Source of the DNA: Candidatus Thorarchaeota archaeon | GTDB lineage: Archaea; Asgardarchaeota; Thorarchaeia; Thorarchaeales; Thorarchaeaceae | NCBI GenBank assembly: GCA_011364985.1 | Contig: RDOC01000005.1 | Span: 32,001-96,000 of the forward strand | DNA: 64,000 nucleotides | Direction: 5' to 3' | Position numbers and translations under genes: made by a program | The notes under the pieces: generated by a model | What the model was told of the DNA's origin: nothing | Databases searched by the model: none | The model's input: the letters and a program-made list of their open reading frames with translations, nothing else | Part shown: positions 1 to 64,000 of the stretch, in pieces | How the letters are laid out: every line of letters begins with the position of its first letter | How positions within the stretch are numbered: position 1 is the stretch's first letter

Positions 1-330
1 CTTAGCAAATGTAAGCAATGCCTCGAGATCCTCTCCTCCAACGTTTGAGTACTTTTGCAGAGTATCAAATGCCTCGTCATACAGCCCCATCGAGAATTCT
101 AGCATTCCTAGATGAAGAAGCGGTTCAATCCATTGTGGCTTGAGATTAGCAGCCTTGATGAAGCTTCTTCTTGCCTTCTCAAGATCCCAAGCCTGCTGAT
201 ATACCAATCCAAGGAGGTTCCATGCTTCAGCGAAAGCACTGTCTTCTTCAACAGCAGCAACTAGCGCTTCCTCTGCCGCACTCAGTTCTCCGAATTGTCT
301 GTACCTTTCTCCCTTGCGATAGAGTATCAT
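1..330 (-). CDS. TPR-repeat protein (partial, runs off the left edge)
   Basis: Manual translation from ATG 330: MILYRKGERYRQFGELSAAEEALVAAVEEDSAFAEAWNLLGLVYQQAWDLEKARRSFIKAANLKPQWIEPLLHLG. Classic TPR pattern; not in the ORF track because no stop lies in the window. Confidence 0.85.
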   Translation of the reverse strand, partial: MILYRKGERYRQFGELSAAEEALVAAVEEDSAFAEAWNLLGLVYQQAWDLEKARRSFIKAANLKPQWIEPLLHLGMLEFSMGLYDEAFDTLQKYSNVGGEDLEALLTFAK

Positions 331-493
331 TGCTTCTTTACTGGCAGAAGGACTCATTCGTTGAGAACCCCGGTTCGTTTCACTATTGACAAGGACGTGC
401 GTAAATCAAGAAGTAGCATTGAAGGTTTTTGAATGATTATCCGATGAAGGCCAAAGGCGAGTATCCCTTGTCAAGTAGAGAAAGAGAAGAGGC

Positions 494-517
494 AGACGCC
501 TTCTGAGGAAGGCGCCT
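494..517 (-). terminator. Hairpin with downstream pyrimidine tract, possible terminator
   Basis: AGACGCCTTC-TGAG-GAAGGCGCCT stem-loop, followed on the minus strand by GCCTCTTCTCTTTCTCT, downstream of the 558-755 ORF. Confidence 0.45.
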
Positions 518-557
518 AGTTACTGTTAGAACGGGTGATACCCAGCCAATTCTGAAT

Positions 558-755
558 CTAGACAATATACCACCGTCTATTGTATTCAAGCTCTGAGTCA
601 TCGATACCCCTCTCTGATTTTTGCTCTTCCTTCTTCTTCGAAGGAGGGGGATCTATGACGTTGGCTTTGGAACTCACGCTCTTATTGGATTCAGGATGTT
701 CCTGTTCTGCTTTCGATGAGTTTAGGGTTATGATCTCCACCTCTATGGATTTCAT
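558..755 (-). CDS. Small hydrophilic hypothetical protein
   Basis: 65-aa ORF of plausible composition with an aromatic C-terminus (YNRRWYIV), followed by a terminator-like hairpin. Confidence 0.45.
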   Translation of the reverse strand: MKSIEVEIITLNSSKAEQEHPESNKSVSSKANVIDPPPSKKKEEQKSERGIDDSELEYNRRWYIV

Positions 756-1320
756 GCTTGCTTCAGCAAGATTCGCATTACTGGACGATGACTCTCAAAG
801 GCCTTGACACTGCTTAATCGTCCATAGCTCATGGAATCAGACGTTTGCCTTTCTATTAGCACATTCATGTTCAGTAGAAGGTGCAGTGAACAAGCATTGG
901 TCAGCAAATGCCTGATTCGGTTTCAGGTTGGTCCTACGCATCACATTGTGCAGATTCTCGAAACATTGTGAGACCTCCTGAAACATACTGCTTCTTGTAG
1001 TATTCACTAGAAGTCAAATAGCTCAATCAAGATACAACCAAAGGCTGGTCTATATATCGTTTTCCAACAGAGTAATGCTACTCGCATTCCAAGTGTAGTT
1101 GTAGAGAGAGACCTTTGGCGACGCAGTCACTAAAGCGTAAAGACATCATCGTATTGGAGATTCAGGATTAAAAAGCCAGCGTTATCTATGAGAGCATCTG
1201 TGGGAATACAGAGACCGGTAAGGAACAGAAGAAACGAATGTTTCCCCTCATCTTGTCTGGTATGGTACTAATTCACAGGAGAAATGATCAACATTGTACA
1301 ATGCGTCAAGAGAAGATTCA

Positions 1321-1518
1321 ATGATTAAGAAAGAGAGCATCCTTGTGATTGTAATATGCCTAGTGTTTCTTCTTACAGATTTTGTACTTGCGGGATTACA
1401 TTCATATTTGGACGATTCCCAGCCGCCTGAGCAATTGCAATCATTGTTAGTATTCTTGGAGGATGAGGGCTGCTTCCTCATAGATTCGGCTTCTGATCCA
1501 TGCATCTGTCTTGCGTAG
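1321..1518 (+). CDS. Small hypothetical protein with N-terminal hydrophobic helix
   Basis: MIKKESILVIVICLVFLLTDFVLAG is signal/TM-like; ends in CICLA. Confidence 0.35.
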   Translation: MIKKESILVIVICLVFLLTDFVLAGLHSYLDDSQPPEQLQSLLVFLEDEGCFLIDSASDPCICLA

Positions 1519-1581
1519 CTGGAAAAAACCGATTCAAAGAAAGCTATTGGAGGACGGTCTGTCCTTAACCTCTCATGTGTA

Positions 1582-2793
1582 CTAGGCAATTTCAAGCCAA
1601 TCCTCTGATCTGGACAAGACTCTGCAGTCCCTTTCGGTAATGGCATATGTATCTTCAATTCCAAGAACTTCATGCCCAGGGAGAATCAGTTTTGGTTCAG
1701 ACGCCAAGATATTGCCTTCTTCAAGAGGTGGACCCCTAGAATAGAAGATAGGCAACTCATCAAGCTCAAGTCCCACACCATGTCCGATGAATGCAACTTT
1801 GTCTGTCTGGTATCCCATGAACTGGTCATTCACATCCAATTCCTTACTAAGCTCGATTACTTCAGTATATAGACTCCCGAGGCTAACGCCAGGCCGCATT
1901 CTATTGGTGATGAACTCCTTTATTTCTTGAAGTATCGTGAGTTTTCTTCTTGCATCCTTTTCGAATTTGCCGCAGACCAGCGTTCTAGTGGTATCAGAGA
2001 TATACCCATTGATGTTTCCACAACTATCAACCAAGAAGGGTCGATTGCGACCAAGTTTCCGTCGAGTTGGACCAAAGGGATGTTTGAGAGAGAGCCCTTG
2101 ACCAGATATAGGAGTGAAGAATGTGTTGAGAGAAGACGAGCTACTCGATACAACATATGAGTATATCAGCATTGATGAATTGAAAGCACGTGTCGTGATA
2201 TATCCTGCATGACCATGCTCCACAAGCCATGAATCCAGATGCATCGATAGCTCGATTTCTGTCATGTCGGGCGTCACAATTTCGCAACAGTGGACAAGAG
2301 ACTCATCAACCAAATCTGCCGCTTTCTCTATGAGGGTAATTTCGAATTCTGATTTCCTTGATCTGATTGTCCTGAAGATCGAACTGCCGTCTACAAGATC
2401 AATGCCCTTAACTCGGGATTTGAGAAAGGTCATGAGGGAGTAAGGAATGATGTCTGATTCCATTGCTATACGCGAGCCCTTCGAGATGCCAAGAGTCTCA
2501 AAGAGCTTGGATTGTCTGCCCATTGGTCGGACATCTGATATTCCTGAGTATGCGCTGACAAGATTTTCATTGCGTTCGGCAAGCCTCATGGCTTCACCAT
2601 CAGCAGGAACATAGACTGCGCCCGGGATTCCAATACCTGAGTAGTAGTACAGCTCTGTGGTGGAGAGAAGGATTGCGCCATCCAGATTTGCCTCTCTGAG
2701 GCTAACTTCAAGTCTCTGAATTCTACTGGAAATCTCATCCTTTGGAACCTTAAGATACACGTATTCCATGCATATATTGCGATATATGCTCAA
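1582..2793 (-). CDS. Xaa-Pro aminopeptidase, M24 family
   Basis: Creatinase-like N-domain plus GYISDTTRT, IGHGVGLELDE, SEP and GIEDT metal motifs. Start may be Met at 2769. Confidence 0.93.
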   Translation of the reverse strand: MSIYRNICMEYVYLKVPKDEISSRIQRLEVSLREANLDGAILLSTTELYYYSGIGIPGAVYVPADGEAMRLAERNENLVSAYSGISDVRPMGRQSKLFETLGISKGSRIAMESDIIPYSLMTFLKSRVKGIDLVDGSSIFRTIRSRKSEFEITLIEKAADLVDESLVHCCEIVTPDMTEIELSMHLDSWLVEHGHAGYITTRAFNSSMLIYSYVVSSSSSSLNTFFTPISGQGLSLKHPFGPTRRKLGRNRPFLVDSCGNINGYISDTTRTLVCGKFEKDARRKLTILQEIKEFITNRMRPGVSLGSLYTEVIELSKELDVNDQFMGYQTDKVAFIGHGVGLELDELPIFYSRGPPLEEGNILASEPKLILPGHEVLGIEDTYAITERDCRVLSRSEDWLEIA

Positions 2794-2888
2794 TATGACT
2801 CCTGCGAATTGACGAAATTCCCGCGGATATACCTACCAGAATAAGTAATAATAGGAACTAAGCATGAATATTTGGAGGCGGATGTTAG

Positions 2889-3227
2889 ATGACGAAGGTC
2901 GTAGAAATGTCAAATGGACTTGGCAAAACCCCATGCGGCAGATGCAGCTGCATAATCGTCTATACTGGAGATTATTGCCTTTTCTGCGACGCAGCAAAAG
3001 AGATGCTTGGCGAAGCAATAGCGCACTATGGAGTATCAGATGCTGCAATTTGCCAAGTCGACGTTGACTCAGAAGACGGTTGCGGCTGTAATGACGGAAT
3101 CACAAGACTTCCGACAATCAGAATATGCAACGTCAAACTTGAGGGATTGCCTGATGAGAAGGAAATCACCGATGCGGTCCTAAGGGCACTTATGATGGAT
3201 TGCTTCTGCGAGGACCCAAGGTATTAG
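2889..3227 (+). CDS. Thioredoxin/glutaredoxin-like protein, Cys-rich
   Basis: YTGDYCLFC (CxxC), VDVD, and ITRLPTI (cis-Pro loop). Confidence 0.75.
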   Translation: MTKVVEMSNGLGKTPCGRCSCIIVYTGDYCLFCDAAKEMLGEAIAHYGVSDAAICQVDVDSEDGCGCNDGITRLPTIRICNVKLEGLPDEKEITDAVLRALMMDCFCEDPRY

Positions 3228-3233
3228 AGATGA

Positions 3234-3740
3234 CTATCTTTTGTTTATGCCAGCCAGTCTTTTCAGAGGATTCTTGGCATGATTCATGACTGTCCTCTCT
3301 TGACCTTCAGTCTCTATGGCGCATGGTCGAACTGACCGGACTTTATTGATGACTGTCTGACCGTCTCTTTCTCCATAGATATAGATCTCAGCAAGTGCCA
3401 ACATTGTTCCTGTTCGTCCACAGCCTCCCAGACAATGAACCAAAATGGTCTTTCTCTTCTTCAGGGCACGATCGACAGCACGGATGAACTCGATTACGTT
3501 CTCATCAGAGGGAGAACTAAAATCGGGAATAGGGATGGTGACATGTTCTATTTCGAGTTCTGAGAAATCGGGAAGTTCAGAAATCAATTCCAAGGAGATA
3601 ACGAAATCAATTCCAGCTTCTTCGAGTTCCTCAAGGTCCTCTGCCGAGCTAGGTAAGGCGGAACCAAAGAGCTCGCCGCGCTTGAATTCAAAGAGATCTA
3701 CTGTAATTGCCAACCACCTCGCCCATCTGCCAAAAAGCAC
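3234..3740 (-). CDS. Dual-specificity / protein-tyrosine phosphatase (CX5R)
   Basis: VHCLGGCGRTG P-loop, PIPDF general-acid loop, RPCAIETEGQ. Confidence 0.93.
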   Translation of the reverse strand: MLFGRWARWLAITVDLFEFKRGELFGSALPSSAEDLEELEEAGIDFVISLELISELPDFSELEIEHVTIPIPDFSSPSDENVIEFIRAVDRALKKRKTILVHCLGGCGRTGTMLALAEIYIYGERDGQTVINKVRSVRPCAIETEGQERTVMNHAKNPLKRLAGINKR

Positions 3741-3796
3741 TCAGAATGGATATGAGTGGAGAATCGCAATGTACGGATAAGCATTATGGCATGGTT

Positions 3797-4252
3797 CTAC
3801 AACTCCACGCGAATGGTTTCCCACCGCACTCGGCCAGTTTCAACAGCTTCCTTTATCATTCGCTCCGTCCGATTGAGCCTTGCATCACCAGTCTTGATAT
3901 CAGCCAATACAACCGTTATCGGAGCCTCTGATTGTTCATCTTTGGCAGAGGTATACCCGTCGAAAATGAGATAGTCAATGGGAGAACCAATGAATCGTGC
4001 ATCAGCAGGATTGAACTTAAACATATCAGGAAACATCGGAACCATATGTTCGGCAATCTTTCCCTTCAGTACATAGCGGCTTCGTTGTGCTGCATCCTTT
4101 CTAATATCGCCTTCCTGCTCAGCCCACATTCTGCGAAACTCAGCTTCCACCATTGAGATACGATGTTTTACACGCCAGTTCATTGCAAAATACACGAATA
4201 GTGCAATGAGCAGACCAATAGAGAGGCCAAGGGCCAATTCTTCAAAAGCCAT
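3797..4252 (-). CDS. Holliday junction resolvase-like endonuclease (Endonuc_Holl type) with N-terminal TM helix
   Basis: RSRYVLKGKIAEHMVP, DARFIGSPIDYLIFDG, DIKTG (PD-(D/E)xK fold). Confidence 0.85.
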   Translation of the reverse strand: MAFEELALGLSIGLLIALFVYFAMNWRVKHRISMVEAEFRRMWAEQEGDIRKDAAQRSRYVLKGKIAEHMVPMFPDMFKFNPADARFIGSPIDYLIFDGYTSAKDEQSEAPITVVLADIKTGDARLNRTERMIKEAVETGRVRWETIRVEL

Positions 4253-4460
4253 ACACTTCTTAGCTGAATCTGCAATATATGCTCAGGTAATTGCAGAGTA
4301 TTGTCTAGGTATAGCAAAAACATCAAGCTGAATGTGAGTTCTATATTGAAGATCCGCTATGGCCACAGATGATGCGGCTTCTTCTATTTGCAGTTCTAGG
4401 GAAAGAATATTAGTGCGCCCTGCACAAATGATTTCCAGCTGAGAAGACACTCGGGATGGT

Positions 4461-4871
4461 TTGGATAGAATGAAGGCTCAGACCAAACTAATCTGCATTG
4501 GGGTAGTCTTTATGATTTTGCTATCTGGAATCATCATTATGGCAGTGTTTGACGATGTTGATGGTCCTCTCATTTATCAAATTGATGTACTTCCCATCTC
4601 CCCACAACCAGGAGACTACATTAGCGTCATAATATATTGTATTGACCCTTCTGGAGTCTCCGGAGCAAGACTCTCATGGATGATCAATGGTGCAGAGTGG
4701 AAGAGCACGGATATGAATTTCTTCGCGTGCTTATGCATAGCAGGTGGCAGATGGGTGGCCAATTTCGGCCCAATGGGAGAAGGAGATCAAGCGCAGTTCT
4801 TTGTGACAGCCACTGATAATTCTCCATATCAGAACGAGGCTGATAGTCAGGTCTTCTCGGTAGAAATCTAG
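4461..4871 (+). CDS. Membrane-anchored hypothetical protein with beta-rich extracellular domain
   Basis: N-terminal TM; DPSGVSGARL...CLC...FFVTATD beta-sandwich-like pattern. Confidence 0.7.
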   Translation: MDRMKAQTKLICIGVVFMILLSGIIIMAVFDDVDGPLIYQIDVLPISPQPGDYISVIIYCIDPSGVSGARLSWMINGAEWKSTDMNFFACLCIAGGRWVANFGPMGEGDQAQFFVTATDNSPYQNEADSQVFSVEI

Positions 4872-4890
4872 AGTAGATGAGTGAAAGAGA

Positions 4891-5082
4891 ATGAAACTTG
4901 AACTAATACTTAACCTCCTCATACTAATCCTTGGCATCATTGTCGCTATTGCACCTCATACATTCGCTCCCGTCTGTGTTACTGAGATGCGATGTTGGTT
5001 TACACGGGATATGGAAACAATCCTTGGTGTCGCCATCGCCATTCTTGGTTTTGTTGGAGCATACCGTAGCCTTGGGCAATGA
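4891..5082 (+). CDS. DUF4418-like small membrane protein
   Basis: Two TM helices flanking PHTFAPVC...MRCWFT. Confidence 0.7.
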   Translation: MKLELILNLLILILGIIVAIAPHTFAPVCVTEMRCWFTRDMETILGVAIAILGFVGAYRSLGQ

Positions 5083-5106
5083 TATAGAAGAAATGGTGAA
5101 TCCAAC

Positions 5107-5586
5107 ATGAATTCGGAGCAGCGTCGACTGATTGAGATGGTTCTTGTCATCATCGGCTGCTTTACAATCTATACGTATACTACTGCCCTTCCCGTTAATC
5201 ACACATGTGAATGGACAGGCCTAATAATCCAGGACCGAATCGGGCATGAAGTAAGCTTCATTTACCATAACGGGAGCATAGAATACTATTGCTGTGTTAA
5301 TGTATCACTTCTTGCATTTGAGAGGCTAATGGGAACCGATTCAATTACTGAGCTCGCGAATATTCAGGTTCGATGTCCAATGTGCGGAATGCTGATGGAT
5401 TGGGATGACGAGATGATAGTCTGGGTCTATTCAACAGAGTATCTCAATCCAACAACCAAGGAGCCGACTATCGTTCCATTATGTGAAAACTATCACGAAA
5501 CAGAGATGTGTGAAGGACACTTCCTTGCAGAATACGGTGGTAGCATAATTGACAATCCCTTTGTATGGCATGGGGGTCTAGGATGA
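5107..5586 (+). CDS. NosL-like metal-binding membrane-anchored protein
   Basis: N-terminal TM; CEWTG, YYCCV, CPMCGM and C-terminal FLAEYGG, resembling the NosL F..EHGG end. Confidence 0.6.
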   Translation: MNSEQRRLIEMVLVIIGCFTIYTYTTALPVNHTCEWTGLIIQDRIGHEVSFIYHNGSIEYYCCVNVSLLAFERLMGTDSITELANIQVRCPMCGMLMDWDDEMIVWVYSTEYLNPTTKEPTIVPLCENYHETEMCEGHFLAEYGGSIIDNPFVWHGGLG

Positions 5587-5587
5587 T

Positions 5588-6001
5588 TTGGCAAAAAAGA
5601 TCCATTTGATTCTAGTTGCACTGGCAGTCTCATTGAGCTTCAACGCTGCGTTCATCGCCTTTCAAAACTCGGTGACCCATACCCCTTCATCATGGTCATT
5701 TTCAGATTTGGGACCTGCCTTGATGCAGGATTCGTATAGCAATCGTGCACCTGCGCTTGAATCTCCATTTGGAATGATTGGAGATATTCCGGGAGGGTAC
5801 CCACTATATGTGGGTTGCCCTCTTCAGTCAAACCCACCAGAGACTCTGTCGCCATGGATCCCTTCATGTGACTTTGGAGCATGGAATTTATTGACTGAAA
5901 ACATCGAAATGCTTCTAACAGCACTGCTCATTTCGCTTATTCCGCTTCTGGTAATTCTCGTACTTGGGAGGAAAAGCTTTGGGTCTGCAAAAACACAGTA
6001 A
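5588..6001 (+). CDS. Hypothetical membrane protein
   Basis: N- and C-terminal hydrophobic helices, two Cys, tight operon spacing. Confidence 0.6.
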   Translation: MAKKIHLILVALAVSLSFNAAFIAFQNSVTHTPSSWSFSDLGPALMQDSYSNRAPALESPFGMIGDIPGGYPLYVGCPLQSNPPETLSPWIPSCDFGAWNLLTENIEMLLTALLISLIPLLVILVLGRKSFGSAKTQ

Positions 6002-7187
6002 CTTGGCTAGCTATGCAATTGGGAACATTCTCAAGTATCGCACACGGAGTACCGCGATGATTGTAGCCCTTATCTTCTCCACATTTCTTCTCGGATCAGC
6101 AGAGTTTCTTAGAGAAGGCGTAATGATGGATATTGCCGCTTCGGTTGATGAAGGTCCAGATATTGTCGTTCAGCGGCTTGTTGGTGGCAGACAAGTGGAA
6201 GTTCACAGTTCATGGAGAGAGAACCTGAGTTCAATAACAGGCGTTAGAATTGCCACACCACGAGCATGGGGCTACTTCGATATTGGAACTGGTAACCTCC
6301 TAACGATAATGGGAATCAATGCGACAGATTATGGGAATATTGTAGGTGCGACTGGCACAGAAATCCTACCAGGCGGAAGATTTCTCGAACAAACTGACAG
6401 ATACAGAATTGTTGTGGGACAAGGTATTATTGACCTGATGAGCACCGCCAGAGTGTCAATCTCTGCTGGCTCGATCTTGTCGATTATAGCCCAAAATGGC
6501 TCACTCATCGAGTTTGAGGTTGTAGGAATCTTTGATACAGATGCCAAGATCTACAGCTATGATATGATAGTAACCGACTTGAAGAGCGCACAAGAAGTGC
6601 TTGGATTGGAAGATGAAGCCTACACTGACTTCGCAATCTGGACTGATTATGGTGCCAACCTCAATGACGTAGCCTTTCGTATCGATACGCAGATGCCGGA
6701 AACCAGAGTATTGACACGAGATGCTATGGACGACATAATGATGAAGACTTACGGTGGCCGCGCTGGGATTATCGCTTTGATTTGGGTGGTTGTTCTGATG
6801 ACTGTGGTGCTATTGACATTTACAGTTTCTAGTGCAGGCTCCGACGAGGCTCGTAGAGAAGTAGGCCTCCTGAAAGCACTGGGATTCGACACCGTGGATG
6901 TTTTGGAGATTCGAATGATTGAAAGCCTGATACTTAGTCTTCTCGGAGCCAGCTTCGGAATGTCCTTTGCCATCATCTTTGATTTTTATCTAGGAGCGCC
7001 TATTCTTTCAGGCTATATGCTAGGCTGGAGTATCTTACTGCTAAATGCAGGCTTGCCCCTGGCAATTTCAGGACCCACCATCTTCATTCTCTATGCGGTG
7101 GCGATTGTACCTATCTTGGTAGGAACCGTTGTACCGGCTTGGAGAAATGCGATCACTGAACCGGACATCGTTTTGCGAGGCGTATGA
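5964..7187 (+). CDS. ABC transporter permease, FtsX/MacB/LolE family
   Basis: TM, large extracellular domain, then 3 TMs; RREVGLLKALGF and VPAWR signatures. Start uncertain. Confidence 0.92.
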   Translation: MGGKALGLQKHSNLASYAIGNILKYRTRSTAMIVALIFSTFLLGSAEFLREGVMMDIAASVDEGPDIVVQRLVGGRQVEVHSSWRENLSSITGVRIATPRAWGYFDIGTGNLLTIMGINATDYGNIVGATGTEILPGGRFLEQTDRYRIVVGQGIIDLMSTARVSISAGSILSIIAQNGSLIEFEVVGIFDTDAKIYSYDMIVTDLKSAQEVLGLEDEAYTDFAIWTDYGANLNDVAFRIDTQMPETRVLTRDAMDDIMMKTYGGRAGIIALIWVVVLMTVVLLTFTVSSAGSDEARREVGLLKALGFDTVDVLEIRMIESLILSLLGASFGMSFAIIFDFYLGAPILSGYMLGWSILLLNAGLPLAISGPTIFILYAVAIVPILVGTVVPAWRNAITEPDIVLRGV

Positions 7188-7876
7188 GCATGGGGTGTGC
7201 AATAAGAACAGAAGGGTTATGGAAAAGCTACGGTATTGGGGGGCCGAGGCAAGTCGATGCTGTAAAAGAAGCCAGCGTTGAGATTGAAAGTGGAAAAGTA
7301 ACCGCCTTTGGTGGCCCATCAGGATCTGGGAAAACAACTATGTTGAGTATGATAGGATTGCTCACAAAGCCAACCAGAGGGCAGCTCTTTCATGAGCATG
7401 AGGAGCTATCAACTGTATCTGAAGTGTATAGGACAAAGATTCGAAGGGAACGCATTGGTTTTGTATTCCAAGCGCAGTACCTGATACCCCAGCTGACAGC
7501 CGTTGAGAATGTCGTCCTACCTAGTATGTGTACTGATACCTCTCCGCGGGATGCAGAAGCCCTCGCACGAAAAAGACTCATTGAGCTTGGAATGGAACAC
7601 AGACTTGATTTTCGGGTTGCAGAATTGAGCGGTGGTGAAGCTCAACGGGTCAGTATTGCCAGATCGATGATGAACTCGCCAGAAATTCTGATTGCAGATG
7701 AACCAAGCTCATCCATAGATGAAGCACTTACGAAGGATCTCCTTTCGCAGCTTCGCAAGATGGTGAAAGAGGAGAAACTCACGATAATTGTGGCATCGCA
7801 TGACCCCGTAGTACTAAACTGGGCCGACAAGGTCTACCAAATGCGTTCGGGGAAAATACTGGAAGAAACTGGATAG
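7184..7876 (+). CDS. ABC transporter ATP-binding protein, LolD/MacB family
   Basis: GPSGSGKT, LSGGEAQR, ILIADEP, ASHD. Confidence 0.95.
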   Translation: MSMGCAIRTEGLWKSYGIGGPRQVDAVKEASVEIESGKVTAFGGPSGSGKTTMLSMIGLLTKPTRGQLFHEHEELSTVSEVYRTKIRRERIGFVFQAQYLIPQLTAVENVVLPSMCTDTSPRDAEALARKRLIELGMEHRLDFRVAELSGGEAQRVSIARSMMNSPEILIADEPSSSIDEALTKDLLSQLRKMVKEEKLTIIVASHDPVVLNWADKVYQMRSGKILEETG

Positions 7877-7955
7877 TGAAGAAGCCTACATGGACGGAAA
7901 CGCTAATAGTATCAGTTCTGATCTGTTTTCATAGCTCTATACCAAAGGAGAACGC

Positions 7956-9506
7956 TTGAGAATGGCTCGCACAGAGAACATGTGTTCTGCGATATTAGCC
8001 CTGTTAGTCATACTGAGCATGTGTGGCCTAGCCAATAATGGGAGCATGTTCCAGAATCCGGTGCAAGTCGAGTCTGATTCTACTGCATATCAAGAAAACG
8101 TATTGCCAATTAGATACTTCTCAGAGAATATCCTTCTTTCAACTAACGATATGGTTTACCCACACCACGTTGAAGTCACCATGGCCATAGCAGAGAATGA
8201 CATTATGTTTGTAGGATGGAAGAACTCCGAAACTCACAATGGTGAGGGAACTCGAGTGAGTTTTGTCAAGTCAACAGATTTCGGCACGACATGGAGTTGG
8301 CCCTATGACATGCCGATGTTTGGAGACCTGAGTTCCACCAGACAATCAGACCCATGGATGGCGTGGCATGCCGGAGCACTGTATTATGCTTACCTGGAGT
8401 TTTCGGAGGAAGACTTCACACAGATAACTGTGGCGAAGAGCACAGATTATGGAAACTCCTGGTCTCCAGTCAAAGCCTCGTTTGGCAGAGGATTTGCAGA
8501 TAAGGAAACCATGATGGTAGCAGACGATGGAACAATATATGTAGCATATGATGATGTGGAAGAAGACGGTGTGACTGTAGAGCTGTCGAAGTCTACTGAT
8601 GGAGGAAAACTCTTCAGAGGCGCAGGAACAATAGGGGAGAAATCAGACGGCCATGTTGGTCCGTATTTGGCGTTGAGCTCGTCTGGCGATGTATACTGTG
8701 CATGGTCATGGTTCGATGAATTCGGAGGAAACATATTTCTAGACAGGAGCCTCAATGATGGAGAAACCTTTGGCGAGGAGAGATTCGTCAACCAAGATGG
8801 TAATTTCTCTGCTTGGACCACCGCAGATGGAAACCCTGCAAAGGTGACATTACCAGTAATTCGTTTCGACCAGAACGATCGGCTCTATGTCCTATGGGCA
8901 GATATGTACGAAGGTGTTCATGATACGTTCGATGTCTTCCTGAGGTATTCGGATGATTATGGACGGACTTGGAGTCCCCGGTTGCGAATAAACAAGCTTA
9001 CAGAAGGCAATCAGTGGAATCCAGAGTTTGCAATCGATTCAACTGGAAGACTTCACATTGTATACTATGAGGATAGACTGATTGGTGGCTATAGGTCCTT
9101 TTACAAGGCTGTCAGCTTCACGGGACCATCGCGAGACGTACCCGAGTTTGGTGAAGAGATGCCCATCGCATCAGCTGGGACCGACTTGTCATTTACTAGA
9201 CCTGGGGAATATTTCTGCATAAAACTTGACAGCAATGATATTCCTCATGTGGTCTGGACTGACGGCCGAAAAGGAGCTCTGGACATTTACTATGCGCATG
9301 GTGTACCTAACTACCCAGATCATACTGAAACAAACTCGACCAAAACAACGACTTCTACACAAACGTCTGTAACCACAACAGCGACAACAGATGGAGAGGA
9401 GCTGTTGATTGTGCGAATGGCAAGATTGGTGGCAATAATCGGCGGAGCGGCTGCAATAGTTGGAGCCGTAATAGTCTGGTGGAATCGAAGAACCGGTTTT
9501 GGATGA
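7956..9506 (+). CDS. Cell-surface BNR/Asp-box (sialidase-like) beta-propeller protein
   Basis: Signal peptide; Asp-boxes STDFGTTW, STDYGNSW, STDGGKLF, SLNDGETF, SDDYGRTW; Thr-rich linker; C-terminal TM with basic tail. Confidence 0.85.
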   Translation: MRMARTENMCSAILALLVILSMCGLANNGSMFQNPVQVESDSTAYQENVLPIRYFSENILLSTNDMVYPHHVEVTMAIAENDIMFVGWKNSETHNGEGTRVSFVKSTDFGTTWSWPYDMPMFGDLSSTRQSDPWMAWHAGALYYAYLEFSEEDFTQITVAKSTDYGNSWSPVKASFGRGFADKETMMVADDGTIYVAYDDVEEDGVTVELSKSTDGGKLFRGAGTIGEKSDGHVGPYLALSSSGDVYCAWSWFDEFGGNIFLDRSLNDGETFGEERFVNQDGNFSAWTTADGNPAKVTLPVIRFDQNDRLYVLWADMYEGVHDTFDVFLRYSDDYGRTWSPRLRINKLTEGNQWNPEFAIDSTGRLHIVYYEDRLIGGYRSFYKAVSFTGPSRDVPEFGEEMPIASAGTDLSFTRPGEYFCIKLDSNDIPHVVWTDGRKGALDIYYAHGVPNYPDHTETNSTKTTTSTQTSVTTTATTDGEELLIVRMARLVAIIGGAAAIVGAVIVWWNRRTGFG

Positions 9507-10487
9507 TTATAGCACTAACAACAGATGCGAAACCATCGAAACCATGCTGAATAGAAGTGCCACTGATGACAACTTTCGCAACAGATTAACTATGCTAGTG
9601 ATGCTTTGTTTGGAAGGGTTCTTTCTCATCCAGAGAGATTCCAGAAGAACTCGCCAACCGGTACTTGCCACCCCGACCCAGAAGAGGCCGGCAAATAATG
9701 CTGTGTCGGGAAACTCCTGGAAGAGACAGTAAGGACAATGATGACTTGTGAGTCCAAGAATAAGCGGAGCATATGTATCGTGAAGAGCAACCAGATACAA
9801 TACTGAAACAGCAGCAGCTAAGAAAATGACAACTTCTCTAAAAGATCGGAATCTCACTTCGATCCACTGGATAAAGATAAGAAGAAGAGTCAGTATTATG
9901 GTAGCTTCCATTATAATCCAACCAACCTCCGGACCAAGAATTGCTGATGGAGAGAAAGGGGGATCAACGTCATAGACACTCGAACAACAAGGTGCATAGA
10001 CTGGTCTGATAGAAGCCACCAAGAAGAGATCCATTGTGCTGTCCAAGAGGATCAAGGGTACAAGTAGAATCAGGAAGGTGCGCACAAGATCACGCATAAA
10101 GACTAGATTTGGGTTACGACGATTTGCAACTTCTAGAACGAGCCAGCTGCCATATGCGAAAGGGAGTAAGAGCTTTAAAACTAGAGCAATTGTGGACCAA
10201 GGATTTCCAACGTTAATAACACCATAGGAACACATTGCCCCTGGACAGTAGGGAACCAGCGACTGCAGCATCCAGAAAAACACTGGAACATTGAGTAGAC
10301 GAGCAGCAAGTACGATTATTCCAATCATACCTAGAAGATAGTAACGTTGTTCGGCAGCTAGCTGCTGTTCGTTGTTCCCGGTTGTTTTTTCCAGAATCTC
10401 TGATGACACATAGCCACCATATAGCGCAAGTGCTAATGACAATACACCAATGACAAGAACCACCACTGTTGTAACAGTAACAATCAT
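9507..10487 (-). CDS. Polytopic membrane protein with conserved Cys motifs
   Basis: About 8 TMs; CPGAMC, PCCSSVY, HHCPYCL. Confidence 0.85.
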   Translation of the reverse strand: MIVTVTTVVVLVIGVLSLALALYGGYVSSEILEKTTGNNEQQLAAEQRYYLLGMIGIIVLAARLLNVPVFFWMLQSLVPYCPGAMCSYGVINVGNPWSTIALVLKLLLPFAYGSWLVLEVANRRNPNLVFMRDLVRTFLILLVPLILLDSTMDLFLVASIRPVYAPCCSSVYDVDPPFSPSAILGPEVGWIIMEATIILTLLLIFIQWIEVRFRSFREVVIFLAAAVSVLYLVALHDTYAPLILGLTSHHCPYCLFQEFPDTALFAGLFWVGVASTGWRVLLESLWMRKNPSKQSITSIVNLLRKLSSVALLFSMVSMVSHLLLVL

Positions 10488-10628
10488 TGGATATCACACT
10501 TGAGGACATTTTGGATTCCAAACCAGCACTAAAGCGTTCCGAAAACCATACCATTCAGTTATGGGTATTGCTTAGGTGTACTAGAGAAAAGATTGAAACT
10601 AACTCCTCATGATCGAGAGCATCTTTGA

Positions 10629-10924
10629 GCTACCCTGGTACTTCCGCGGAGGCAGGAATATCGCTAAGACAGAGTCCAGTTATTGTTATCAAGAATACAC
10701 AACTGCATTAGTCTCATAAACAGAAGCAATTGCTGGCATCTGTCGCAGAAAGAGATGAGATTCTCTTTCAAAGAGCGGTCTATGACAATTACATGGCAGA
10801 CGGAATGCAAATGGCAGCACGGGGCCACACGGGTTCAGCTATTGGGTTTCCTTGTAGATATTCGCATAGTAGCTTAGACAATAATGCTAGAGGATGTAGC
10901 AAATGCCATCAGATTGCTTCTTGA
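10629..10924 (+). pseudogene. Remnant of M42 (TET-type) aminopeptidase C-terminus
   Basis: Frame reads SYPGTSAEAGISLRQSPVIVIKNTQLH*SHKQKQLLASVAERDEILFQRAVYD...SAIGFPCRYSHS. In-frame TAG at 10709; no N-terminal half. Confidence 0.65.
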
Positions 10925-10951
10925 GTTCTTGGCTGTTTCAAGGGAATTGCA

Positions 10952-11341
10952 TTAGTCACAAGATTCTAGTGGTATCACGCGAACTCGCATATGGTCTCTG
11001 CTGACCACCTTTACATCTACTCCGGTCGGTATTTCACCTTCATCACATCTAGCATCCCAAATCTCAGCTCCAACCTTAATCTTCCCCGAACGCTGTGTTA
11101 CGGGTTCTATGACCTTCCCCATCATTCCTTCGAGGTTGTAGAGCATGTAGCTGCCATCTTGGAGGGATGGGTACACCAAGTAGTACTTCACTGCGACAAA
11201 AATAGCAGCCCCAATAATCAGGGCAATAGTAGCATAGACGACAAGATCGGGTATGAAATAGTATACAAGGACAATTGCTATTGGGACTAGAATAAGTTCA
11301 TCTATCGTTATCACTATGAATTTGACTTTTGCTGATACCAT
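10952..11341 (-). CDS. NfeD-like membrane protein
   Basis: 2 TMs plus OB-fold pattern GKVIEP..GKIKVGAEIWDA..IPTG..VKVV. Confidence 0.88.
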   Translation of the reverse strand: MVSAKVKFIVITIDELILVPIAIVLVYYFIPDLVVYATIALIIGAAIFVAVKYYLVYPSLQDGSYMLYNLEGMMGKVIEPVTQRSGKIKVGAEIWDARCDEGEIPTGVDVKVVSRDHMRVRVIPLESCD

Positions 11342-11692
11342 TGCTCTCAGGTTTACATTGATTCCTTAGCAGAAAAGGGTTTGTGAAAAGGGCAACGAAA
11401 TGCCGTAGTGAGTCTTACCGCATCATTGAATAGTCGTGTCGATTGTATCTGACATTCAGCCACTCTTTTGAAGATCGAAATGATCCAAGTCATGGCCAGC
11501 GCTGCACTGCTGTCTGCTTTACTTACGTTCCTATACCAGCAAGAGAGCATTTGAATACAACGAGTTCTTTATGAGAATCCTTGTTGGTGCATATGCCGCA
11601 CCAGCTTTCATTGCAAGCTACTTTAGAAGAGCAGAAGATAACAGGAAGGAGATATCATCTGTAGAGTCGGCAGTCTAGTTCAAGAGAAACAA

Positions 11693-11712
11693 AGAGGGGA
11701 AAGAACCCCTCT
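11693..11712 (-). terminator. Intrinsic-terminator-like hairpin after the MFS gene
   Basis: Minus strand AGAGGGG-TTCTTT-CCCCTCT followed by TTGTTTCTCTT, just past the MFS stop codon. Confidence 0.6.
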
Positions 11713-11719
11713 CGTATCT

Positions 11720-13075
11720 CTAAGAGGCCCCTATCGCTTGGTCTCCAACCTCGCCGGTTCTAATCGCCAGAGTAAGTATCAGGGCCACAACAAAGAAGGC
11801 GATGGAAACAGGATACATCAGAGTTATGCTTGTTATATCAAAAATCACGCCGGTCGCAAAGGGTCCAAAGATTGCAGCACTCATGCTTGCAAAGTAGTAC
11901 AAACCGGTTCCTGCACCGAGCCGTTTTTGTCCAAGCAACTGCCAAACTATGACTATGCTGTTCACATTCACCATTGCCCAACCAACTCCAGCGACTACAA
12001 GAATACCCAGAATAGTGTAATAGTCGCTCACAACCCAAAGAGCCACTAGAGCAGCAAGCATTATGACTAGGCCACCAAGAATTGTTTTCTTTCTTCCAAT
12101 TCTGCCTGCAATGAATCCTGCTGGAACTGCAAATATAACAAAGGCCAACGCAATGCCATTGAGAAGGAAGGAAGCATCTGCTGTTGCGAAACCTAGGACT
12201 TCTTTCCCATACTTTGTGAACCAAGTTTCTATGGCGTTATAGCCAAGGAACCAGAAGAAGATAGCACCAAGGATAGCTATGGCAGATTTATCATCTGAGA
12301 AGGACACCTGCCGCATAGCTTCGAGTATTCCAATTTCCTCTTGCTCTTCTTCTTCTTCTCGTTTAGGAGAATCTGTTTCCTTTATGACTAGGAAAAGCAC
12401 AATTACTGCAATAATCATGATTAGAGAAGTGGTTACAAAGGCCAGTACTGGTCCGATTTGCCAAATTTGAACATGAAATATACTGGCCAAGTTCGTGTCT
12501 CGAATCTTGTATATTTGGGATGCAACAGCATAAGCATAGATGGCTCCGATACCGCCCATGAGATTGATAACCCCATTGGCTTTTGACCGGTGCTCTGAAG
12601 GCACTAGGTCGGGCATGAGAGCTACTACTGGCGCACGATAGAAGGCCATAGCCACATTGAATACGGTAATCATTCCAAACATAACCCAGAACATAGAAGC
12701 TGCCCAACCGTACGCAATTAGCGAGAAGTAAATTGCAGCAATTGGTGTTCCAATCAGAATATAGGGCATTCTTCTACCCCATCTCGTGCGTGTCTTGTCT
12801 GAACGGGCACCTATGTATGGTTGGAGAAACAAGGCAAGAATATTATCCAACACCATTATCGCACCGATAATGGTGTTCTCAAAATCGCCTGAGATGAAAG
12901 CCGGGAGGAAGTCTGCAGGGAGGTAGCTGTTGTAAACGCTCCAGCTTACACCTGTAGTGAAAAAGCCAAGGCCAATAGCAAGAACATAGAGCCACCGCAT
13001 CTTTGGTGCCTCATTTGCATTGGTTTCACCGACTTCATCGTCTGCAACGGATTCATTTTCATCCTCGTATGTCAA
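11720..13075 (-). CDS. MFS transporter (SLC45/GPH sugar-type)
   Basis: 12 TMs; SDKTRTRWGRRMPY and RSKANGVINLMGG. Confidence 0.92.
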   Translation of the reverse strand: MTYEDENESVADDEVGETNANEAPKMRWLYVLAIGLGFFTTGVSWSVYNSYLPADFLPAFISGDFENTIIGAIMVLDNILALFLQPYIGARSDKTRTRWGRRMPYILIGTPIAAIYFSLIAYGWAASMFWVMFGMITVFNVAMAFYRAPVVALMPDLVPSEHRSKANGVINLMGGIGAIYAYAVASQIYKIRDTNLASIFHVQIWQIGPVLAFVTTSLIMIIAVIVLFLVIKETDSPKREEEEEQEEIGILEAMRQVSFSDDKSAIAILGAIFFWFLGYNAIETWFTKYGKEVLGFATADASFLLNGIALAFVIFAVPAGFIAGRIGRKKTILGGLVIMLAALVALWVVSDYYTILGILVVAGVGWAMVNVNSIVIVWQLLGQKRLGAGTGLYYFASMSAAIFGPFATGVIFDITSITLMYPVSIAFFVVALILTLAIRTGEVGDQAIGAS

Positions 13076-13261
13076 CTTGTACCGCTCCTTCCGAAAGAAA
13101 GCTGATTAACAAGCGCTTTCAGGAAATCTTGAGTGCACAATCGGATATATGAATGATGGCAAGGAAACCAATAGGAAGATCTTAGAAACGGGGAAGGTTC
13201 TTCTCGTAGTGTTTCGAGAGCAGTCCAGAATCAGTTCATCATTTCCAGTTCACGAGGATGT

Positions 13262-14113
13262 ATGACACAGATGAGAATTCGAAATATGAATACAAACGAC
13301 CTTGGCTTTGCTATAAGCCTAACAGAACAGGAGAAATGGGGTAGTATTAGAGAGGATTTTCAGGAACTCCTGCTTTTCGACCCAAATGGATCCTTTATTG
13401 CAGAAATGAATGGCGAACCAATCGGAATGGTATGCGCAATTTCCTATGGGTCCTTTGGATTCATTGGAAACCTGATAGTCCGATCAGAATATCGAAAGAG
13501 CGGCTATGGAACAACTCTGATGAGTCATGCCATCGCGTATCTCAAAGGGAAAGGAACAGATACTGTAATGCTTGATGCAGTACAGAAAGCAGTACCTTTA
13601 TACAAGAAGCTAGGTTTCAAAGAGATGTGCAACTCACTTAGGTACGAGGGACGCGTTGAGCCAGAGACTTCCAGCAATTCTCGGGATATGGAAGACAAGG
13701 ATATGATGCACATTCTAGGGATTGACAGGAAGCACTTCGGAGCCAATAGATTTCTTTTCCTTGGGAGCAGTTTGTCCAGGGACCCAGATTTGGCCCGTGT
13801 TATTGAAGTGGGAGGCAGAATAGTTGGTTACATAATGGGAAGTAAGCGGCATGGGTTTGTTAGGCTGGCACCATGGATAATCTCGGAGTGCCCTGAGCTT
13901 GCCAATGAGATGCTACGCGATTTTGCAGTACGTGTAGAAGGAAAGCAGATCAAGCTAGGAGTTCTCGAATCTAATACTCATGCTGTAAAAGTCATGAAGG
14001 CCCACGCGTTCTATCAGAAGAGCTATTCTGTTCGAATGGTCCTTGGCGCTTTGCCGAGAGATATGCAACCGTCAAACGCAGTATATGCAATAGGGTCCGC
14101 TATGCGTGGATGA
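13262..14113 (+). CDS. GNAT N-acetyltransferase (tandem GNAT, YitH-like)
   Basis: VRSEYRKSGYGTTL and AVPLYKKLGF; second degenerate GNAT domain. Confidence 0.9.
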   Translation: MTQMRIRNMNTNDLGFAISLTEQEKWGSIREDFQELLLFDPNGSFIAEMNGEPIGMVCAISYGSFGFIGNLIVRSEYRKSGYGTTLMSHAIAYLKGKGTDTVMLDAVQKAVPLYKKLGFKEMCNSLRYEGRVEPETSSNSRDMEDKDMMHILGIDRKHFGANRFLFLGSSLSRDPDLARVIEVGGRIVGYIMGSKRHGFVRLAPWIISECPELANEMLRDFAVRVEGKQIKLGVLESNTHAVKVMKAHAFYQKSYSVRMVLGALPRDMQPSNAVYAIGSAMRG

Positions 14114-15284
14114 CCATTTTCTTTCGTCGTGACCTCATTCTCTCAATCCTAGCCCCTAAGTTAACCTCACTAATACGATTCGCCACAAATGGTGACGCAG
14201 CTATTAGGGCAACAGCAAGGAGCCAGACTACGGAGATATCGATTGTTGCATGGCTATAGGTTCCCTGAACAAACATCTCAATCATAGTGCGATATGCATT
14301 GGAGAAGGGCACATACTCGTTGAGAACTGTGAAGCCCATTCCGGTCAAAGATAGTGGTGCGATCCCACCTCCAGTGATCCAGTAAAAGAGAGCAACCAGT
14401 GCGCAAAGTGGAACAACATACACCGAGTTTCTTGCCATCGACCCTAATATTGTTCCCACGCCTGCAGTAAAGATAGCCAATGGTAGCGTCATCGCAAGGA
14501 ACGTGAGTATGTCACCTCTAGGTAGAACACCATATAATCCCCATCCCAGAAACAACACCGCTGGAATGGAAATGTAGCTTAGAACTGCTCCACTCAACAT
14601 TTTTCCAGCATAGATCGCATATGGAGACCGATTGGAGAGTGTGAGTTCCTCGATTGTGCTCTGTTCATACTCTTGTGCTGTCGCTGATGCTGCAAGGAAC
14701 ATTCCTCCAAAAGATATGCCGTATACCATAACTGTCCATGCCATATACGCCAACCTTGGAGGAGTATACTCATTCAACAGTTCTACATTGAAATCGACTT
14801 TCGCATCCTCAGTGAGATAGGTCTGATAGAAGATGTCAAGCTTCCTGATGACAGGCATACGTAGGTTCTTTGTCATGTCCTCGTGGGCATTGTTAACCAT
14901 AATGTGGATACTAGTTGATTGGTTATTTTGAAGAGCTTCTTCAAATCCTTCAGGGATCGTAATCACAAGCAGAATCTCACCAGTTTCAAATAGGCGGTTC
15001 GCAGTATCGCTATCCAGCTCAACTAGCCTCAAGCTGGGAGGAATTGGATCATGCGTTCCCAGAATCTCAATCAATCCATTTGTGTAGAATTCGGGATTCT
15101 GTTCCTCAACCACAAGAGCAGTATCAACACCCGGTCCGGCATATACTCCGCCCATTAGCAGCACGAAAGCGGAGTAGTATAGTAGAGGAAAGAGTATGAC
15201 AAATCCCAGCCGCTCCTTGTTTCTGAGCCAAGTCTTGATCTCTTTCACAAATGATGCACGAAGTACTCTGGACCGATCACTCAT
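14100..15284 (-). CDS. ABC-2 type exporter permease
   Basis: TM, extracellular domain (IPEGF), 5 TMs; EYEQSTIEEL motif. Confidence 0.9.
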   Translation of the reverse strand: MSDRSRVLRASFVKEIKTWLRNKERLGFVILFPLLYYSAFVLLMGGVYAGPGVDTALVVEEQNPEFYTNGLIEILGTHDPIPPSLRLVELDSDTANRLFETGEILLVITIPEGFEEALQNNQSTSIHIMVNNAHEDMTKNLRMPVIRKLDIFYQTYLTEDAKVDFNVELLNEYTPPRLAYMAWTVMVYGISFGGMFLAASATAQEYEQSTIEELTLSNRSPYAIYAGKMLSGAVLSYISIPAVLFLGWGLYGVLPRGDILTFLAMTLPLAIFTAGVGTILGSMARNSVYVVPLCALVALFYWITGGGIAPLSLTGMGFTVLNEYVPFSNAYRTMIEMFVQGTYSHATIDISVVWLLAVALIAASPFVANRISEVNLGARIERMRSRRKKMVIHA

Positions 15285-16414
15285 GAACGCTCAACCTCCT
15301 GTGCCATTAGCTTCGTGGAAAGAAGTGTGAACACTATCCACATTGTCAGTAGAGCAACCATGCCAAATAGAAGCCCAGACATAGTATCATAGAAGAACAC
15401 ACGAGCCCACATGCTTATAGAATGAGTCGTTGGAAGCATCATCACCAGAGCTCTGAGCTCTCTTGGCATCAAACCAATTGGGGCAAGGCCACCTCCAGCA
15501 AGAAAACAAACAACGCTGAATAGAACCGAGAAAAGGATTGCAGTTTCCCTCTTTTTAGACCGAAGACCAATAATATCGCCTATAGGTACAAGGACCAAGA
15601 TAGAGAGCAAGAGGATTAGTCCAAGTATTACCGGATTGCCAGCAGGAAGTGTTCCGGTGCCAAGCAGGATAACTGGCACAGTAATCAAGAGCACAAAAAG
15701 AGAGCGGGGAATTGCAGCAATCGTGTGGGCAACCACTATGGCAATTCTACTCGTTGGCGAGTTCAATGTATCATAAACTGCCTTTGTTTCAAAATCAGAT
15801 GCGGTAGCAAGGGCTTGCCCAGTGACAGAGCAGACAATGACAGATAGAACTACTGCTACTGCATACATATAGGCGAGGTTTGACGGAGTTACGTCTAGAT
15901 TCAGAGTTTCATTGAGAGCAACCCGTGCATCAGATTGATCGTATTCTGGATAGATTGCACCCTGATTATAGAGAAGAACTGCAGCCTCAATTCTATGCAC
16001 ATAATTCTTGACAACATCATCATTCAGATTGACTATGTAGATGACAACTACCGCTTTAATGCCCGCAGTTATGTTTACTCCAAACCCTTCAGGGATTAGA
16101 ACATATGCAATAAGTTCGCCGCTTTGAAATAAGTCCATTGCAGTCGCAGAATCATACCGGCTCATTTTGAACCAAGTATGATTCGTAGTAGAAACCATAT
16201 TCTCTAGGATGAGGGCCATATCTTCTGCTTGTGTTGATGAGTCTTCGACAACAAGTCCACAGACAAAGGATTCACCTCCTCCAACTTGAGCCCACATGAT
16301 TGCATAGACCAATGCGAGCACAAATGGAACTATCAGGCTGGGGGCAACGAATCTTGGGTCTCTTTTTGCTTGCTTCAGGTCCTTCCTTACTATGGCGGCA
16401 ATCTCCCTTAGCAA
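15281..16414 (-). CDS. ABC-2 type exporter permease
   Basis: AIVRKDLKQAKRD and IPEGF; paralog of the adjacent permease. Confidence 0.9.
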   Translation of the reverse strand: MLREIAAIVRKDLKQAKRDPRFVAPSLIVPFVLALVYAIMWAQVGGGESFVCGLVVEDSSTQAEDMALILENMVSTTNHTWFKMSRYDSATAMDLFQSGELIAYVLIPEGFGVNITAGIKAVVVIYIVNLNDDVVKNYVHRIEAAVLLYNQGAIYPEYDQSDARVALNETLNLDVTPSNLAYMYAVAVVLSVIVCSVTGQALATASDFETKAVYDTLNSPTSRIAIVVAHTIAAIPRSLFVLLITVPVILLGTGTLPAGNPVILGLILLLSILVLVPIGDIIGLRSKKRETAILFSVLFSVVCFLAGGGLAPIGLMPRELRALVMMLPTTHSISMWARVFFYDTMSGLLFGMVALLTMWIVFTLLSTKLMAQEVERS

Positions 16415-16416
16415 CT

Positions 16417-17379
16417 CTAATCCCTCAACTTTGATCCTGTTATCGTCAGAAACACATCACCCAGAGAGGGCTCTCTCAGGGAGGCCTGCTTAACCCTCAG
16501 GTTGCGCTTTGTGAGTCGTTCGATTACTATTGGAAGATCAGAATGACCTGACTGACTCCGAATCCATGCCGTTCGGGGGCCTCCATCAAGAGGCGCACTT
16601 ACTTTCTCAACCTCCAGTTTTAGCTCCCCAGCGAGCCACTCGGCACCAAGAGCAGAGTCCATGTTCTCGACTAGGACCTCAATGAGATACTCACCCACAT
16701 ATTCGCGCTTCAGGTCGTTTGGTGTGCCTTCAGCCACCAGTTTCCCATTATCAATTATTATTACTCGATCGGCTAATGCTTCGCTCTCATCCATGTAATT
16801 TGTACAAAAAAGAACGGTACGCCCTTCATCCCGCATCTTCCGGACCTGATTCCAAATCAGATTTCGGCTTTGAACATCGACACCAAGAGACATCTCGTCA
16901 AGAATGACAAGCTTGGAGTCATGTAAAATCGACCGGACTAGAGCAAGACGACGCTTCATACCTCCGGAATAGGTCTTCACCAAGTCATCTTTACGATTGG
17001 TAAGTCCAGCGATCTCAAGCATTGATGCAACACGTGAATCAACTTCGGTTTCAGGCACTCCATATAGGTGTGCATGGTATACCAGAGATTCTTGTGCGGT
17101 GAGGTCTTGATATAATGCGGTTTCCTGTGGCATGAAGCCAATCAACTGACGAATCTTGGAGAGGTTCTTTGATACTTCGTAACTATGAATCTTGACACTT
17201 CCAGAACTGGGCTTGAGAATTCCTGTAATCAGTTTGACAGTTGTTGATTTTCCTGCACCATTGGGACCAAGGAGGCCAACTATTTCACCCTGCTCAACTG
17301 AGAATGAGAGGTCATCCAAGGCTTTTCTTTGCTCACCATAGATATGGGTAAGGTTTGAAATTTCTATCATCGAAGGCAA
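16417..17379 (-). CDS. ABC exporter ATP-binding protein (DrrA-like)
   Basis: GPNGAGKST, YSGGMKRR, ILDE, PSLGDVF. Confidence 0.95.
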   Translation of the reverse strand: MPSMIEISNLTHIYGEQRKALDDLSFSVEQGEIVGLLGPNGAGKSTTVKLITGILKPSSGSVKIHSYEVSKNLSKIRQLIGFMPQETALYQDLTAQESLVYHAHLYGVPETEVDSRVASMLEIAGLTNRKDDLVKTYSGGMKRRLALVRSILHDSKLVILDEMSLGVDVQSRNLIWNQVRKMRDEGRTVLFCTNYMDESEALADRVIIIDNGKLVAEGTPNDLKREYVGEYLIEVLVENMDSALGAEWLAGELKLEVEKVSAPLDGGPRTAWIRSQSGHSDLPIVIERLTKRNLRVKQASLREPSLGDVFLTITGSKLRD

Positions 17380-17488
17380 CTAACCACCAACATATCCTTC
17401 AGCAATCGAGAATATGAAATTCGTGTCACTCCAGAGGTAACAACGAGAGATTCATATCCAGAGAGGGTCATCTCAATGAGGAAGGATA

Positions 17489-17794
17489 TTGACACTGGAA
17501 TATATTTTGCAGCCACGAGTTTTGGTTGTTTTGAAAGAATTAAACTGGGGAGACCGATTTGAGAGTGATCTCCAACAGAAGATTTCTGAGATATCAGGTG
17601 GACCTGAGAGTCTGGCCGATATTAGGAATGAGCTATTGAAGAACGGACTGATTTTACAATTGAAGGGAGGACAAGGCAGCCCGTATCTGTCACTGACCTA
17701 TAAGGGCCAGCTCATAGTCGATCGGCTCCTTGAAACAGAAGAGATGCTCGCTTCAGAGGATGTTGACCAGTCTGGAGCGTTACCCCAAGAGTGA
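17489..17794 (+). CDS. Small winged-helix protein
   Basis: LLKNGLI...YLSLTYKG wing motif. Confidence 0.65.
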   Translation: MTLEYILQPRVLVVLKELNWGDRFESDLQQKISEISGGPESLADIRNELLKNGLILQLKGGQGSPYLSLTYKGQLIVDRLLETEEMLASEDVDQSGALPQE

Positions 17795-17833
17795 CAAGGT
17801 CTTGAAAAGGATGCAAAGCTATCTCTAGTTGGT

Positions 17834-18673
17834 ATGGCAATGTCAGATGATGAAATCGTTTCGCAAATGATGAGTCTTGGATTGCACCTAAACGAAGCAA
17901 AAGCATACAAGGCTCTTGTTACCATCGGACAGAGTACAGCTCGAGATGTTGCTTCCAGTTCTGGGATTCCTAGGAGCAAGGTGTATGACGTACTGTACTC
18001 ACTTGAGAACAAGGGACTTGTTCGAAGAATCCTTGGAAGCGAACCAACAGAATTTAGACCATATCCTCCGAAAGAGGCGATTCCCCTTCTTCTTGAGAAA
18101 ATCCAGCAGTCAGGTAAGCTTGTACAGAGAACGTTGGAGAGCTTGGAGAACGAGAGAGGCATTGAGGGTAGAGAGTTAGTGTACACAATAGAGGGGAATG
18201 ATCAGATTAGAATTGAAGTTCGAAGCTTAATCAACAATGCAAAGAAACAGGTGTTTATTTCGACTCTGAACCCTGCCATACTCAGTCTTGCAAGGCCAGC
18301 CTTAGCAAATGCAAAGAAGCAGGGTATAGAAATCAGTCTTGTCACATCACGCAACTTCATCGAAGAATGGCCCGAGTTCAAGCACTATGTAAACATGACA
18401 GATCTGGCAGACGTAAGCCCGCCTGGGATTATGGAGCAGATGAGTGCAGTTCTACAGGACGATTCAGTTATCGATGCAGGATGGAATCCAACACAGATGG
18501 GAATTGTTATTGCGGATAACACAGAGAGTATCGCATTCTTTGGCAGCCATAGAAACCAATCCAAGCCATGGGCATTGACCGTTCGCGTTCCGATGATTGT
18601 TATCTTGCAAAAACATGTGATATCAGCCGTCCTCGCCCAGATAGTACGATTTCTTGAAGGAAGCGCCAAATGA
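17834..18673 (+). CDS. TrmB family transcriptional regulator
   Basis: EAKAYKAL..STARDVA..GIPRSKVYDVLYSLENKGLV; effector domain LINNAKKQV. Confidence 0.92.
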   Translation: MAMSDDEIVSQMMSLGLHLNEAKAYKALVTIGQSTARDVASSSGIPRSKVYDVLYSLENKGLVRRILGSEPTEFRPYPPKEAIPLLLEKIQQSGKLVQRTLESLENERGIEGRELVYTIEGNDQIRIEVRSLINNAKKQVFISTLNPAILSLARPALANAKKQGIEISLVTSRNFIEEWPEFKHYVNMTDLADVSPPGIMEQMSAVLQDDSVIDAGWNPTQMGIVIADNTESIAFFGSHRNQSKPWALTVRVPMIVILQKHVISAVLAQIVRFLEGSAK

Positions 18674-18772
18674 GCAGTTATAGGATAACTTATCCTAGTA
18701 CCTGCTGAGAGTAAGTTCATATTTGAAAGAGGCCATTCTTTCTTGCTGCTCCTGATTGGAGGAAAAAGAGGA

Positions 18773-19585
18773 TTGAAGAAACCGCTTCTCAAGGTTCTTA
18801 GGTGTCCAAAATGCCAGAGGAGCCTATTCATATCTGAGAATAATGCGAATCTAAATGAAATTCACGAAACGACCTTAGCGTGCGAGAAGGGTCACATTTG
18901 GAAGGTAGAGGATGGAATTCCTTCTCTTGTGTTTCCGTCCGTTAGTTCCAAGGATGCAAAATGGATTGCCCAATATGAAGAAATGGCCGAGAGCTACGAT
19001 GATCTTGTCAAGCAGTACGATGATTGGCTTGGCATAGATATGATGAAAGAACGAGAGAGAATTGTTCGTTTCGTTCCGATAGAGGCACCTGTAAAGATAC
19101 TGGATGTAAGCATTGGAACTGCAGCCACCTTTATTGCTTTGTACAATGCATTCCAAGGAAAACAGATGGAACGTTTCAATCTTCATGGGCTCGATCTCTC
19201 TCTTGGCATGCTCAAGGTGGCGAAACAGAAGATAGAGAAAAGAAGCTTGGACATCAGTCTCGTTCACGGGAACGTATTCAATATTCCATACAAGAACAAC
19301 TCGTTCAACATCGTCTATCATAGTGGGGGTATCAATACATTCTCAGATATTGGCCTAGCATTGAACGAGATGCTCAGAGTTGTACGGTCCGGTGGAATTG
19401 TTGTAGTTGTTGATGAGGGGTTGTCTCCAGACATGCGTGAAAGCGAGAAAGGGAAGGAGATTATAAGGACCAATAGTTTATTTGCAGCAAGGCCACCCAT
19501 CGCATACTTGCCTGAGAAGGTAAAGGATGTTGAAATGAACTATATCATGAATGGGACGTTCTATGAGGTTGTATTCAGAAAATAG
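18773..19585 (+). CDS. Class I SAM methyltransferase with N-terminal Trm112-like zinc ribbon
   Basis: LRCPKC..CEKGH.WKVEDGIP; ILDVSIGT, GLDLSLGML, EMLRVVRSGG. Likely TTG start at 18773. Confidence 0.88.
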   Translation: MKKPLLKVLRCPKCQRSLFISENNANLNEIHETTLACEKGHIWKVEDGIPSLVFPSVSSKDAKWIAQYEEMAESYDDLVKQYDDWLGIDMMKERERIVRFVPIEAPVKILDVSIGTAATFIALYNAFQGKQMERFNLHGLDLSLGMLKVAKQKIEKRSLDISLVHGNVFNIPYKNNSFNIVYHSGGINTFSDIGLALNEMLRVVRSGGIVVVVDEGLSPDMRESEKGKEIIRTNSLFAARPPIAYLPEKVKDVEMNYIMNGTFYEVVFRK

Positions 19586-19615
19586 ATGAGTCTGTTAATA
19601 GAAAATAGTCTGTGC

Positions 19616-19726
19616 TCATGTGGCTTCCCACAAGAGCACTTGTTCGCATGTGGCACAACGATGATCGGCTTTCTCGTTGCGACTGGGATGATGAGTAGTT
19701 CGAATGAATTCCTTTTGGTCATTCAT
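19616..19726 (-). CDS. Microprotein D (36 aa) MNDQKEFIRTTHHPSRNEKADHRCATCEQVLLWEAT
   Basis: GAGGT 10 nt upstream of ATG; begins 6 nt after the ORF C stop; CxxC plus His residues. Confidence 0.45.
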   Translation of the reverse strand: MNDQKEFIRTTHHPSRNEKADHRCATCEQVLLWEAT

Positions 19727-19732
19727 AGCGGA

Positions 19733-19825
19733 CTATACCTCTTTGTAAAGATATGAATGTGCAAGCGCCTTGGTCGAAACATGCTGCTTGACACGTCGAT
19801 CATATTCTTTCTTAACTGGAAACAT
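19733..19825 (-). CDS. Microprotein C (30 aa) MFPVKKEYDRRVKQHVSTKALAHSYLYKEV
   Basis: GGAGGT 7 nt upstream of ATG; begins 5 nt after the ORF B stop; similar to ORF B. Confidence 0.55.
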   Translation of the reverse strand: MFPVKKEYDRRVKQHVSTKALAHSYLYKEV

Positions 19826-19830
19826 CGAGC

Positions 19831-19938
19831 TTACCTCCTGTATGCAAGCGCGTACCCAATAGCATCGGTCGAAACAACCTTTGCCATTTTCGAATTCCTT
19901 GTTCCACTTCTGAATAGGGCATTCTTCTCAATTGCCAT
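19831..19938 (-). CDS. Microprotein B (35 aa) MAIEKNALFRSGTRNSKMAKVVSTDAIGYALAYRR
   Basis: GAGGT 8 nt upstream of ATG; overlaps the end of ORF A. Confidence 0.55.
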   Translation of the reverse strand: MAIEKNALFRSGTRNSKMAKVVSTDAIGYALAYRR

Positions 19939-20089
19939 TTTTACTTACCTCGTGATGCGTATGAGTAGTAGAGTGCCTCATTCCAGTGATAGTTCGAAGT
20001 TGATGCATATTGGAGTTCTTCACTTCGATTACTTGTTTCTTGGACCAATCTTGCTCACCAATCCTTGTGTGAACCAGTTGAGTTCGCAT
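19928..20089 (-). CDS. Microprotein A (53 aa) MRTQLVHTRIGEQDWSKKQVIEVKNSNMHQLRTITGMRHSTTHTHHEVSKNGN
   Basis: ATG lies at leaderless distance from a TTTATATA box (20117-20110, minus strand). Confidence 0.5.
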   Translation of the reverse strand: MRTQLVHTRIGEQDWSKKQVIEVKNSNMHQLRTITGMRHSTTHTHHEVSKNGN

Positions 20090-20104
20090 GTTTCCATACA
20101 AAGT

Positions 20105-20210
20105 CTACATATATAAAGGTTTGTAAACCAAACCATTTGTAACTAAAACCATTTTAATACGTACTTTTTTTGTCTTACATGGTTCCTACGATAAACCTTT
20201 TAAAATGGAT
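20105..20210. promoter_or_regulatory. Divergent archaeal promoter pair with possible operator repeats
   Basis: Minus strand AAACC-TTTATATA and plus strand AAACC-TTTTAAAA (BRE/TATA-like). AAACCATTT occurs twice between them, with an inverted ATGGTT. Confidence 0.6.
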
Positions 20211-20254
20211 TGCGCATAAAATACAAAGAACAAAGAACGAATTGGGATGATAGA

Positions 20255-20992
20255 TTGACGAAATATGAAGTGACTGACGCCCTTGAGGGAATTGAACTCA
20301 CGGAAGAGGGCAAACAGGAAATGCGCGACATCGTGTTCATTCACGATAAAGAACGTGGGGAAATCATAGACGACCAAGTAAGACATTTCATCATCCAAAT
20401 CCTGAAGCGCGGAATTGACGATATGCTGACGACTGAAACCAAGGACCCAAGTACAGGGGGAACTATTAGGATTCAGAGAGAAATAAAGCGATATGCAATG
20501 TCGGTTGTGGAGATTGTCAGAATGGCAAAGAGGTATAACGACATTGACAATGTGACCAAAAATCAAGTTTATCACCACCTGCCAAAACTCATTGAAGCGG
20601 GCTTTGTAGTCAAATATGGAACCGTTGTAACTGGAAAAAGAACAACGGATTACTACCGAAGAACGGCAAAGGGCTTTGTTCTTGCTACGAGCCAATCGAC
20701 TATGAATGAAGCGTTAATGAAGAGGAAAGCAGAAAGTCATGTCGAGAAGTTCTCAATCTTTGATATTACTCTTTCAGAGGCCCAGAAGAAGGAACTAGTG
20801 GGCCTGCTGTTTGAAGCAGCCAAGATAGAGAAGAAAGGCGTATCGGAAATCGCCAAGCTCGTGAAGGGGGACGTCGCCGATAAGGAGATACTATCGATGT
20901 ACGAGGATTTGGTTATGCTATATGCCCTTGGTGATGAGAACTGGTTACAAATTCATAGAAGGATACGGGAAATTCTCCTTCCAAACAAATAA
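20255..20992 (+). CDS. Winged HTH (ArsR-like) transcriptional regulator
   Basis: DQVRHFIIQIL...MSVVEI...KNQVYHHLPKLIEAGFV...TDYYRRTA. Likely TTG start at 20255 (ORF track starts at 20210). Confidence 0.85.
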   Translation: MTKYEVTDALEGIELTEEGKQEMRDIVFIHDKERGEIIDDQVRHFIIQILKRGIDDMLTTETKDPSTGGTIRIQREIKRYAMSVVEIVRMAKRYNDIDNVTKNQVYHHLPKLIEAGFVVKYGTVVTGKRTTDYYRRTAKGFVLATSQSTMNEALMKRKAESHVEKFSIFDITLSEAQKKELVGLLFEAAKIEKKGVSEIAKLVKGDVADKEILSMYEDLVMLYALGDENWLQIHRRIREILLPNK

Positions 20993-21024
20993 CCATTAGT
21001 CGATATCATCGAAATGGGAAAAAT

Positions 21025-21261
21025 TCAACAGGTCGCACATACATTCGTCTGAGTCTCACCTACACCCTCAATCGCCTTGAGTTTTTCCACAACGTAGATA
21101 CTCATGTCATCGTTAGACTTGAATTCTGCCTTGACAATGATGTCAAAAGCGCCGAATATTATGAATGCTTCTTTCGTTTCGTCAAGTGCGATGATTTTGT
21201 CCAGAACATGCCGATTGGACATCCCTTCTATCTTGATCATGATATAAGCTGTGATTGTCAT
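21025..21261 (-). CDS. Stand-alone Lrp/AsnC ligand-binding (RAM) domain protein
   Basis: AYIMI...IFGAFDIIVK...LKAIEGVGETQT. Confidence 0.88.
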   Translation of the reverse strand: MTITAYIMIKIEGMSNRHVLDKIIALDETKEAFIIFGAFDIIVKAEFKSNDDMSIYVVEKLKAIEGVGETQTNVCATC

Positions 21262-21364
21262 TGGATTGACCTCGCAGGTGTTTCTTTTGGACGATACGAT
21301 CTGCACTTATCCTTTACTAATTGGCTGCGCAGTAGTGATGAATCTGTGAGTGCTATTGAATGTG

Positions 21365-21742
21365 CTAAAGCCGCCTCATTAGTTGAATTGCAGTCTTCGC
21401 CAAATCAACAATGGTGAGCTCTGGTACGGAGTCAGGAGTGGCCCAAGCAATTGCCCAAGTGTCATCTTCTACAAGAGCCATTAGGAGATGACCTTGGTCC
21501 TTGTCCGCAGTTGCTATGTACGATTCGTCATCGGCAGCTACCAATCTGTAGGTCACACCACCTACCGAAATAGAGGAGGCTCCTGACGATGATGCAGTGG
21601 CTAAGGATTCTGTGGCATCGACAAGGTTATTCCAGTTTCTGGTAACCCAAATGATCTCACCGTTCTTCATAATCGCGAAAGCCTGAATCTTCGGATTATG
21701 GGAATACAGAAGTTTCCACTCATTATCGATAGTCATGTCCAT
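21365..21742 (-). CDS. Profilin-like protein (divergent paralog)
   Basis: IQAFAIMKNGEIIWVTRNW...SISVGGVTY...GHLLMA...WAIAWA; collinear with the neighbouring profilin. Confidence 0.72.
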   Translation of the reverse strand: MDMTIDNEWKLLYSHNPKIQAFAIMKNGEIIWVTRNWNNLVDATESLATASSSGASSISVGGVTYRLVAADDESYIATADKDQGHLLMALVEDDTWAIAWATPDSVPELTIVDLAKTAIQLMRRL

Positions 21743-21847
21743 TTTGATTTCACCAGAATGCAGCTATATTCTTGGACACCTAGAACTCACAAGATGGGTC
21801 GGACGGATTGCATTGGCCAGATAGACAGCCCATCTCAGACTGCCTTC

Positions 21848-22228
21848 TTAGATTTTGCCTTTCAGTGATTTTGCAGCACGATCAACATCGACATAGATTC
21901 CGTCTGGAGCAGCTTCTGCCGCAGCCCAAGCAACAACGAACTTGTCGCCCTCGATTTTGGCTAAAACCAAAATGCCGCTTCCTTGAACATTTCTGGCTAC
22001 GAGACTATCGGGAGTTGTCCGAATTGTGCTGTATTTCACCTGATTCTGCATGACACTTGCAGCACCACTGCCAACTGCCTTGCCAAGCTGAGCTGCATCG
22101 GCTGTGAGGTCCCAGTTGTTTGACTGCCAAAGGACCTGGCCGGAGGTAGTGATTACTCCAAAGGCTTGAACCATGTTTCCGCTGTCATTGTAGGCTTGTG
22201 TGTATGCATCCATAACTGGATCTGACAA
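21848..22228 (-). CDS. Asgard-type profilin
   Basis: 126 aa; AFGVITTSGQVLWQSNNWD, QVKYSTIR, LVARNVQGSGILV, FVVAW. Confidence 0.82.
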   Translation of the reverse strand: MSDPVMDAYTQAYNDSGNMVQAFGVITTSGQVLWQSNNWDLTADAAQLGKAVGSGAASVMQNQVKYSTIRTTPDSLVARNVQGSGILVLAKIEGDKFVVAWAAAEAAPDGIYVDVDRAAKSLKGKI

Positions 22229-22402
22229 TATTATTCACCCCATGTTATACACGGTTTCTGGAAAGAAAGAAACAGTGTTACCATAAAAAGGAATTCTTGA
22301 TAGCCTTCTAAAAGTATCTTAGTCGGCAGTTGCCTAACATATTTTGAGAAATCTCATCATACTGGGGTCACACTCATATGTTCCGAACACATATTGGGAA
22401 TC

Positions 22403-22705
22403 ATGAGCCACGGACCGATCTGGGAGAACAACGATGGGGTCATCATAAAGATACTGGTTAGGCCGCGCTCGAAAGAGCGAGCTGTCATTTCTGAGCTCAC
22501 TGACGAGTATTTGGCCATCAATATCAGAGCTCCAGCAAGAGAAGGAAAGGCAAATATCGAACTCCTGAAACAATTGGCGAAACTCCTTCACGTGTCAACA
22601 GCCAACATAGAGATAATATCAGGTCATAAATCCCGAGAGAAGACCATCAAAGTAATCGGGATTCAGAAAGAACAAGTTGTCAAGCTGGTCACAAACGATA
22701 AATAA
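22403..22705 (+). CDS. DUF167 / YggU family protein
   Basis: VRPRSK..APAREGKAN..L.K....SGHKSREK. Confidence 0.92.
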   Translation: MSHGPIWENNDGVIIKILVRPRSKERAVISELTDEYLAINIRAPAREGKANIELLKQLAKLLHVSTANIEIISGHKSREKTIKVIGIQKEQVVKLVTNDK

Positions 22706-22802
22706 TCGCAAGCCTGAGATTTCCTTCACAGGAGTTCCCCTGTATTGCATCGTATCTGCTTCATGCAACAGATGTATGCTCGCTTAGCTAGGAGGATAAC
22801 TA

Positions 22803-25025
22803 GTGGACCAGACCCCAAGAACAACGAAAGCACTTCTCTTGGGCATCTTTGGAGCTGGCGCCTTCTATGCTGCACTTGTAGCTTTTCAGGGGAAATGGGA
22901 CGATCCAAGTGTACTTATTGCAATTCTTGTTGAGTGTGGATTGCTCTATGGATCATTGTATAGAAAAGCACCCGAAATCCCTGAAATTCTCACATTCTTA
23001 TTGGCAGCCCTGCTCCTGCCAATCTTCTCAGCTCTTCTCGGAATCCTCACTGAGATCACGATAATGGCGTCAGCTGGACTGATCATCTATCCTGCTGTTA
23101 TGAGCAGGCCAAGATTCCCCTTAACCAAGAGAGCGGTGACTTCTGGAATTATCATTGGTGTAATCATGACTTTCTTGGGGATCTATCTCGCGCTAAAAAT
23201 CGGTGTGGTCTATTTCATCGGAGCTGAGCTACTTGGTGCCTTGCTTCTTGGTGCATATGGCAGATATACTCCAGAGGAGAATACAATTGTTGTTTCCATA
23301 GCAAACAGCTCAGCATACATCTCTGTGGGCGTCCTAGTCGCCTTTCCTGCAATTGCAATCTTCACTCCACCCAGTTACGCAGACGCAGTAATCACATATC
23401 CCTTCATAGTCATCGTCACAGGCCTTAGCGCACTCTTTGGGTTGATTCTCTTGTTTCCATTCAGAGAGCAATTTGAAAAAGATCCATGGCCCCAAGTTGT
23501 TCCTCAAGCTAACTGCATTGTATCCCTCGCTGCAGATCCCAACTCAAAGGAGAATGTAGTTGGAGGAATGGTGACAAGTGCGTCTTGGATGGGGACCACA
23601 CGGTTCTTAGAGAGCATCACAGCCTCAAATCTGTCTTCACTCCCCCAAGCATTGGCACCTATTATCCCTGCAGCAGGAAATGTGCCAAATTGGATTGGAG
23701 TGACGAATTCCCCATTGCTTGCAGGAGTCGGATACTTCGTTGGATGGAAAAGGACACTCACGATAGCCCTCGGCACTCTAGTGACGGTGCTAATCTGGGT
23801 GCTTGTAGAAGGTGCAACACCAATCGAGTACGGGGAACACCTGCATCGTCCCGAGATAATCTACTTGGTTCTAGGAGTCTTCGTGGCAGTCATTCTCAAT
23901 GATATAGTTTCTAGTAGGGCAAAGGACCTGACACCCGAGGAATTTGAGAAGCAGGCAAGAAACCACAAGAATACTCTGAATGGGAAGAGCCAAGAGATGC
24001 ATCTAATCGATAAGCCGCATAAGGCAGAAGAGATTCAGGAGCTACTCCGAGTAAGAACGGAACTCTTCAGCATAGAAGCTCTGATGGAAGAGATCCGATG
24101 GATGGTAAAAGATCCTAGAGGTTACATGAGAAGCAAGAGAGGGAGATTGCCACCTTGGGTCGCTTTCACGTCACTAGCTCTCTTCGTAGTTGTGGGCATA
24201 GTTGTCTTCTCAGCTCTCAGACCTTTTCTGAACATCAGTATTCCGTGGCTATTATTCTTGATTGGAGCACCATTAGCAATGGTCTCGGCCTATTTCACCG
24301 CCAGAGCTATCAGCGAAACGGGTATGCTCGCCGGGTATATCTCAGATATCATTGCCATCCCTGCCATTCTGTTGTTCCGAACGACATTCCAATCGATAAC
24401 GACATTCATGGCGATGCTTGGGGGTCTTCAAGATGCTGCAATAGCCCTGTTAGTGCATCTAAAGCTGGGCAGAATCACTGGAGTGAAGGCGAGAAGCATT
24501 GTGAAGGCAGTTGCAATTGGAATGGCGCTAGGAACGTCGATTGGCTCCATGATAACCTATCTCTTGTACCGAACTTATGGTTTCGGCGGAGCTGAATTCC
24601 CTGCCCCTGTTTCACAGCTGTTCGGTTTTCTGGTCACTAGTATCACACATATTGGCAATTTCCAACTACCAGGAGCGGACCAGCTGCCCGGTATGCCCAT
24701 CTACCTCGCATTTGCATATCTCATGACTTTCGCTATAATTGGATATATTGCTGGAAGAGAACTCAATCGAAGAGGGTTTAGCGCAATTAGCTTGGCTGTG
24801 GGCTTGCTGATACCGCCAACTACATCAGTCACATTGCTAATTGGTGGAGCCTTGCACTACTGGGTCGACAGAAAGAAGAGGGCAGAGGCTCTTAACTCCG
24901 AAGCGATTGCAGCTTGCGAGAAGTCTGTGGAGAAGACGAGCCAAGTCCTGAGTGGAGTTGTAGCTGGAGAGGCTATTGTCACCGTGTTTGTTGTTGTATT
25001 GGCTGCCTTCGCAATGATTATCTAG
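22803..25025 (+). CDS. OPT/YSL oligopeptide transporter family protein
   Basis: LTKRAV..YLALKIG, EENTIV, LKLG, FPAP, SGVVAGEA. Confidence 0.85.
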   Translation: MDQTPRTTKALLLGIFGAGAFYAALVAFQGKWDDPSVLIAILVECGLLYGSLYRKAPEIPEILTFLLAALLLPIFSALLGILTEITIMASAGLIIYPAVMSRPRFPLTKRAVTSGIIIGVIMTFLGIYLALKIGVVYFIGAELLGALLLGAYGRYTPEENTIVVSIANSSAYISVGVLVAFPAIAIFTPPSYADAVITYPFIVIVTGLSALFGLILLFPFREQFEKDPWPQVVPQANCIVSLAADPNSKENVVGGMVTSASWMGTTRFLESITASNLSSLPQALAPIIPAAGNVPNWIGVTNSPLLAGVGYFVGWKRTLTIALGTLVTVLIWVLVEGATPIEYGEHLHRPEIIYLVLGVFVAVILNDIVSSRAKDLTPEEFEKQARNHKNTLNGKSQEMHLIDKPHKAEEIQELLRVRTELFSIEALMEEIRWMVKDPRGYMRSKRGRLPPWVAFTSLALFVVVGIVVFSALRPFLNISIPWLLFLIGAPLAMVSAYFTARAISETGMLAGYISDIIAIPAILLFRTTFQSITTFMAMLGGLQDAAIALLVHLKLGRITGVKARSIVKAVAIGMALGTSIGSMITYLLYRTYGFGGAEFPAPVSQLFGFLVTSITHIGNFQLPGADQLPGMPIYLAFAYLMTFAIIGYIAGRELNRRGFSAISLAVGLLIPPTTSVTLLIGGALHYWVDRKKRAEALNSEAIAACEKSVEKTSQVLSGVVAGEAIVTVFVVVLAAFAMII

Positions 25026-25990
25026 GCTCCCTGGTCAAGATACTCAGCAAGGCTCTGAAGAAATCGGGGAAAGTCATTCTTGCTCATCGATGCTCCCGCT
25101 GCGGCAGGATGACCACCACCCTGACCTCCGTCGATGGAAGGAAGTATTGCGTTCATGGCCTTGTTAAGATCGATGTTGCATTGACGCCTGCGGATACTGC
25201 AGTCCATATCGTCCCCTGAAGACCGTGCGCTGATACCAATCATCGAGTTTGTCAAATAGGCTGCGAACTTTGCGCTTTTCCCACGATAGCCATTGACAGG
25301 CATATCGAGGACGTAGCCAATTAGGTTCATTTTCCTAGCATTCTTCTGGACATATCGGAACACCTCATGCTCAATTCGGGTTGCCTTCAGTGCCAAATCC
25401 ACTATATCATTCATTGAGCTTGGCTCAATTCCCATTGTCAACTGGCGAACTAGGTCCTTCGACTCTCTTCGATAATCAATCTCCTGAAGGGCCTGAACAA
25501 GAATCCCAGCTTCAAGGTACAGAGTCCTTTTGTCATAATCGTCGAAGTGCTTCTTGCAGAAGGGAGTATCATCGCAGTAGTCACCTATGGCGCCATAAAG
25601 GGCTAAACGGAGAGCATGCTCTGGGAGCTCTTCGGCAAACTTTCTGAATACAAGCTCAGCTGCGCAGGGTCCGACTTCATGGAATAGGTCAACTCGATCG
25701 GACAGTTTCTTCTTTTGTCTTGCTGTCAAGGGATGATGGTCAGTCCAGTGGATTCTTGTTGAATCAGAGAATTTATCAAGAGCCCTTAGAATATCATCGA
25801 ATCGCTTGCTATTTATTGCTATGTCACTGATATGAACCACATCGGATTGGTCCTTTGCCACACGGTACAGGTCTTGATGAATCTGAGAAGGTTTTGTGAA
25901 GTAAAGATCAGCTCTAGGAAATGCGAGAAGTGCGATGGCACCTGAAGTTATTCCATCAAGGTCTCCATGAGTTAGTACTACATTCACCAT
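25022..25990 (-). CDS. DHH/DHHA1 family phosphoesterase
   Basis: HGDLDG, DHH, GGGHPAAAG. Confidence 0.92.
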   Translation of the reverse strand: MVNVVLTHGDLDGITSGAIALLAFPRADLYFTKPSQIHQDLYRVAKDQSDVVHISDIAINSKRFDDILRALDKFSDSTRIHWTDHHPLTARQKKKLSDRVDLFHEVGPCAAELVFRKFAEELPEHALRLALYGAIGDYCDDTPFCKKHFDDYDKRTLYLEAGILVQALQEIDYRRESKDLVRQLTMGIEPSSMNDIVDLALKATRIEHEVFRYVQKNARKMNLIGYVLDMPVNGYRGKSAKFAAYLTNSMIGISARSSGDDMDCSIRRRQCNIDLNKAMNAILPSIDGGQGGGHPAAAGASMSKNDFPRFLQSLAEYLDQGA

Positions 25991-26015
25991 TTCAAAACCA
26001 TCCTAGTATGCGACT

Positions 26016-27407
26016 TTATCGGTAGGTTTCTTCAAGAGCTTTATCCCATTCATCCTTTTCTTCGCCATGTTCTCGCCGTTTTTGAGCCTCCTTGCGAGCC
26101 TTCTCACGTGCCCTGCGCTTCTCTTTGGCTTCCTTCTTGAGTTGTTCAATTCTTCTTTTATGTCGCTTTTGCTCCTCTTCTTCTTCTTTGGAGAGTTTGG
26201 GTTCTTCCACGACTTCTCGCTTAGAGAACCAAGTAATCACCATAGCTGCAAAGGGGAATAATAGAGCAATAGGAACGAGAAGGAGAAGCGTCATCTCGGG
26301 TTGAAGAATCTCAACACTATTCTGGATTCCAATTGGCAGATTCAGTATAGTTGTAAGGACTGATGGACTGATGAGCAGGAATGATACAGCGACCACACTT
26401 AGAAATCTAATTGCAGACCCCATTATCGTTGAACCAATGATGTATCCAGAAGAGGGAGAAGCAGCCTTTGCAGTTAGCTCATCCCTTGCCCTCGAATCTG
26501 AGGTAAGAATGTCATCAACGTAGTTCTGTAATCTCCGAACGTCTGATATGGCATCTAAGTTTTCAAGCGCATCTTTACTTCCAACAACTTTCCGTTCAAT
26601 AGCTTCTCGGAGGAAGGAGAAAGCTGTGGCTCCTGAAGACCTGCTCATGGCTGTCAAACTCACTTTGTCACCGCGCTCAATAGCATCAACCTTGCGCGTG
26701 GCTTGTCTGAGCGCCAGTAGCTGCTTTCGCAAGGTTTCTTCTCGCTCTTCGACTGGCTTGCCCACCGAGTGGCTGTAAATCATCTGGTAGCTGGTTTCAA
26801 GATAGGCAAAGGAAATCAATGCAAGTATCTGCACTGGATGGAAGAGAAACACCAGGAAGTCAGCAGGGAATACTTCAAAATTGGGGATGAGATGTCCACG
26901 GAAAGCTGCCAAGATCAAAATGAGCTGCATCGACACGAATGCACCACTAGCGTACTTGTGTTCCATTCTGAACAGGCTTTGAAGAAACAGGGCAATACTG
27001 ACTCCTGCACATAAGAAATAGAGAAAGAGGAAAGCGTTGTCCCATAGACTAAGAAGAATTCTTTCGAGATCGCCTTGAAATTGAGCCATCACCTGGTTGA
27101 TGTTTGTAAGTGGACCTCTCACACCATAGGGCTGCATATACCACATTCTGAGAACAAGCGTATTGTACAAACCAGTGACCAGGGTCCCAGGGTTTGCTCC
27201 TGTGAATACAATAACAAGGGCGGATAGGAGAACTATTGAAGCAAAGAAGAATATCAATGAAAGAAGGCGGAATACTGTGACCACAAACTCGTATGGAGCA
27301 GCCCAATGCCAGACGTCATTTACGTCCATTGCACTGTAAACGAGGAATGCCATTGCGGCAAAGGTGACAATGGAGGCGAATCTGAGAATCCAAGTCACGA
27401 TCCTCAA
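26016..27407 (-). CDS. Polytopic membrane protein with charged coiled-coil tail
   Basis: Multiple TMs, cytoplasmic helical insert, K/E/R-rich C-terminus; overlaps the DUF58 stop. Confidence 0.8.
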   Translation of the reverse strand: MRIVTWILRFASIVTFAAMAFLVYSAMDVNDVWHWAAPYEFVVTVFRLLSLIFFFASIVLLSALVIVFTGANPGTLVTGLYNTLVLRMWYMQPYGVRGPLTNINQVMAQFQGDLERILLSLWDNAFLFLYFLCAGVSIALFLQSLFRMEHKYASGAFVSMQLILILAAFRGHLIPNFEVFPADFLVFLFHPVQILALISFAYLETSYQMIYSHSVGKPVEEREETLRKQLLALRQATRKVDAIERGDKVSLTAMSRSSGATAFSFLREAIERKVVGSKDALENLDAISDVRRLQNYVDDILTSDSRARDELTAKAASPSSGYIIGSTIMGSAIRFLSVVAVSFLLISPSVLTTILNLPIGIQNSVEILQPEMTLLLLVPIALLFPFAAMVITWFSKREVVEEPKLSKEEEEEQKRHKRRIEQLKKEAKEKRRAREKARKEAQKRREHGEEKDEWDKALEETYR

Positions 27408-28726
27408 AACATTGCCACTCCCCTTTGTTTTGCTTCCTCGTAGGTCTTTATGATTGTTGGAAGAAAGTCCTCAGGCCCAACATTGACAACAGAGATGTTG
27501 AATTTGGCCAAAGCCCGCGAGATCTTCCTTCTTCTCTCCCATAGCTCTTCAGATACTGCTTCCGAAAGCACTTTTTCTACAGGACCAAATTGTCCGACAG
27601 GTGCCTCAAACCATGGGCCAAACGGACTAATGACTTGCGCACGGTGTCCATTTGCCACAATCGTTTTCATGGCGTTTAGCAATGGAGCAGGACTTTCCTC
27701 CATATCTGTGAAGAATATGAAGAGAGATCGCTTTCGAGTCTGTTCCACCACGTAGGAAACCGCTGACTCATAGTCGCCCCATCCCGAAGGACTGGCCATT
27801 GCCAACGACTCCAGAACGTTATACATGTGATTAGGAGATGTAGCTGGGGGCACATAGGAGTGAACAATCTCGCTGAAGACACAAGTTCCAACCAGATCCT
27901 TCCTCTCAAGTCCAAGATGTGTCAGGAGCACAGCCGCTCGGATGGCATATTCCAGCTTTGTGTTCTCAGGATATCCATTACCCATACTCCCGCTTGTATC
28001 AACCATGCAGACGACTTGAATGTTCTTCTCCTGTTCGAATTGTCTTACAACAAGGTCCCCACGTTTTGCACTTGTCTTCCAGTCTATCAGCCTGAACGGG
28101 TCACCAGGCACATACTCACGAAATCCTGCAAAATCCGTACCCATTCCAACAATCTTGGTACGATGCGCACCAAACATCAGTCCAAGTTGTCGCTGCTTTC
28201 CAAGGGCCTCCATTCGACGTACATCTTTCCAAGTCGGATATACCAGAATTTCCGTTTCAGCTTCCAGAGTTCGCTTATAATAGTGTAGCCCTAGTCGATC
28301 ACGCATGACCACGTCTGTAGGTCCAAGATTGTACCGCCCGCGCATTCGTGCCTGTAAAATATAAGAAAAAGTGATGCTGCTTCCGGGCTCGATCCGACTA
28401 GCAATGAAATTCTCTCCGATTGCCAGTATCCAAGTTTCAGGATACTGGTCCCAGATCTCGATGAAATCGAAGTGCCTTCGTGACGTGTTATGAACAGTAA
28501 CACGCACACGTACGAAATCTCCGGAGAAGACCTTGACTTTGTCAATCTCTCTGTCAATCTGTATTCCTGCGATATTAGCTGTGAGTGCGAAAAGAGGCAG
28601 TGTTACAACTAGGCCTATGATTAGATAAACGCCAAGGGTTGTGAGGTAGAAATTCGCCCACACAAAGCCACTTGTTACTAGAAGTACTCCGGAGAATACT
28701 ACCGCAAAGCCTCTTTGAGTAATCAC
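27404..28726 (-). CDS. DUF58 (vWA-like) MoxR partner
   Basis: DFAGFREYVPGDPFRLIDWKTSAK and VDTSGSM MIDAS-like motif. Confidence 0.93.
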   Translation of the reverse strand: MITQRGFAVVFSGVLLVTSGFVWANFYLTTLGVYLIIGLVVTLPLFALTANIAGIQIDREIDKVKVFSGDFVRVRVTVHNTSRRHFDFIEIWDQYPETWILAIGENFIASRIEPGSSITFSYILQARMRGRYNLGPTDVVMRDRLGLHYYKRTLEAETEILVYPTWKDVRRMEALGKQRQLGLMFGAHRTKIVGMGTDFAGFREYVPGDPFRLIDWKTSAKRGDLVVRQFEQEKNIQVVCMVDTSGSMGNGYPENTKLEYAIRAAVLLTHLGLERKDLVGTCVFSEIVHSYVPPATSPNHMYNVLESLAMASPSGWGDYESAVSYVVEQTRKRSLFIFFTDMEESPAPLLNAMKTIVANGHRAQVISPFGPWFEAPVGQFGPVEKVLSEAVSEELWERRRKISRALAKFNISVVNVGPEDFLPTIIKTYEEAKQRGVAMF

Positions 28727-28764
28727 ATCACATCTTCTCCGTGATAATCACAGGTCAGGAGCAT

Positions 28765-29751
28765 TTATCGTGGAATATCCACTTCGCCCAGAATTCGGGA
28801 CACAACACGCTCAACAGTCAATCCTTCCAGCTCTGCCTCTGGCTTCAGAATCAGCCTGTGATTGAGAGTTTGAACGGTCAGTCTCCGGACATCCTCAGGA
28901 ATGACATAGTCACGACCATGCATTGCCGCCCTTGTCTTTGATGCATTCATTAGCACTAGTGAAGCTCTTGGCGATCCGCCCAAGAGTACCTGGGGGTCGT
29001 TTCGTGTTCTGATGATTATATCACGAATGTAGTTTATGATATCCTCCTCAAGGAACACTGTTCGGCAGGCATTCTGCATTCTCACAATTGTTGCCGGGTC
29101 AGCCAGTACACGCAGGTCCATGACTTCGCCAACATGTTTCCTACGAATGACCTCAGCCTCTTCATTGGTTGTTGGGTAATCAAGAATCAACCTAAACATG
29201 AATCGGTCAAGTTGCGCCTCAGGAAGCGGATAGGTACCTTCCTGTTCCACAGGATTTTGCGTGGCGATTATCAGGAATGGCTTGGGCAGTTTCCGGGTTA
29301 CTCCTTCAATGGACACTTGGCGTTCTTCCATGACCTCAAGAAGTGCGCTTTGCGATTTCGGAGGACATCGGTTAATTTCGTCGGCCAAGACCAAGTTTGA
29401 GAAGACTGGTCCTTTTCTGAACCAGAATTCCCCTGTCCGTTGGTTGAAGACATTGCTTCCGAGCAAATCTGCAGGAAGTGTGTCAACAGTAAGCTGAATG
29501 CGTTTGAATGCGCAACCAAGAATGGATGCAAAGGTCCGTGCCATATAGGTCTTTGCCAGTCCTGGAACGCCTTCCAAAACAACATGACCATCAGACAGGA
29601 AAGCAATCAGCACATCACGCATTATCTCCGTTTGCCCTACAACACGACGAGCACACTCATGAAGTATCTCCTGGCTGGAGGCCTTTACCTCATCAATGGT
29701 CATCGTCGGTAGACCGGCAACTTCAGTTTCTGTCTGTTCTTCTGTTGTCAA
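28765..29751 (-). CDS. moxR: MoxR family AAA+ ATPase
   Basis: GVPGLAKT, LADEINR, ATQNPVEQEGTYPLPEAQLDRF, GSPRA. Confidence 0.96.
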   Translation of the reverse strand: MTTEEQTETEVAGLPTMTIDEVKASSQEILHECARRVVGQTEIMRDVLIAFLSDGHVVLEGVPGLAKTYMARTFASILGCAFKRIQLTVDTLPADLLGSNVFNQRTGEFWFRKGPVFSNLVLADEINRCPPKSQSALLEVMEERQVSIEGVTRKLPKPFLIIATQNPVEQEGTYPLPEAQLDRFMFRLILDYPTTNEEAEVIRRKHVGEVMDLRVLADPATIVRMQNACRTVFLEEDIINYIRDIIIRTRNDPQVLLGGSPRASLVLMNASKTRAAMHGRDYVIPEDVRRLTVQTLNHRLILKPEAELEGLTVERVVSRILGEVDIPR

Positions 29752-29764
29752 TTTTATTTCTACC

Positions 29765-31153
29765 TCACTTTGACTTTGTATCGATTAGTAATGATTGAAT
29801 ATTACGCATGAAAAAGAAGAGATCCATCATCTCATTCTCCTTAACTTTCATCCTTGGGTTTGAGGATATCTCTTCTATTCTCCTGATGGCCCGAAAGAAC
29901 TCCTCTTGCTTCATCTTTGAGTCCTTATATTGTATGAGCTCCCAGAGCTTTTGGATGCTAAACTCCGTCCATCGGTTTTTCCGAGTAAGGTCTCTTCTTA
30001 GTCGTCTGTAAAGCATCTTGACAACCCGACCATAGTTACCCTCTTTTCTGTAATAGACCATCCGTTCGCTGAAGTAGGTCTGACCACGTCGCAGGAATAC
30101 TTCTGACACACTCTTTACCTCAGGCTTCTTAGGGTCAGGAAGATACTTGCGAATACCCAACACTGTGCTTAGAGGATAGAGAGGGGCTAGCAAAGGAATG
30201 GCTGACAGCCATAATGCTCTCCCAAGATAAAGACCAAAGATGAACTCTGGGGAGTTCCATGGAACAGCAAGGAGATTCTCGCTAAATGCGATTGTGTAGT
30301 TTCTCTGACCCTGGGATAACCAGTTGATAATGTTTGAACCGAATCTTTGGTTGTCAGGAAAGCGATCCCACATGTCATTGGTGAATACACTGGGATCGCT
30401 TAGAGCTACTAATCTACCGCCGCCTGGGATGAATGTGGAGAAATCAATTGCTCCAACAACTGGTAGTACACCCGCCATTGTATCGTTTTTGGGCCAAGGA
30501 TATTTGTCAGTAACATTGACTTCAACCCATGCTCGATTAGTTGTCCATGCTATTCCAAGATTTCCGAGGAGAGAATATGGGTTGAGTGTCGATGCCCAAT
30601 TCAGATGGAGTTCGCTAATCCCTTGAGTTATAGGATGAGGCACAAAGCTTTTGATTACTGGAAGCCGTGGGTCCTTGTCATAAGAATCTATATCCAGAAG
30701 AACTCCTTCGGTGAAGGTTAGTAAACCGGTGAAGTTCGTTCCAGTAATTGGTGAGGAAATATCTCTGAAGAGAAAATCATTGAATAAGCCCAAGGAATCG
30801 TTGGCAGTCCCAAAATCATCAGCTATGAGCACACCGCCGCCTGTTGATAGATGCTGGAATATCACAAGTACCATGTCCGTAGAGAAGTCTATGACCGGAC
30901 CAGCAATGACTAGCACTGCAGACCCTTGGTATCTGCCAAGGACACTCATGGAGGACTGGATGGACTTAACATCATAACCGGACTCATTGATGGCCGTGCT
31001 AAACTCGCTGTATCCGTTCCATCCTTCATTGTATATACTGAAATCATGTGTATACACCTCCGTAATTCCTACAACAGTGGTGCCAGCAAGGAGACCTATC
31101 GGAGCCCAGCTTAGAATAAATAGAATCACTTGAACTGTTTCTTTCCAGCCCAT
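29765..31153 (-). CDS. DUF4350/GATase-like domain membrane protein
   Basis: FSIYNEGWNGYS, GGGVLIADDFG, GRLVALSDPSVFTN. Confidence 0.8.
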   Translation of the reverse strand: MGWKETVQVILFILSWAPIGLLAGTTVVGITEVYTHDFSIYNEGWNGYSEFSTAINESGYDVKSIQSSMSVLGRYQGSAVLVIAGPVIDFSTDMVLVIFQHLSTGGGVLIADDFGTANDSLGLFNDFLFRDISSPITGTNFTGLLTFTEGVLLDIDSYDKDPRLPVIKSFVPHPITQGISELHLNWASTLNPYSLLGNLGIAWTTNRAWVEVNVTDKYPWPKNDTMAGVLPVVGAIDFSTFIPGGGRLVALSDPSVFTNDMWDRFPDNQRFGSNIINWLSQGQRNYTIAFSENLLAVPWNSPEFIFGLYLGRALWLSAIPLLAPLYPLSTVLGIRKYLPDPKKPEVKSVSEVFLRRGQTYFSERMVYYRKEGNYGRVVKMLYRRLRRDLTRKNRWTEFSIQKLWELIQYKDSKMKQEEFFRAIRRIEEISSNPRMKVKENEMMDLFFFMRNIQSLLIDTKSK

Positions 31154-31167
31154 TAGTCACACCTTTC

Positions 31168-31554
31168 TTACGCCGACAGCGTTTTACCTTCTATTCTTGG
31201 ATACAAATCACTGAAAGTCTTGATGACCACTTCATAGCGTTCCCGTGATATCACGTGGTTGGAGAAACGAGCCTCCAAATAGATGTCAACAAACTCGTCT
31301 ACGATTACGCTATCAAGAAGCAATGATTTCGAAACACGATCCAAGAATTCGTGCGCAGTTTCAGAGTGCATCCTTTCAGTTCCTGTCTTCCGACCGCACA
31401 TCTGTTCAAAAGTGCGATAGGCAAGCGTTATCGCTGCATCATATTTGCCAGCATCAGCCAGCTTCTTGATGTTCCTAAGCTTTGAAGGAATGTCCACACT
31501 CTCCTCTCTCGGCGTCCGAGAGAATCTGCCTCTGAGGGAGTCCATTAAGCCCAT
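31168..31554 (-). CDS. Stand-alone DUF4129-like protein
   Basis: SETAHEF...YLEARFSNH; near-copy of the C-terminal domain of the upstream giant protein. Confidence 0.85.
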   Translation of the reverse strand: MGLMDSLRGRFSRTPREESVDIPSKLRNIKKLADAGKYDAAITLAYRTFEQMCGRKTGTERMHSETAHEFLDRVSKSLLLDSVIVDEFVDIYLEARFSNHVISRERYEVVIKTFSDLYPRIEGKTLSA

Positions 31555-31565
31555 ATCATCACCTT

Positions 31566-34500
31566 CTATTCTGTAATTACAACAACCGCCTCGATTCGTG
31601 GATAGAGGTCGGTAAGAACACGCATCGTGTTTTCGTAGCGCGAACGCGAAACCTCATGGTCCGAGAAGCGCGCCTCTTCGTAGGCTTCAAGCAACTCGCT
31701 AACAGAAGCAAGGTCCAGCGGGATTTGCTCCAACGTACGAGTCACAAAATCCCGAGCTGTCTCAGAAAGACGGCGCTCGGAGCCTATCTTAGTGCCGCAT
31801 AACGCCTCAAAGGTATGGTACGCGAGATTTATCGCGGCACTGAATTTGCCAGCATCTGCGAGTTTCTTGATGTTACGCAGGCGCTGCGATATACTCCCAT
31901 CTTCAAGACTTGACTTACCCCTTCCATATCCTTTCATGAAGTAAATGTAGATAAAAATGACAACTATCGCAGCACCAAGAAGTGCGAAAGGAACGAGGAA
32001 GTCAAGTGTATCGAGAAAGCCACCTTCAGGCTCTCTAATCTGAACCGTGAATTCTATTGATGAGATGTTCTCGACATACTGTGAGAGTAATGTGACAGAG
32101 AATGTAAAGTCTGCCGGGTTTTGAATCGCGGCAACAGGGAATGTGGCAATGCCTGAGGTGTCCGTCTGCCGAATTACGGTATCTGTTCCGTTTAGATTGA
32201 ATTCAACTCTCCGGTTAGCAATAGCTATACCTTGGTCATCGGTTAGTTCTGCAGAAACGGTGAACTCCAGACCAGGGCTGACTCGTCGAGGAGTTCTTCC
32301 GAAATCAAACACAACCTGACAGAAAATGTGCATCGAATCAGGCGTTTCCGCAGTCGTACCTCTGAGATACAGTTCGGTGTCGCCATCATATTCAACACTT
32401 ACTACATATCGACCGCTTGCTGCCCAAGAAAGTGGTACTGTTATTTCAACATCAGCCCAGTCAGCTGCTGCCATTAGGAGAGTCAGGAGAAAAGTATCAT
32501 TCAGGTAAACATCCAACTCAGCATCATGAATGGCGTGGCCATCTGCGTCCTGCAATCGAAGAACTAGCGTGAAGTTCTCGCCGGGTTGGATCTCAACACT
32601 TCGTGGAAAGCTCACGAATAGTACTGTGTCAATACTCACTGTAATGAACCAAGGAGTTGGGACCCCTGAACGCTCAAAGAAGCTACCAGCTGGCACATCG
32701 ATTGTAATATTGTAGGAACCAGGAGCTGCATCATCAGGGACAAGCAAATCAACACTGAAGCGCCCATCAGTCCCGGTAACGATTGAGTCAATTGGATTGC
32801 CATTCTCAAGGATATTGATTGAAACAGTATGAGCCGGAAATCCTCCATGCCATACGATACCAGATATTGTGATAGTATCTCCACGGTCGGCCATAAAGAT
32901 AGTCTGAGTGTCGAGCTCAAGTGCAACAAGATCCCAAACTTCTATATCAGCAGGAGGAGTCGCTGCTTCCTCAAATGCCAGACTTGGCCGGACAAATACT
33001 ACATAGTACTGGCTGATTCCAACAGGATGACTCCAGTCAATGGCGTGTACATGAGAGAAATTGCCTGAAACAGTATCAACAATAGTAATTGTCTGGAGGA
33101 TTGTGTCAGTTCCATTGTCCCAATGAATTTCTACATCATAACCGACCATGGGTGTTCCATCATCAAACTGAAGCGTTCCTGAAATGATGACGGAGCCACC
33201 TCGGTAGACCATGCTTGTATCAACATCCGCAGTAAGATTCACAACATATTGCATGATATCAACATCAATGGATGTAGCCGTGTTCCCACTGATCCAGTGA
33301 ATAAGAGGCGTGTATCTCGCGGAAACCGAATGAGTGCTCGGAGTTGTTGATTCTGGAATTTGCCATGTGATAGAGAAAGACCCATCAGCCGAAGTAATAC
33401 CATAAGCAACTGGAGAGCCATCAAAGAGAAGCTCTATTGTACCACTGGCGACAGGTGCCAAATTGATTGAGTATAAAAGTGAACCCGATATAGAAAGCGT
33501 CTGTAGGATGTAATAGCTTGTGGACCCTACCGAGAATCCATTGATTTCTGTCTGCCATTGTAGCAGGGTTAGAGAGTCATGAACAGACTCGGTTGAGTCT
33601 AGAGTAAGATTGCCTGCATATCGCCCGTAGATTTCAATACCTGTGCGCAGGGTATCATAATCCATTTCTGAGTAGTAAAACGTGAATTCACCGGTTGTGT
33701 TGGTAACCACTGTGTCAAGTGGCCACTCGGTCCCATTATACCAGAAGAGGTCAACGAAGACACCATCAATAGGCAAGCCACCAATTGTGTAGTATAGGTG
33801 AATGTGGATTGCCAAGGTTTCGTTTTGATATACTGGGTTCGGATTGGCTGCGACAACTAGAGTCACTGCGTACCTCTGAGCAACCACTGGAAGTGCGCTA
33901 GTCGTTGCGTTAGCGTTCAAAGGATCAGTACTTGTGTAGTTGCACTTGAAGTAGTAGGTGCCCTCAGTGTCCCCCGGCACTGTGAAGAAGTGTGTGTGGT
34001 AGAAATAACCTGTACCGTCAGTAGATGGACTTGCAATGAGTGCCCATTGGCCGGTTGCAGACGAAGCGATATATACATTGACCGTTTCGCTAGATAACGG
34101 GGGAGAGCCACCTAAGAAGGTCAAAAAACCATCGATTAACACTCCTTGGTCGAGATATACAGCGGACGGAACAGATGCATTGATTTCCAATGTATATAGA
34201 ACTACATTGGCCTGTTGAGTTCCAGAAGTTGCATTCTCCCAGAGCGAGTTTGACGCTGTATATTCGGTCCATACGTAGATGGCACCCAAAGCGTCAGTCA
34301 ATGTAAAATCGTATTGAGAATTGAAGACCCCAAAACCATTTGTCATCGCATAGTCAACAAGCTCAGTCCCGTTCTGCCAATAGTAGTGAACGGCAATCGT
34401 GGCTCCTGGAATAGGATTCCCGTTAAGCTGGAAGGATAGAGTTCCTGAAACAGAGAGGGTTTCATTCAAGTGATATTCGGCACTAATAGGATTCACAGTG

Positions 34501-37500
34501 AGATTGAGCTGATACAACTGAAGAGTGAGGGAAGGAACCAATGTGGCGGAAGCGTTGCTATATGCATGACTTGGAGAGGTGAAGTTGACATAGACATTTA
34601 CAGTATCAGGACCATCTGTGAGAGAGAGAGGATAGTAGAAGGTATAGTAGCCGGAGACATTTGTGACACTGGTGAAGACTAGTGTGTGCGTGCTATTCCG
34701 CCAATAAATGTAGATTGTCTGAGATGAAAGAGGTTCTGTTGAATTGAGTAGTCTGCCATATATGTAGGCGGTTTCGTTCAGATGGTAGATTGAGCTGCCT
34801 GAATAGACTGTGAGTGTTGTGGGGTGGGAATCAACAACCGGGTAGAGATGATTGGACTCTGCATCCCTCACATTGGCGGAGGAGATCGAACAGTTGGCAA
34901 AAAGTGTGGCATTACCATGTTCGTGATTCAATGGCACTTCAAAGTAGCAAAGATATCCACCTGTGACATTTGTTGTAATAGATTGGATTTTGTAGATTCC
35001 TGTGGAGTTGTGCCACCAGATATCTACGGTCTCACCTGCTAATGGGAGCGGAGCTGGCTGCCATTCTGGTAGAAAGAGGTTTCCCTGGATAGTAAAAGTT
35101 CCCAAGACATAGACAGGATCCGGATCTGCCTGAATTGTTAGCGTTGAATCCCATAATTTGACTTTGATGCTTCGCCCTGTTGATTTTTTATCCTCATAGA
35201 CAGTATCAGGAGAGGTATAGTTACTCCAATAGGAAACTAAGCCCTCGTAGCCAAGGGGTACATTATAGACGAACTCGTAGTAGCCACCCACCACCGTGGC
35301 ATTGGAACCGATGTTAATCAAGGTAAGTCCGTTATCCCACCAGATATCCACTGTTCTACCCATGAGCCCAGTACCATTGACTCCATCTGTGAGCCAGCCA
35401 TAAATTATGATGTCATCGAGAAGATGAACTGGGTCTGGATACTCGGGGATTGAAAACATTGTCAGGTCAACTGGCCGCATACCAATAGTGACATTCAGGG
35501 CTTCTGAGCAATCAGAGATTCCTGAAACAGTTGATAGCCATGTTACATTTGCTTCCACCTGTCCAAGGGGATAGCTGCTTGGAACGAGATAATCAAACTC
35601 GAAGTGAGCAGTGGAGTTGGTGATCCTTGAACCAAGATGACTATTATTTAGGTACAAGTTGACTGATTCAAAGGGCAATGGTGTGCCATTCATCAGCTCA
35701 AGGTAGCCCTCATAATGAAGCATCGCCCCCCGATAGGCAGGAGTGGGGGATATATACAGGTTAAGCAAAGCTAATCCAATGATCGTGACTGTTGAGTTCT
35801 CCTCTGAGCGATTAGGGAAGTACTTGTAGAAACCAGTATCAGGGTCTATTTCACCGCCATAGTACGACCAGACCTCATGAGGGCCTGGTGACATCAAAAC
35901 CGCATCGAAGGGATCAACATATGCGTCATAAGAATAGGTGCCATTAAATTGGATTGTTGCATTTCCGAGATTAACACCATCCCAAATTATCTCCATCTGG
36001 TCATTAATGAGGGTCGTACCATCTATCGGCTGTCCTTGGCTATCGGTCATTCTCCCGTGCACACGTACTGTATCGTTCCAATGCACAGTATAATTGTCAA
36101 GACCAAGTCGGATGTCTAACTCAATTATCTCAGCTTGCGTTTGAATTGGCTCACTAGGCGCACTGACCATCATGGGATTTGGACTATCCACGGCAGACAC
36201 GTACGTATAGTTCATCACCGTAAATGTCGAGAGACTCCAAGTTGCGGATATGTTATGAACTCCCAGAGTGGATCCGGATGGAAAAGCATAGGTGAAGGTG
36301 GCAAATCCCGACGCGTCAATTGTTTTACTCCCAATATAGACTCCCTCGTCATAGAAGTTGATTATTTCAGGAGTTGTTACCTGCTGGAAATCAATGAAAA
36401 GCGTAGCAACAAGATCGAAGGGATCTCCAATTAGTGCCCAAGGTTCAGCTAGCAGAGGTGCAATCAGCAGCTCAGCATTCTGGGCACCCGTGTTCTCAGG
36501 GATTTCTCCACCGCCTAACTCACCCGGCAGAGGAATAGGAATGACCTGAATCCATTCGCCTCCTTCGGAATGACCTAACATTGGTATAAAGACCTCTGCC
36601 CAGAACATCATGTGTCGCACTTGGATGGCACGATATCCACCCATGGCTGTACCTACGGAATAACCAAGAGCAGGTCTTGCTGGAACTCCCAAGTATCTCA
36701 TGAACACGCAATAGGCAGTGACGAAATCCATGGGAAGGCCGCCGCCCCGCTCCAGAAACCAGTCGGTCACTTCTTGATCTGAGGAGGGGCGATCATTGTA
36801 GTTCTCAATCATAAGCTCGAAGGTGGTTCTGAAGTAAGATTCCACATCAAATGCAAGCTCATAGGCGTTTCCCGTGCCAACGAAAGGGGTGATATTCTGT
36901 CGAACACTGTCGCTTAAGGGGAGAACAGCAGAAAGGTCCGTGAAGAATGGAGAAACGGAAGGGGGTGCGAGAAACCCATCAAGAGCACGATTTGCGACTT
37001 CTAATAGATCTTGAACGCTGTAGGTTACTTCATAGCTAACGATTATTGTGCTGTTTGGCACACCCTCTATGAGGGGGCTAAAGAGAACAGAACCATAGTC
37101 ATCATATTCTAGATCGTAGCTAATGAGGCGAGAGGGGTCATGTGATATATACGAACCATCAAGGAACTCGCCTGTTTCGAAAGAGTCCTCGATAATGAAT
37201 ATTTCAGGGAACAGTGTAGGAAGTTCTATGCTACCGACACCAGGTCCTGCTGTCACGTTTAGATAAACACGGTAGACAGTAGTATTGAGAGCTTGGGCTT
37301 CAGTATCTGTTATCAGAATCTGGTCAAGTGTGGTGTAGAGAGAAAAAGAGGTTTTTGACCAACCTGAACCGTCATAAGAATCGTATGACGTGCTTCTCCA
37401 GAGCTGGGGTGGATCTTCAGGAGAAACAAAGAAGACGGTGCCATTTAACTGATTCAACAGGTCCTCAGGTAGGAAATCATTCAAGTTAAAATTAGTGTAG

Positions 37501-37934
37501 TTGACATTTTGGAACCAATTTGTACGACCACCAGTCCAATTGATGTTATAAGGCCAATTGATCACTTCGTCGTACTCATAGTGTGGATTGTACTGGCGTA
37601 CTTGATTAAACTGAACAAGGAGGAAAGTATAGCTGCCCCAGACAATCATTGCAACTAGAACAAGGGAGCTAATGATTGTCATAGCGCCCATCTTTCGACG
37701 GTCGCTGGTTATTGCGGCACACAATGGTCTAAACCTCGTAAGTAGAGCCCCTCCCTTGACATACGAGAGAGTCTCATCGAAGATGGTGACTTCCTTGCCT
37801 TGATTCGTCCATGTCAAGCAATTAAAGGATTTCTCAGACCTGCTGTCTCTCTCATAAATCGAAAGGGTAGAAATCGTTTCATCACCGGAGATAGGATGAC
37901 CGAGTCGATGAAAGCATACTTTGGGACCATACAA
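31566..37934 (-). CDS. Giant membrane protein: transglutaminase-like domain, Ig-like repeats, TM, DUF4129
   Basis: LWRSTSYDSYDGSGW (TgpA-like), MRYLGVPARPALGY, a dozen or more ~100-aa I.G.L...T...G.F repeats, C-terminal SETARDF/YEEARFS. True start is probably near 37690-37750. Confidence 0.9.
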   Translation of the reverse strand: MYGPKVCFHRLGHPISGDETISTLSIYERDSRSEKSFNCLTWTNQGKEVTIFDETLSYVKGGALLTRFRPLCAAITSDRRKMGAMTIISSLVLVAMIVWGSYTFLLVQFNQVRQYNPHYEYDEVINWPYNINWTGGRTNWFQNVNYTNFNLNDFLPEDLLNQLNGTVFFVSPEDPPQLWRSTSYDSYDGSGWSKTSFSLYTTLDQILITDTEAQALNTTVYRVYLNVTAGPGVGSIELPTLFPEIFIIEDSFETGEFLDGSYISHDPSRLISYDLEYDDYGSVLFSPLIEGVPNSTIIVSYEVTYSVQDLLEVANRALDGFLAPPSVSPFFTDLSAVLPLSDSVRQNITPFVGTGNAYELAFDVESYFRTTFELMIENYNDRPSSDQEVTDWFLERGGGLPMDFVTAYCVFMRYLGVPARPALGYSVGTAMGGYRAIQVRHMMFWAEVFIPMLGHSEGGEWIQVIPIPLPGELGGGEIPENTGAQNAELLIAPLLAEPWALIGDPFDLVATLFIDFQQVTTPEIINFYDEGVYIGSKTIDASGFATFTYAFPSGSTLGVHNISATWSLSTFTVMNYTYVSAVDSPNPMMVSAPSEPIQTQAEIIELDIRLGLDNYTVHWNDTVRVHGRMTDSQGQPIDGTTLINDQMEIIWDGVNLGNATIQFNGTYSYDAYVDPFDAVLMSPGPHEVWSYYGGEIDPDTGFYKYFPNRSEENSTVTIIGLALLNLYISPTPAYRGAMLHYEGYLELMNGTPLPFESVNLYLNNSHLGSRITNSTAHFEFDYLVPSSYPLGQVEANVTWLSTVSGISDCSEALNVTIGMRPVDLTMFSIPEYPDPVHLLDDIIIYGWLTDGVNGTGLMGRTVDIWWDNGLTLINIGSNATVVGGYYEFVYNVPLGYEGLVSYWSNYTSPDTVYEDKKSTGRSIKVKLWDSTLTIQADPDPVYVLGTFTIQGNLFLPEWQPAPLPLAGETVDIWWHNSTGIYKIQSITTNVTGGYLCYFEVPLNHEHGNATLFANCSISSANVRDAESNHLYPVVDSHPTTLTVYSGSSIYHLNETAYIYGRLLNSTEPLSSQTIYIYWRNSTHTLVFTSVTNVSGYYTFYYPLSLTDGPDTVNVYVNFTSPSHAYSNASATLVPSLTLQLYQLNLTVNPISAEYHLNETLSVSGTLSFQLNGNPIPGATIAVHYYWQNGTELVDYAMTNGFGVFNSQYDFTLTDALGAIYVWTEYTASNSLWENATSGTQQANVVLYTLEINASVPSAVYLDQGVLIDGFLTFLGGSPPLSSETVNVYIASSATGQWALIASPSTDGTGYFYHTHFFTVPGDTEGTYYFKCNYTSTDPLNANATTSALPVVAQRYAVTLVVAANPNPVYQNETLAIHIHLYYTIGGLPIDGVFVDLFWYNGTEWPLDTVVTNTTGEFTFYYSEMDYDTLRTGIEIYGRYAGNLTLDSTESVHDSLTLLQWQTEINGFSVGSTSYYILQTLSISGSLLYSINLAPVASGTIELLFDGSPVAYGITSADGSFSITWQIPESTTPSTHSVSARYTPLIHWISGNTATSIDVDIMQYVVNLTADVDTSMVYRGGSVIISGTLQFDDGTPMVGYDVEIHWDNGTDTILQTITIVDTVSGNFSHVHAIDWSHPVGISQYYVVFVRPSLAFEEAATPPADIEVWDLVALELDTQTIFMADRGDTITISGIVWHGGFPAHTVSINILENGNPIDSIVTGTDGRFSVDLLVPDDAAPGSYNITIDVPAGSFFERSGVPTPWFITVSIDTVLFVSFPRSVEIQPGENFTLVLRLQDADGHAIHDAELDVYLNDTFLLTLLMAAADWADVEITVPLSWAASGRYVVSVEYDGDTELYLRGTTAETPDSMHIFCQVVFDFGRTPRRVSPGLEFTVSAELTDDQGIAIANRRVEFNLNGTDTVIRQTDTSGIATFPVAAIQNPADFTFSVTLLSQYVENISSIEFTVQIREPEGGFLDTLDFLVPFALLGAAIVVIFIYIYFMKGYGRGKSSLEDGSISQRLRNIKKLADAGKFSAAINLAYHTFEALCGTKIGSERRLSETARDFVTRTLEQIPLDLASVSELLEAYEEARFSDHEVSRSRYENTMRVLTDLYPRIEAVVVITE

Positions 37935-37994
37935 CTTCTTCGGTAAAACTAATACTGTACCATGTTCTCAATATAAGGAAAAAGAGGCCCTGTA

Positions 37995-39530
37995 ATGCAA
38001 CTCAAGGATTGGTCATGGATAGGTGATTGGACTGAAAGAAGAGCATTGCTGACTCCAAAAAGAGTGGCAATACTCGACAATATTCAGCATAAGAAATATA
38101 CATTCGAAGAAATGAATAAACGGGCGAATCAAGCAGCGAGAGTGCTACTTGACTCAGAGGTACGAAAGGGAGATCGCGTGGGAGTCTATTCAAAGAATAG
38201 GTTCGACTTTCTTGACATCCTGTTTGCTTGCGGCAAGATAGGAGCCATCCTGACTCCATTCAACGTTCGACTTACCAAAACCGAGATTGAATATCTTCTA
38301 AAGAAAACGGGCCCTTCCATGCTATTTTACGATCCCAATTTGGAAAGGCAGTTTGGGGAGCTCCGCCCTCTATTCGAAAAGGAGCGTATAGTGGTTATGG
38401 GTAACAAGACAGTTGATGGCGATCCGGATATTTACTCACTCATGACCAAAAGAGCTGCTGGTACAGTGGAACACCCAACAATCACAATGAACGACCCATA
38501 CTTGATTGTCTTCACTGGAGGAACTACAGGATTGCCCAAAGGAGCGGTTCTATCACACGGTCTGGTGTTTTGGAACTCCGTTAACACGATTGTATCATGG
38601 GGACTACAAGCGGATGATATACAGCCATTGCTCTACCCCCTCTTTCATACAGGAGGGATCAATGTGCTGCTCATACCATTCTATCATCTTGGAGCATTGA
38701 GTATCATCATGGGAGACTTTGACCCTGAAGAAACATTACGAGTAATCGAGAAGGAAAAATGCACAATCGTGATTGGTGTCCCCACTATGTACAACATGAT
38801 GTCACAATCGCCAAGTTTCAAGCAGACAAGCTTTGAGCATGTACGAATACTGATGAGTGGAGGGGCTCCATGTCCTGTTGCGATAATGGAGAAATACTGG
38901 GAGCGTGGCAAAATTCTGAAAATGGGGTACGGACTCACCGAAGTGGGACCTAACAACTTCTGCTTGCCCGAAGAAGCCGTTAAGGAAAGACCCACATCAG
39001 TGGGTTTTCCCGTTTTCCATTGCGATATGACGATAGTTGATGATGATAATAATGCGGTTGAAGACGGAGAGGTAGGTGAGTTATTGCTGAGAGGACCACA
39101 TACATTCAGTGAATACTGGGAAGAACCTGAAGAAACAGCCAAAGTGATAGAAAAGAATGGATGGGTTCACACTGGAGACCTAGCGATTCGAGACAAAGAG
39201 GGGTTCTACTATATTGTCGGTCGCAAGAAAGACATGTTCATCAGTGGCGGCGAAAATATCTTCCCAACAGAAATCGAAGAGATACTTTTCAAACACGCCA
39301 AGGTTTCGGAAGCAGCAGTAATAGGAGTTCCCGACGATAAATGGGGCGAAGTTGGGAAAGCATTCATTGTATTAAGAAGCGGTGAGTCAATGACAGAAGA
39401 TGAAATTCGGAAGTACTTGGATGGAAAGATAGCACGATATAAGACACCCAAGTACTACGAGTTTCGCGAAGACTTACCGAAGAGTGCTGCTGGCAAGATT
39501 CTGAAAAGGGAATTGGAGGGGAAGTCATGA
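37995..39530 (+). CDS. Long-chain acyl-CoA ligase (ANL superfamily)
   Basis: FTGGTTGLPKG, GYGLTE, TGD, GRKKD, GKILK. Confidence 0.95.
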   Translation: MQLKDWSWIGDWTERRALLTPKRVAILDNIQHKKYTFEEMNKRANQAARVLLDSEVRKGDRVGVYSKNRFDFLDILFACGKIGAILTPFNVRLTKTEIEYLLKKTGPSMLFYDPNLERQFGELRPLFEKERIVVMGNKTVDGDPDIYSLMTKRAAGTVEHPTITMNDPYLIVFTGGTTGLPKGAVLSHGLVFWNSVNTIVSWGLQADDIQPLLYPLFHTGGINVLLIPFYHLGALSIIMGDFDPEETLRVIEKEKCTIVIGVPTMYNMMSQSPSFKQTSFEHVRILMSGGAPCPVAIMEKYWERGKILKMGYGLTEVGPNNFCLPEEAVKERPTSVGFPVFHCDMTIVDDDNNAVEDGEVGELLLRGPHTFSEYWEEPEETAKVIEKNGWVHTGDLAIRDKEGFYYIVGRKKDMFISGGENIFPTEIEEILFKHAKVSEAAVIGVPDDKWGEVGKAFIVLRSGESMTEDEIRKYLDGKIARYKTPKYYEFREDLPKSAAGKILKRELEGKS

Positions 39531-40549
39531 CACTGATTGGAATAGAAGCAATTGGAACCTACATACCTTCAGAGAGACACACAGCTGAGTATATCTCTGA
39601 GCAGTCTGGAACTCCTGTGAATATCATTAAGACAAAGATGGGAATGTTAAGTAAATCAGTACCTGGGCCTGATGACCACACTGTAGCTATGGGAGTAAAA
39701 GCGGCAAAAATCGCAGTTGAGAGAGCTGGTATTGATCCGACTACGGATATTGACCTAGTGATTTGGGCTGGAGAAGTGTATGCGGAGCACCCGATGCAAA
39801 CCTATGCAATCAAGTTTCAGAACGAAGTCGGAGCCGAAAAGGCGTGGGCCTTCGATGTCAATCAACGATGCGGCACTGTTGTAGTGGCAATGATTCTCGC
39901 GAAGTCCTTGATGCAAACACAGGGATACAAGCGTGTGTTGATTGGTAGTGGATATAGAAACTGTGACCTAATCGACTACTCGAATGTTCGTACAAGATTC
40001 ATGTATGACTTGGCAGCAAGTGGCGTTGCCATGATTCTTCGAAATGATTACCCGCAGAATGTAGTTCTTGAGGGTAGTGTCATCTCAGATGGCAGATTCT
40101 CAGAGGATGTATACGTTCCCGCGGGTGGAACTGTCATGCCGATTTCATGTGAAGCAATAGAGAGAAAATTACAGTACCTTGACGTAACTGATCCAGTGAG
40201 ACTAAAAGAGCGACTAGATGAACTCTCGATGACCAATTTCCTCAAAGTGATAGACGACTCCCTAGAGAGAAGCGGTTTCAAGAGAGAGAATATTGACTAT
40301 CTTGGTCTTATTAGGATGAAAAGAAGTGCGTTTGAATATGTGGCGAACGAACTTGGGGTTCATCCCTATCATCAGTCCACCTACTTTGAGGAATGGGGCC
40401 ATATGGGCCAGAACGACTCAATTATCTCTCTTGAAGAAGGTCTGAAGAGTGGTAAGATAAGAGGTGGGGATGTTGTTGTGCTCACTGCCGCAGGAATTGG
40501 CTGGTCATGGAATGCTATGACAATAAGATGGGGAACTATGGGAGAATGA
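39527..40549 (+). CDS. FabH-like condensing enzyme (3-oxoacyl synthase III family)
   Basis: Catalytic Cys in QRCGT; GHMGQND and AAGIG motifs. Confidence 0.88.
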   Translation: MTLIGIEAIGTYIPSERHTAEYISEQSGTPVNIIKTKMGMLSKSVPGPDDHTVAMGVKAAKIAVERAGIDPTTDIDLVIWAGEVYAEHPMQTYAIKFQNEVGAEKAWAFDVNQRCGTVVVAMILAKSLMQTQGYKRVLIGSGYRNCDLIDYSNVRTRFMYDLAASGVAMILRNDYPQNVVLEGSVISDGRFSEDVYVPAGGTVMPISCEAIERKLQYLDVTDPVRLKERLDELSMTNFLKVIDDSLERSGFKRENIDYLGLIRMKRSAFEYVANELGVHPYHQSTYFEEWGHMGQNDSIISLEEGLKSGKIRGGDVVVLTAAGIGWSWNAMTIRWGTMGE

Positions 40550-40974
40550 AAAAAACAGAAATGACAAGATACTTTGACCTGTCAATTGGGCAGTATGCTG
40601 AAGTAGTTCACACAGTAACTGAGGAAGACATCAAGGTATTCGGGGACCTGAGTGGAGATTACAACCCCTTGCACTTCAATGAGAATTGGGCGCGGACAAC
40701 GATGTTCAAGGGAAGAATCGCCCATGGCATATTGACCGCAGCCTATATCAGTGCTGCAATTGGGATGAAACTGCCGGGTCCCGGTACGATATATCTTAGC
40801 CAGAGCATGAAATTCCTTTATCCAGTACGGATTGGGGACACAATCACTGCTCGAGTAGAAATCATTGCTTTGAATGATGAAAAGCAGCAGGTGACTTTGA
40901 AGACTATATGTACAAACCAGAATCTGAATGTCGTCCTCGATGGAGAGGCATTGATTATGCTTATGAGGCAGTAA
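40546..40974 (+). CDS. MaoC/PhaJ (R)-specific enoyl-CoA hydratase
   Basis: SGDYNPLH..IAHG..PGPG..FLYPVRIGD; ATGA overlap at 40546. Confidence 0.93.
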   Translation: MKKTEMTRYFDLSIGQYAEVVHTVTEEDIKVFGDLSGDYNPLHFNENWARTTMFKGRIAHGILTAAYISAAIGMKLPGPGTIYLSQSMKFLYPVRIGDTITARVEIIALNDEKQQVTLKTICTNQNLNVVLDGEALIMLMRQ

Positions 40975-41075
40975 ACTGCTGCAAATGCCCAGTGTGGTAC
41001 AATCTGAAGCATCCAAATCAGTACCAAAACGCACAACAGCAACAGACAGATGAAGCAGTATGGAGATTTGACAAC

Positions 41076-41681
41076 TTGGAAGTGGTGAAAAAGATTGCTT
41101 ATTTTGCTGAGCGTCATATGATCAGTGAGACCAGAAGTGCCCACGAATTTGAGCACGTTAAACGAGTATATGGTATCGCGATGAGCATTGGAAACAAGAT
41201 TGGTGCAGATCTCAAAATATTGAGTGCTGCTGCCCTCTTACATGACATAGGAAGGTCAAAGGAGGAGAAGTACGGAATTTCTCATTCAATCCTTTCAGGT
41301 GAGATGAGTGAAGAGATACTTCGTAACGTGGGATATGACGATGATGAGATAGCGCGCGTAAAGACAGTGATTAGAACTCATAGGTATAGTGAGGACCTTC
41401 ATCCCACATCACTAGAAGGAGAGATTCTCAGTGATGCAGACAAGCTTGATGCATTGGGTGCCATTGGGATATTCAGAGGAATTGCCCAAGCAACTGTATG
41501 TAAATCAGGTATTGAGGGATTCCTGAAGCATTCAGATGAGAAACTGCTTAAGCTTCATGAGTTGATGCATACTGAAGAGGCCAAAGAACTGGCAGAAAGA
41601 AGACACGCCATTATCGCCAGTTTTGTAAAAGAACTCAGAAATGAATTGAAGCAAGCATCACGGATTTCTTTCCATGAGTAG
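41076..41681 (+). CDS. HD-domain phosphohydrolase
   Basis: HEFEHVKRV, LLHDIG, DADKLDALGAIG. Likely TTG start at 41076. Confidence 0.92.
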   Translation: MEVVKKIAYFAERHMISETRSAHEFEHVKRVYGIAMSIGNKIGADLKILSAAALLHDIGRSKEEKYGISHSILSGEMSEEILRNVGYDDDEIARVKTVIRTHRYSEDLHPTSLEGEILSDADKLDALGAIGIFRGIAQATVCKSGIEGFLKHSDEKLLKLHELMHTEEAKELAERRHAIIASFVKELRNELKQASRISFHE

Positions 41682-42245
41682 TTCAAGATACGACTTCCGA
41701 ATGGATGGTGAACCATCAAGCCCAAGTCTCTTTAAGATCGCAAAGATATCATCTCGAGCTGATTCTATCTTAGATTCGTCAAAGACGAGTCGTTCCAGCT
41801 CCAGAAATGTACCAACATCAATCACATCATCAATGCTAATTGAAATATCATTGATCTTGTAGAAAGATCGATTCTTGATGATTCTTGCCACCTCCTTGAA
41901 TCCCAAGTGTCCAAGTAGTAGTTCGGCATTGTTCTCATCTTCAAGTCCAATAGAGATCTCAGTTCTTGTCTTGGAGATTAAATCGAGCTTGGAACCCTTG
42001 TAGGTCATCTCTTTAAGCGGTCCAAAGTAAGGCATCTCAACATGAGCATTCGAATGCGGTGTTCTGACCCTTATTCGAAGCGCTTCATCTGTTTCCGAAA
42101 AAGACTTGCAGGGATGGTCATAGTAGGTGTCTATTTGCCTCTCCACGTTGGTCTTCCGAGCACCAATATCAGCCAAGGCGAGTCTGATTTTCTCAGGGTC
42201 ATCAATAGCTATTTTCACTTCTACTTCAACAGGTAGTTGGCTCAT
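41658..42245 (-). CDS. cyaB: CYTH domain / class IV adenylate cyclase-like protein
   Basis: EVEVK, DTYY, LRIR, FLELE, KSYLEL. Confidence 0.9.
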   Translation of the reverse strand: MSQLPVEVEVKIAIDDPEKIRLALADIGARKTNVERQIDTYYDHPCKSFSETDEALRIRVRTPHSNAHVEMPYFGPLKEMTYKGSKLDLISKTRTEISIGLEDENNAELLLGHLGFKEVARIIKNRSFYKINDISISIDDVIDVGTFLELERLVFDESKIESARDDIFAILKRLGLDGSPSIRKSYLELLMERNP

Positions 42246-42360
42246 CTGAGTAGCGCCCCTAAGTTATCGTCAATACAACGTTCAAGTTAGGTCTTTTCTT
42301 TATTTCCGAAGGATTTTGAAGAGCCACAATTCACATAACAGCTAGCAATTCATTGGTACA

Positions 42361-43620
42361 GTGTGCGTCAAGGTGTCACGAGTAAAGTCTTTCAAATGTG
42401 CAAAATGCCAAAACGAATATACTGAGGATACTGTACCACCAAATGATGGATGTGGAGGGCGGATTGATATCGAGTTTGACTTGGAGGTTGCCAAGGAGCA
42501 CTTCAGCAGAGAAAGCCTAGAGAGAAGCAGGGGAGGCCTCTGGAAGTACTTCGAGTTGATGCCCCTCAGACGTCGCCGCAACATTGTGACTCTTGGAGAA
42601 GGAAACACGCCCTTAATCAAGACCGCAGCCCTCGGTCAAGAGATGGGTCTGAAGGACTTATACTTGAAGTTAGAGACCATGTGCCCATCCGGCTCTTTCA
42701 AAGACCGTCCAATTTGTGTGGGCGTTAGTCGAGCGAGTGAAGATGGTGCAAAAACCGTTGTAGCAGCTTCTTCAGGAAATGCAGCAGCTTCGATGTCGAC
42801 CTACGCAGCAAGAGCTGGTTTGAGAGCTGTGGTGTTCGTTCCTGACGATGCTCCGTCGGAAAAGCTAATTCATCTAAGGACACTTGGAGCAGAGGTATTT
42901 AGGATTAAGAAAGCCACTAGGGGTATTGACTCCACTACAACCCTGCTACAAGCAGCCTGTGAAAAGCTCGGATGGACACCCACACCATCTTTCGGCCCAT
43001 TCAACTGCTTCCAGTTTGAAGGTACAAAATCACTTGGCTATGAGATAGCAGAGCAGAGGAACTGGAGTGTCCCCAACTGGATCCTCTTTCCCACTGGTAG
43101 CGGAGGGCTTATGGCAGGCTCCATGAAGGGGTTGTGGGAGTTCCGGGAGATGGGTCTTATAGATAGTCTTCCGAAGGGAGTGGTTGTTCAACCTGATGGT
43201 TGCTCCCCAATTGTAAGGGCTTTCAAGGAAGGCCACGACCCGTTAGATATTCAACCTTGGGACTCGAATGAAACCGTTGCAGGAGGTCTAGCGGATCCGT
43301 TCCCGTGGGATGGCGACGCATCGTTGAAGTATCTTCGATTGTCCCATGGCCACGCTGTTTCTGTACCGGACGCTGAAATCGAACGGCATCTGGTCCTTCT
43401 AGGAAAGCTGGAAGGAGTGTTTGCAGAACCAAGCGGTGTAGCAGCCTTGGCTGGTCTAAGGCAGCTCTTGGATGAAGGAATGATTGACAGGTCGGACAGC
43501 GTTGTGGTACCGATAACGGGAATAGGATTCAAAGACCTTTCAACTCCGGACAGACTTACACCCTCAGTGAAACTGATTAGTCCTAATGTTGAGGAACTGA
43601 GGAAAGCCCTAAAGACCTGA
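42361..43620 (+). CDS. thrC: Threonine synthase-like PLP enzyme
   Basis: LGEGNTPL, PSGSFKDR, ASSGNAA, PTGSGG, EPSG. Confidence 0.85.
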   Translation: MCVKVSRVKSFKCAKCQNEYTEDTVPPNDGCGGRIDIEFDLEVAKEHFSRESLERSRGGLWKYFELMPLRRRRNIVTLGEGNTPLIKTAALGQEMGLKDLYLKLETMCPSGSFKDRPICVGVSRASEDGAKTVVAASSGNAAASMSTYAARAGLRAVVFVPDDAPSEKLIHLRTLGAEVFRIKKATRGIDSTTTLLQAACEKLGWTPTPSFGPFNCFQFEGTKSLGYEIAEQRNWSVPNWILFPTGSGGLMAGSMKGLWEFREMGLIDSLPKGVVVQPDGCSPIVRAFKEGHDPLDIQPWDSNETVAGGLADPFPWDGDASLKYLRLSHGHAVSVPDAEIERHLVLLGKLEGVFAEPSGVAALAGLRQLLDEGMIDRSDSVVVPITGIGFKDLSTPDRLTPSVKLISPNVEELRKALKT

Positions 43621-43635
43621 TAGACAGGTGATCGA

Positions 43636-44607
43636 ATGTCCATCAAGGAACATAGACAGAAGGCGAAAGATCTCGCCAAGGAATACGGATACTTGCCGTA
43701 CATGATTGAGAGATATCTAGCACTCTGGGGTCAAGATGAAACACTGGAGTTCCTCAAGGCATGTGAACGGCCAATTAGGACATCAATAAGGACAAATACG
43801 CTCAAGATAACCGTACAGGAACTGAAGGAAAGACTGGAGAAGAAAAACGTTTCATTGGAAGGTGTCCCTTGGATGAGAGAGAGCCTTTGGGCTGATTTTC
43901 GAAATGGATCTCCAGGCGCGTTCTTCGAACATATGCTTGGATTCTACTACGTGCAGAATGTACCATCGATGACAGCTAGTGCAGTGCTTGACCCCAAGCC
44001 GGGAGAAACCGTCGTTGACCTTGCAGCCGCGCCAGGCGGGAAGACCACTCATCTTGCACAACTAATGGAGAACACTGGTATGATCTTTGCCATTGAGTAT
44101 GACAGAAATAGAATTGCTAGCCTAGAGGCCAATATTCAGAGATGCGGTGTAACCAATACGATTGTAATGAGAGGAGATGCCAAGAAGCTGGATGAATTGC
44201 GCATTGAACCGGATAAAATCATGCTTGATGCGCCCTGTTCAGGCGAAGGCCTTATTCCCTTAGACTCTAACAGAAAAACCAGCAAGTCGATGGCTGACAT
44301 TCGTTTTTGTGCAACCCGAGAAGGAAACATGCTTGATGCTGCAGTCAGGTCATTAGCCCCTGGTGGAACAATGGTCTATTCAACGTGTTCCATAGCTCCT
44401 GAAGAGAATGAATATGTTGTGGATGATATCCTGCGAAGATATTCAGAGATTAATATAGTTCCAACGGATCTTGACTTTGGAATCTCTGGATATACTGAAC
44501 CTTATGGCGTTCATCTTGACAAGTCCTTATCGCTAGCAAGAAGATTTCTGCCGCATCTGCATGATTTCGAGGGATTCTTCATTTGCAGGCTAAGAAAGGA
44601 TACTTAA
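43636..44607 (+). CDS. NOL1/Nop2/Sun RNA m5C methyltransferase
   Basis: DLAAAPGGKT, DAPCSGEG, YSTCS..PEENE. Confidence 0.95.
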   Translation: MSIKEHRQKAKDLAKEYGYLPYMIERYLALWGQDETLEFLKACERPIRTSIRTNTLKITVQELKERLEKKNVSLEGVPWMRESLWADFRNGSPGAFFEHMLGFYYVQNVPSMTASAVLDPKPGETVVDLAAAPGGKTTHLAQLMENTGMIFAIEYDRNRIASLEANIQRCGVTNTIVMRGDAKKLDELRIEPDKIMLDAPCSGEGLIPLDSNRKTSKSMADIRFCATREGNMLDAAVRSLAPGGTMVYSTCSIAPEENEYVVDDILRRYSEINIVPTDLDFGISGYTEPYGVHLDKSLSLARRFLPHLHDFEGFFICRLRKDT

Positions 44608-44692
44608 CTGAGTGATTTAATGAATGAAGTATTTCCCTTAAATGGAAACAATGGTGAATCTTATATAAAGAGTGAAACGGAGTGCCAAGTAG

Positions 44693-45466
44693 TTGACCAC
44701 CAGGATCGTAGATATCAATACAAAAGGGCTATCGAAGTCCTTTGGTAGCATTGTAGCGTTGAAAGACCTCAATCTTGAAGTGAATAAGGGGAGCATCTTT
44801 GGATACCTTGGGCCAAACGGTGCAGGAAAAACAACGACTGTACGAATACTGTCTGGGCTTTTGAAAGCAAGCAGTGGCAATGCAACAGTGTGTGGTTTTA
44901 ATGTGAACTCCCAGAGGGATGAGATAAAGGCTGTCACGGGATTGCTACCGGAGGCTCCAGGATTGTACTCAAAGCTATCAGCTGTGGAATTCCTAGAGTT
45001 CATAGGTGCTCTGAATGATCTCTCAGGCAGTACTCTCAAGAACAGAATAGACCGCCTAATGGGGATTCTCGGTCTGGAAGGGAGGCAGGATGATTTACTG
45101 GAGAGCTACAGCTCGGGTATGAAGCAGAAAGTCCTAGTTGCATCGACAATACTCCATGAACCTAGGCTTGTGTTTCTTGATGAGCCTACTTCCAGACTTG
45201 ACCCTGCAGCAAGTGCGCTTGTGAAAGAACTCATTCTAGCCATGGCAAAAGAAACTGAAACCACCTTCTTCATCTGTACGCACATGACTGATTTTGCAGA
45301 AGATGTCTGCGAGATTATCGGTATTCTGAATGAGGGCATTCTGACAGCACTTGGAGCACCACAGGGGATTATAGATGATGCACAGGCAAAGGACCTTGAA
45401 GAAGCATACCTAAAGATTGTTGGAGGAGAGGTTGACAGAGAATCACTCCTAAGCTGGAGGAAATAG
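44693..45466 (+). CDS. ABC transporter ATP-binding protein
   Basis: GPNGAGKTT, YSSGMKQK, FLDEP. Confidence 0.93.
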   Translation: MTTRIVDINTKGLSKSFGSIVALKDLNLEVNKGSIFGYLGPNGAGKTTTVRILSGLLKASSGNATVCGFNVNSQRDEIKAVTGLLPEAPGLYSKLSAVEFLEFIGALNDLSGSTLKNRIDRLMGILGLEGRQDDLLESYSSGMKQKVLVASTILHEPRLVFLDEPTSRLDPAASALVKELILAMAKETETTFFICTHMTDFAEDVCEIIGILNEGILTALGAPQGIIDDAQAKDLEEAYLKIVGGEVDRESLLSWRK

Positions 45467-45680
45467 TGTGGCTAGGAAATGACTTGCCGTGGCAAAGCCG
45501 AGTTCATGGTTCAGACTACCAGATTCCGCTCCTTCAGAAAAATGATACCTGTGATATGATCGGTAGTCACTGCAATAGAAGTCGGTATCTTTGGTCTGTT
45601 ATCGATAATAGTCTGAGACACATTACCAATAATCGGGCTGTTTGCTGTTGTTACTGACACATTGCGTCCGTCCCAGCTAG
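45466..45680 (+). pseudogene. Probable frameshifted, truncated permease N-terminus
   Basis: Across frames reads MWLGND/AVAK/AEFMVQTTRFRSFRKMIPVI* then hydrophobic fragments; coupled to the ATPase stop. Confidence 0.45.
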
Positions 45681-45741
45681 AGGCATGACTTCCGACATGT
45701 CCTTAAGATACAATTCCGCTATGTTATTGAAGCTGACAGTC

Positions 45742-46278
45742 ATGCCTATTGAGATGGTAGACTCCGTAGAATGGTCTGAGATCAGTAAACTGATTGATGG
45801 CGAATTTGGGGAGGGTGTCACAAAGAAACTGCTAGGAAAACGTGTTCCAATAACACTGCAGAAGAATGGTAAGCGTCAGTTCTTTCTTGTACCTGCAAAT
45901 TGGATGAAATTACTAGAAAAGATTGACCAATTCGAAATCAGTTCTCTAGGATTGAAAATGGGAGAATTGGTGAAAGAGAGATTTCGATTTAGTCTCCAAG
46001 CTCTTGATATCATTGCAAAGACCACAGACCACAAGGTCACCGTTTCAAGGAAAGGGGCTGAAGCCTTTACATACGGAAGAAGCATACTCAAGGAGTCCGT
46101 TCTGAATCTACAGCGTGGTCTTGAAAAAGGGAGCAGAGTTCTTGTGATTAGTGAAGAAGGCGACTGTCTTGGTGTTGGGTCATTAACTATAGATTCCAAT
46201 AAACTTGGCCGCCTTTCAAAGGACAAGCTGGTTGTTAAGAACATCACTGACGTAGGGGCGTACGTAAGAGGTGCCTAG
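45742..46278 (+). CDS. Nip7-like PUA-domain ribosome biogenesis protein
   Basis: SLGLKMG, AEAFTYGRSIL, DVGAYVR. Confidence 0.85.
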   Translation: MPIEMVDSVEWSEISKLIDGEFGEGVTKKLLGKRVPITLQKNGKRQFFLVPANWMKLLEKIDQFEISSLGLKMGELVKERFRFSLQALDIIAKTTDHKVTVSRKGAEAFTYGRSILKESVLNLQRGLEKGSRVLVISEEGDCLGVGSLTIDSNKLGRLSKDKLVVKNITDVGAYVRGA

Positions 46279-47030
46279 ACGAACATGTCAGTCGATCTGT
46301 CAGAAGACTCGATTGATTGCCGCATCTTCTCCAGACGCTCAATCTCACGAGACTCCTCAAGCAGCTGGTCAACATTGGCCTCTAGGCCATAGACCTCATT
46401 GATTTTCTCAAGCATTGTTGCAGCAGACTTTGGATCAGGTCGCCCACGAGCTGCGTATGTAAGAAGACCGATTGCCGCTGCATCACGCATCTCAAGCTCA
46501 GCGAGAAGCAGAGCGAGAGGCCCTGCAACGAAGAGGCCCTCTTCAAGAATAGGGACGGACCACTTGTCCAGAATCTGTCTATATGCAGTGGTGGGCACAC
46601 AACGCATTTCATCATCGTCTTCCTTGAAGCTTGCATCAAGGCCGCCGAGCAGAAGCGCCTCTTCGAATTTGTTCTCTACAATCCATTCCGCAAGTCTGTC
46701 AATCCAGCCCCATTGTTCAGAACTGTGGGGTTGGAATCTTGGTACGAGGAATACCATCCTTTGCTTCTTGTACCAGTACAGCTCAAAGGGTAGAACAAGT
46801 CGATCATTCTCCATGGAAACAAAAAGCGGCAACATATCGCTCTTGATGAAGCCTATTCTATCTGCCTCAAGAGCTCTGGCAAGATGAGCTGTACTAAGGA
46901 AGCCCACTTCACCAAGACCATGAAATCCGCAAACGAATGTTGAGCTAGGAGGAACCTTGAATCCTCCCTTTAGAATCACTTCGAATGTTGAATCTCGAGT
47001 TGCAACAAATGCCATTAGTTCATACCTCAA
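46275..47030 (-). CDS. PAC2 family proteasome assembly chaperone
   Basis: GFHGLGEVG, LLGGL, PDPKSAA, C-terminal DMFV. Confidence 0.88.
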   Translation of the reverse strand: MRYELMAFVATRDSTFEVILKGGFKVPPSSTFVCGFHGLGEVGFLSTAHLARALEADRIGFIKSDMLPLFVSMENDRLVLPFELYWYKKQRMVFLVPRFQPHSSEQWGWIDRLAEWIVENKFEEALLLGGLDASFKEDDDEMRCVPTTAYRQILDKWSVPILEEGLFVAGPLALLLAELEMRDAAAIGLLTYAARGRPDPKSAATMLEKINEVYGLEANVDQLLEESREIERLEKMRQSIESSDRSTDMFV

Positions 47031-47626
47031 CTGTCAACAAATCGACAATATTGTACGGTATCTGTTACTCGTGCAGAGGGCAGATTGCTTTTTACTCTAT
47101 GTATAACTCACTTCTTGTGAATCACAAGAGCAAGAAACCTCCATGTTCCGATCATCTGCTGCCAGTGTCACCACCTCTCGTATTCCATGGGATTGTGATG
47201 TCGCAGAGCAAGTAAACATGCAATATCCAACGAAGAATATGTGAGGGGTATGAAATTGCTTTGCTAGAACATTACAGACACTTATCAATATCAGACATCT
47301 GCTAGGAACACAGGAGTAGGAGTAAATCATGTCTTCCGAAGTGACTTAGGGAAAGGACATCGAATGATCCTATGACAATGATTGGATGTGTAGAGAGCCT
47401 AATGAGGACCATCCATCAATATAGTATGTGTTTGCATAAGATAAGCTAGAGACAGTCCCTCGTTGCACCACAAGTAAGGAAATGCCAAGCATGACAGAAA
47501 AAGAAAGGCTTTTTCGAATAAAGAGAGCTTGCTTGCAATTCTGAACGAATAATCCAATAATAGGAAAACCTAATAGGATACGATAGCTGTTCATTGGTTA
47601 TGCGCATTCAATAGGTGGGGATTGGA

Positions 47627-49846
47627 ATGAGCACACTTAAGGAACTGGAGTATGCACAGGTGTCTCCGCGGCTGCTTGAGATACTTAGGCGGCAGGGGCT
47701 TGCAAGACTCACAGAGTTCCAGTCCAATGCAATTGCGGCCGACCTGATGAGAGGAAAGAGCCAGATTCTGGTCACCTATGACTATGGTGAAGCATATCAG
47801 ATTGCTGAGATTGCGCTACTGAATCGGGTGTCTTCTGACTTCAGGACCCGAGCTATAGTGCTCTGTCCAAATCCACATCAAGCAGAAAGAGCACATTATT
47901 CGCTAGGGCAGAAGTGTAGGAAACTGGGAATAGATGTCACTCTGATTACAAGAAGAAGCATAGCCACCAGAGAAAGCCTGAAAACAGGACGGGTCACTAT
48001 TGCTACCTATAGATCTCTTGACATCGCTTTGAGAACAAATCCGGATATTGTTGAAGGCGTTGAATTCGTTCTAATCGATCGACTCGACCTTATAGGCCAG
48101 CCACGCCTTGGAGGAAGGCTGGAATCGGTATTAGTTGCGTTAATGGGAGAAGATAGGGCAGTACAGTACACAGCGATATGTCCGCCCGTAGCAGACATTG
48201 AAGACCTTGGAATCTGGCTCGGGGCTCAAATCATTGAGGACAAGAAGGCAGATGTGAAGAGAATATTCAGCGTCAAGGCCTTCGATACAGCCTCTGAATC
48301 ACTCACCGAGCTGACAGAGTTTGTGCATTATAGACGCGGTCAGGTGATGATACTCTGTGGGAATAACGAAAGCGCTGAATCTCTTGCTTTTCAACTCGCG
48401 GGCCTGTCTGAAACAAAAGAGAGCACTTCACTTGATCTCAGACTGAGCCCAGAACATCGTGATGATTTGCGGGATTTGTCTAGAGAGATAGTCAAATTCT
48501 ATCCGGATTGTGAGCAGACCAAGTTGCTTGCTAGGCTTGTATTAAGAGGAATAGCATTCTTCCACGAAGGCGTTTCCAAGTCACAGAGAAGGCAGCTCTC
48601 GGATGCTTGGGAGAAAGAGCTGTTGCCAGTGATTGTAATGCCCACTCGTTTCACAATTGCCAGTGGATTCAGAGCGACAGTTGTTTTACTTATTGGGGTG
48701 TTCATGCAGGAGTTCGGAGAGGAATTATCAGGGGAGGATGGAGTAACGATGTTATCTGAGTGGCAGCTTTGTGAGGTGCTTCATTCAGCAGGAAGGCGTG
48801 GCTTAGACAATGAGGGTTTCGGAATCGTGGTTGTTGATAAGGAATCCGAACGAGAAAGGGTCTTGGCAAAGTACTTTTCCCAAGATACAGATCGAAACAT
48901 TAGACCTCGTCTGAGTGAAGTCGACAGCGTCATGGACAATCCTGATAATATCCAAGATCTTGTGCTCGGGCGTCTTTGCGGAGGCTCGGAAGAGAATCAA
49001 GACCCCTTTTCAATTGTCAATCGTACTTTTTGGGCATCAGCCCATCGGGTTGTAGATGTTTCAAAAGAAAATGCGGGAAAGGTCGATGAATCACTGGTTG
49101 ATAGCTACATTTCAATGAGGACGACAAAGTCGACAGAGAATAGAGCAGAAGAGATACCTGATGAGAGTGTTAGGCTAGTATCGGTCAGCCCTGTAAAGAT
49201 AGAAGGACTTGTTCGCAGCGGCAGTCGTGAAATATGGCATTATGTTTCACTGAAGTCAACAGACGGAGTAGCCTGCTCATGCGAATCTTGGAAGTATCAA
49301 GGAATACGAAGACATCGGCTTTGTAAACATCTTGTGAAGTTCGCCAGATACTCACTTCGCGACAAGAAGACAAGACAGTATGCGGCTGGAGTTGTCACTC
49401 AGTCCTTAAGAAGTCTTGAGCTTCTGGGAGATCTGGAATCTGAAGGCCTGATTCGTAGAGCGGGCAAAGAAGTGTTTTGTACAGACCTAGGCAGAGATGT
49501 GACATACCTTGGCGTTCCCGTTCGAGACGCCCGAAGCATCATCAAGGAGATTGAAAGTGGAAAAGGAGATCTCAAAGCTGTGCTGCTTAGAGCCACTGCA
49601 GCGCGGTCAGGAATACCCAAGAGCCTAATATCACGAGTCTTGGAAAGACTACCTACGAAAAGCATGAACGTACTCATCGGTCATCGCGATGACTTGCCGG
49701 GAATTGTTGAGAATTGCCTTGAAGAGATTGATTATGTTATTGCTATCATTCTCAAACTTACAGAAAACAAGAGGCACGGACAAATTCGGAGAGAGGCTCA
49801 AGACTTGGGTAGGAATCTTGCTATGCTTATTGAGTCCAGCAGGTAA
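47627..49846 (+). CDS. Hel308/Ski2-like SF2 helicase homolog with degenerate motifs and a SWIM zinc finger
   Basis: LTEFQ (Q motif), GIAFFHEG, SAGRRGLD; CSC..W....LCKH SWIM; Walker A and B are lost. Confidence 0.8.
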   Translation: MSTLKELEYAQVSPRLLEILRRQGLARLTEFQSNAIAADLMRGKSQILVTYDYGEAYQIAEIALLNRVSSDFRTRAIVLCPNPHQAERAHYSLGQKCRKLGIDVTLITRRSIATRESLKTGRVTIATYRSLDIALRTNPDIVEGVEFVLIDRLDLIGQPRLGGRLESVLVALMGEDRAVQYTAICPPVADIEDLGIWLGAQIIEDKKADVKRIFSVKAFDTASESLTELTEFVHYRRGQVMILCGNNESAESLAFQLAGLSETKESTSLDLRLSPEHRDDLRDLSREIVKFYPDCEQTKLLARLVLRGIAFFHEGVSKSQRRQLSDAWEKELLPVIVMPTRFTIASGFRATVVLLIGVFMQEFGEELSGEDGVTMLSEWQLCEVLHSAGRRGLDNEGFGIVVVDKESERERVLAKYFSQDTDRNIRPRLSEVDSVMDNPDNIQDLVLGRLCGGSEENQDPFSIVNRTFWASAHRVVDVSKENAGKVDESLVDSYISMRTTKSTENRAEEIPDESVRLVSVSPVKIEGLVRSGSREIWHYVSLKSTDGVACSCESWKYQGIRRHRLCKHLVKFARYSLRDKKTRQYAAGVVTQSLRSLELLGDLESEGLIRRAGKEVFCTDLGRDVTYLGVPVRDARSIIKEIESGKGDLKAVLLRATAARSGIPKSLISRVLERLPTKSMNVLIGHRDDLPGIVENCLEEIDYVIAIILKLTENKRHGQIRREAQDLGRNLAMLIESSR

Positions 49847-49921
49847 GCTTTTTACGGGCATCTAATGGTCGAGGCCTATGTTCAGGACATCTTGCATGTC
49901 CCTTTCTGCGGTGATGTATTC

Positions 49922-51070
49922 ATGAAGCTTTTCGAACACGAGGCGAAAGAGATCTTCCGAACCTTTGGAATGCCTCTTCCGCTTGGAGGAGTTGCCTATA
50001 CCCCCGAAGAGGCAAGAACCAGAGCGATAGAAGTAGGAAAACCAGTTGCCGTGAAGGCACAAGCACTCACTGGCAAAAGAGGAAAAGCAGGCGGGGTGAG
50101 ATTTGCTAATACGCCGGAGGAAGCAGAAGCCCTAGCCAAGGACATCCTTGCCATGCGTATCAATGACTTGCCTGTGAAATCGATTCTTGTTGAAGAGAAA
50201 CTGAGCATTCAACAAGAGATCTACGCTGGAATAACTGTTGATAGAAATGAGCGCAAGTATGTGGTCATTGGCAGTGCAGCTGGGGGAATGTCTATTGAAG
50301 AGCTAGCCGAGACAAGTCCGGGAAAAATAATCAAAAGACATGTAGACCCCTTAGGAGACCTCCAAGCATACGAAGCCCGTGAGATTGCAATAGACATGGG
50401 GTTCAAAGGAAAGCAAATCAATAGCCTTGCAGGATTGTTTCTCAAGCTATGGAGTATTGTTGAGGAGTATGATGTTGAACTAACAGAGATTAACCCCTTA
50501 ATACTCACGACCGATGGTAGATTCCTCGCCGCAGATGCACGTCTGAATATTGATGATAATGCGTTGTTCCGGCATAAGAAACTCATTGAGAACATGAAGC
50601 GTGATACGGTGGAACAAAACGAGAGAGAGAAGCTGGCCACCGCAGAAGGAATGGCCTATGTGGAACTGGACGGGGACATCGCATGCATATGCAATGGCGC
50701 TGGACTTACAATGGCGACACTTGATGCAGTTTCGATATATGGAGGAAAGGCTAGCACGTTCCTTGATCTAGGAGGAGGCGCCGACGCTGAGAGAGTAGAG
50801 AAAGGCGTTGAGATAGCAATGAAATATGACAAGGTGAAAGCCATCTTGGTGAATATCATGGGAGGAATCACCCGTTGTGATGACGTTGCAAATGGAATTG
50901 TGTCAGCAAAACAGGATGGGGATATTACTGTACCACTAGTGATACGAATGGTAGGAACAAATGAAGAAGAGGGACAGAGAATTCTGAACGAAGCTGGAAT
51001 CCCGTTTCTCCAGACAATGGAGGAGGCAGCTCAGAAAGTTGTTACTCTTGCCGAGGGAGAGGATGCATAG
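49922..51070 (+). CDS. sucC: Succinyl-CoA synthetase beta subunit
   Basis: MKLFEHEAK, GKRGKAGG, EINPL, NGAGLTM, GGITRCD. Confidence 0.95.
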   Translation: MKLFEHEAKEIFRTFGMPLPLGGVAYTPEEARTRAIEVGKPVAVKAQALTGKRGKAGGVRFANTPEEAEALAKDILAMRINDLPVKSILVEEKLSIQQEIYAGITVDRNERKYVVIGSAAGGMSIEELAETSPGKIIKRHVDPLGDLQAYEAREIAIDMGFKGKQINSLAGLFLKLWSIVEEYDVELTEINPLILTTDGRFLAADARLNIDDNALFRHKKLIENMKRDTVEQNEREKLATAEGMAYVELDGDIACICNGAGLTMATLDAVSIYGGKASTFLDLGGGADAERVEKGVEIAMKYDKVKAILVNIMGGITRCDDVANGIVSAKQDGDITVPLVIRMVGTNEEEGQRILNEAGIPFLQTMEEAAQKVVTLAEGEDA

Positions 51071-51940
51071 ATGGCAGTATTGATAGACAAGAATTCAAGG
51101 GTCCTTGTTCAGGGTATCACGGGTTCACAGGGGACTTTCCATACAAAGGCAATGCTGGACTATGGCACCAATATCGTGGCTGGAATGACACCAGGCAAAC
51201 TGGGAGAAGAGGTATACGGTGTTCCCGTTTACGACAGCGTTAAGCAAGCCAAAAGGGAAATGGATGTCACGGCCTCTATCATCTTTGTTCCTGCACCCTT
51301 CGCAGGAGATGCCGCTCTTGAGGCGATTGCAGCAGACTTGAATCCTGTAGTTGTAATCACTGAACATGTTCCTGTACAAGATGAGATGCGAGTCATTCAT
51401 GTTGCAAGAGCCAAGGGAATCAGCATGATTGGTCCAAATACGCCAGGTATTATCACACCTGGAGCAAAGCAGAAAGTCGGAATAATGCCAGGTCATGTAT
51501 TTGCCGATGGGAAGGTGGGCCTTATGTCAAGGAGCGGTACTCTCACCTATGAGATAGCTGCGGGCATGACGAATGCAAATATCGGCATTTCCACAGCGAT
51601 TGGTCTTGGAGGAGACCCCTGTGTTGGACTGACAACGATAGAAGCCGTCAAGATGTTTAGTGAAGACAAGGACACAAAGGCGATGGTGCTCGTTGGTGAG
51701 ATCGGCGGTGATGCTGAGGAAAAGGCTGCTGCATACATGAAAGACCATGTTGACAAGCCTGCTGTGGCATTCATTGCAGGAAGAACTGCACCGCCAGGAA
51801 AACGAATGGGGCACGCTGGTGCCATCATCAGTGGGAGTACCGGGACCGCAGCAGCGAAGATTGCAGCATTCAAGGATGCAGGAATTCCCGTTGGTGACAA
51901 GCCAAGTGATGTGGCTAGGCTGCTTGAAGAGATACTCTGA
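51071..51940 (+). CDS. sucD: Succinyl-CoA synthetase alpha subunit
   Basis: VQGITG, GPNTPG, SRSGTLTYE, MGHAGA. Confidence 0.96.
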   Translation: MAVLIDKNSRVLVQGITGSQGTFHTKAMLDYGTNIVAGMTPGKLGEEVYGVPVYDSVKQAKREMDVTASIIFVPAPFAGDAALEAIAADLNPVVVITEHVPVQDEMRVIHVARAKGISMIGPNTPGIITPGAKQKVGIMPGHVFADGKVGLMSRSGTLTYEIAAGMTNANIGISTAIGLGGDPCVGLTTIEAVKMFSEDKDTKAMVLVGEIGGDAEEKAAAYMKDHVDKPAVAFIAGRTAPPGKRMGHAGAIISGSTGTAAAKIAAFKDAGIPVGDKPSDVARLLEEIL

Positions 51941-52053
51941 AGCAGAGTAGAAATCTGTGGAAAGAGCACAAGCTTTTAAAACAGAATCCAGCAGGAAACC
52001 AGAGCGGGCTCACTAGAGACTATGTCCGCAGCTAATGGAAAGAGGTCCGAGAT

Positions 52054-52212
52054 ATGCCAGTTGCTGATATCGAAAAGCGCAGACTAGCACAACACTACCT
52101 GCTCTACAAGTCAATATGCAGATACTGTGGAGCGACTAATCCACTTAAGGCTAAGAAGTGCAGGAAATGTAAGAACAAGGACCTCAGGCCAAAGAGGCGG
52201 TCAAAGAGATAG
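52054..52212 (+). CDS. rpl40e: 50S ribosomal protein L40e
   Basis: Manual translation MPVADIEKRRLAQHYLLYKSICRYCGATNPLKAKKCRKCKNKDLRPKRRSKR; below the ORF-track length cutoff. Confidence 0.95.
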   Translation: MPVADIEKRRLAQHYLLYKSICRYCGATNPLKAKKCRKCKNKDLRPKRRSKR

Positions 52213-52238
52213 TCTACTTGCGCCCGTGGCGAGAATGA

Positions 52239-52345
52239 GGGCGGGTGGTCTAGCTGGCTATGACGTCGCCTTCACACGGCGAAGGTCAGGGGTTCGAAAA
52301 CCTGCAGGATTTACCTGCGTGTTGAAACTCCCCTCCTGCCCACCA
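52239..52345 (+). tRNA. tRNA-Val(CAC) with a 30-nt intron (52299-52328) at position 59/60 and encoded CCA
   Basis: Acceptor GGGCGGG/CCTGCCC-A-CCA; anticodon arm TCGCC-TT-CAC-AC-GGCGA; T-arm AGGGG-TTCGAA|T-CCCCT restored after removing a BHB-flanked insert. Confidence 0.93.
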
Positions 52346-52375
52346 TAAGCATGAATTGTACTGAGAGGCTCAAAA

Positions 52376-52591
52376 ATGCCAAAACAAATGACCGATGTCA
52401 ATAAGTTTCTCGGGATGACAGAGGACGCTATCGAATGCAGAGTGAAGAGAGGTTCAGACCACGTTAAGCTGAAACTACGCACAAAGAGATACCTCTACAC
52501 AATAATCCTTGAGCCTCAAGAAGCAGAGTCTGTTCTGCAGAATGTGAAGTGCCAGATAGTTGAGGCCAGACCAAAGATCAAAGAAGACTAG
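52376..52591 (+). CDS. rpl38e: 50S ribosomal protein L38e
   Basis: MPKQ..D..KF...RVKR...VKLKLRTKRYLYT. Confidence 0.92.
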   Translation: MPKQMTDVNKFLGMTEDAIECRVKRGSDHVKLKLRTKRYLYTIILEPQEAESVLQNVKCQIVEARPKIKED

Positions 52592-53853
52592 ATTTCAATC
52601 ACGTCATTGATATCCGGGATATTTGCTCTTCTGCCCTTTTTCTTCAATATATCTGCTAATGCATCACAAGACTCCGATTCTCCATGAACTATGTGGAACT
52701 TAGGATTGCCAGGAATGCGTTCCAATAGGTCAACCAGTCCAACCGAGTCCGAGTGAGAAGAGAGATGATGCATTCTCACTTCTGCTTTGACCTCGAATTC
52801 GCGGCTTCCAACACTGACCTTCTTCGTTGCCAGAAGCTCTGCTCCCGGCGTGCCTGGAATCTGAAAACTCACAAAGATGATTGAATTCTTAGGGTTATCA
52901 TGAAGGAGCTTGAAGTAGAGGTGAGATGCTCCCCCCTTCAACATTCCAGCTGGTGAAACGATTATCCCACCACTTTCTGCTGCTTTCTTCCGGTCTCGAT
53001 TGTCATGAACAATTCTCGTGCGACTTACTGCTCTAGTAAAGGATTGAGGGCTTTGAAGATACTCGGGATGTCTGACCAGAATATCATTGACTTGGCGTGC
53101 CATTCCATCAATATAGACTGGGAATTTTCGGGAGATTTCACTCTGTTCAAGGATACACATAATCTCCTGACTTCTTCCCACGGCAAAGGCAGGAATTAGG
53201 ACAGTTCCGCCCCGTTCCACTGTTTCAAGCACAGTTTCAATCAAAGCCTGTGTTATCTCGGCTCGGTCCGGATTTATTCGACGTGCATAGGTGCTCTCCG
53301 TGATTACAACATCGTGCTTTGGAAGATTCTTTCTTGCTCCCAAATTTAGCTTGGACTCGGTTGCATTGAAATCTCCGGTGAAAAGCACACGTTTGCCGTT
53401 CACGCGGATAGAAACCATAGCGCTACCAGGAATATGTCCAGCATTGAATAGTGTCAGTTCAAAATGACGACCAAGAGGAACCGTTTCTTCATATGCGGTG
53501 GCATCGCACTGCCTTTTCACCAAAGCAATATCCTTTCGTGTGTAAGGAAGGCGACCTCTTGAGATATTATGGAGGTCTCTAAGAAGCAACACACTCAGGT
53601 CGCGGGTAGCCGGAGTGCAGTATAGAGAGGCCTCTGTGTTGGAAAGAATCCGCGGAATACCACCTGAATGATCAAGATGAGCGTGAGTGAGTGCTACTCC
53701 CTGCATATCATCAAGAGAGACCATATCAGGAAAACTTGGGGGATCGGTGAATTTCACACCGTAATCGATCATTACACTTTCATCATGGTGTTCCAAGAAG
53801 AACCCCGATCGTCCAATTTCTCTGCATGAACCGAGAAATGTCAATTGCGCCAT
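52588..53853 (-). CDS. MBL/beta-CASP ribonuclease
   Basis: EIGRS, THAHLDHSG, AGHIPGS, TGD, ESTY, FAVGRSQE, SSHSD, VHGE. Confidence 0.93.
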   Translation of the reverse strand: MAQLTFLGSCREIGRSGFFLEHHDESVMIDYGVKFTDPPSFPDMVSLDDMQGVALTHAHLDHSGGIPRILSNTEASLYCTPATRDLSVLLLRDLHNISRGRLPYTRKDIALVKRQCDATAYEETVPLGRHFELTLFNAGHIPGSAMVSIRVNGKRVLFTGDFNATESKLNLGARKNLPKHDVVITESTYARRINPDRAEITQALIETVLETVERGGTVLIPAFAVGRSQEIMCILEQSEISRKFPVYIDGMARQVNDILVRHPEYLQSPQSFTRAVSRTRIVHDNRDRKKAAESGGIIVSPAGMLKGGASHLYFKLLHDNPKNSIIFVSFQIPGTPGAELLATKKVSVGSREFEVKAEVRMHHLSSHSDSVGLVDLLERIPGNPKFHIVHGESESCDALADILKKKGRRANIPDINDVIEI

Positions 53854-54064
53854 TAATAGAAACTTCCTAGGAGGTCGCCTTTCATATGTAAGAAAAGCCT
53901 TCCGAATTGCGACATCAATTTCAGGATTTTCAAAAAGAACAGAATACCATGAATCGGGCGGAAAATGGAGCCTCTGCATTCTCGATAAAAAGCGAAATCT
54001 ATATCAGTTGTAATCAGCTGATGCTTATTGTCATAGTATTTGACAGCACGTGGAGAGGCTAAGG

Positions 54065-54376
54065 GTGACAGACGATAAGAACAAGGAAAAGCCTAAGACT
54101 GTCAATGGCGGCAATTCAGTGATTCTTGTTGGGAATAAGAATGTCATGTCCTACGTCCTAGCATGCGTAACACTATTCAACAAAGGAGCGAAAGAGGTTG
54201 TAATTAAGGCTCGAGGCAGGCTAATCAGTCGTGCGGTAGATGTCGCAGAGATTACAAGAAATAGATTCATCTCCGAGTTGGTAGTCAAGAGCATTGAAAT
54301 TGGAACCACAACTGTGCAGACAGACAAGGGCAGCGACCTAAATGTATCAACGATTGATATAACTCTCTCCAAATAG
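54065..54376 (+). CDS. albA: DNA/RNA-binding protein Alba
   Basis: [32 protein letters not shown]. Confidence 0.95.
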
Positions 54377-54449
54377 TATAACTAGTGTGAAGTCGTTTCT
54401 CACCCAAGGCCAAGCCGTTGCTGGCATTCGAAGCGGTGAGGAACAATCA

Positions 54450-55034
54450 ATGAAGCTACCTGTATGTATCTTTGACATAGAATCCGATATGCTGTGTTCA
54501 AACTGCCAGGACCGACTTGATCGGGGCGAGATAACTAGATTCGACATTGACTTCTCCAAATGGCTATTGGATCGCCTGAGGAAATACCCACCCTTAGAAG
54601 ACTTGAGCCTGCAGAGAGCCATCAAAACAGCCAATCACTTGATTCTTGTGACTAAGAAGAAAAACGCGCATATTCTCGAATCATTGGAGCCGTTGGTTGC
54701 AGAGATGCAACAGACTTTCGGAGAACTCTTGATTTTTGAGCAACCGCTAAAACTCCGTAGGGTCGTCAGACAGCTTATAGACCCAGCAATGGAGGTGGGT
54801 GTCAATAGCCTGTACCTACCGGATGGAACTCGTGAGAGTATTGTAATGTTGAGAAACGACGACAAAGAGAAGATCCTTTTCTCAAAGGAGAGCCTTAGAG
54901 ATATCGCATCCGCTGTGCTTGGAGAACCAGTACTCTTTCAATATCAAGATGATCGTGTTGAGAAGGTCGATGACACGAAGGATTCCTTTGATGAAAAAAT
55001 GAAGGAGTTCTCGTTTCGTCAAAAACGACGGTGA
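54450..55034 (+). CDS. Archaeal NusA-like / KH-type protein with N-terminal Cys motif
   Basis: MKLPVCIFD..SDMLCSNCQ..L..GEIT..D; GVNSLYLPDG. Confidence 0.7.
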   Translation: MKLPVCIFDIESDMLCSNCQDRLDRGEITRFDIDFSKWLLDRLRKYPPLEDLSLQRAIKTANHLILVTKKKNAHILESLEPLVAEMQQTFGELLIFEQPLKLRRVVRQLIDPAMEVGVNSLYLPDGTRESIVMLRNDDKEKILFSKESLRDIASAVLGEPVLFQYQDDRVEKVDDTKDSFDEKMKEFSFRQKRR

Positions 55035-55035
55035 C

Positions 55036-56373
55036 TCAGACACGATTGATGGGATGATTCTTCATAATTTCACGTAGGATTACCGTGGCATAGGAGCCCT
55101 TTCGAAGTCTAAATCTCAGTCGTAATTCCGAGCCCGAGCAAGATGCTTCAAGTGCTTGTGGACGAATTGAAACCAAATGGAACCCTCCAGAGGAGTCCAA
55201 CGCCCGCATCTCGCGATTCTTGAAATCCAATAGATGAATTCCTTCCTCTTTGAGAATCTGTAACAGCATTTCCGTTTGGACTGAAGAAGGTGTTTTCGTT
55301 GCATAGCCGGGAAGAGGTGCTGCAAGCCCAAAGCATCCTGCTGCAACACTCTCAACTCGGGAAGCCAGATTCTTCTGGGTCGTATATAGCCATGAATCCC
55401 GCCCAGAATGCGTTTCATCGAGCTGTATTATGAAGTCTCCAAGCTGGGGCATTTCGAGGTCGAGACCTTTCCTAGCCCGCATACTGATTAGTCTGTTGAA
55501 CAAATAGGACTGAAAGGAATGGATGAAGAACGTAAGAACGCGAGAAGGGACCTTAGAGAAGGCCGCTTGATAATCATTGGGGTTCTTGGCAAGATAGTGA
55601 AGCATATCACGCTCGTACCTTAAATCCTCTGGGAACTCATCAATAGTAGATGGGCTTGGAACAAGGGAATCGGCAAGGTCAGTTCGAGCTTCGGTCAGGC
55701 CTTCTGGTTCGTAGGGACTTGTTTGGGTAAGGAGTACACGAGCAGCCTGCTCATAGTCTTTCTTCACAAGCCACTTTCCTACTAGGTGGGTCACTGGCCT
55801 TGTAACCCCAAATCTCTGCACACCAAAATAATTGAGCAGAGGATGATTCTTGATCTTCTCTACGACTGAATAAGCCGCCTCGCAAGACGTTTCTATATTT
55901 GCGAGAAGAATCGTGAATCGGTTCCCCCATAGATCCCCGACCTGAACCGGACGACTCGTATATACAGGGTTTCGCATGAGAATATGGACTAGATTTACTT
56001 GGTCAAGCCGCCTCGAAGCACCACGTGGGATAGACATGATCTGTGTGGTAATAGCACGTTTGTCTTTTAGTCCGGCATAGGTGACAAGATGTTGTGGAAT
56101 CCCAAGCTCAGACGCAATGATTTCAGAAACGTCCATTGTAGACAGGCCCATCTTCTGAACCGTGAAACTCACAAACTTCTTCTTCTTCCCCAAAGGGGGC
56201 AAATTTGCTTGCTCAGTGTTCCAGTCTATGACTTCAAGAATTTCTCCATTAGGTCGAATTTCTTCCACTACGAAGTCTTCGAAACGAGTCTTCAGTTTGC
56301 CTCCGATTCCTGAACCAGAGATGCTATACGATTCCATCCCCATTGATTTTTCGAACTCGGCAATTGATTCCAT
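55036..56373 (-). CDS. truD: tRNA pseudouridine(13) synthase TruD/Pus7
   Basis: EDFVVEE, AGLKDKRAIT, GNRF, NYFGVQRFG, GSYAT. Confidence 0.95.
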   Translation of the reverse strand: MESIAEFEKSMGMESYSISGSGIGGKLKTRFEDFVVEEIRPNGEILEVIDWNTEQANLPPLGKKKKFVSFTVQKMGLSTMDVSEIIASELGIPQHLVTYAGLKDKRAITTQIMSIPRGASRRLDQVNLVHILMRNPVYTSRPVQVGDLWGNRFTILLANIETSCEAAYSVVEKIKNHPLLNYFGVQRFGVTRPVTHLVGKWLVKKDYEQAARVLLTQTSPYEPEGLTEARTDLADSLVPSPSTIDEFPEDLRYERDMLHYLAKNPNDYQAAFSKVPSRVLTFFIHSFQSYLFNRLISMRARKGLDLEMPQLGDFIIQLDETHSGRDSWLYTTQKNLASRVESVAAGCFGLAAPLPGYATKTPSSVQTEMLLQILKEEGIHLLDFKNREMRALDSSGGFHLVSIRPQALEASCSGSELRLRFRLRKGSYATVILREIMKNHPINRV

Positions 56374-56383
56374 TTGAAAATCC

Positions 56384-56752
56384 TCACAATAGCTTGAGAT
56401 TTCCTGTAATCCTGTCAATCTCCTCAGCCTTACCAGGCCCAATTCCAATGACTGTTGTAGTACCAGGAGGCAGCTCTGTCATACCAGCATCTTGTATCAC
56501 AGCAAAGGGCATCTTGAGGTCAATAGCAACATTGCGAAGCTCTAGTAGTTCCTCCTCAGAAGAGACCTTAACAACTACCTTCTTCTGTCCTTCCTTAAAC
56601 CAAGCTTTCCAGATGTCTTTAGAACAAGCACGAACATGTTCAGCTGCGGTGACAGATCCATGAGCCACTTGGACGGCTGTCTTTCCTTTGCTCATTGCTA
56701 GGTCGGTTCTCACGGCAATTATCTGTTTGTACTTGAATTCTCTTGCAGTCAT
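56384..56752 (-). CDS. pth2: Peptidyl-tRNA hydrolase Pth2
   Basis: RTDLAMSKGK.AVQVAH, GQKKVV, DAGMTE, GIGP. Confidence 0.96.
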   Translation of the reverse strand: MTAREFKYKQIIAVRTDLAMSKGKTAVQVAHGSVTAAEHVRACSKDIWKAWFKEGQKKVVVKVSSEEELLELRNVAIDLKMPFAVIQDAGMTELPPGTTTVIGIGPGKAEEIDRITGNLKLL

Positions 56753-56824
56753 CTTGATGCCTTCCAGTTGATTTGAGATGCAAGAGGAGAAATAAAAAAG
56801 GGTCGTTTTGACTATGCAGATGAG

Positions 56825-58039
56825 ATGAAACAATCACATTACGATGTCTCAGTGGTTGGCGCCGGTCCAGCAGGATTGATTGCTGCTGAGAAAATCGCCA
56901 GTGAAGGCAATAGCGTGGTTGTTTTCGAGGAACATCAAAGGATTGGAGAACCCGACCATTGTGCTGGGCTGCTAAGTACCTCTGGTCTTCAGGCTCTAGA
57001 ATTAAGTCCACCAAAAGGTATGATTCAAAATCATGTTCTTGGAGCACGGTTGTTCTCTCCATCTGGTGACCATATTACGATAGAGAGAGGAAAACGAGAA
57101 GCGCTGGTTATTCATCGTCCAAGATTCGATTCATGGCTGGGGGAGTTAGCAAAGGGCGCAGGTGCAACCATTGAAACGAGCGTCAAAGTTGTTGATGTTG
57201 GTAAGGACGAAAGCGGTAATCGAATGCTAAGCCTCAGAAGAGCAACTGAATCTACCAGAATTTCTTCTTCAATTATTGTGAACGCTGAAGGTCATCGTGG
57301 CATTCTGTCAACCAAGCTGGGAATTCCAACGGTTCCTCGGAAGTCGAAGTTTCCGGCGTATCAGTTCGAAGTTGAGGACGCAGATGTGGAGGATGACTTT
57401 GTGGAGATGTATTTTGGCAGACAGGTCGCTCCAGGTTTTTTCGCGTGGCTGATACCACTTGGAAATGGAAAGGCACGAATTGGATTGGCTGCAAAAGACC
57501 AACCAAGGAAACGCCTTGAAGGAATTATGCGTTTTCACAAAGGCCTCAAGGACAAACTGCAAAATGCAACCATTTCCAGAGGTTTTGGTGGTGTGGTGTT
57601 ATTAGGGATGCCAGTAAGTCCAACCTACGCAGAAAGAGCACTGGCTGTCGGTGACGCTGCGGGGATTGTTAAGCCGACAACTGGAGGCGGAGTAATCTTT
57701 GGAGGCGTTGCATCTCGTGTAGCAGGAAGAATAGTGAATGAGGCCTTGAAGAAGAACGACTACTCCACAGAGATGCTTCAGAAGTATGACAGTGGATGGC
57801 GGAGCCTTCTAATTAATGACCTTCGCTCAATGAATTTTACACATAGAATTCTCTCATCATTAGCCGATAAGGGACTGAATTCTTTGTTTAGGGACATCCG
57901 CGACCTCGACCTAATATCCACTATAAGAAAGGAAGGAAATATGGACATGCAGGGACGAGTCATTGGAAGACTGCTGACTCAACCGATAGCCCTGCTCGCT
58001 GGTCTGAAGGCAATCAGGTACTTCTGTTCAATTCCATAG
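56825..58039 (+). CDS. Geranylgeranyl reductase family FAD oxidoreductase
   Basis: VGAGPAG, PDHCAG, APGFFAWLIP, GDAAG..KPTTGGG. Confidence 0.9.
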   Translation: MKQSHYDVSVVGAGPAGLIAAEKIASEGNSVVVFEEHQRIGEPDHCAGLLSTSGLQALELSPPKGMIQNHVLGARLFSPSGDHITIERGKREALVIHRPRFDSWLGELAKGAGATIETSVKVVDVGKDESGNRMLSLRRATESTRISSSIIVNAEGHRGILSTKLGIPTVPRKSKFPAYQFEVEDADVEDDFVEMYFGRQVAPGFFAWLIPLGNGKARIGLAAKDQPRKRLEGIMRFHKGLKDKLQNATISRGFGGVVLLGMPVSPTYAERALAVGDAAGIVKPTTGGGVIFGGVASRVAGRIVNEALKKNDYSTEMLQKYDSGWRSLLINDLRSMNFTHRILSSLADKGLNSLFRDIRDLDLISTIRKEGNMDMQGRVIGRLLTQPIALLAGLKAIRYFCSIP

Positions 58040-58093
58040 GCCAATGGCACACCTTTATGAGCAATATAGCGAGTCCATCAGCAGGAGCGTCAA

Positions 58094-59464
58094 TTGATGG
58101 ACTCATCGAACGAAGGTCGGATTCTCTCTAAGGCCATAGGGATATTGGAGAAACTACCCGTCTGTGATCAATGTCTTGGAAGACAGTTTGCATGGCTGAG
58201 CACAGAAACCTCCAATCGCGAGCGCGGACGATCAATCAAGCTCCTTATATCAATGATAGCGGATGAAAATATGAAATCAGGGAAGAGAGAAGAAGGAATC
58301 CGCCTATTGAAATTGCTAGCTTCAATAGGTAGTTTTCATCCAGCCATAGAAATTGCATCCAGATATTCGATTGAAATTGACCCCAAAAAAAAATGTGCAT
58401 TATGCACTCATCAAGGAAGGAGCATCTTCGATATCATTCCATCCATTGCTCAGCGATTTATGACGGACGTTCAGGAAATTGAGTTCTCAAGCTTCTTGGT
58501 AGGATGCAAACCCATTTCGGAAATGATGGAACGTGAAGATGAAATCAGAGCGGAAATGGGTCTTCTTCATGGAGAGACGTTAAAGGCTGATTTCAATCGT
58601 GAACTCGGGAAGCATCTGAGTCGCCTTCTTCCACAAGACACTAACTTTGGACAGCCTGATGTTGTCCTTGTATATGATATGTTGGAGGACAAATTGGACA
58701 TAAGATTGAATCCTATCTTTATCGAGGGCAAATATAGAAAATTGAAGAGAGGAATTCCGCAAAGCAGATGGGAATGCAGCAAATGCAGAGGAAAGGGATG
58801 TGCTAGCTGTCGGCAGACGGGGCGAATGTACCCCGACTCAATATCCGAGTATATTGGAGAGCCAATCTTGTTAGCGGTTCAAGGGACCAAATACAAGTTT
58901 CATGGTGCAGGAAGAGAGGATATTGATGTTCTGATGTTGGGAACAGGCCGACCCTTTGTCGTTGAAGTATCAGAACCAAAGATTCGAAGTCTGGACTTGG
59001 GGAAGATAGAGAAGAAGATCAACAGATTGTCGAGAAAGAAGGTAGAAGTGATGGACCTTCGGTTGTCTAGCAGATCCGTTGCCCAAAAGTACAAAGAAGA
59101 TGCATCGAATAATGTCAAGGAATACGAAGCGATCATCCGAACATCCGAACCTGTTACACAGAGGGCTCTTCAAGAAACCGCCGAGAAACTAAGTGGTGCA
59201 ACTATCATGCAACAAACACCGGAGCGAGTATCTCATCGAAGAAGTGACCTTGTGAGAGAAAAGCAAATACACAAAGTCGAATTGACTCCACGAAGGGATA
59301 GGAGAATTAAGGCATTTTTTAGGGTTCAAGGTGGGACGTATATCAAAGAACTGATTTCGGGCGATGACGGACGGACCACACCCTCTCTCTCGGAGCAGCT
59401 TGGAACGTCTTGTCAGTGTGATGAGCTTGATGTTGTTAGGATTTGCAACAGCCACACACCATAA
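58094..59464 (+). CDS. pus10: tRNA pseudouridine(54/55) synthase Pus10
   Basis: CDQCLGRQF, GKYRKLKRGIPQ, HGAGREDID, GGTYIKELISGD. Confidence 0.95.
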   Translation: MMDSSNEGRILSKAIGILEKLPVCDQCLGRQFAWLSTETSNRERGRSIKLLISMIADENMKSGKREEGIRLLKLLASIGSFHPAIEIASRYSIEIDPKKKCALCTHQGRSIFDIIPSIAQRFMTDVQEIEFSSFLVGCKPISEMMEREDEIRAEMGLLHGETLKADFNRELGKHLSRLLPQDTNFGQPDVVLVYDMLEDKLDIRLNPIFIEGKYRKLKRGIPQSRWECSKCRGKGCASCRQTGRMYPDSISEYIGEPILLAVQGTKYKFHGAGREDIDVLMLGTGRPFVVEVSEPKIRSLDLGKIEKKINRLSRKKVEVMDLRLSSRSVAQKYKEDASNNVKEYEAIIRTSEPVTQRALQETAEKLSGATIMQQTPERVSHRRSDLVREKQIHKVELTPRRDRRIKAFFRVQGGTYIKELISGDDGRTTPSLSEQLGTSCQCDELDVVRICNSHTP

Positions 59465-59561
59465 TCCTTAAGTGGTGACCCAGGAGGTGATGCTGGACCT
59501 CAAGCACCAATTATGTCTAGAAGAGTTGAGGTTCAGTTCAGAAGCAGTAAGTTGATGCCCC

Positions 59562-59858
59562 ATGGTTAAGAAGAGTCATGGGTACCGTGCCCGAACCCGT
59601 AGTTTGATGAGCAAGAGAATTAGAGAACGAGGAATGAGTTCACTTAGTCAGCTTCTTGTTGACTACGAGATCGGTCAGAGAGTAGACATAGTCATAAACC
59701 CAAGCGTTCACAAGGGAATGCCCCATCGCAGATATCACGGTCGAACGGGTATTGTGACCGATATGAGAGGACGCGGCGTTGTCGTAGAGGTCAAGCTTGG
59801 AAGAGCAACAAAGACCTTGATTGTACGCCCCGATCATCTTCAACCTAGTAGAGGCTGA
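59562..59858 (+). CDS. rpl21e: 50S ribosomal protein L21e
   Basis: SHGYRARTR, KGMPHRRYHGRTG. Confidence 0.97.
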   Translation: MVKKSHGYRARTRSLMSKRIRERGMSSLSQLLVDYEIGQRVDIVINPSVHKGMPHRRYHGRTGIVTDMRGRGVVVEVKLGRATKTLIVRPDHLQPSRG

Positions 59859-59866
59859 GAAAAGAG

Positions 59867-60202
59867 ATGCCAAAAGAAATACTAAGTGAAGAGGAAGTTC
59901 CCATACCGAGAGTCAAGAAACTACTCTCCCAGCGTGCAAAGGAAGGCGAGCTTTCCTTCCAGCAGACAATCACCTTGGAGCATGCTTCAGCCTTCTCCAA
60001 AATGGCACCTGCTGTGGCAGATAAGCTTACCGAAAGGCTGATGAAGAACTATGATATTTCTCGCGCGCTAGCAGTCCAAGTCATTAATATAGCACCCACA
60101 ACGGCAGAGGAGATGAGAACCATATTGGATGTGCGTTCGACGGACCTGACTGGTGAACAGATACAAGAAATCGTCGAGATTATTGAAAAAGCAGTTTCAT
60201 AG
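59867..60202 (+). CDS. rpo4: RNA polymerase subunit Rpo4 (RpoF)
   Basis: ELSFQQ..TLEH..F, INIAPTT.EEMR; conserved synteny. Confidence 0.9.
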   Translation: MPKEILSEEEVPIPRVKKLLSQRAKEGELSFQQTITLEHASAFSKMAPAVADKLTERLMKNYDISRALAVQVINIAPTTAEEMRTILDVRSTDLTGEQIQEIVEIIEKAVS

Positions 60203-60290
60203 TACTAGATTCCCTTCATAGGACGATTACTTTTTATCCGTACCATACTATCTCATCTACAATGCAGCCCCATAGAAGGAGAAAAGGAAG

Positions 60291-60887
60291 ATGGAAGGAC
60301 CCCCAGACAAGATGTTTGAAACACATGCATATGTTCTGGCAGTCATTCCACCAAAGGCGTATCTGCGTGACTCCAGACCGCGGGGAGAAACTACTGCACA
60401 GTGTGTAGGAGAATCATACTTCACACTATTAGAAGTGGTTCCACAACATGGAGCAACACTTCATCCTCAGGAACGACTCTCAATTGAGAAAAATGCTAAA
60501 AGCAAGATTGACCATGTGAAACGTCGCATTTTCTACGAGGATTTGGCACCAGAAAGCGCGGCAGAACTTCCTTTCGTCATTGAGATAATTGTTACGAAGC
60601 ATGAACGGAAATTTGTACAATTCTTCAATGAAGCACCTCCTATAACAACTCGTCAGCACTCACTACAATTACTTCCGGGGATTGGTCAGACCTTGATGTG
60701 GGCAATTCTCGAAGAGAGAAAGAGAGAACCCTTCAAGAGCTTTGAAGACATTGCATCTAGAACCAAGCTTCAGAATCCCAAAAAGGTCATTTCAGCCAGA
60801 ATCATGGACGAGCTCAGAGAAGAAGTGAAGCGATGGTTGTTCGTGAGACCGCCTCGACGGGACGAGGAGAGAGAACGGCCTAGGTGA
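60291..60887 (+). CDS. DUF655 family RNA-binding protein
   Basis: GESYFTLLE, FFNEA.PITTRQHSLQLLPGIG. Confidence 0.92.
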   Translation: MEGPPDKMFETHAYVLAVIPPKAYLRDSRPRGETTAQCVGESYFTLLEVVPQHGATLHPQERLSIEKNAKSKIDHVKRRIFYEDLAPESAAELPFVIEIIVTKHERKFVQFFNEAPPITTRQHSLQLLPGIGQTLMWAILEERKREPFKSFEDIASRTKLQNPKKVISARIMDELREEVKRWLFVRPPRRDEERERPR

Positions 60888-60893
60888 TCTGAG

Positions 60894-61772
60894 CTGTCAG
60901 AAGAAGACATCAAGCTTCTACTCAGAAAATACTCAGTCAGACCAACAAGGAAGCTCGGACAAAGTTTCCTTATTGATAAACAAGTAGCAGGTGAAATCAT
61001 TGAATTTGCATACATCACAAAGGAAGATACCGTTCTGGAGATTGGCGGTGGATTTGGCTGCCTAACTGAGCTGCTTGCAAAGCAGGCAAAGCAAGTCTAT
61101 GTCTTCGAAATAGAGAAAGGACTTGTAAGAGCACTAAATGACCTTCTTGATGAGAAAGACAATGTAACGATTATTGACGGAGATGCATTGGCCTCAGAAT
61201 TGCCTTCAGCCAACAAGGTCGTTTCGAATTTACCCTACAAGATATCATCGCCTATCACCTTTAGACTACTTAGGGAGTTACGAATGGACCTTGCTGTTTT
61301 GATGTATCAGAAGGAACTAGTTGATCGTATGATGGCATCTCCAGGCTCGCCTGAATACTCTAGGTTCTCCATTGGGATACAATACTTGGCAGAAGTGGAG
61401 CCTGTCCTTGAGGTTCCCTCCACCAAGTTTTACCCGGTGCCGGCAGTAGATTCCACGGTCATTAGAATGCGTGTTCGCAAGAACGGGCCCTTTGCCGAGG
61501 ATCCTGATGTGTTCTTTTGGATGATTCATGGTATCTACTCATACCCCAATAAGCTGCTCCATAGAGCCCTGCGGATCTGGTGTCGCAACTTGGGTAAAGA
61601 GAAGGAAATGGTGAGTTCTATAATTTCCAAGACTGATGGAGTAGTTACAGGCAAGGAGCGTCTTCGTACACTATCGCAGAAGGAATTGATTTCTTTGGCA
61701 GATGCTATTTTGGAGTTGACTCAAGAGGGGGTTCTTCACTTTCCGGATGGTACAGAGAATGCAGCACGATGA
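60894..61772 (+). CDS. rsmA: 16S rRNA dimethyladenosine transferase RsmA/KsgA/Dim1
   Basis: LGQSFL, VLEIGGG, SNLPYKIS, YQKE, PAVDS. The frame extends upstream of the track start (61188) to CTG 60894. Confidence 0.93.
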   Translation: MSEEDIKLLLRKYSVRPTRKLGQSFLIDKQVAGEIIEFAYITKEDTVLEIGGGFGCLTELLAKQAKQVYVFEIEKGLVRALNDLLDEKDNVTIIDGDALASELPSANKVVSNLPYKISSPITFRLLRELRMDLAVLMYQKELVDRMMASPGSPEYSRFSIGIQYLAEVEPVLEVPSTKFYPVPAVDSTVIRMRVRKNGPFAEDPDVFFWMIHGIYSYPNKLLHRALRIWCRNLGKEKEMVSSIISKTDGVVTGKERLRTLSQKELISLADAILELTQEGVLHFPDGTENAAR

Positions 61773-62352
61773 AATCGAATTGCATTTTTGTCCTGATGTA
61801 TATCCGCCCGCGGAAGACACCTACCTTCTTTTAGAAGCAATCGACATTACCAGTGAAGACGTGTTTCTTGAAGTAGGAAGCGGTTCGGGGCTCATCTCGG
61901 TGATTGCGGCACGGCACGCAAAGCTTGTGGTCGCATCAGACATCTCACTCTATGCCATTCGAAACACCAAACAGAATCTTGAGCTGAATAAGGTACGACA
62001 CAAGAGCGACGTCATTCAAATGGACCTTCTTGCAGGCCTGTCATCGAAACCTCGCTTCTCAGTTATTGCATTCAATCCTCCTTACCTTCCAAGTGATAAT
62101 CATATTACGGAGATGGATCATGCTCTAGTTGGAGGACCATTGGGTATCGAGGTCACAGAACGTTTTCTTGAACAAGCAGTGTTTCTTCTCAAACCTAATG
62201 GGAGGCTATATGTTGTAGTGTCCTCACAATCAGACATTGGCAGAATACGGAAGGCCATGCGGAAGTGCGGCTTCAGGGTTAGAACTGCAGCTTCGACACG
62301 AATCTTCTTTGAAGTACTCGAAGTACTGGAAGGAATATCCGTCGAAGGTTAG
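61759..62352 (+). CDS. HemK2/Mtq2-like methyltransferase
   Basis: VYPPAEDTYLL, LEVGSGSG, FNPPYLP. Confidence 0.92.
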   Translation: MQHDEIELHFCPDVYPPAEDTYLLLEAIDITSEDVFLEVGSGSGLISVIAARHAKLVVASDISLYAIRNTKQNLELNKVRHKSDVIQMDLLAGLSSKPRFSVIAFNPPYLPSDNHITEMDHALVGGPLGIEVTERFLEQAVFLLKPNGRLYVVVSSQSDIGRIRKAMRKCGFRVRTAASTRIFFEVLEVLEGISVEG

Positions 62353-62425
62353 ACGGAAACCGTTTTATGATAGCCACGCTCACAGCCGCAGAGACCTGAG
62401 AGCTGATTGCTGGAGGATTAAAGAG

Positions 62426-63241
62426 ATGTCCGACAAGAAGGACGAGAAGAAGACTACAAAGAAATCAAAGAAGACCACAGAGAAACCTGCCAAGGCTACG
62501 ATCAAGAAAAAGACAGTAGCAAAGAAAGCAGAAGATGTGGTGAAGGAAGGTAGTCTAATCTACGTTGATTACATTGGCAGAACAAAAGGAGATGGGAAGG
62601 TCTTCGATCTCACCATTGAAGAGGTGGCCAAGAAGGAGGGCTTATTCAGAGAGGATGATAGATATGAACCAATCCTGGTTTCTGTTGGTTCGAACTGGTT
62701 ACTGGAAGCAATTGAAGAAGAACTCGTTGGAATGAAGATCGACCAGACAAAGACTATCGAGATACCTCCAGAACGTGGAGCGGGAAAGAGAGACCCATCA
62801 CTCATCAAGATGATCGCAAAAGCCAAGCTTGAGAAGCAAGGGGTAAGGATTGCTATTGGCGAGAAGATAACCTTTGGACGGGAACAGGGAGTAATCACTC
62901 AGATTCTTGGACGCACAGCTAGGGTTGACTTCAATCCCCCGATGGCAGGAAAGACCTTGACTTTCGATGTAACTGTCAAAGGGATTGTGAGCGAACCTGA
63001 TGAGAAGGTGTTTGCGGTACTTAAGAGAAGAATACCTGCGATTCCGAGAGACAAATACAGTGTGTCCGTCAAATCCAAATCTGTGACCATTGATATGCCA
63101 ATGGAATCAAGATACATCGAGGGAATTCAGTATGCAGAGATCGGTGTAGCGATGGATACATTGAAAGTGATTCCAGAAGCAAAAAAGGTTGACATAGTCA
63201 TTACATACGAGAGGCCAAAGAAGCCTGAAACGGAAGTATAG
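62426..63241 (+). CDS. Long-type FKBP peptidyl-prolyl isomerase
   Basis: VDYIGR..GKVFD, EIPPE..G.RD, VDFNPPMAGKTL. Confidence 0.92.
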   Translation: MSDKKDEKKTTKKSKKTTEKPAKATIKKKTVAKKAEDVVKEGSLIYVDYIGRTKGDGKVFDLTIEEVAKKEGLFREDDRYEPILVSVGSNWLLEAIEEELVGMKIDQTKTIEIPPERGAGKRDPSLIKMIAKAKLEKQGVRIAIGEKITFGREQGVITQILGRTARVDFNPPMAGKTLTFDVTVKGIVSEPDEKVFAVLKRRIPAIPRDKYSVSVKSKSVTIDMPMESRYIEGIQYAEIGVAMDTLKVIPEAKKVDIVITYERPKKPETEV

Positions 63242-63352
63242 TGACTTAGTGGCAGAATACACCACAAAGAAAGGTTTTAATAGAAACCCCTGGGAGGTCT
63301 TTCTGTCACTAGTTCTTCTTCCTACAATTCACTGATAGGGAGTTTTCAAGAT

Positions 63353-63991
63353 ATGGAACATGGAATGCAGCCACCGGCTGAACTGAAGACGGGAACCACC
63401 ACCGTAGCATTGACTGCAAAAGACTCTGTTGTTCTAGCGAGCGACCAGAGGGCTACGATGGGACTATTGATCGCCAACAAGAAGGCAAAGAAGATCTATA
63501 AGATCACAGATCGCATTGGGGCGACAATTGCCGGATCCGTAGCCGATGCCCAAGCAATAATGGACTTGCTGAAGGCAGAAGCGAAACTCTTTGAAATTCA
63601 GCGCGGTCGACCCATGAGCGTAAAGGCTCTGACACGGCTTCTTAGCAATATCATGTTCCAAGGAAGAGGACTCTACATGCTTGGGTGTCTCGTAGGTGGG
63701 TACGACGAAGATGGTCCCCAGGTATTCTATACTGACTACATAGGTTCCGTTCTCTCTGACAAATACACATCCTCCGGATCAGGGTCACCAGTAGCCCTTG
63801 GTGTATTGGAAGCAGAGTATCAGGAAGACCTGCCAAAAGCAAAGGCCATCGAGTTGGCAATACGTGCAGTTGCAGCCGCAATGGAGCGTGATGCCGCTTC
63901 AGGTAACTCTATTCTTGTCAGTGTAATTGACAAAGATGGTTATACAGAATTGCCCAAGGATAAAATCCTGAAGATCTGGAAGAAACAGTGA
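63353..63991 (+). CDS. psmB: Proteasome beta subunit
   Basis: KTG|TTTV propeptide cleavage site, ASDQRAT, GSVADAQ, GSGS, RDAASG. Confidence 0.96.
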   Translation: MEHGMQPPAELKTGTTTVALTAKDSVVLASDQRATMGLLIANKKAKKIYKITDRIGATIAGSVADAQAIMDLLKAEAKLFEIQRGRPMSVKALTRLLSNIMFQGRGLYMLGCLVGGYDEDGPQVFYTDYIGSVLSDKYTSSGSGSPVALGVLEAEYQEDLPKAKAIELAIRAVAAAMERDAASGNSILVSVIDKDGYTELPKDKILKIWKKQ

Positions 63992-64000
63992 TTGAGTCTG

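Follow-up and report, generated by a model that had tools for sequence, protein, structure and literature searches.

A conserved array of translationally coupled microprotein genes divergent from a winged-helix regulator in Candidatus Thorarchaeota

The window analysed here is a stretch of 64,000 nucleotides from a Candidatus Thorarchaeota archaeon (contig RDOC01000005.1, positions 32,001 to 96,000). Four short reading frames, A', B, C and D, lie in tandem on its minus strand and run into a terminator-like hairpin, with a winged-helix regulator encoded divergently on the plus strand (Table 1); the other neighbours are TrmB, a Trm112-fused methyltransferase and an AsnC-like gene. The array would form a self-contained unit of about 0.43 kb, made up of an operator palindrome with a strong TATA box, three to four ORFs of 26-40 codons and a hairpin with a T-run. 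A translationally coupled microprotein operon had been proposed at this position in the initial annotation, and the proposal is supported by the embedded Shine-Dalgarno (SD) sequences and by the conservation of the array. The ATG starts, ends and lengths of B, C and D were all as given there, and each of the three has a GAGGT or GGAGGT SD 7-10 nt upstream, where the ORF before it has its final codons; the GGAGGT of C, for instance, lies within those of B. The gaps of 5 nt (B to C) and 6 nt (C to D) also held, but the overlap of 11 nt before B did not; the true gap, between A' and B, is 2 nt.

Table 1. Features of the microprotein locus, in window coordinates
Feature	Position	Strand	Description
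Divergent winged-helix regulator, PH1932/ArsR-PadR-like (probable extent)	20255..20992	+	Weak profile matches and a match to 1uly
O1-like site, GGTTCCTACGATAAACC then TTTTAAAA	20181..20205	+	Faces the regulator gene; same layout in G016
Operator O1 (putative), palindrome GGTTTG-GTTTA-CAAACC	20118..20134	-	Directly 5' of the TATA box (BRE position)
TATA box of the microprotein operon, TTTATATA	20110..20117	-	Block 82-93% identical across the genus (short blastn matches)
ORF A (initial annotation)	19928..20089	-	53 aa; not a conserved gene
A'	19941..20048	-	35 aa, TTG start; GGTGA SD at 20059-20055; C-terminus WNEALYYSYASRGK
B	19831..19938	-	35 aa, basic, net charge +5, ATG start; motif STDAIGYALAYRR
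C	19733..19825	-	30 aa, basic, ATG start; paralogue of B (VSTKALAHSYLYKEV)
D	19616..19726	-	36 aa, ATG start; polar hypervariable N-terminus, conserved C-terminus EQVLLWEAT
Terminator-like hairpin, GTGCTCTTGTGG-GAAG-CCACATGAGCAC	19612..19639	-	T-run at 19605-19602

The first gene had earlier been read as ORF A, with a leaderless start. This frame is open in the window, but in the nearest relative (G016, with 70% DNA identity to the window locus) it has two in-frame stop codons and a 1-nt indel and lacks an ATG, and the leaderless start falls with the frame. The frame that is open in both genomes is A', which begins with TTG here and with ATG in G016 and has, instead of a leaderless start, a conserved GGTGA SD 6 nt upstream. 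At the position of A', six other genomes of the genus carry a 29-aa ORF ending in ESLYYDYCAWR. The differences between the window and G016 are spread flatly over the codon positions of A' (9/10/10), and A' is not matched by the B profile. A' would be the conserved first gene of the operon, though it is less well supported than B, C and D. The similarity of A and D through RT...TH.H was dropped because frame A is wrong; in addition, the N-terminal 26 or so residues of D are hypervariable. The gene model of the locus is corrected in two places: A' replaces ORF A, and the regulator probably starts further downstream than listed.

The frames and SDs are conserved upstream of the regulator orthologues: of 30 Thorarchaeota loci, belonging to at least ten genera, about 26 have the B-C-D array there. 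Starts, embedded SDs and lengths are kept across these loci, with an ATG and an SD at every ORF of the orthologous arrays compared, and the third codon positions vary most. Within the conserved last 13 codons, the differences amount to 0.30-0.35 at the first, 0.21-0.22 at the second and 0.54-0.55 at the third position, and the third-position bias is present in all three genes. Indels within the ORFs are multiples of three, while those between ORFs shift the relative frames, and the frame of D is uninterrupted in 32 of 32 sequences although about 26 of its codons are hypervariable. In the 1.7-Mb assembly, the four frames A' to D make up the only chain of at least three SD-led micro-ORFs, and no such chain occurred in the reversed and shuffled genomes that served as controls. 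Judged by these comparisons of sequence, B, C and D are genuine genes. An antisense ORF of 119 aa (19757-20116, plus strand) was considered as a long gene and rejected, its open frame not being conserved; the longest antisense ORF spans a median of 64% of the array, and no long antisense ORF is kept. Among public sequencing runs, none of RNA was listed as containing the stretch, which occurred only in DNA runs that may be its source, and two metatranscriptome runs of the source study gave no contigs covering it.

The peptides were compared in families of 48 (B), 30 (C) and 32 (D) distinct members. B and C have in common a motif of 12 residues, (I/V)STxA(I/L)x(Y/H)(A/S)YxY, and the shorter form noted at the outset, VSTxA(I/L)..Y, is present in the window and kept across the family. 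B and C are paralogues, the array arose partly by duplication, as had been suggested, and A' is probably a third, genus-restricted copy. Members of the B and C families are 26-37 aa long and those of the whole microprotein family 26-40 aa. Between one and five residues follow the Tyr motif before the stop codon (R, RR, NR, KEV, REV or TVVR/MTVVR), and this tail is whatever the frame yields from the sequence encoding the SD of the next gene. D has kept a length of 34-40 aa, its sole conserved part being the C-terminal (I/L)TxEEVLx(W/L)EAT, in which all 32 members have the same L, E and final T. The middle parts of the peptides are hypervariable between conserved ends.

K, R, T, S and N are abundant in B and C, which have a pI of about 10.5 and a net charge of +5 or +6, and D is mildly acidic (pI about 5). 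GRAVY averages -0.60 in B and -0.75 in C, and runs from -0.6 to -0.8 overall; no signal peptide, transmembrane segment or hydrophobic stretch was found in the peptides. Cysteine makes up 1.7% of D and 0.1-0.2% of B and C family-wide. The CxxC of D, from which metal binding had been proposed, is present in the window, in G016 and in the C20 paralogue only, and the proposal is not supported by the family, in which the Cys pair is not conserved. Pfam has no family for B or C and gave D a mere chance zinc-finger match (E 0.053), NCBIfam gave no match for the peptides, and the best match of the B profile among PDB sequences had an E of 0.15. AlphaFold2 predicted a single helix for B from 48 sequences, at low confidence (mean pLDDT 64.7). 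Look-alikes of B in the ESM Atlas, in IS66-type clusters, scored 0.82 and were set aside, a score within the range reached by shuffled sequences. Terminal motifs of the HbYX, PIP-box, MIM, LIR and EEVD types, compared by eye, did not fit in spacing or terminal position. Mimicry of a larger protein was rejected as well: the motif patterns of B/C and D, searched in the six-frame translation of the assembly, hit microproteins only.

The stop codon of D (19618-19616) lies inside the 3' arm of the hairpin, and the bases of the hairpin double as the conserved last codons of D. The ends of D fold with z < -2 in 31 of 32 sequences (median -4.3), and a run of at least four T follows within 40 nt in 26 of 32. 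Compensatory changes are seen in the hairpin (GTG..CAC to GTA..TAC, CTCCTCT/AGAGGAG, GGAGGCC/GGCCTCC), and the amino acid motif of D is kept while the hairpin sequence changes.

Of the 87 genomes of the order, 76 have an orthologue of the regulator. Its Pfam matches cover the helix-turn-helix and stay below threshold (PadR 19.9 bits against a cut-off of 27, HTH_20 16.4 against 27, and HTH_5), and its best solved relative is 1uly, to residues 37-190 of which its residues 107-256 align (E 9.6e-5, about 150 residues). The listed start at 20210 is only 4 nt downstream of the regulator's own TATA box, which makes the TTG at 20255 the probable start; the orthologue in G016 begins at the equivalent LTK(I/Y)EV. 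On the side of the peptides, GGTTTG-N4-6-CAAACC followed by an A/T-rich TATA box occurs in 17 of 23 regulator-linked loci, and the 1.7-Mb assembly has no site of this kind other than O1. From the usual archaeal spacing between TATA box and start, transcription would begin near 20088. On the side of the regulator, G016 has GGTTCAGACGATAAACC-TTTTAAAA as the counterpart of the O1-like site, which is weaker or missing at other loci. The divergent position of the winged-helix protein, noted from the start, was confirmed; with O1 at the TATA box and an O1-like site before the regulator gene, the proposed control of the operon is plausible.

With the B profile, matches were obtained in 49 of the 59 family genomes, 3-8 in each, and in none of the 192 Asgard genomes outside the family. 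A search of 1.84 billion proteins with the profile gave 19 matches, of which 18 were unnamed peptides of 29-49 aa and the last a protein of 1590 aa with no aligned stretch, so that no larger carrier of the motif was seen. The carriers of the arrays are Candidatus Thorarchaeota. Nothing on such genes in Asgard archaea was found in full-text literature searches, and in a preprint on deep-sea small proteins Asgard appears only in a reference. The genes belong to a previously undescribed, multi-copy family of tiny coupled protein genes restricted, in these searches, to Thorarchaeota. Three further arrays elsewhere in this genome bring the number of paralogous arrays to at least four. The further three have no adjacent regulator and a different operator palindrome, GTCACA-N3-TGTGAC, so the link to the regulator belongs to one paralogue and not to the family. 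Across genera, the copies away from the regulator have in common a promoter of about 90 nt with this palindrome; in a viral collection the palindrome was matched once, by chance, within an ORF of 434 aa on one viral contig. At one conserved paralogous locus, in three genera, an MFS_3 exporter gene takes the place of D and is coupled to the second peptide. One of the three further arrays in this genome is of this kind, and a B-C-MFS_3 locus lies at G000:C15:203996-205557; the window locus and two other locus types in this genome are without it, so that of four or more locus types one has MFS_3.

Copies occupy the same syntenic positions in different genera, beside PolX, a GNAT, the MFS gene or the regulator, and they are therefore read as old paralogues homogenised by gene conversion and not as recent insertions. 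Loci within a genome have an identity of 0.80 to one another, whereas one locus compared from genome to genome gives 0.63. In one genome (G024), five units of about 410 bp are 88-97% identical, with the similarity running from operator to terminator, and no terminal repeats or target duplications were found at the units. Such concerted evolution suggests selection on dosage or uniformity. An Rfam scan of 19300-20500 with E up to 10 returned only three chance matches, at E of 3.9 or higher.

To the reading that these are co-produced cytoplasmic microproteins acting in trans, switched by dedicated regulators, we would give an even chance. The SD of each downstream ORF is written into the last codons and stop of the one before, and translational coupling in vivo would yield similar amounts of A', B, C and D. 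The basic Tyr-motif peptides may bind a common target, either a polyanion (RNA, ribosome or DNA) or one partner protein, with D as their partner or antagonist. With conserved parts of only about 12 aa, the idea that nucleic acid or the ribosome is bound is a guess based on charge and composition. The copy in the window would be switched by the divergent winged-helix protein at GGTTTG-N5-CAAACC, acting as repressor or activator, and the three others by a separate factor at GTCACA-N3-TGTGAC. A more elaborate version is less likely: two paralogous basic Tyr-motif peptides and an acidic partner would form a three-component system specific to the lineage, with four to eight copies evolving in concert and divided among at least two regulons, whose abundant effectors on the ribosome, nucleic acid or a hub protein reset physiology upon a signal. 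Against a purely cytoplasmic role stands the MFS_3 coupling at one locus, which fits export or leader-peptide control better.

If B and C, with or without D, were secreted signals, antimicrobials or precursors of these, the MFS_3 product, a 'transmembrane secretion effector' encoded directly downstream of the second peptide in the three genera, would be their exporter or immunity pump. Tandem paralogous cationic peptides without leader, hypervariable middles between conserved ends, and a dispersed gene family like that of the prochlorosin precursors agree with export. The peptides are, however, hydrophilic rather than amphipathic or hydrophobic, almost free of Cys and without a GG-type cleavage site, and the arrays are near-universal and syntenic in the lineage, unlike typical accessory bacteriocin loci. 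In the ±5 kb around 23 non-regulator loci, surveyed by clustering and by Pfam on eight representatives, no radical-SAM, YcaO, LanM-type or ABC-transporter family recurred, and we consider export unlikely. The same MFS gene, of efflux type, lies where it would in bacterial leader-peptide-controlled pumps, and the C-terminal motifs of B and C could act in cis in the ribosome tunnel as leader or arrest peptides that respond to a metabolite or drug and gate translation of D or MFS. Conservation in the C-terminal 12 or so residues after a variable N-terminal part, a length fixed at about 30-35 aa and the overlap of each stop codon with the next SD would suit such a role. It is nevertheless quite improbable: two or three paralogous motif copies per operon, leaders in series on this reading, and a motif-to-stop distance that varies from 1 to 5 residues point to peptide products over cis signals, most loci have only a D of about 38 aa and then a terminator downstream, D carries a conserved peptide motif itself, and the N-terminus MALAKN is likewise conserved.

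That the units are selfish or addictive repeats, kept by their own toxicity like Ldr/Rdl or Ibs/Sib, is suggested by dispersed, self-contained units of about 410 bp, 3-8 per genome and near-identical within a genome, with peptides of about 35 aa. Their products are neither hydrophobic nor transmembrane, though, the copies are syntenic across genera without terminal repeats or target duplications, and a conserved antisense RNA would have no place among coding stretches so variable, which makes this explanation very unlikely. There is hardly any likelihood that no peptide is made and that the conserved blocks serve as signals in RNA or DNA around chance ORFs. Conservation at the nucleic acid level is seen at the SDs, the operator and the hairpin over the last codons of D, but the third-position bias in all three genes, frames open through hypervariable sequence, amino acid motifs that outlast hairpin changes, an ATG and SD at every ORF, a chain of four unique in the genome and the lack of an Rfam match at E < 1 all speak for coding.

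Genes for 26-40 aa are skipped by most annotation pipelines, so that a whole conserved layer of the biology of a lineage can stay unseen. The arrays are conserved, duplicated, homogenised by gene conversion and placed under two operators, and maintenance on this scale speaks for an important function. The parts that can now be tested are three families of peptides, two operator motifs, one candidate regulator and the terminator hairpin. Peptides that bind the ribosome, nucleic acid or a hub protein would represent an archaeal regulator of a new kind; the three-component version, if true, would add a new small-protein effector class in the archaea closest to eukaryotes; and with exported peptides, Asgard archaea would have their first proposed system of peptide signals or antimicrobials.

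Several known systems resemble the arrays in part. The leaderless bacteriocin operons aurABCD (aureocin A70) and gakABC (garvicin KS) likewise consist of three or four tandem genes of 30-35 codons, each with its own RBS, for cationic paralogues, and B and C (26-37 aa, +5/+6) are such tandem cationic peptides without leader. Those bacteriocins are amphipathic or hydrophobic, rich in Trp and Gly, accompanied by an ABC exporter and immunity genes, and carried on accessory elements of Firmicutes, whereas B and C, with negative GRAVY, lack a membrane-active sequence and their arrays are near-universal, syntenic and multi-copy with concerted evolution, with MFS at one paralogous locus only. No RiPP maturase (radical SAM, YcaO, LanM/LanB or P450) recurs within ±5 kb of the 23 non-regulator loci, and none is among the window neighbours, though one may be encoded elsewhere; nor were the conserved Cys pairs of CxxC metal-binding microproteins found. 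The arrest leaders SpeFL and TnaC are alike in having 24-35 codons, a conserved C-terminal part and a place directly upstream of the next cistron, but they are single-copy, precede a large operon and have an exact stop geometry; the arrays are repeated, mostly end in a microprotein and show no fixed motif-to-stop spacing. The ldr/rdl (LDR) and ibs/sib loci of E. coli are also several dispersed units of 0.4-0.5 kb with a peptide of about 35 aa each, though their toxins are transmembrane and controlled by antisense RNA, while the array peptides are polar, have no hydrophobic stretch and come from polycistronic, operator-linked and syntenic units. The alpha/beta SASP families of Bacillus are similar as dispersed small genes with their own regulated promoter and terminator, whose hydrophilic products bind a polyanion; SASPs differ in being monocistronic, bacterial, characterised DNA binders of 60-75 aa without sequence similarity to the peptides, which are encoded in coupled triads. 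The regulator resembles PH1932 of Pyrococcus horikoshii (PDB 1uly/2cwe), an ArsR-type winged-helix protein, in its aligned core, to which the Thorarchaeota protein adds an N-terminal part of about 100 residues.

By the comparison of related sequences, B, C and D, the three downstream ORFs of the minus-strand array, are conserved coding genes. With the divergent regulator gene as handle, 30 orthologous loci of the order were retrieved, and the array was found upstream of and divergent from it in about 26 of them. B (32-37 aa) has the consensus MA.A.N....S..KN.......ST.AI.YAY.YRR, C (26-31 aa) has MALAK....K....K.IST.AI.HAY.YR, and D (34-40 aa) ends in (I/L)T.EEVL.(W/L)EAT after a polar stretch that is hypervariable. 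Over the last 13 codons of all three genes, the fraction of differing sites was 0.30-0.35, 0.21-0.22 and 0.54-0.55 at the first, second and third codon positions. In one genome with five near-identical copies, an indel between B and C is of 1 nt and one within B of 6 nt, and the roughly 26 hypervariable codons of D remain open in 32 of 32 distinct sequences. What follows the Tyr motif (RR, R, NR, KEV, REV or TVVR) comes from whichever frame reads through the GGAGGT or GGTGA of the next gene; the tail merely spells the next Shine-Dalgarno (SD) sequence, so the functional peptide motif ends at Y-x-Y. A 119-aa ORF on the opposite strand, which a gene caller could pick, is closed in relatives; since the longest antisense frame spans, in the median, 64% of an array, it is not a conserved gene.

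The coordinates, SDs and B-C and C-D gaps (5 and 6 nt) drawn in the initial annotation were reproduced, each SD being embedded in the final codons of the preceding ORF. When the whole 1.7-Mb assembly was scanned for SD-led ORFs of 22-60 codons at most 15 nt apart, a single chain of at least three was found, with four members, at this locus; reversed and shuffled genomes gave none. The same annotation had placed ORF A in the wrong frame. In G016, the nearest relative with the locus (70% DNA identity over ~600 bp), A has no ATG, is interrupted by two in-frame stops and has a 1-nt indel close to its beginning. The frame A' (35 aa) is open in both, starting with TTG in the window and ATG in G016; in both, GGTGA lies 6 nt upstream, and the A' stop is 2 nt from B. 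Its C-terminus, WNEALYYSYASRGK, is similar to the B/C motif, and six more genomes of the genus have at this position a 29-aa ORF ending ESLYYDYCAWR; no such ORF was seen in other genera at loci fetched via the regulator. A' is probably a real gene, with a weaker case than B-D because its differences from G016 are level over codon positions (9/10/10) and the B profile does not match it. A divergent metagenomic member has at this position a 56-aa ORF joined to the B gene via TAATG.

Features of the microprotein arrays and their surroundings (positions in the window unless a contig or fetched locus is named; G000 is the window's own genome)
Feature	Position	Strand	Remarks
A'	20048-19941	-	TTG start
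B	19938-19831	-	ATG; SD GAGGT/GGAGGT 7-10 nt upstream
C	19825-19733	-	ATG; SD GAGGT/GGAGGT 7-10 nt upstream
D	19726-19616	-	ATG; SD GAGGT/GGAGGT 7-10 nt upstream
Hairpin	19639-19612	-	GTGCTCTTGTGG-GAAG-CCACATGAGCAC; one mismatch, then T-run
First operator	20134-20118	-	palindrome GGTTTG-GTTTA-CAAACC, abutting TATA
TATA	20117-20110	-	TTTATATA; directly against first operator
Regulator-side promoter	20181-20205	+	GGTTCCTACGATAAACC-TTTTAAAA; faces regulator gene; same arrangement in G016
Regulator gene	20210/20255-20992	+	flanks array
Methyltransferase gene	18743-19585	+	flanks array on other side
119-aa ORF	19757-20116	+	antisense to A', B and part of C
Two tandem ~125-aa genes	21365-22228	-	first with weak Pfam profilin match (E 0.011)
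Array B-C-D	G000:C20:41650-42070 (L056:3153-3570)
Array B-C-D	G000:C4:5929-6370 (L058)
Array B-C	G000:C15:203910-205557 (L057)		MFS_3 gene in place of D
412-aa repeat protein region	G000:C11:88737-90458		gene at 89220
56-aa ORF	L134:3834-4001; L135:630-800
Another microprotein type	L032:2773-2913; L043:1719-1829
44-aa SD-led ORF	L040:1325-1459; L041:1820-1954; L042:2317-2451; L043:1563-1697

The microprotein family is lineage-restricted and multi-copy. In the window's family, 49 of 59 genomes had matches to the B profile, 3-8 in each; none of 192 genomes from 27 other families of the phylum had any. Among 1.84 billion representative proteins the profile gave 19 matches, of which 18 are 29-49 aa long and the other is a 1590-aa protein without an aligned stretch; the few named family members are annotated 'hypothetical protein'. 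Even the most divergent members retain the order B-C-D or B-D and the hairpin. Besides the window's array, G000 has three more. Other copies occupy sites conserved from genus to genus, behind URO-D and PolX genes or beside a GNAT gene, and so are old paralogues rather than recent insertions. The DNA of promoter plus B has an identity of 0.80 when different loci of one genome are compared and of 0.63 when one locus is compared across genomes, and one genome (G024) has five ~410-bp units, 88-97% identical, whose similarity starts exactly at the operator and stops at the terminator; the whole transcription unit is thus evolving in concert. Another microprotein type, with a MALAK-like N-terminus and the end EVYRTSF(R/V)R, occurs in or near arrays of two genomes. 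Regulator-paralogue loci in G005, G003, G012 and G011 have a different conserved SD-led 44-aa ORF, M.LY.WI..V..H.S...SH(V/I)QTKMLM, which in G003 and G005 adjoins a P-type ATPase-like gene. In many genera the methyltransferase gene, UbiE/MenG-like and of class I, converges on the array; its N-terminus resembles a Trm112 zinc ribbon (32 bits with NCBIfam Trm112_arch, below cut-off).

The 3' hairpin is built from the last codons of D, its stop and the next bases. Compared with shuffled sequences, the D end has a folding z below -2 in 31 of the 32 genes (median -4.3), and a T-run of at least 4 follows within 40 nt in 26 of the 32. Paired substitutions distinguish the stems of different lineages, yet the peptide remains EEVLxWEAT; for example, GTG...CAC becomes GTA...TAC, a synonymous Val change with a matching change in the 3' UTR, and other lineages have CTCCTCT/AGAGGAG, GGAGGCC/GGCCTCC or GAGGCGA/TCGCCTC. 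The same bases thus encode both protein motif and RNA stem, which explains the 82-93% blastn matches to this short block across genera.

Of 23 regulator-linked loci, 17 have the palindrome of the first operator plus TATA oriented towards the peptides; in the 1.7-Mb assembly it has no second occurrence. The regulator has sub-threshold matches to PadR, HTH_20 and HTH_5, and its best solved relative is PH1932; from position and co-conservation, we infer that it binds this operator. Its start is more likely the TTG at 20255 than that listed at 20210, because the regulator-side TATA is a mere 4 nt upstream of the latter; the G016 ORF begins at the equivalent of 20255. The three other G000 copies share a near-identical ~90-nt promoter, common across genera, in the order GTCACA-N3-TGTGAC, TGTGACCC, GTGGCTTCGC-TATATATAC and a short leader with GTGA. 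On contig C11, a gene for a 412-aa protein with GGSVKVEG-type repeats, bactofilin-like by eye, is preceded by the full GTCACA-N3-TGTGAC, a similar half-site and a TATA; the 118-aa gene directly upstream could encode the factor for this second operator.

It is argued that the peptides would be trans-acting products, not cis signals, because one 12-residue motif recurs on two or three basic carriers, motif-to-stop spacing varies, a separate conserved acidic partner exists and concerted evolution homogenises whole units. The unit has the anatomy of an inducible polycistronic mRNA, which would supply a number of small peptides at a set ratio. B and C have a pI of ~10.5 and a net charge of +5/+6, and D a pI of ~5 and a charge of about -2; charge and composition suggest as target a polyanion (RNA, ribosome or DNA) or a single common partner protein, and D may be a partner or antagonist of the basic peptides.

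Readings of the peptides as exported products or as leader peptides are still alive, and both draw on an exporter coupled at one paralogous locus. In the C15 array, a 447-aa MFS_3 'transmembrane secretion effector' gene starts 14 nt after the C stop and is predicted to be translationally coupled to the peptides. This locus is also present in G045 and G020, where the MFS start lies 5 nt past the preceding peptide's stop, which an SD overlaps, and in G087, where the gene is ~360 nt downstream. A type I toxin-like reading is poorly supported; B, C and D are all hydrophilic, have almost no Cys, Gly or Pro, and lack signal peptides and transmembrane segments. Conservation does not extend to the CxxC noted earlier in the window's D. 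A non-coding reading is also poorly supported, and Rfam gave no match to the array region at E < 1.

The B/C and D motifs occur in no described family, structure or larger protein of Pfam, NCBIfam, PDB, the 1.84 billion proteins or the organism's own assembly, and no description of such genes was found in the literature. The array fell within none of the known systems with which it was compared, and neither the three peptide families nor the two operator motifs seem to have been described before.
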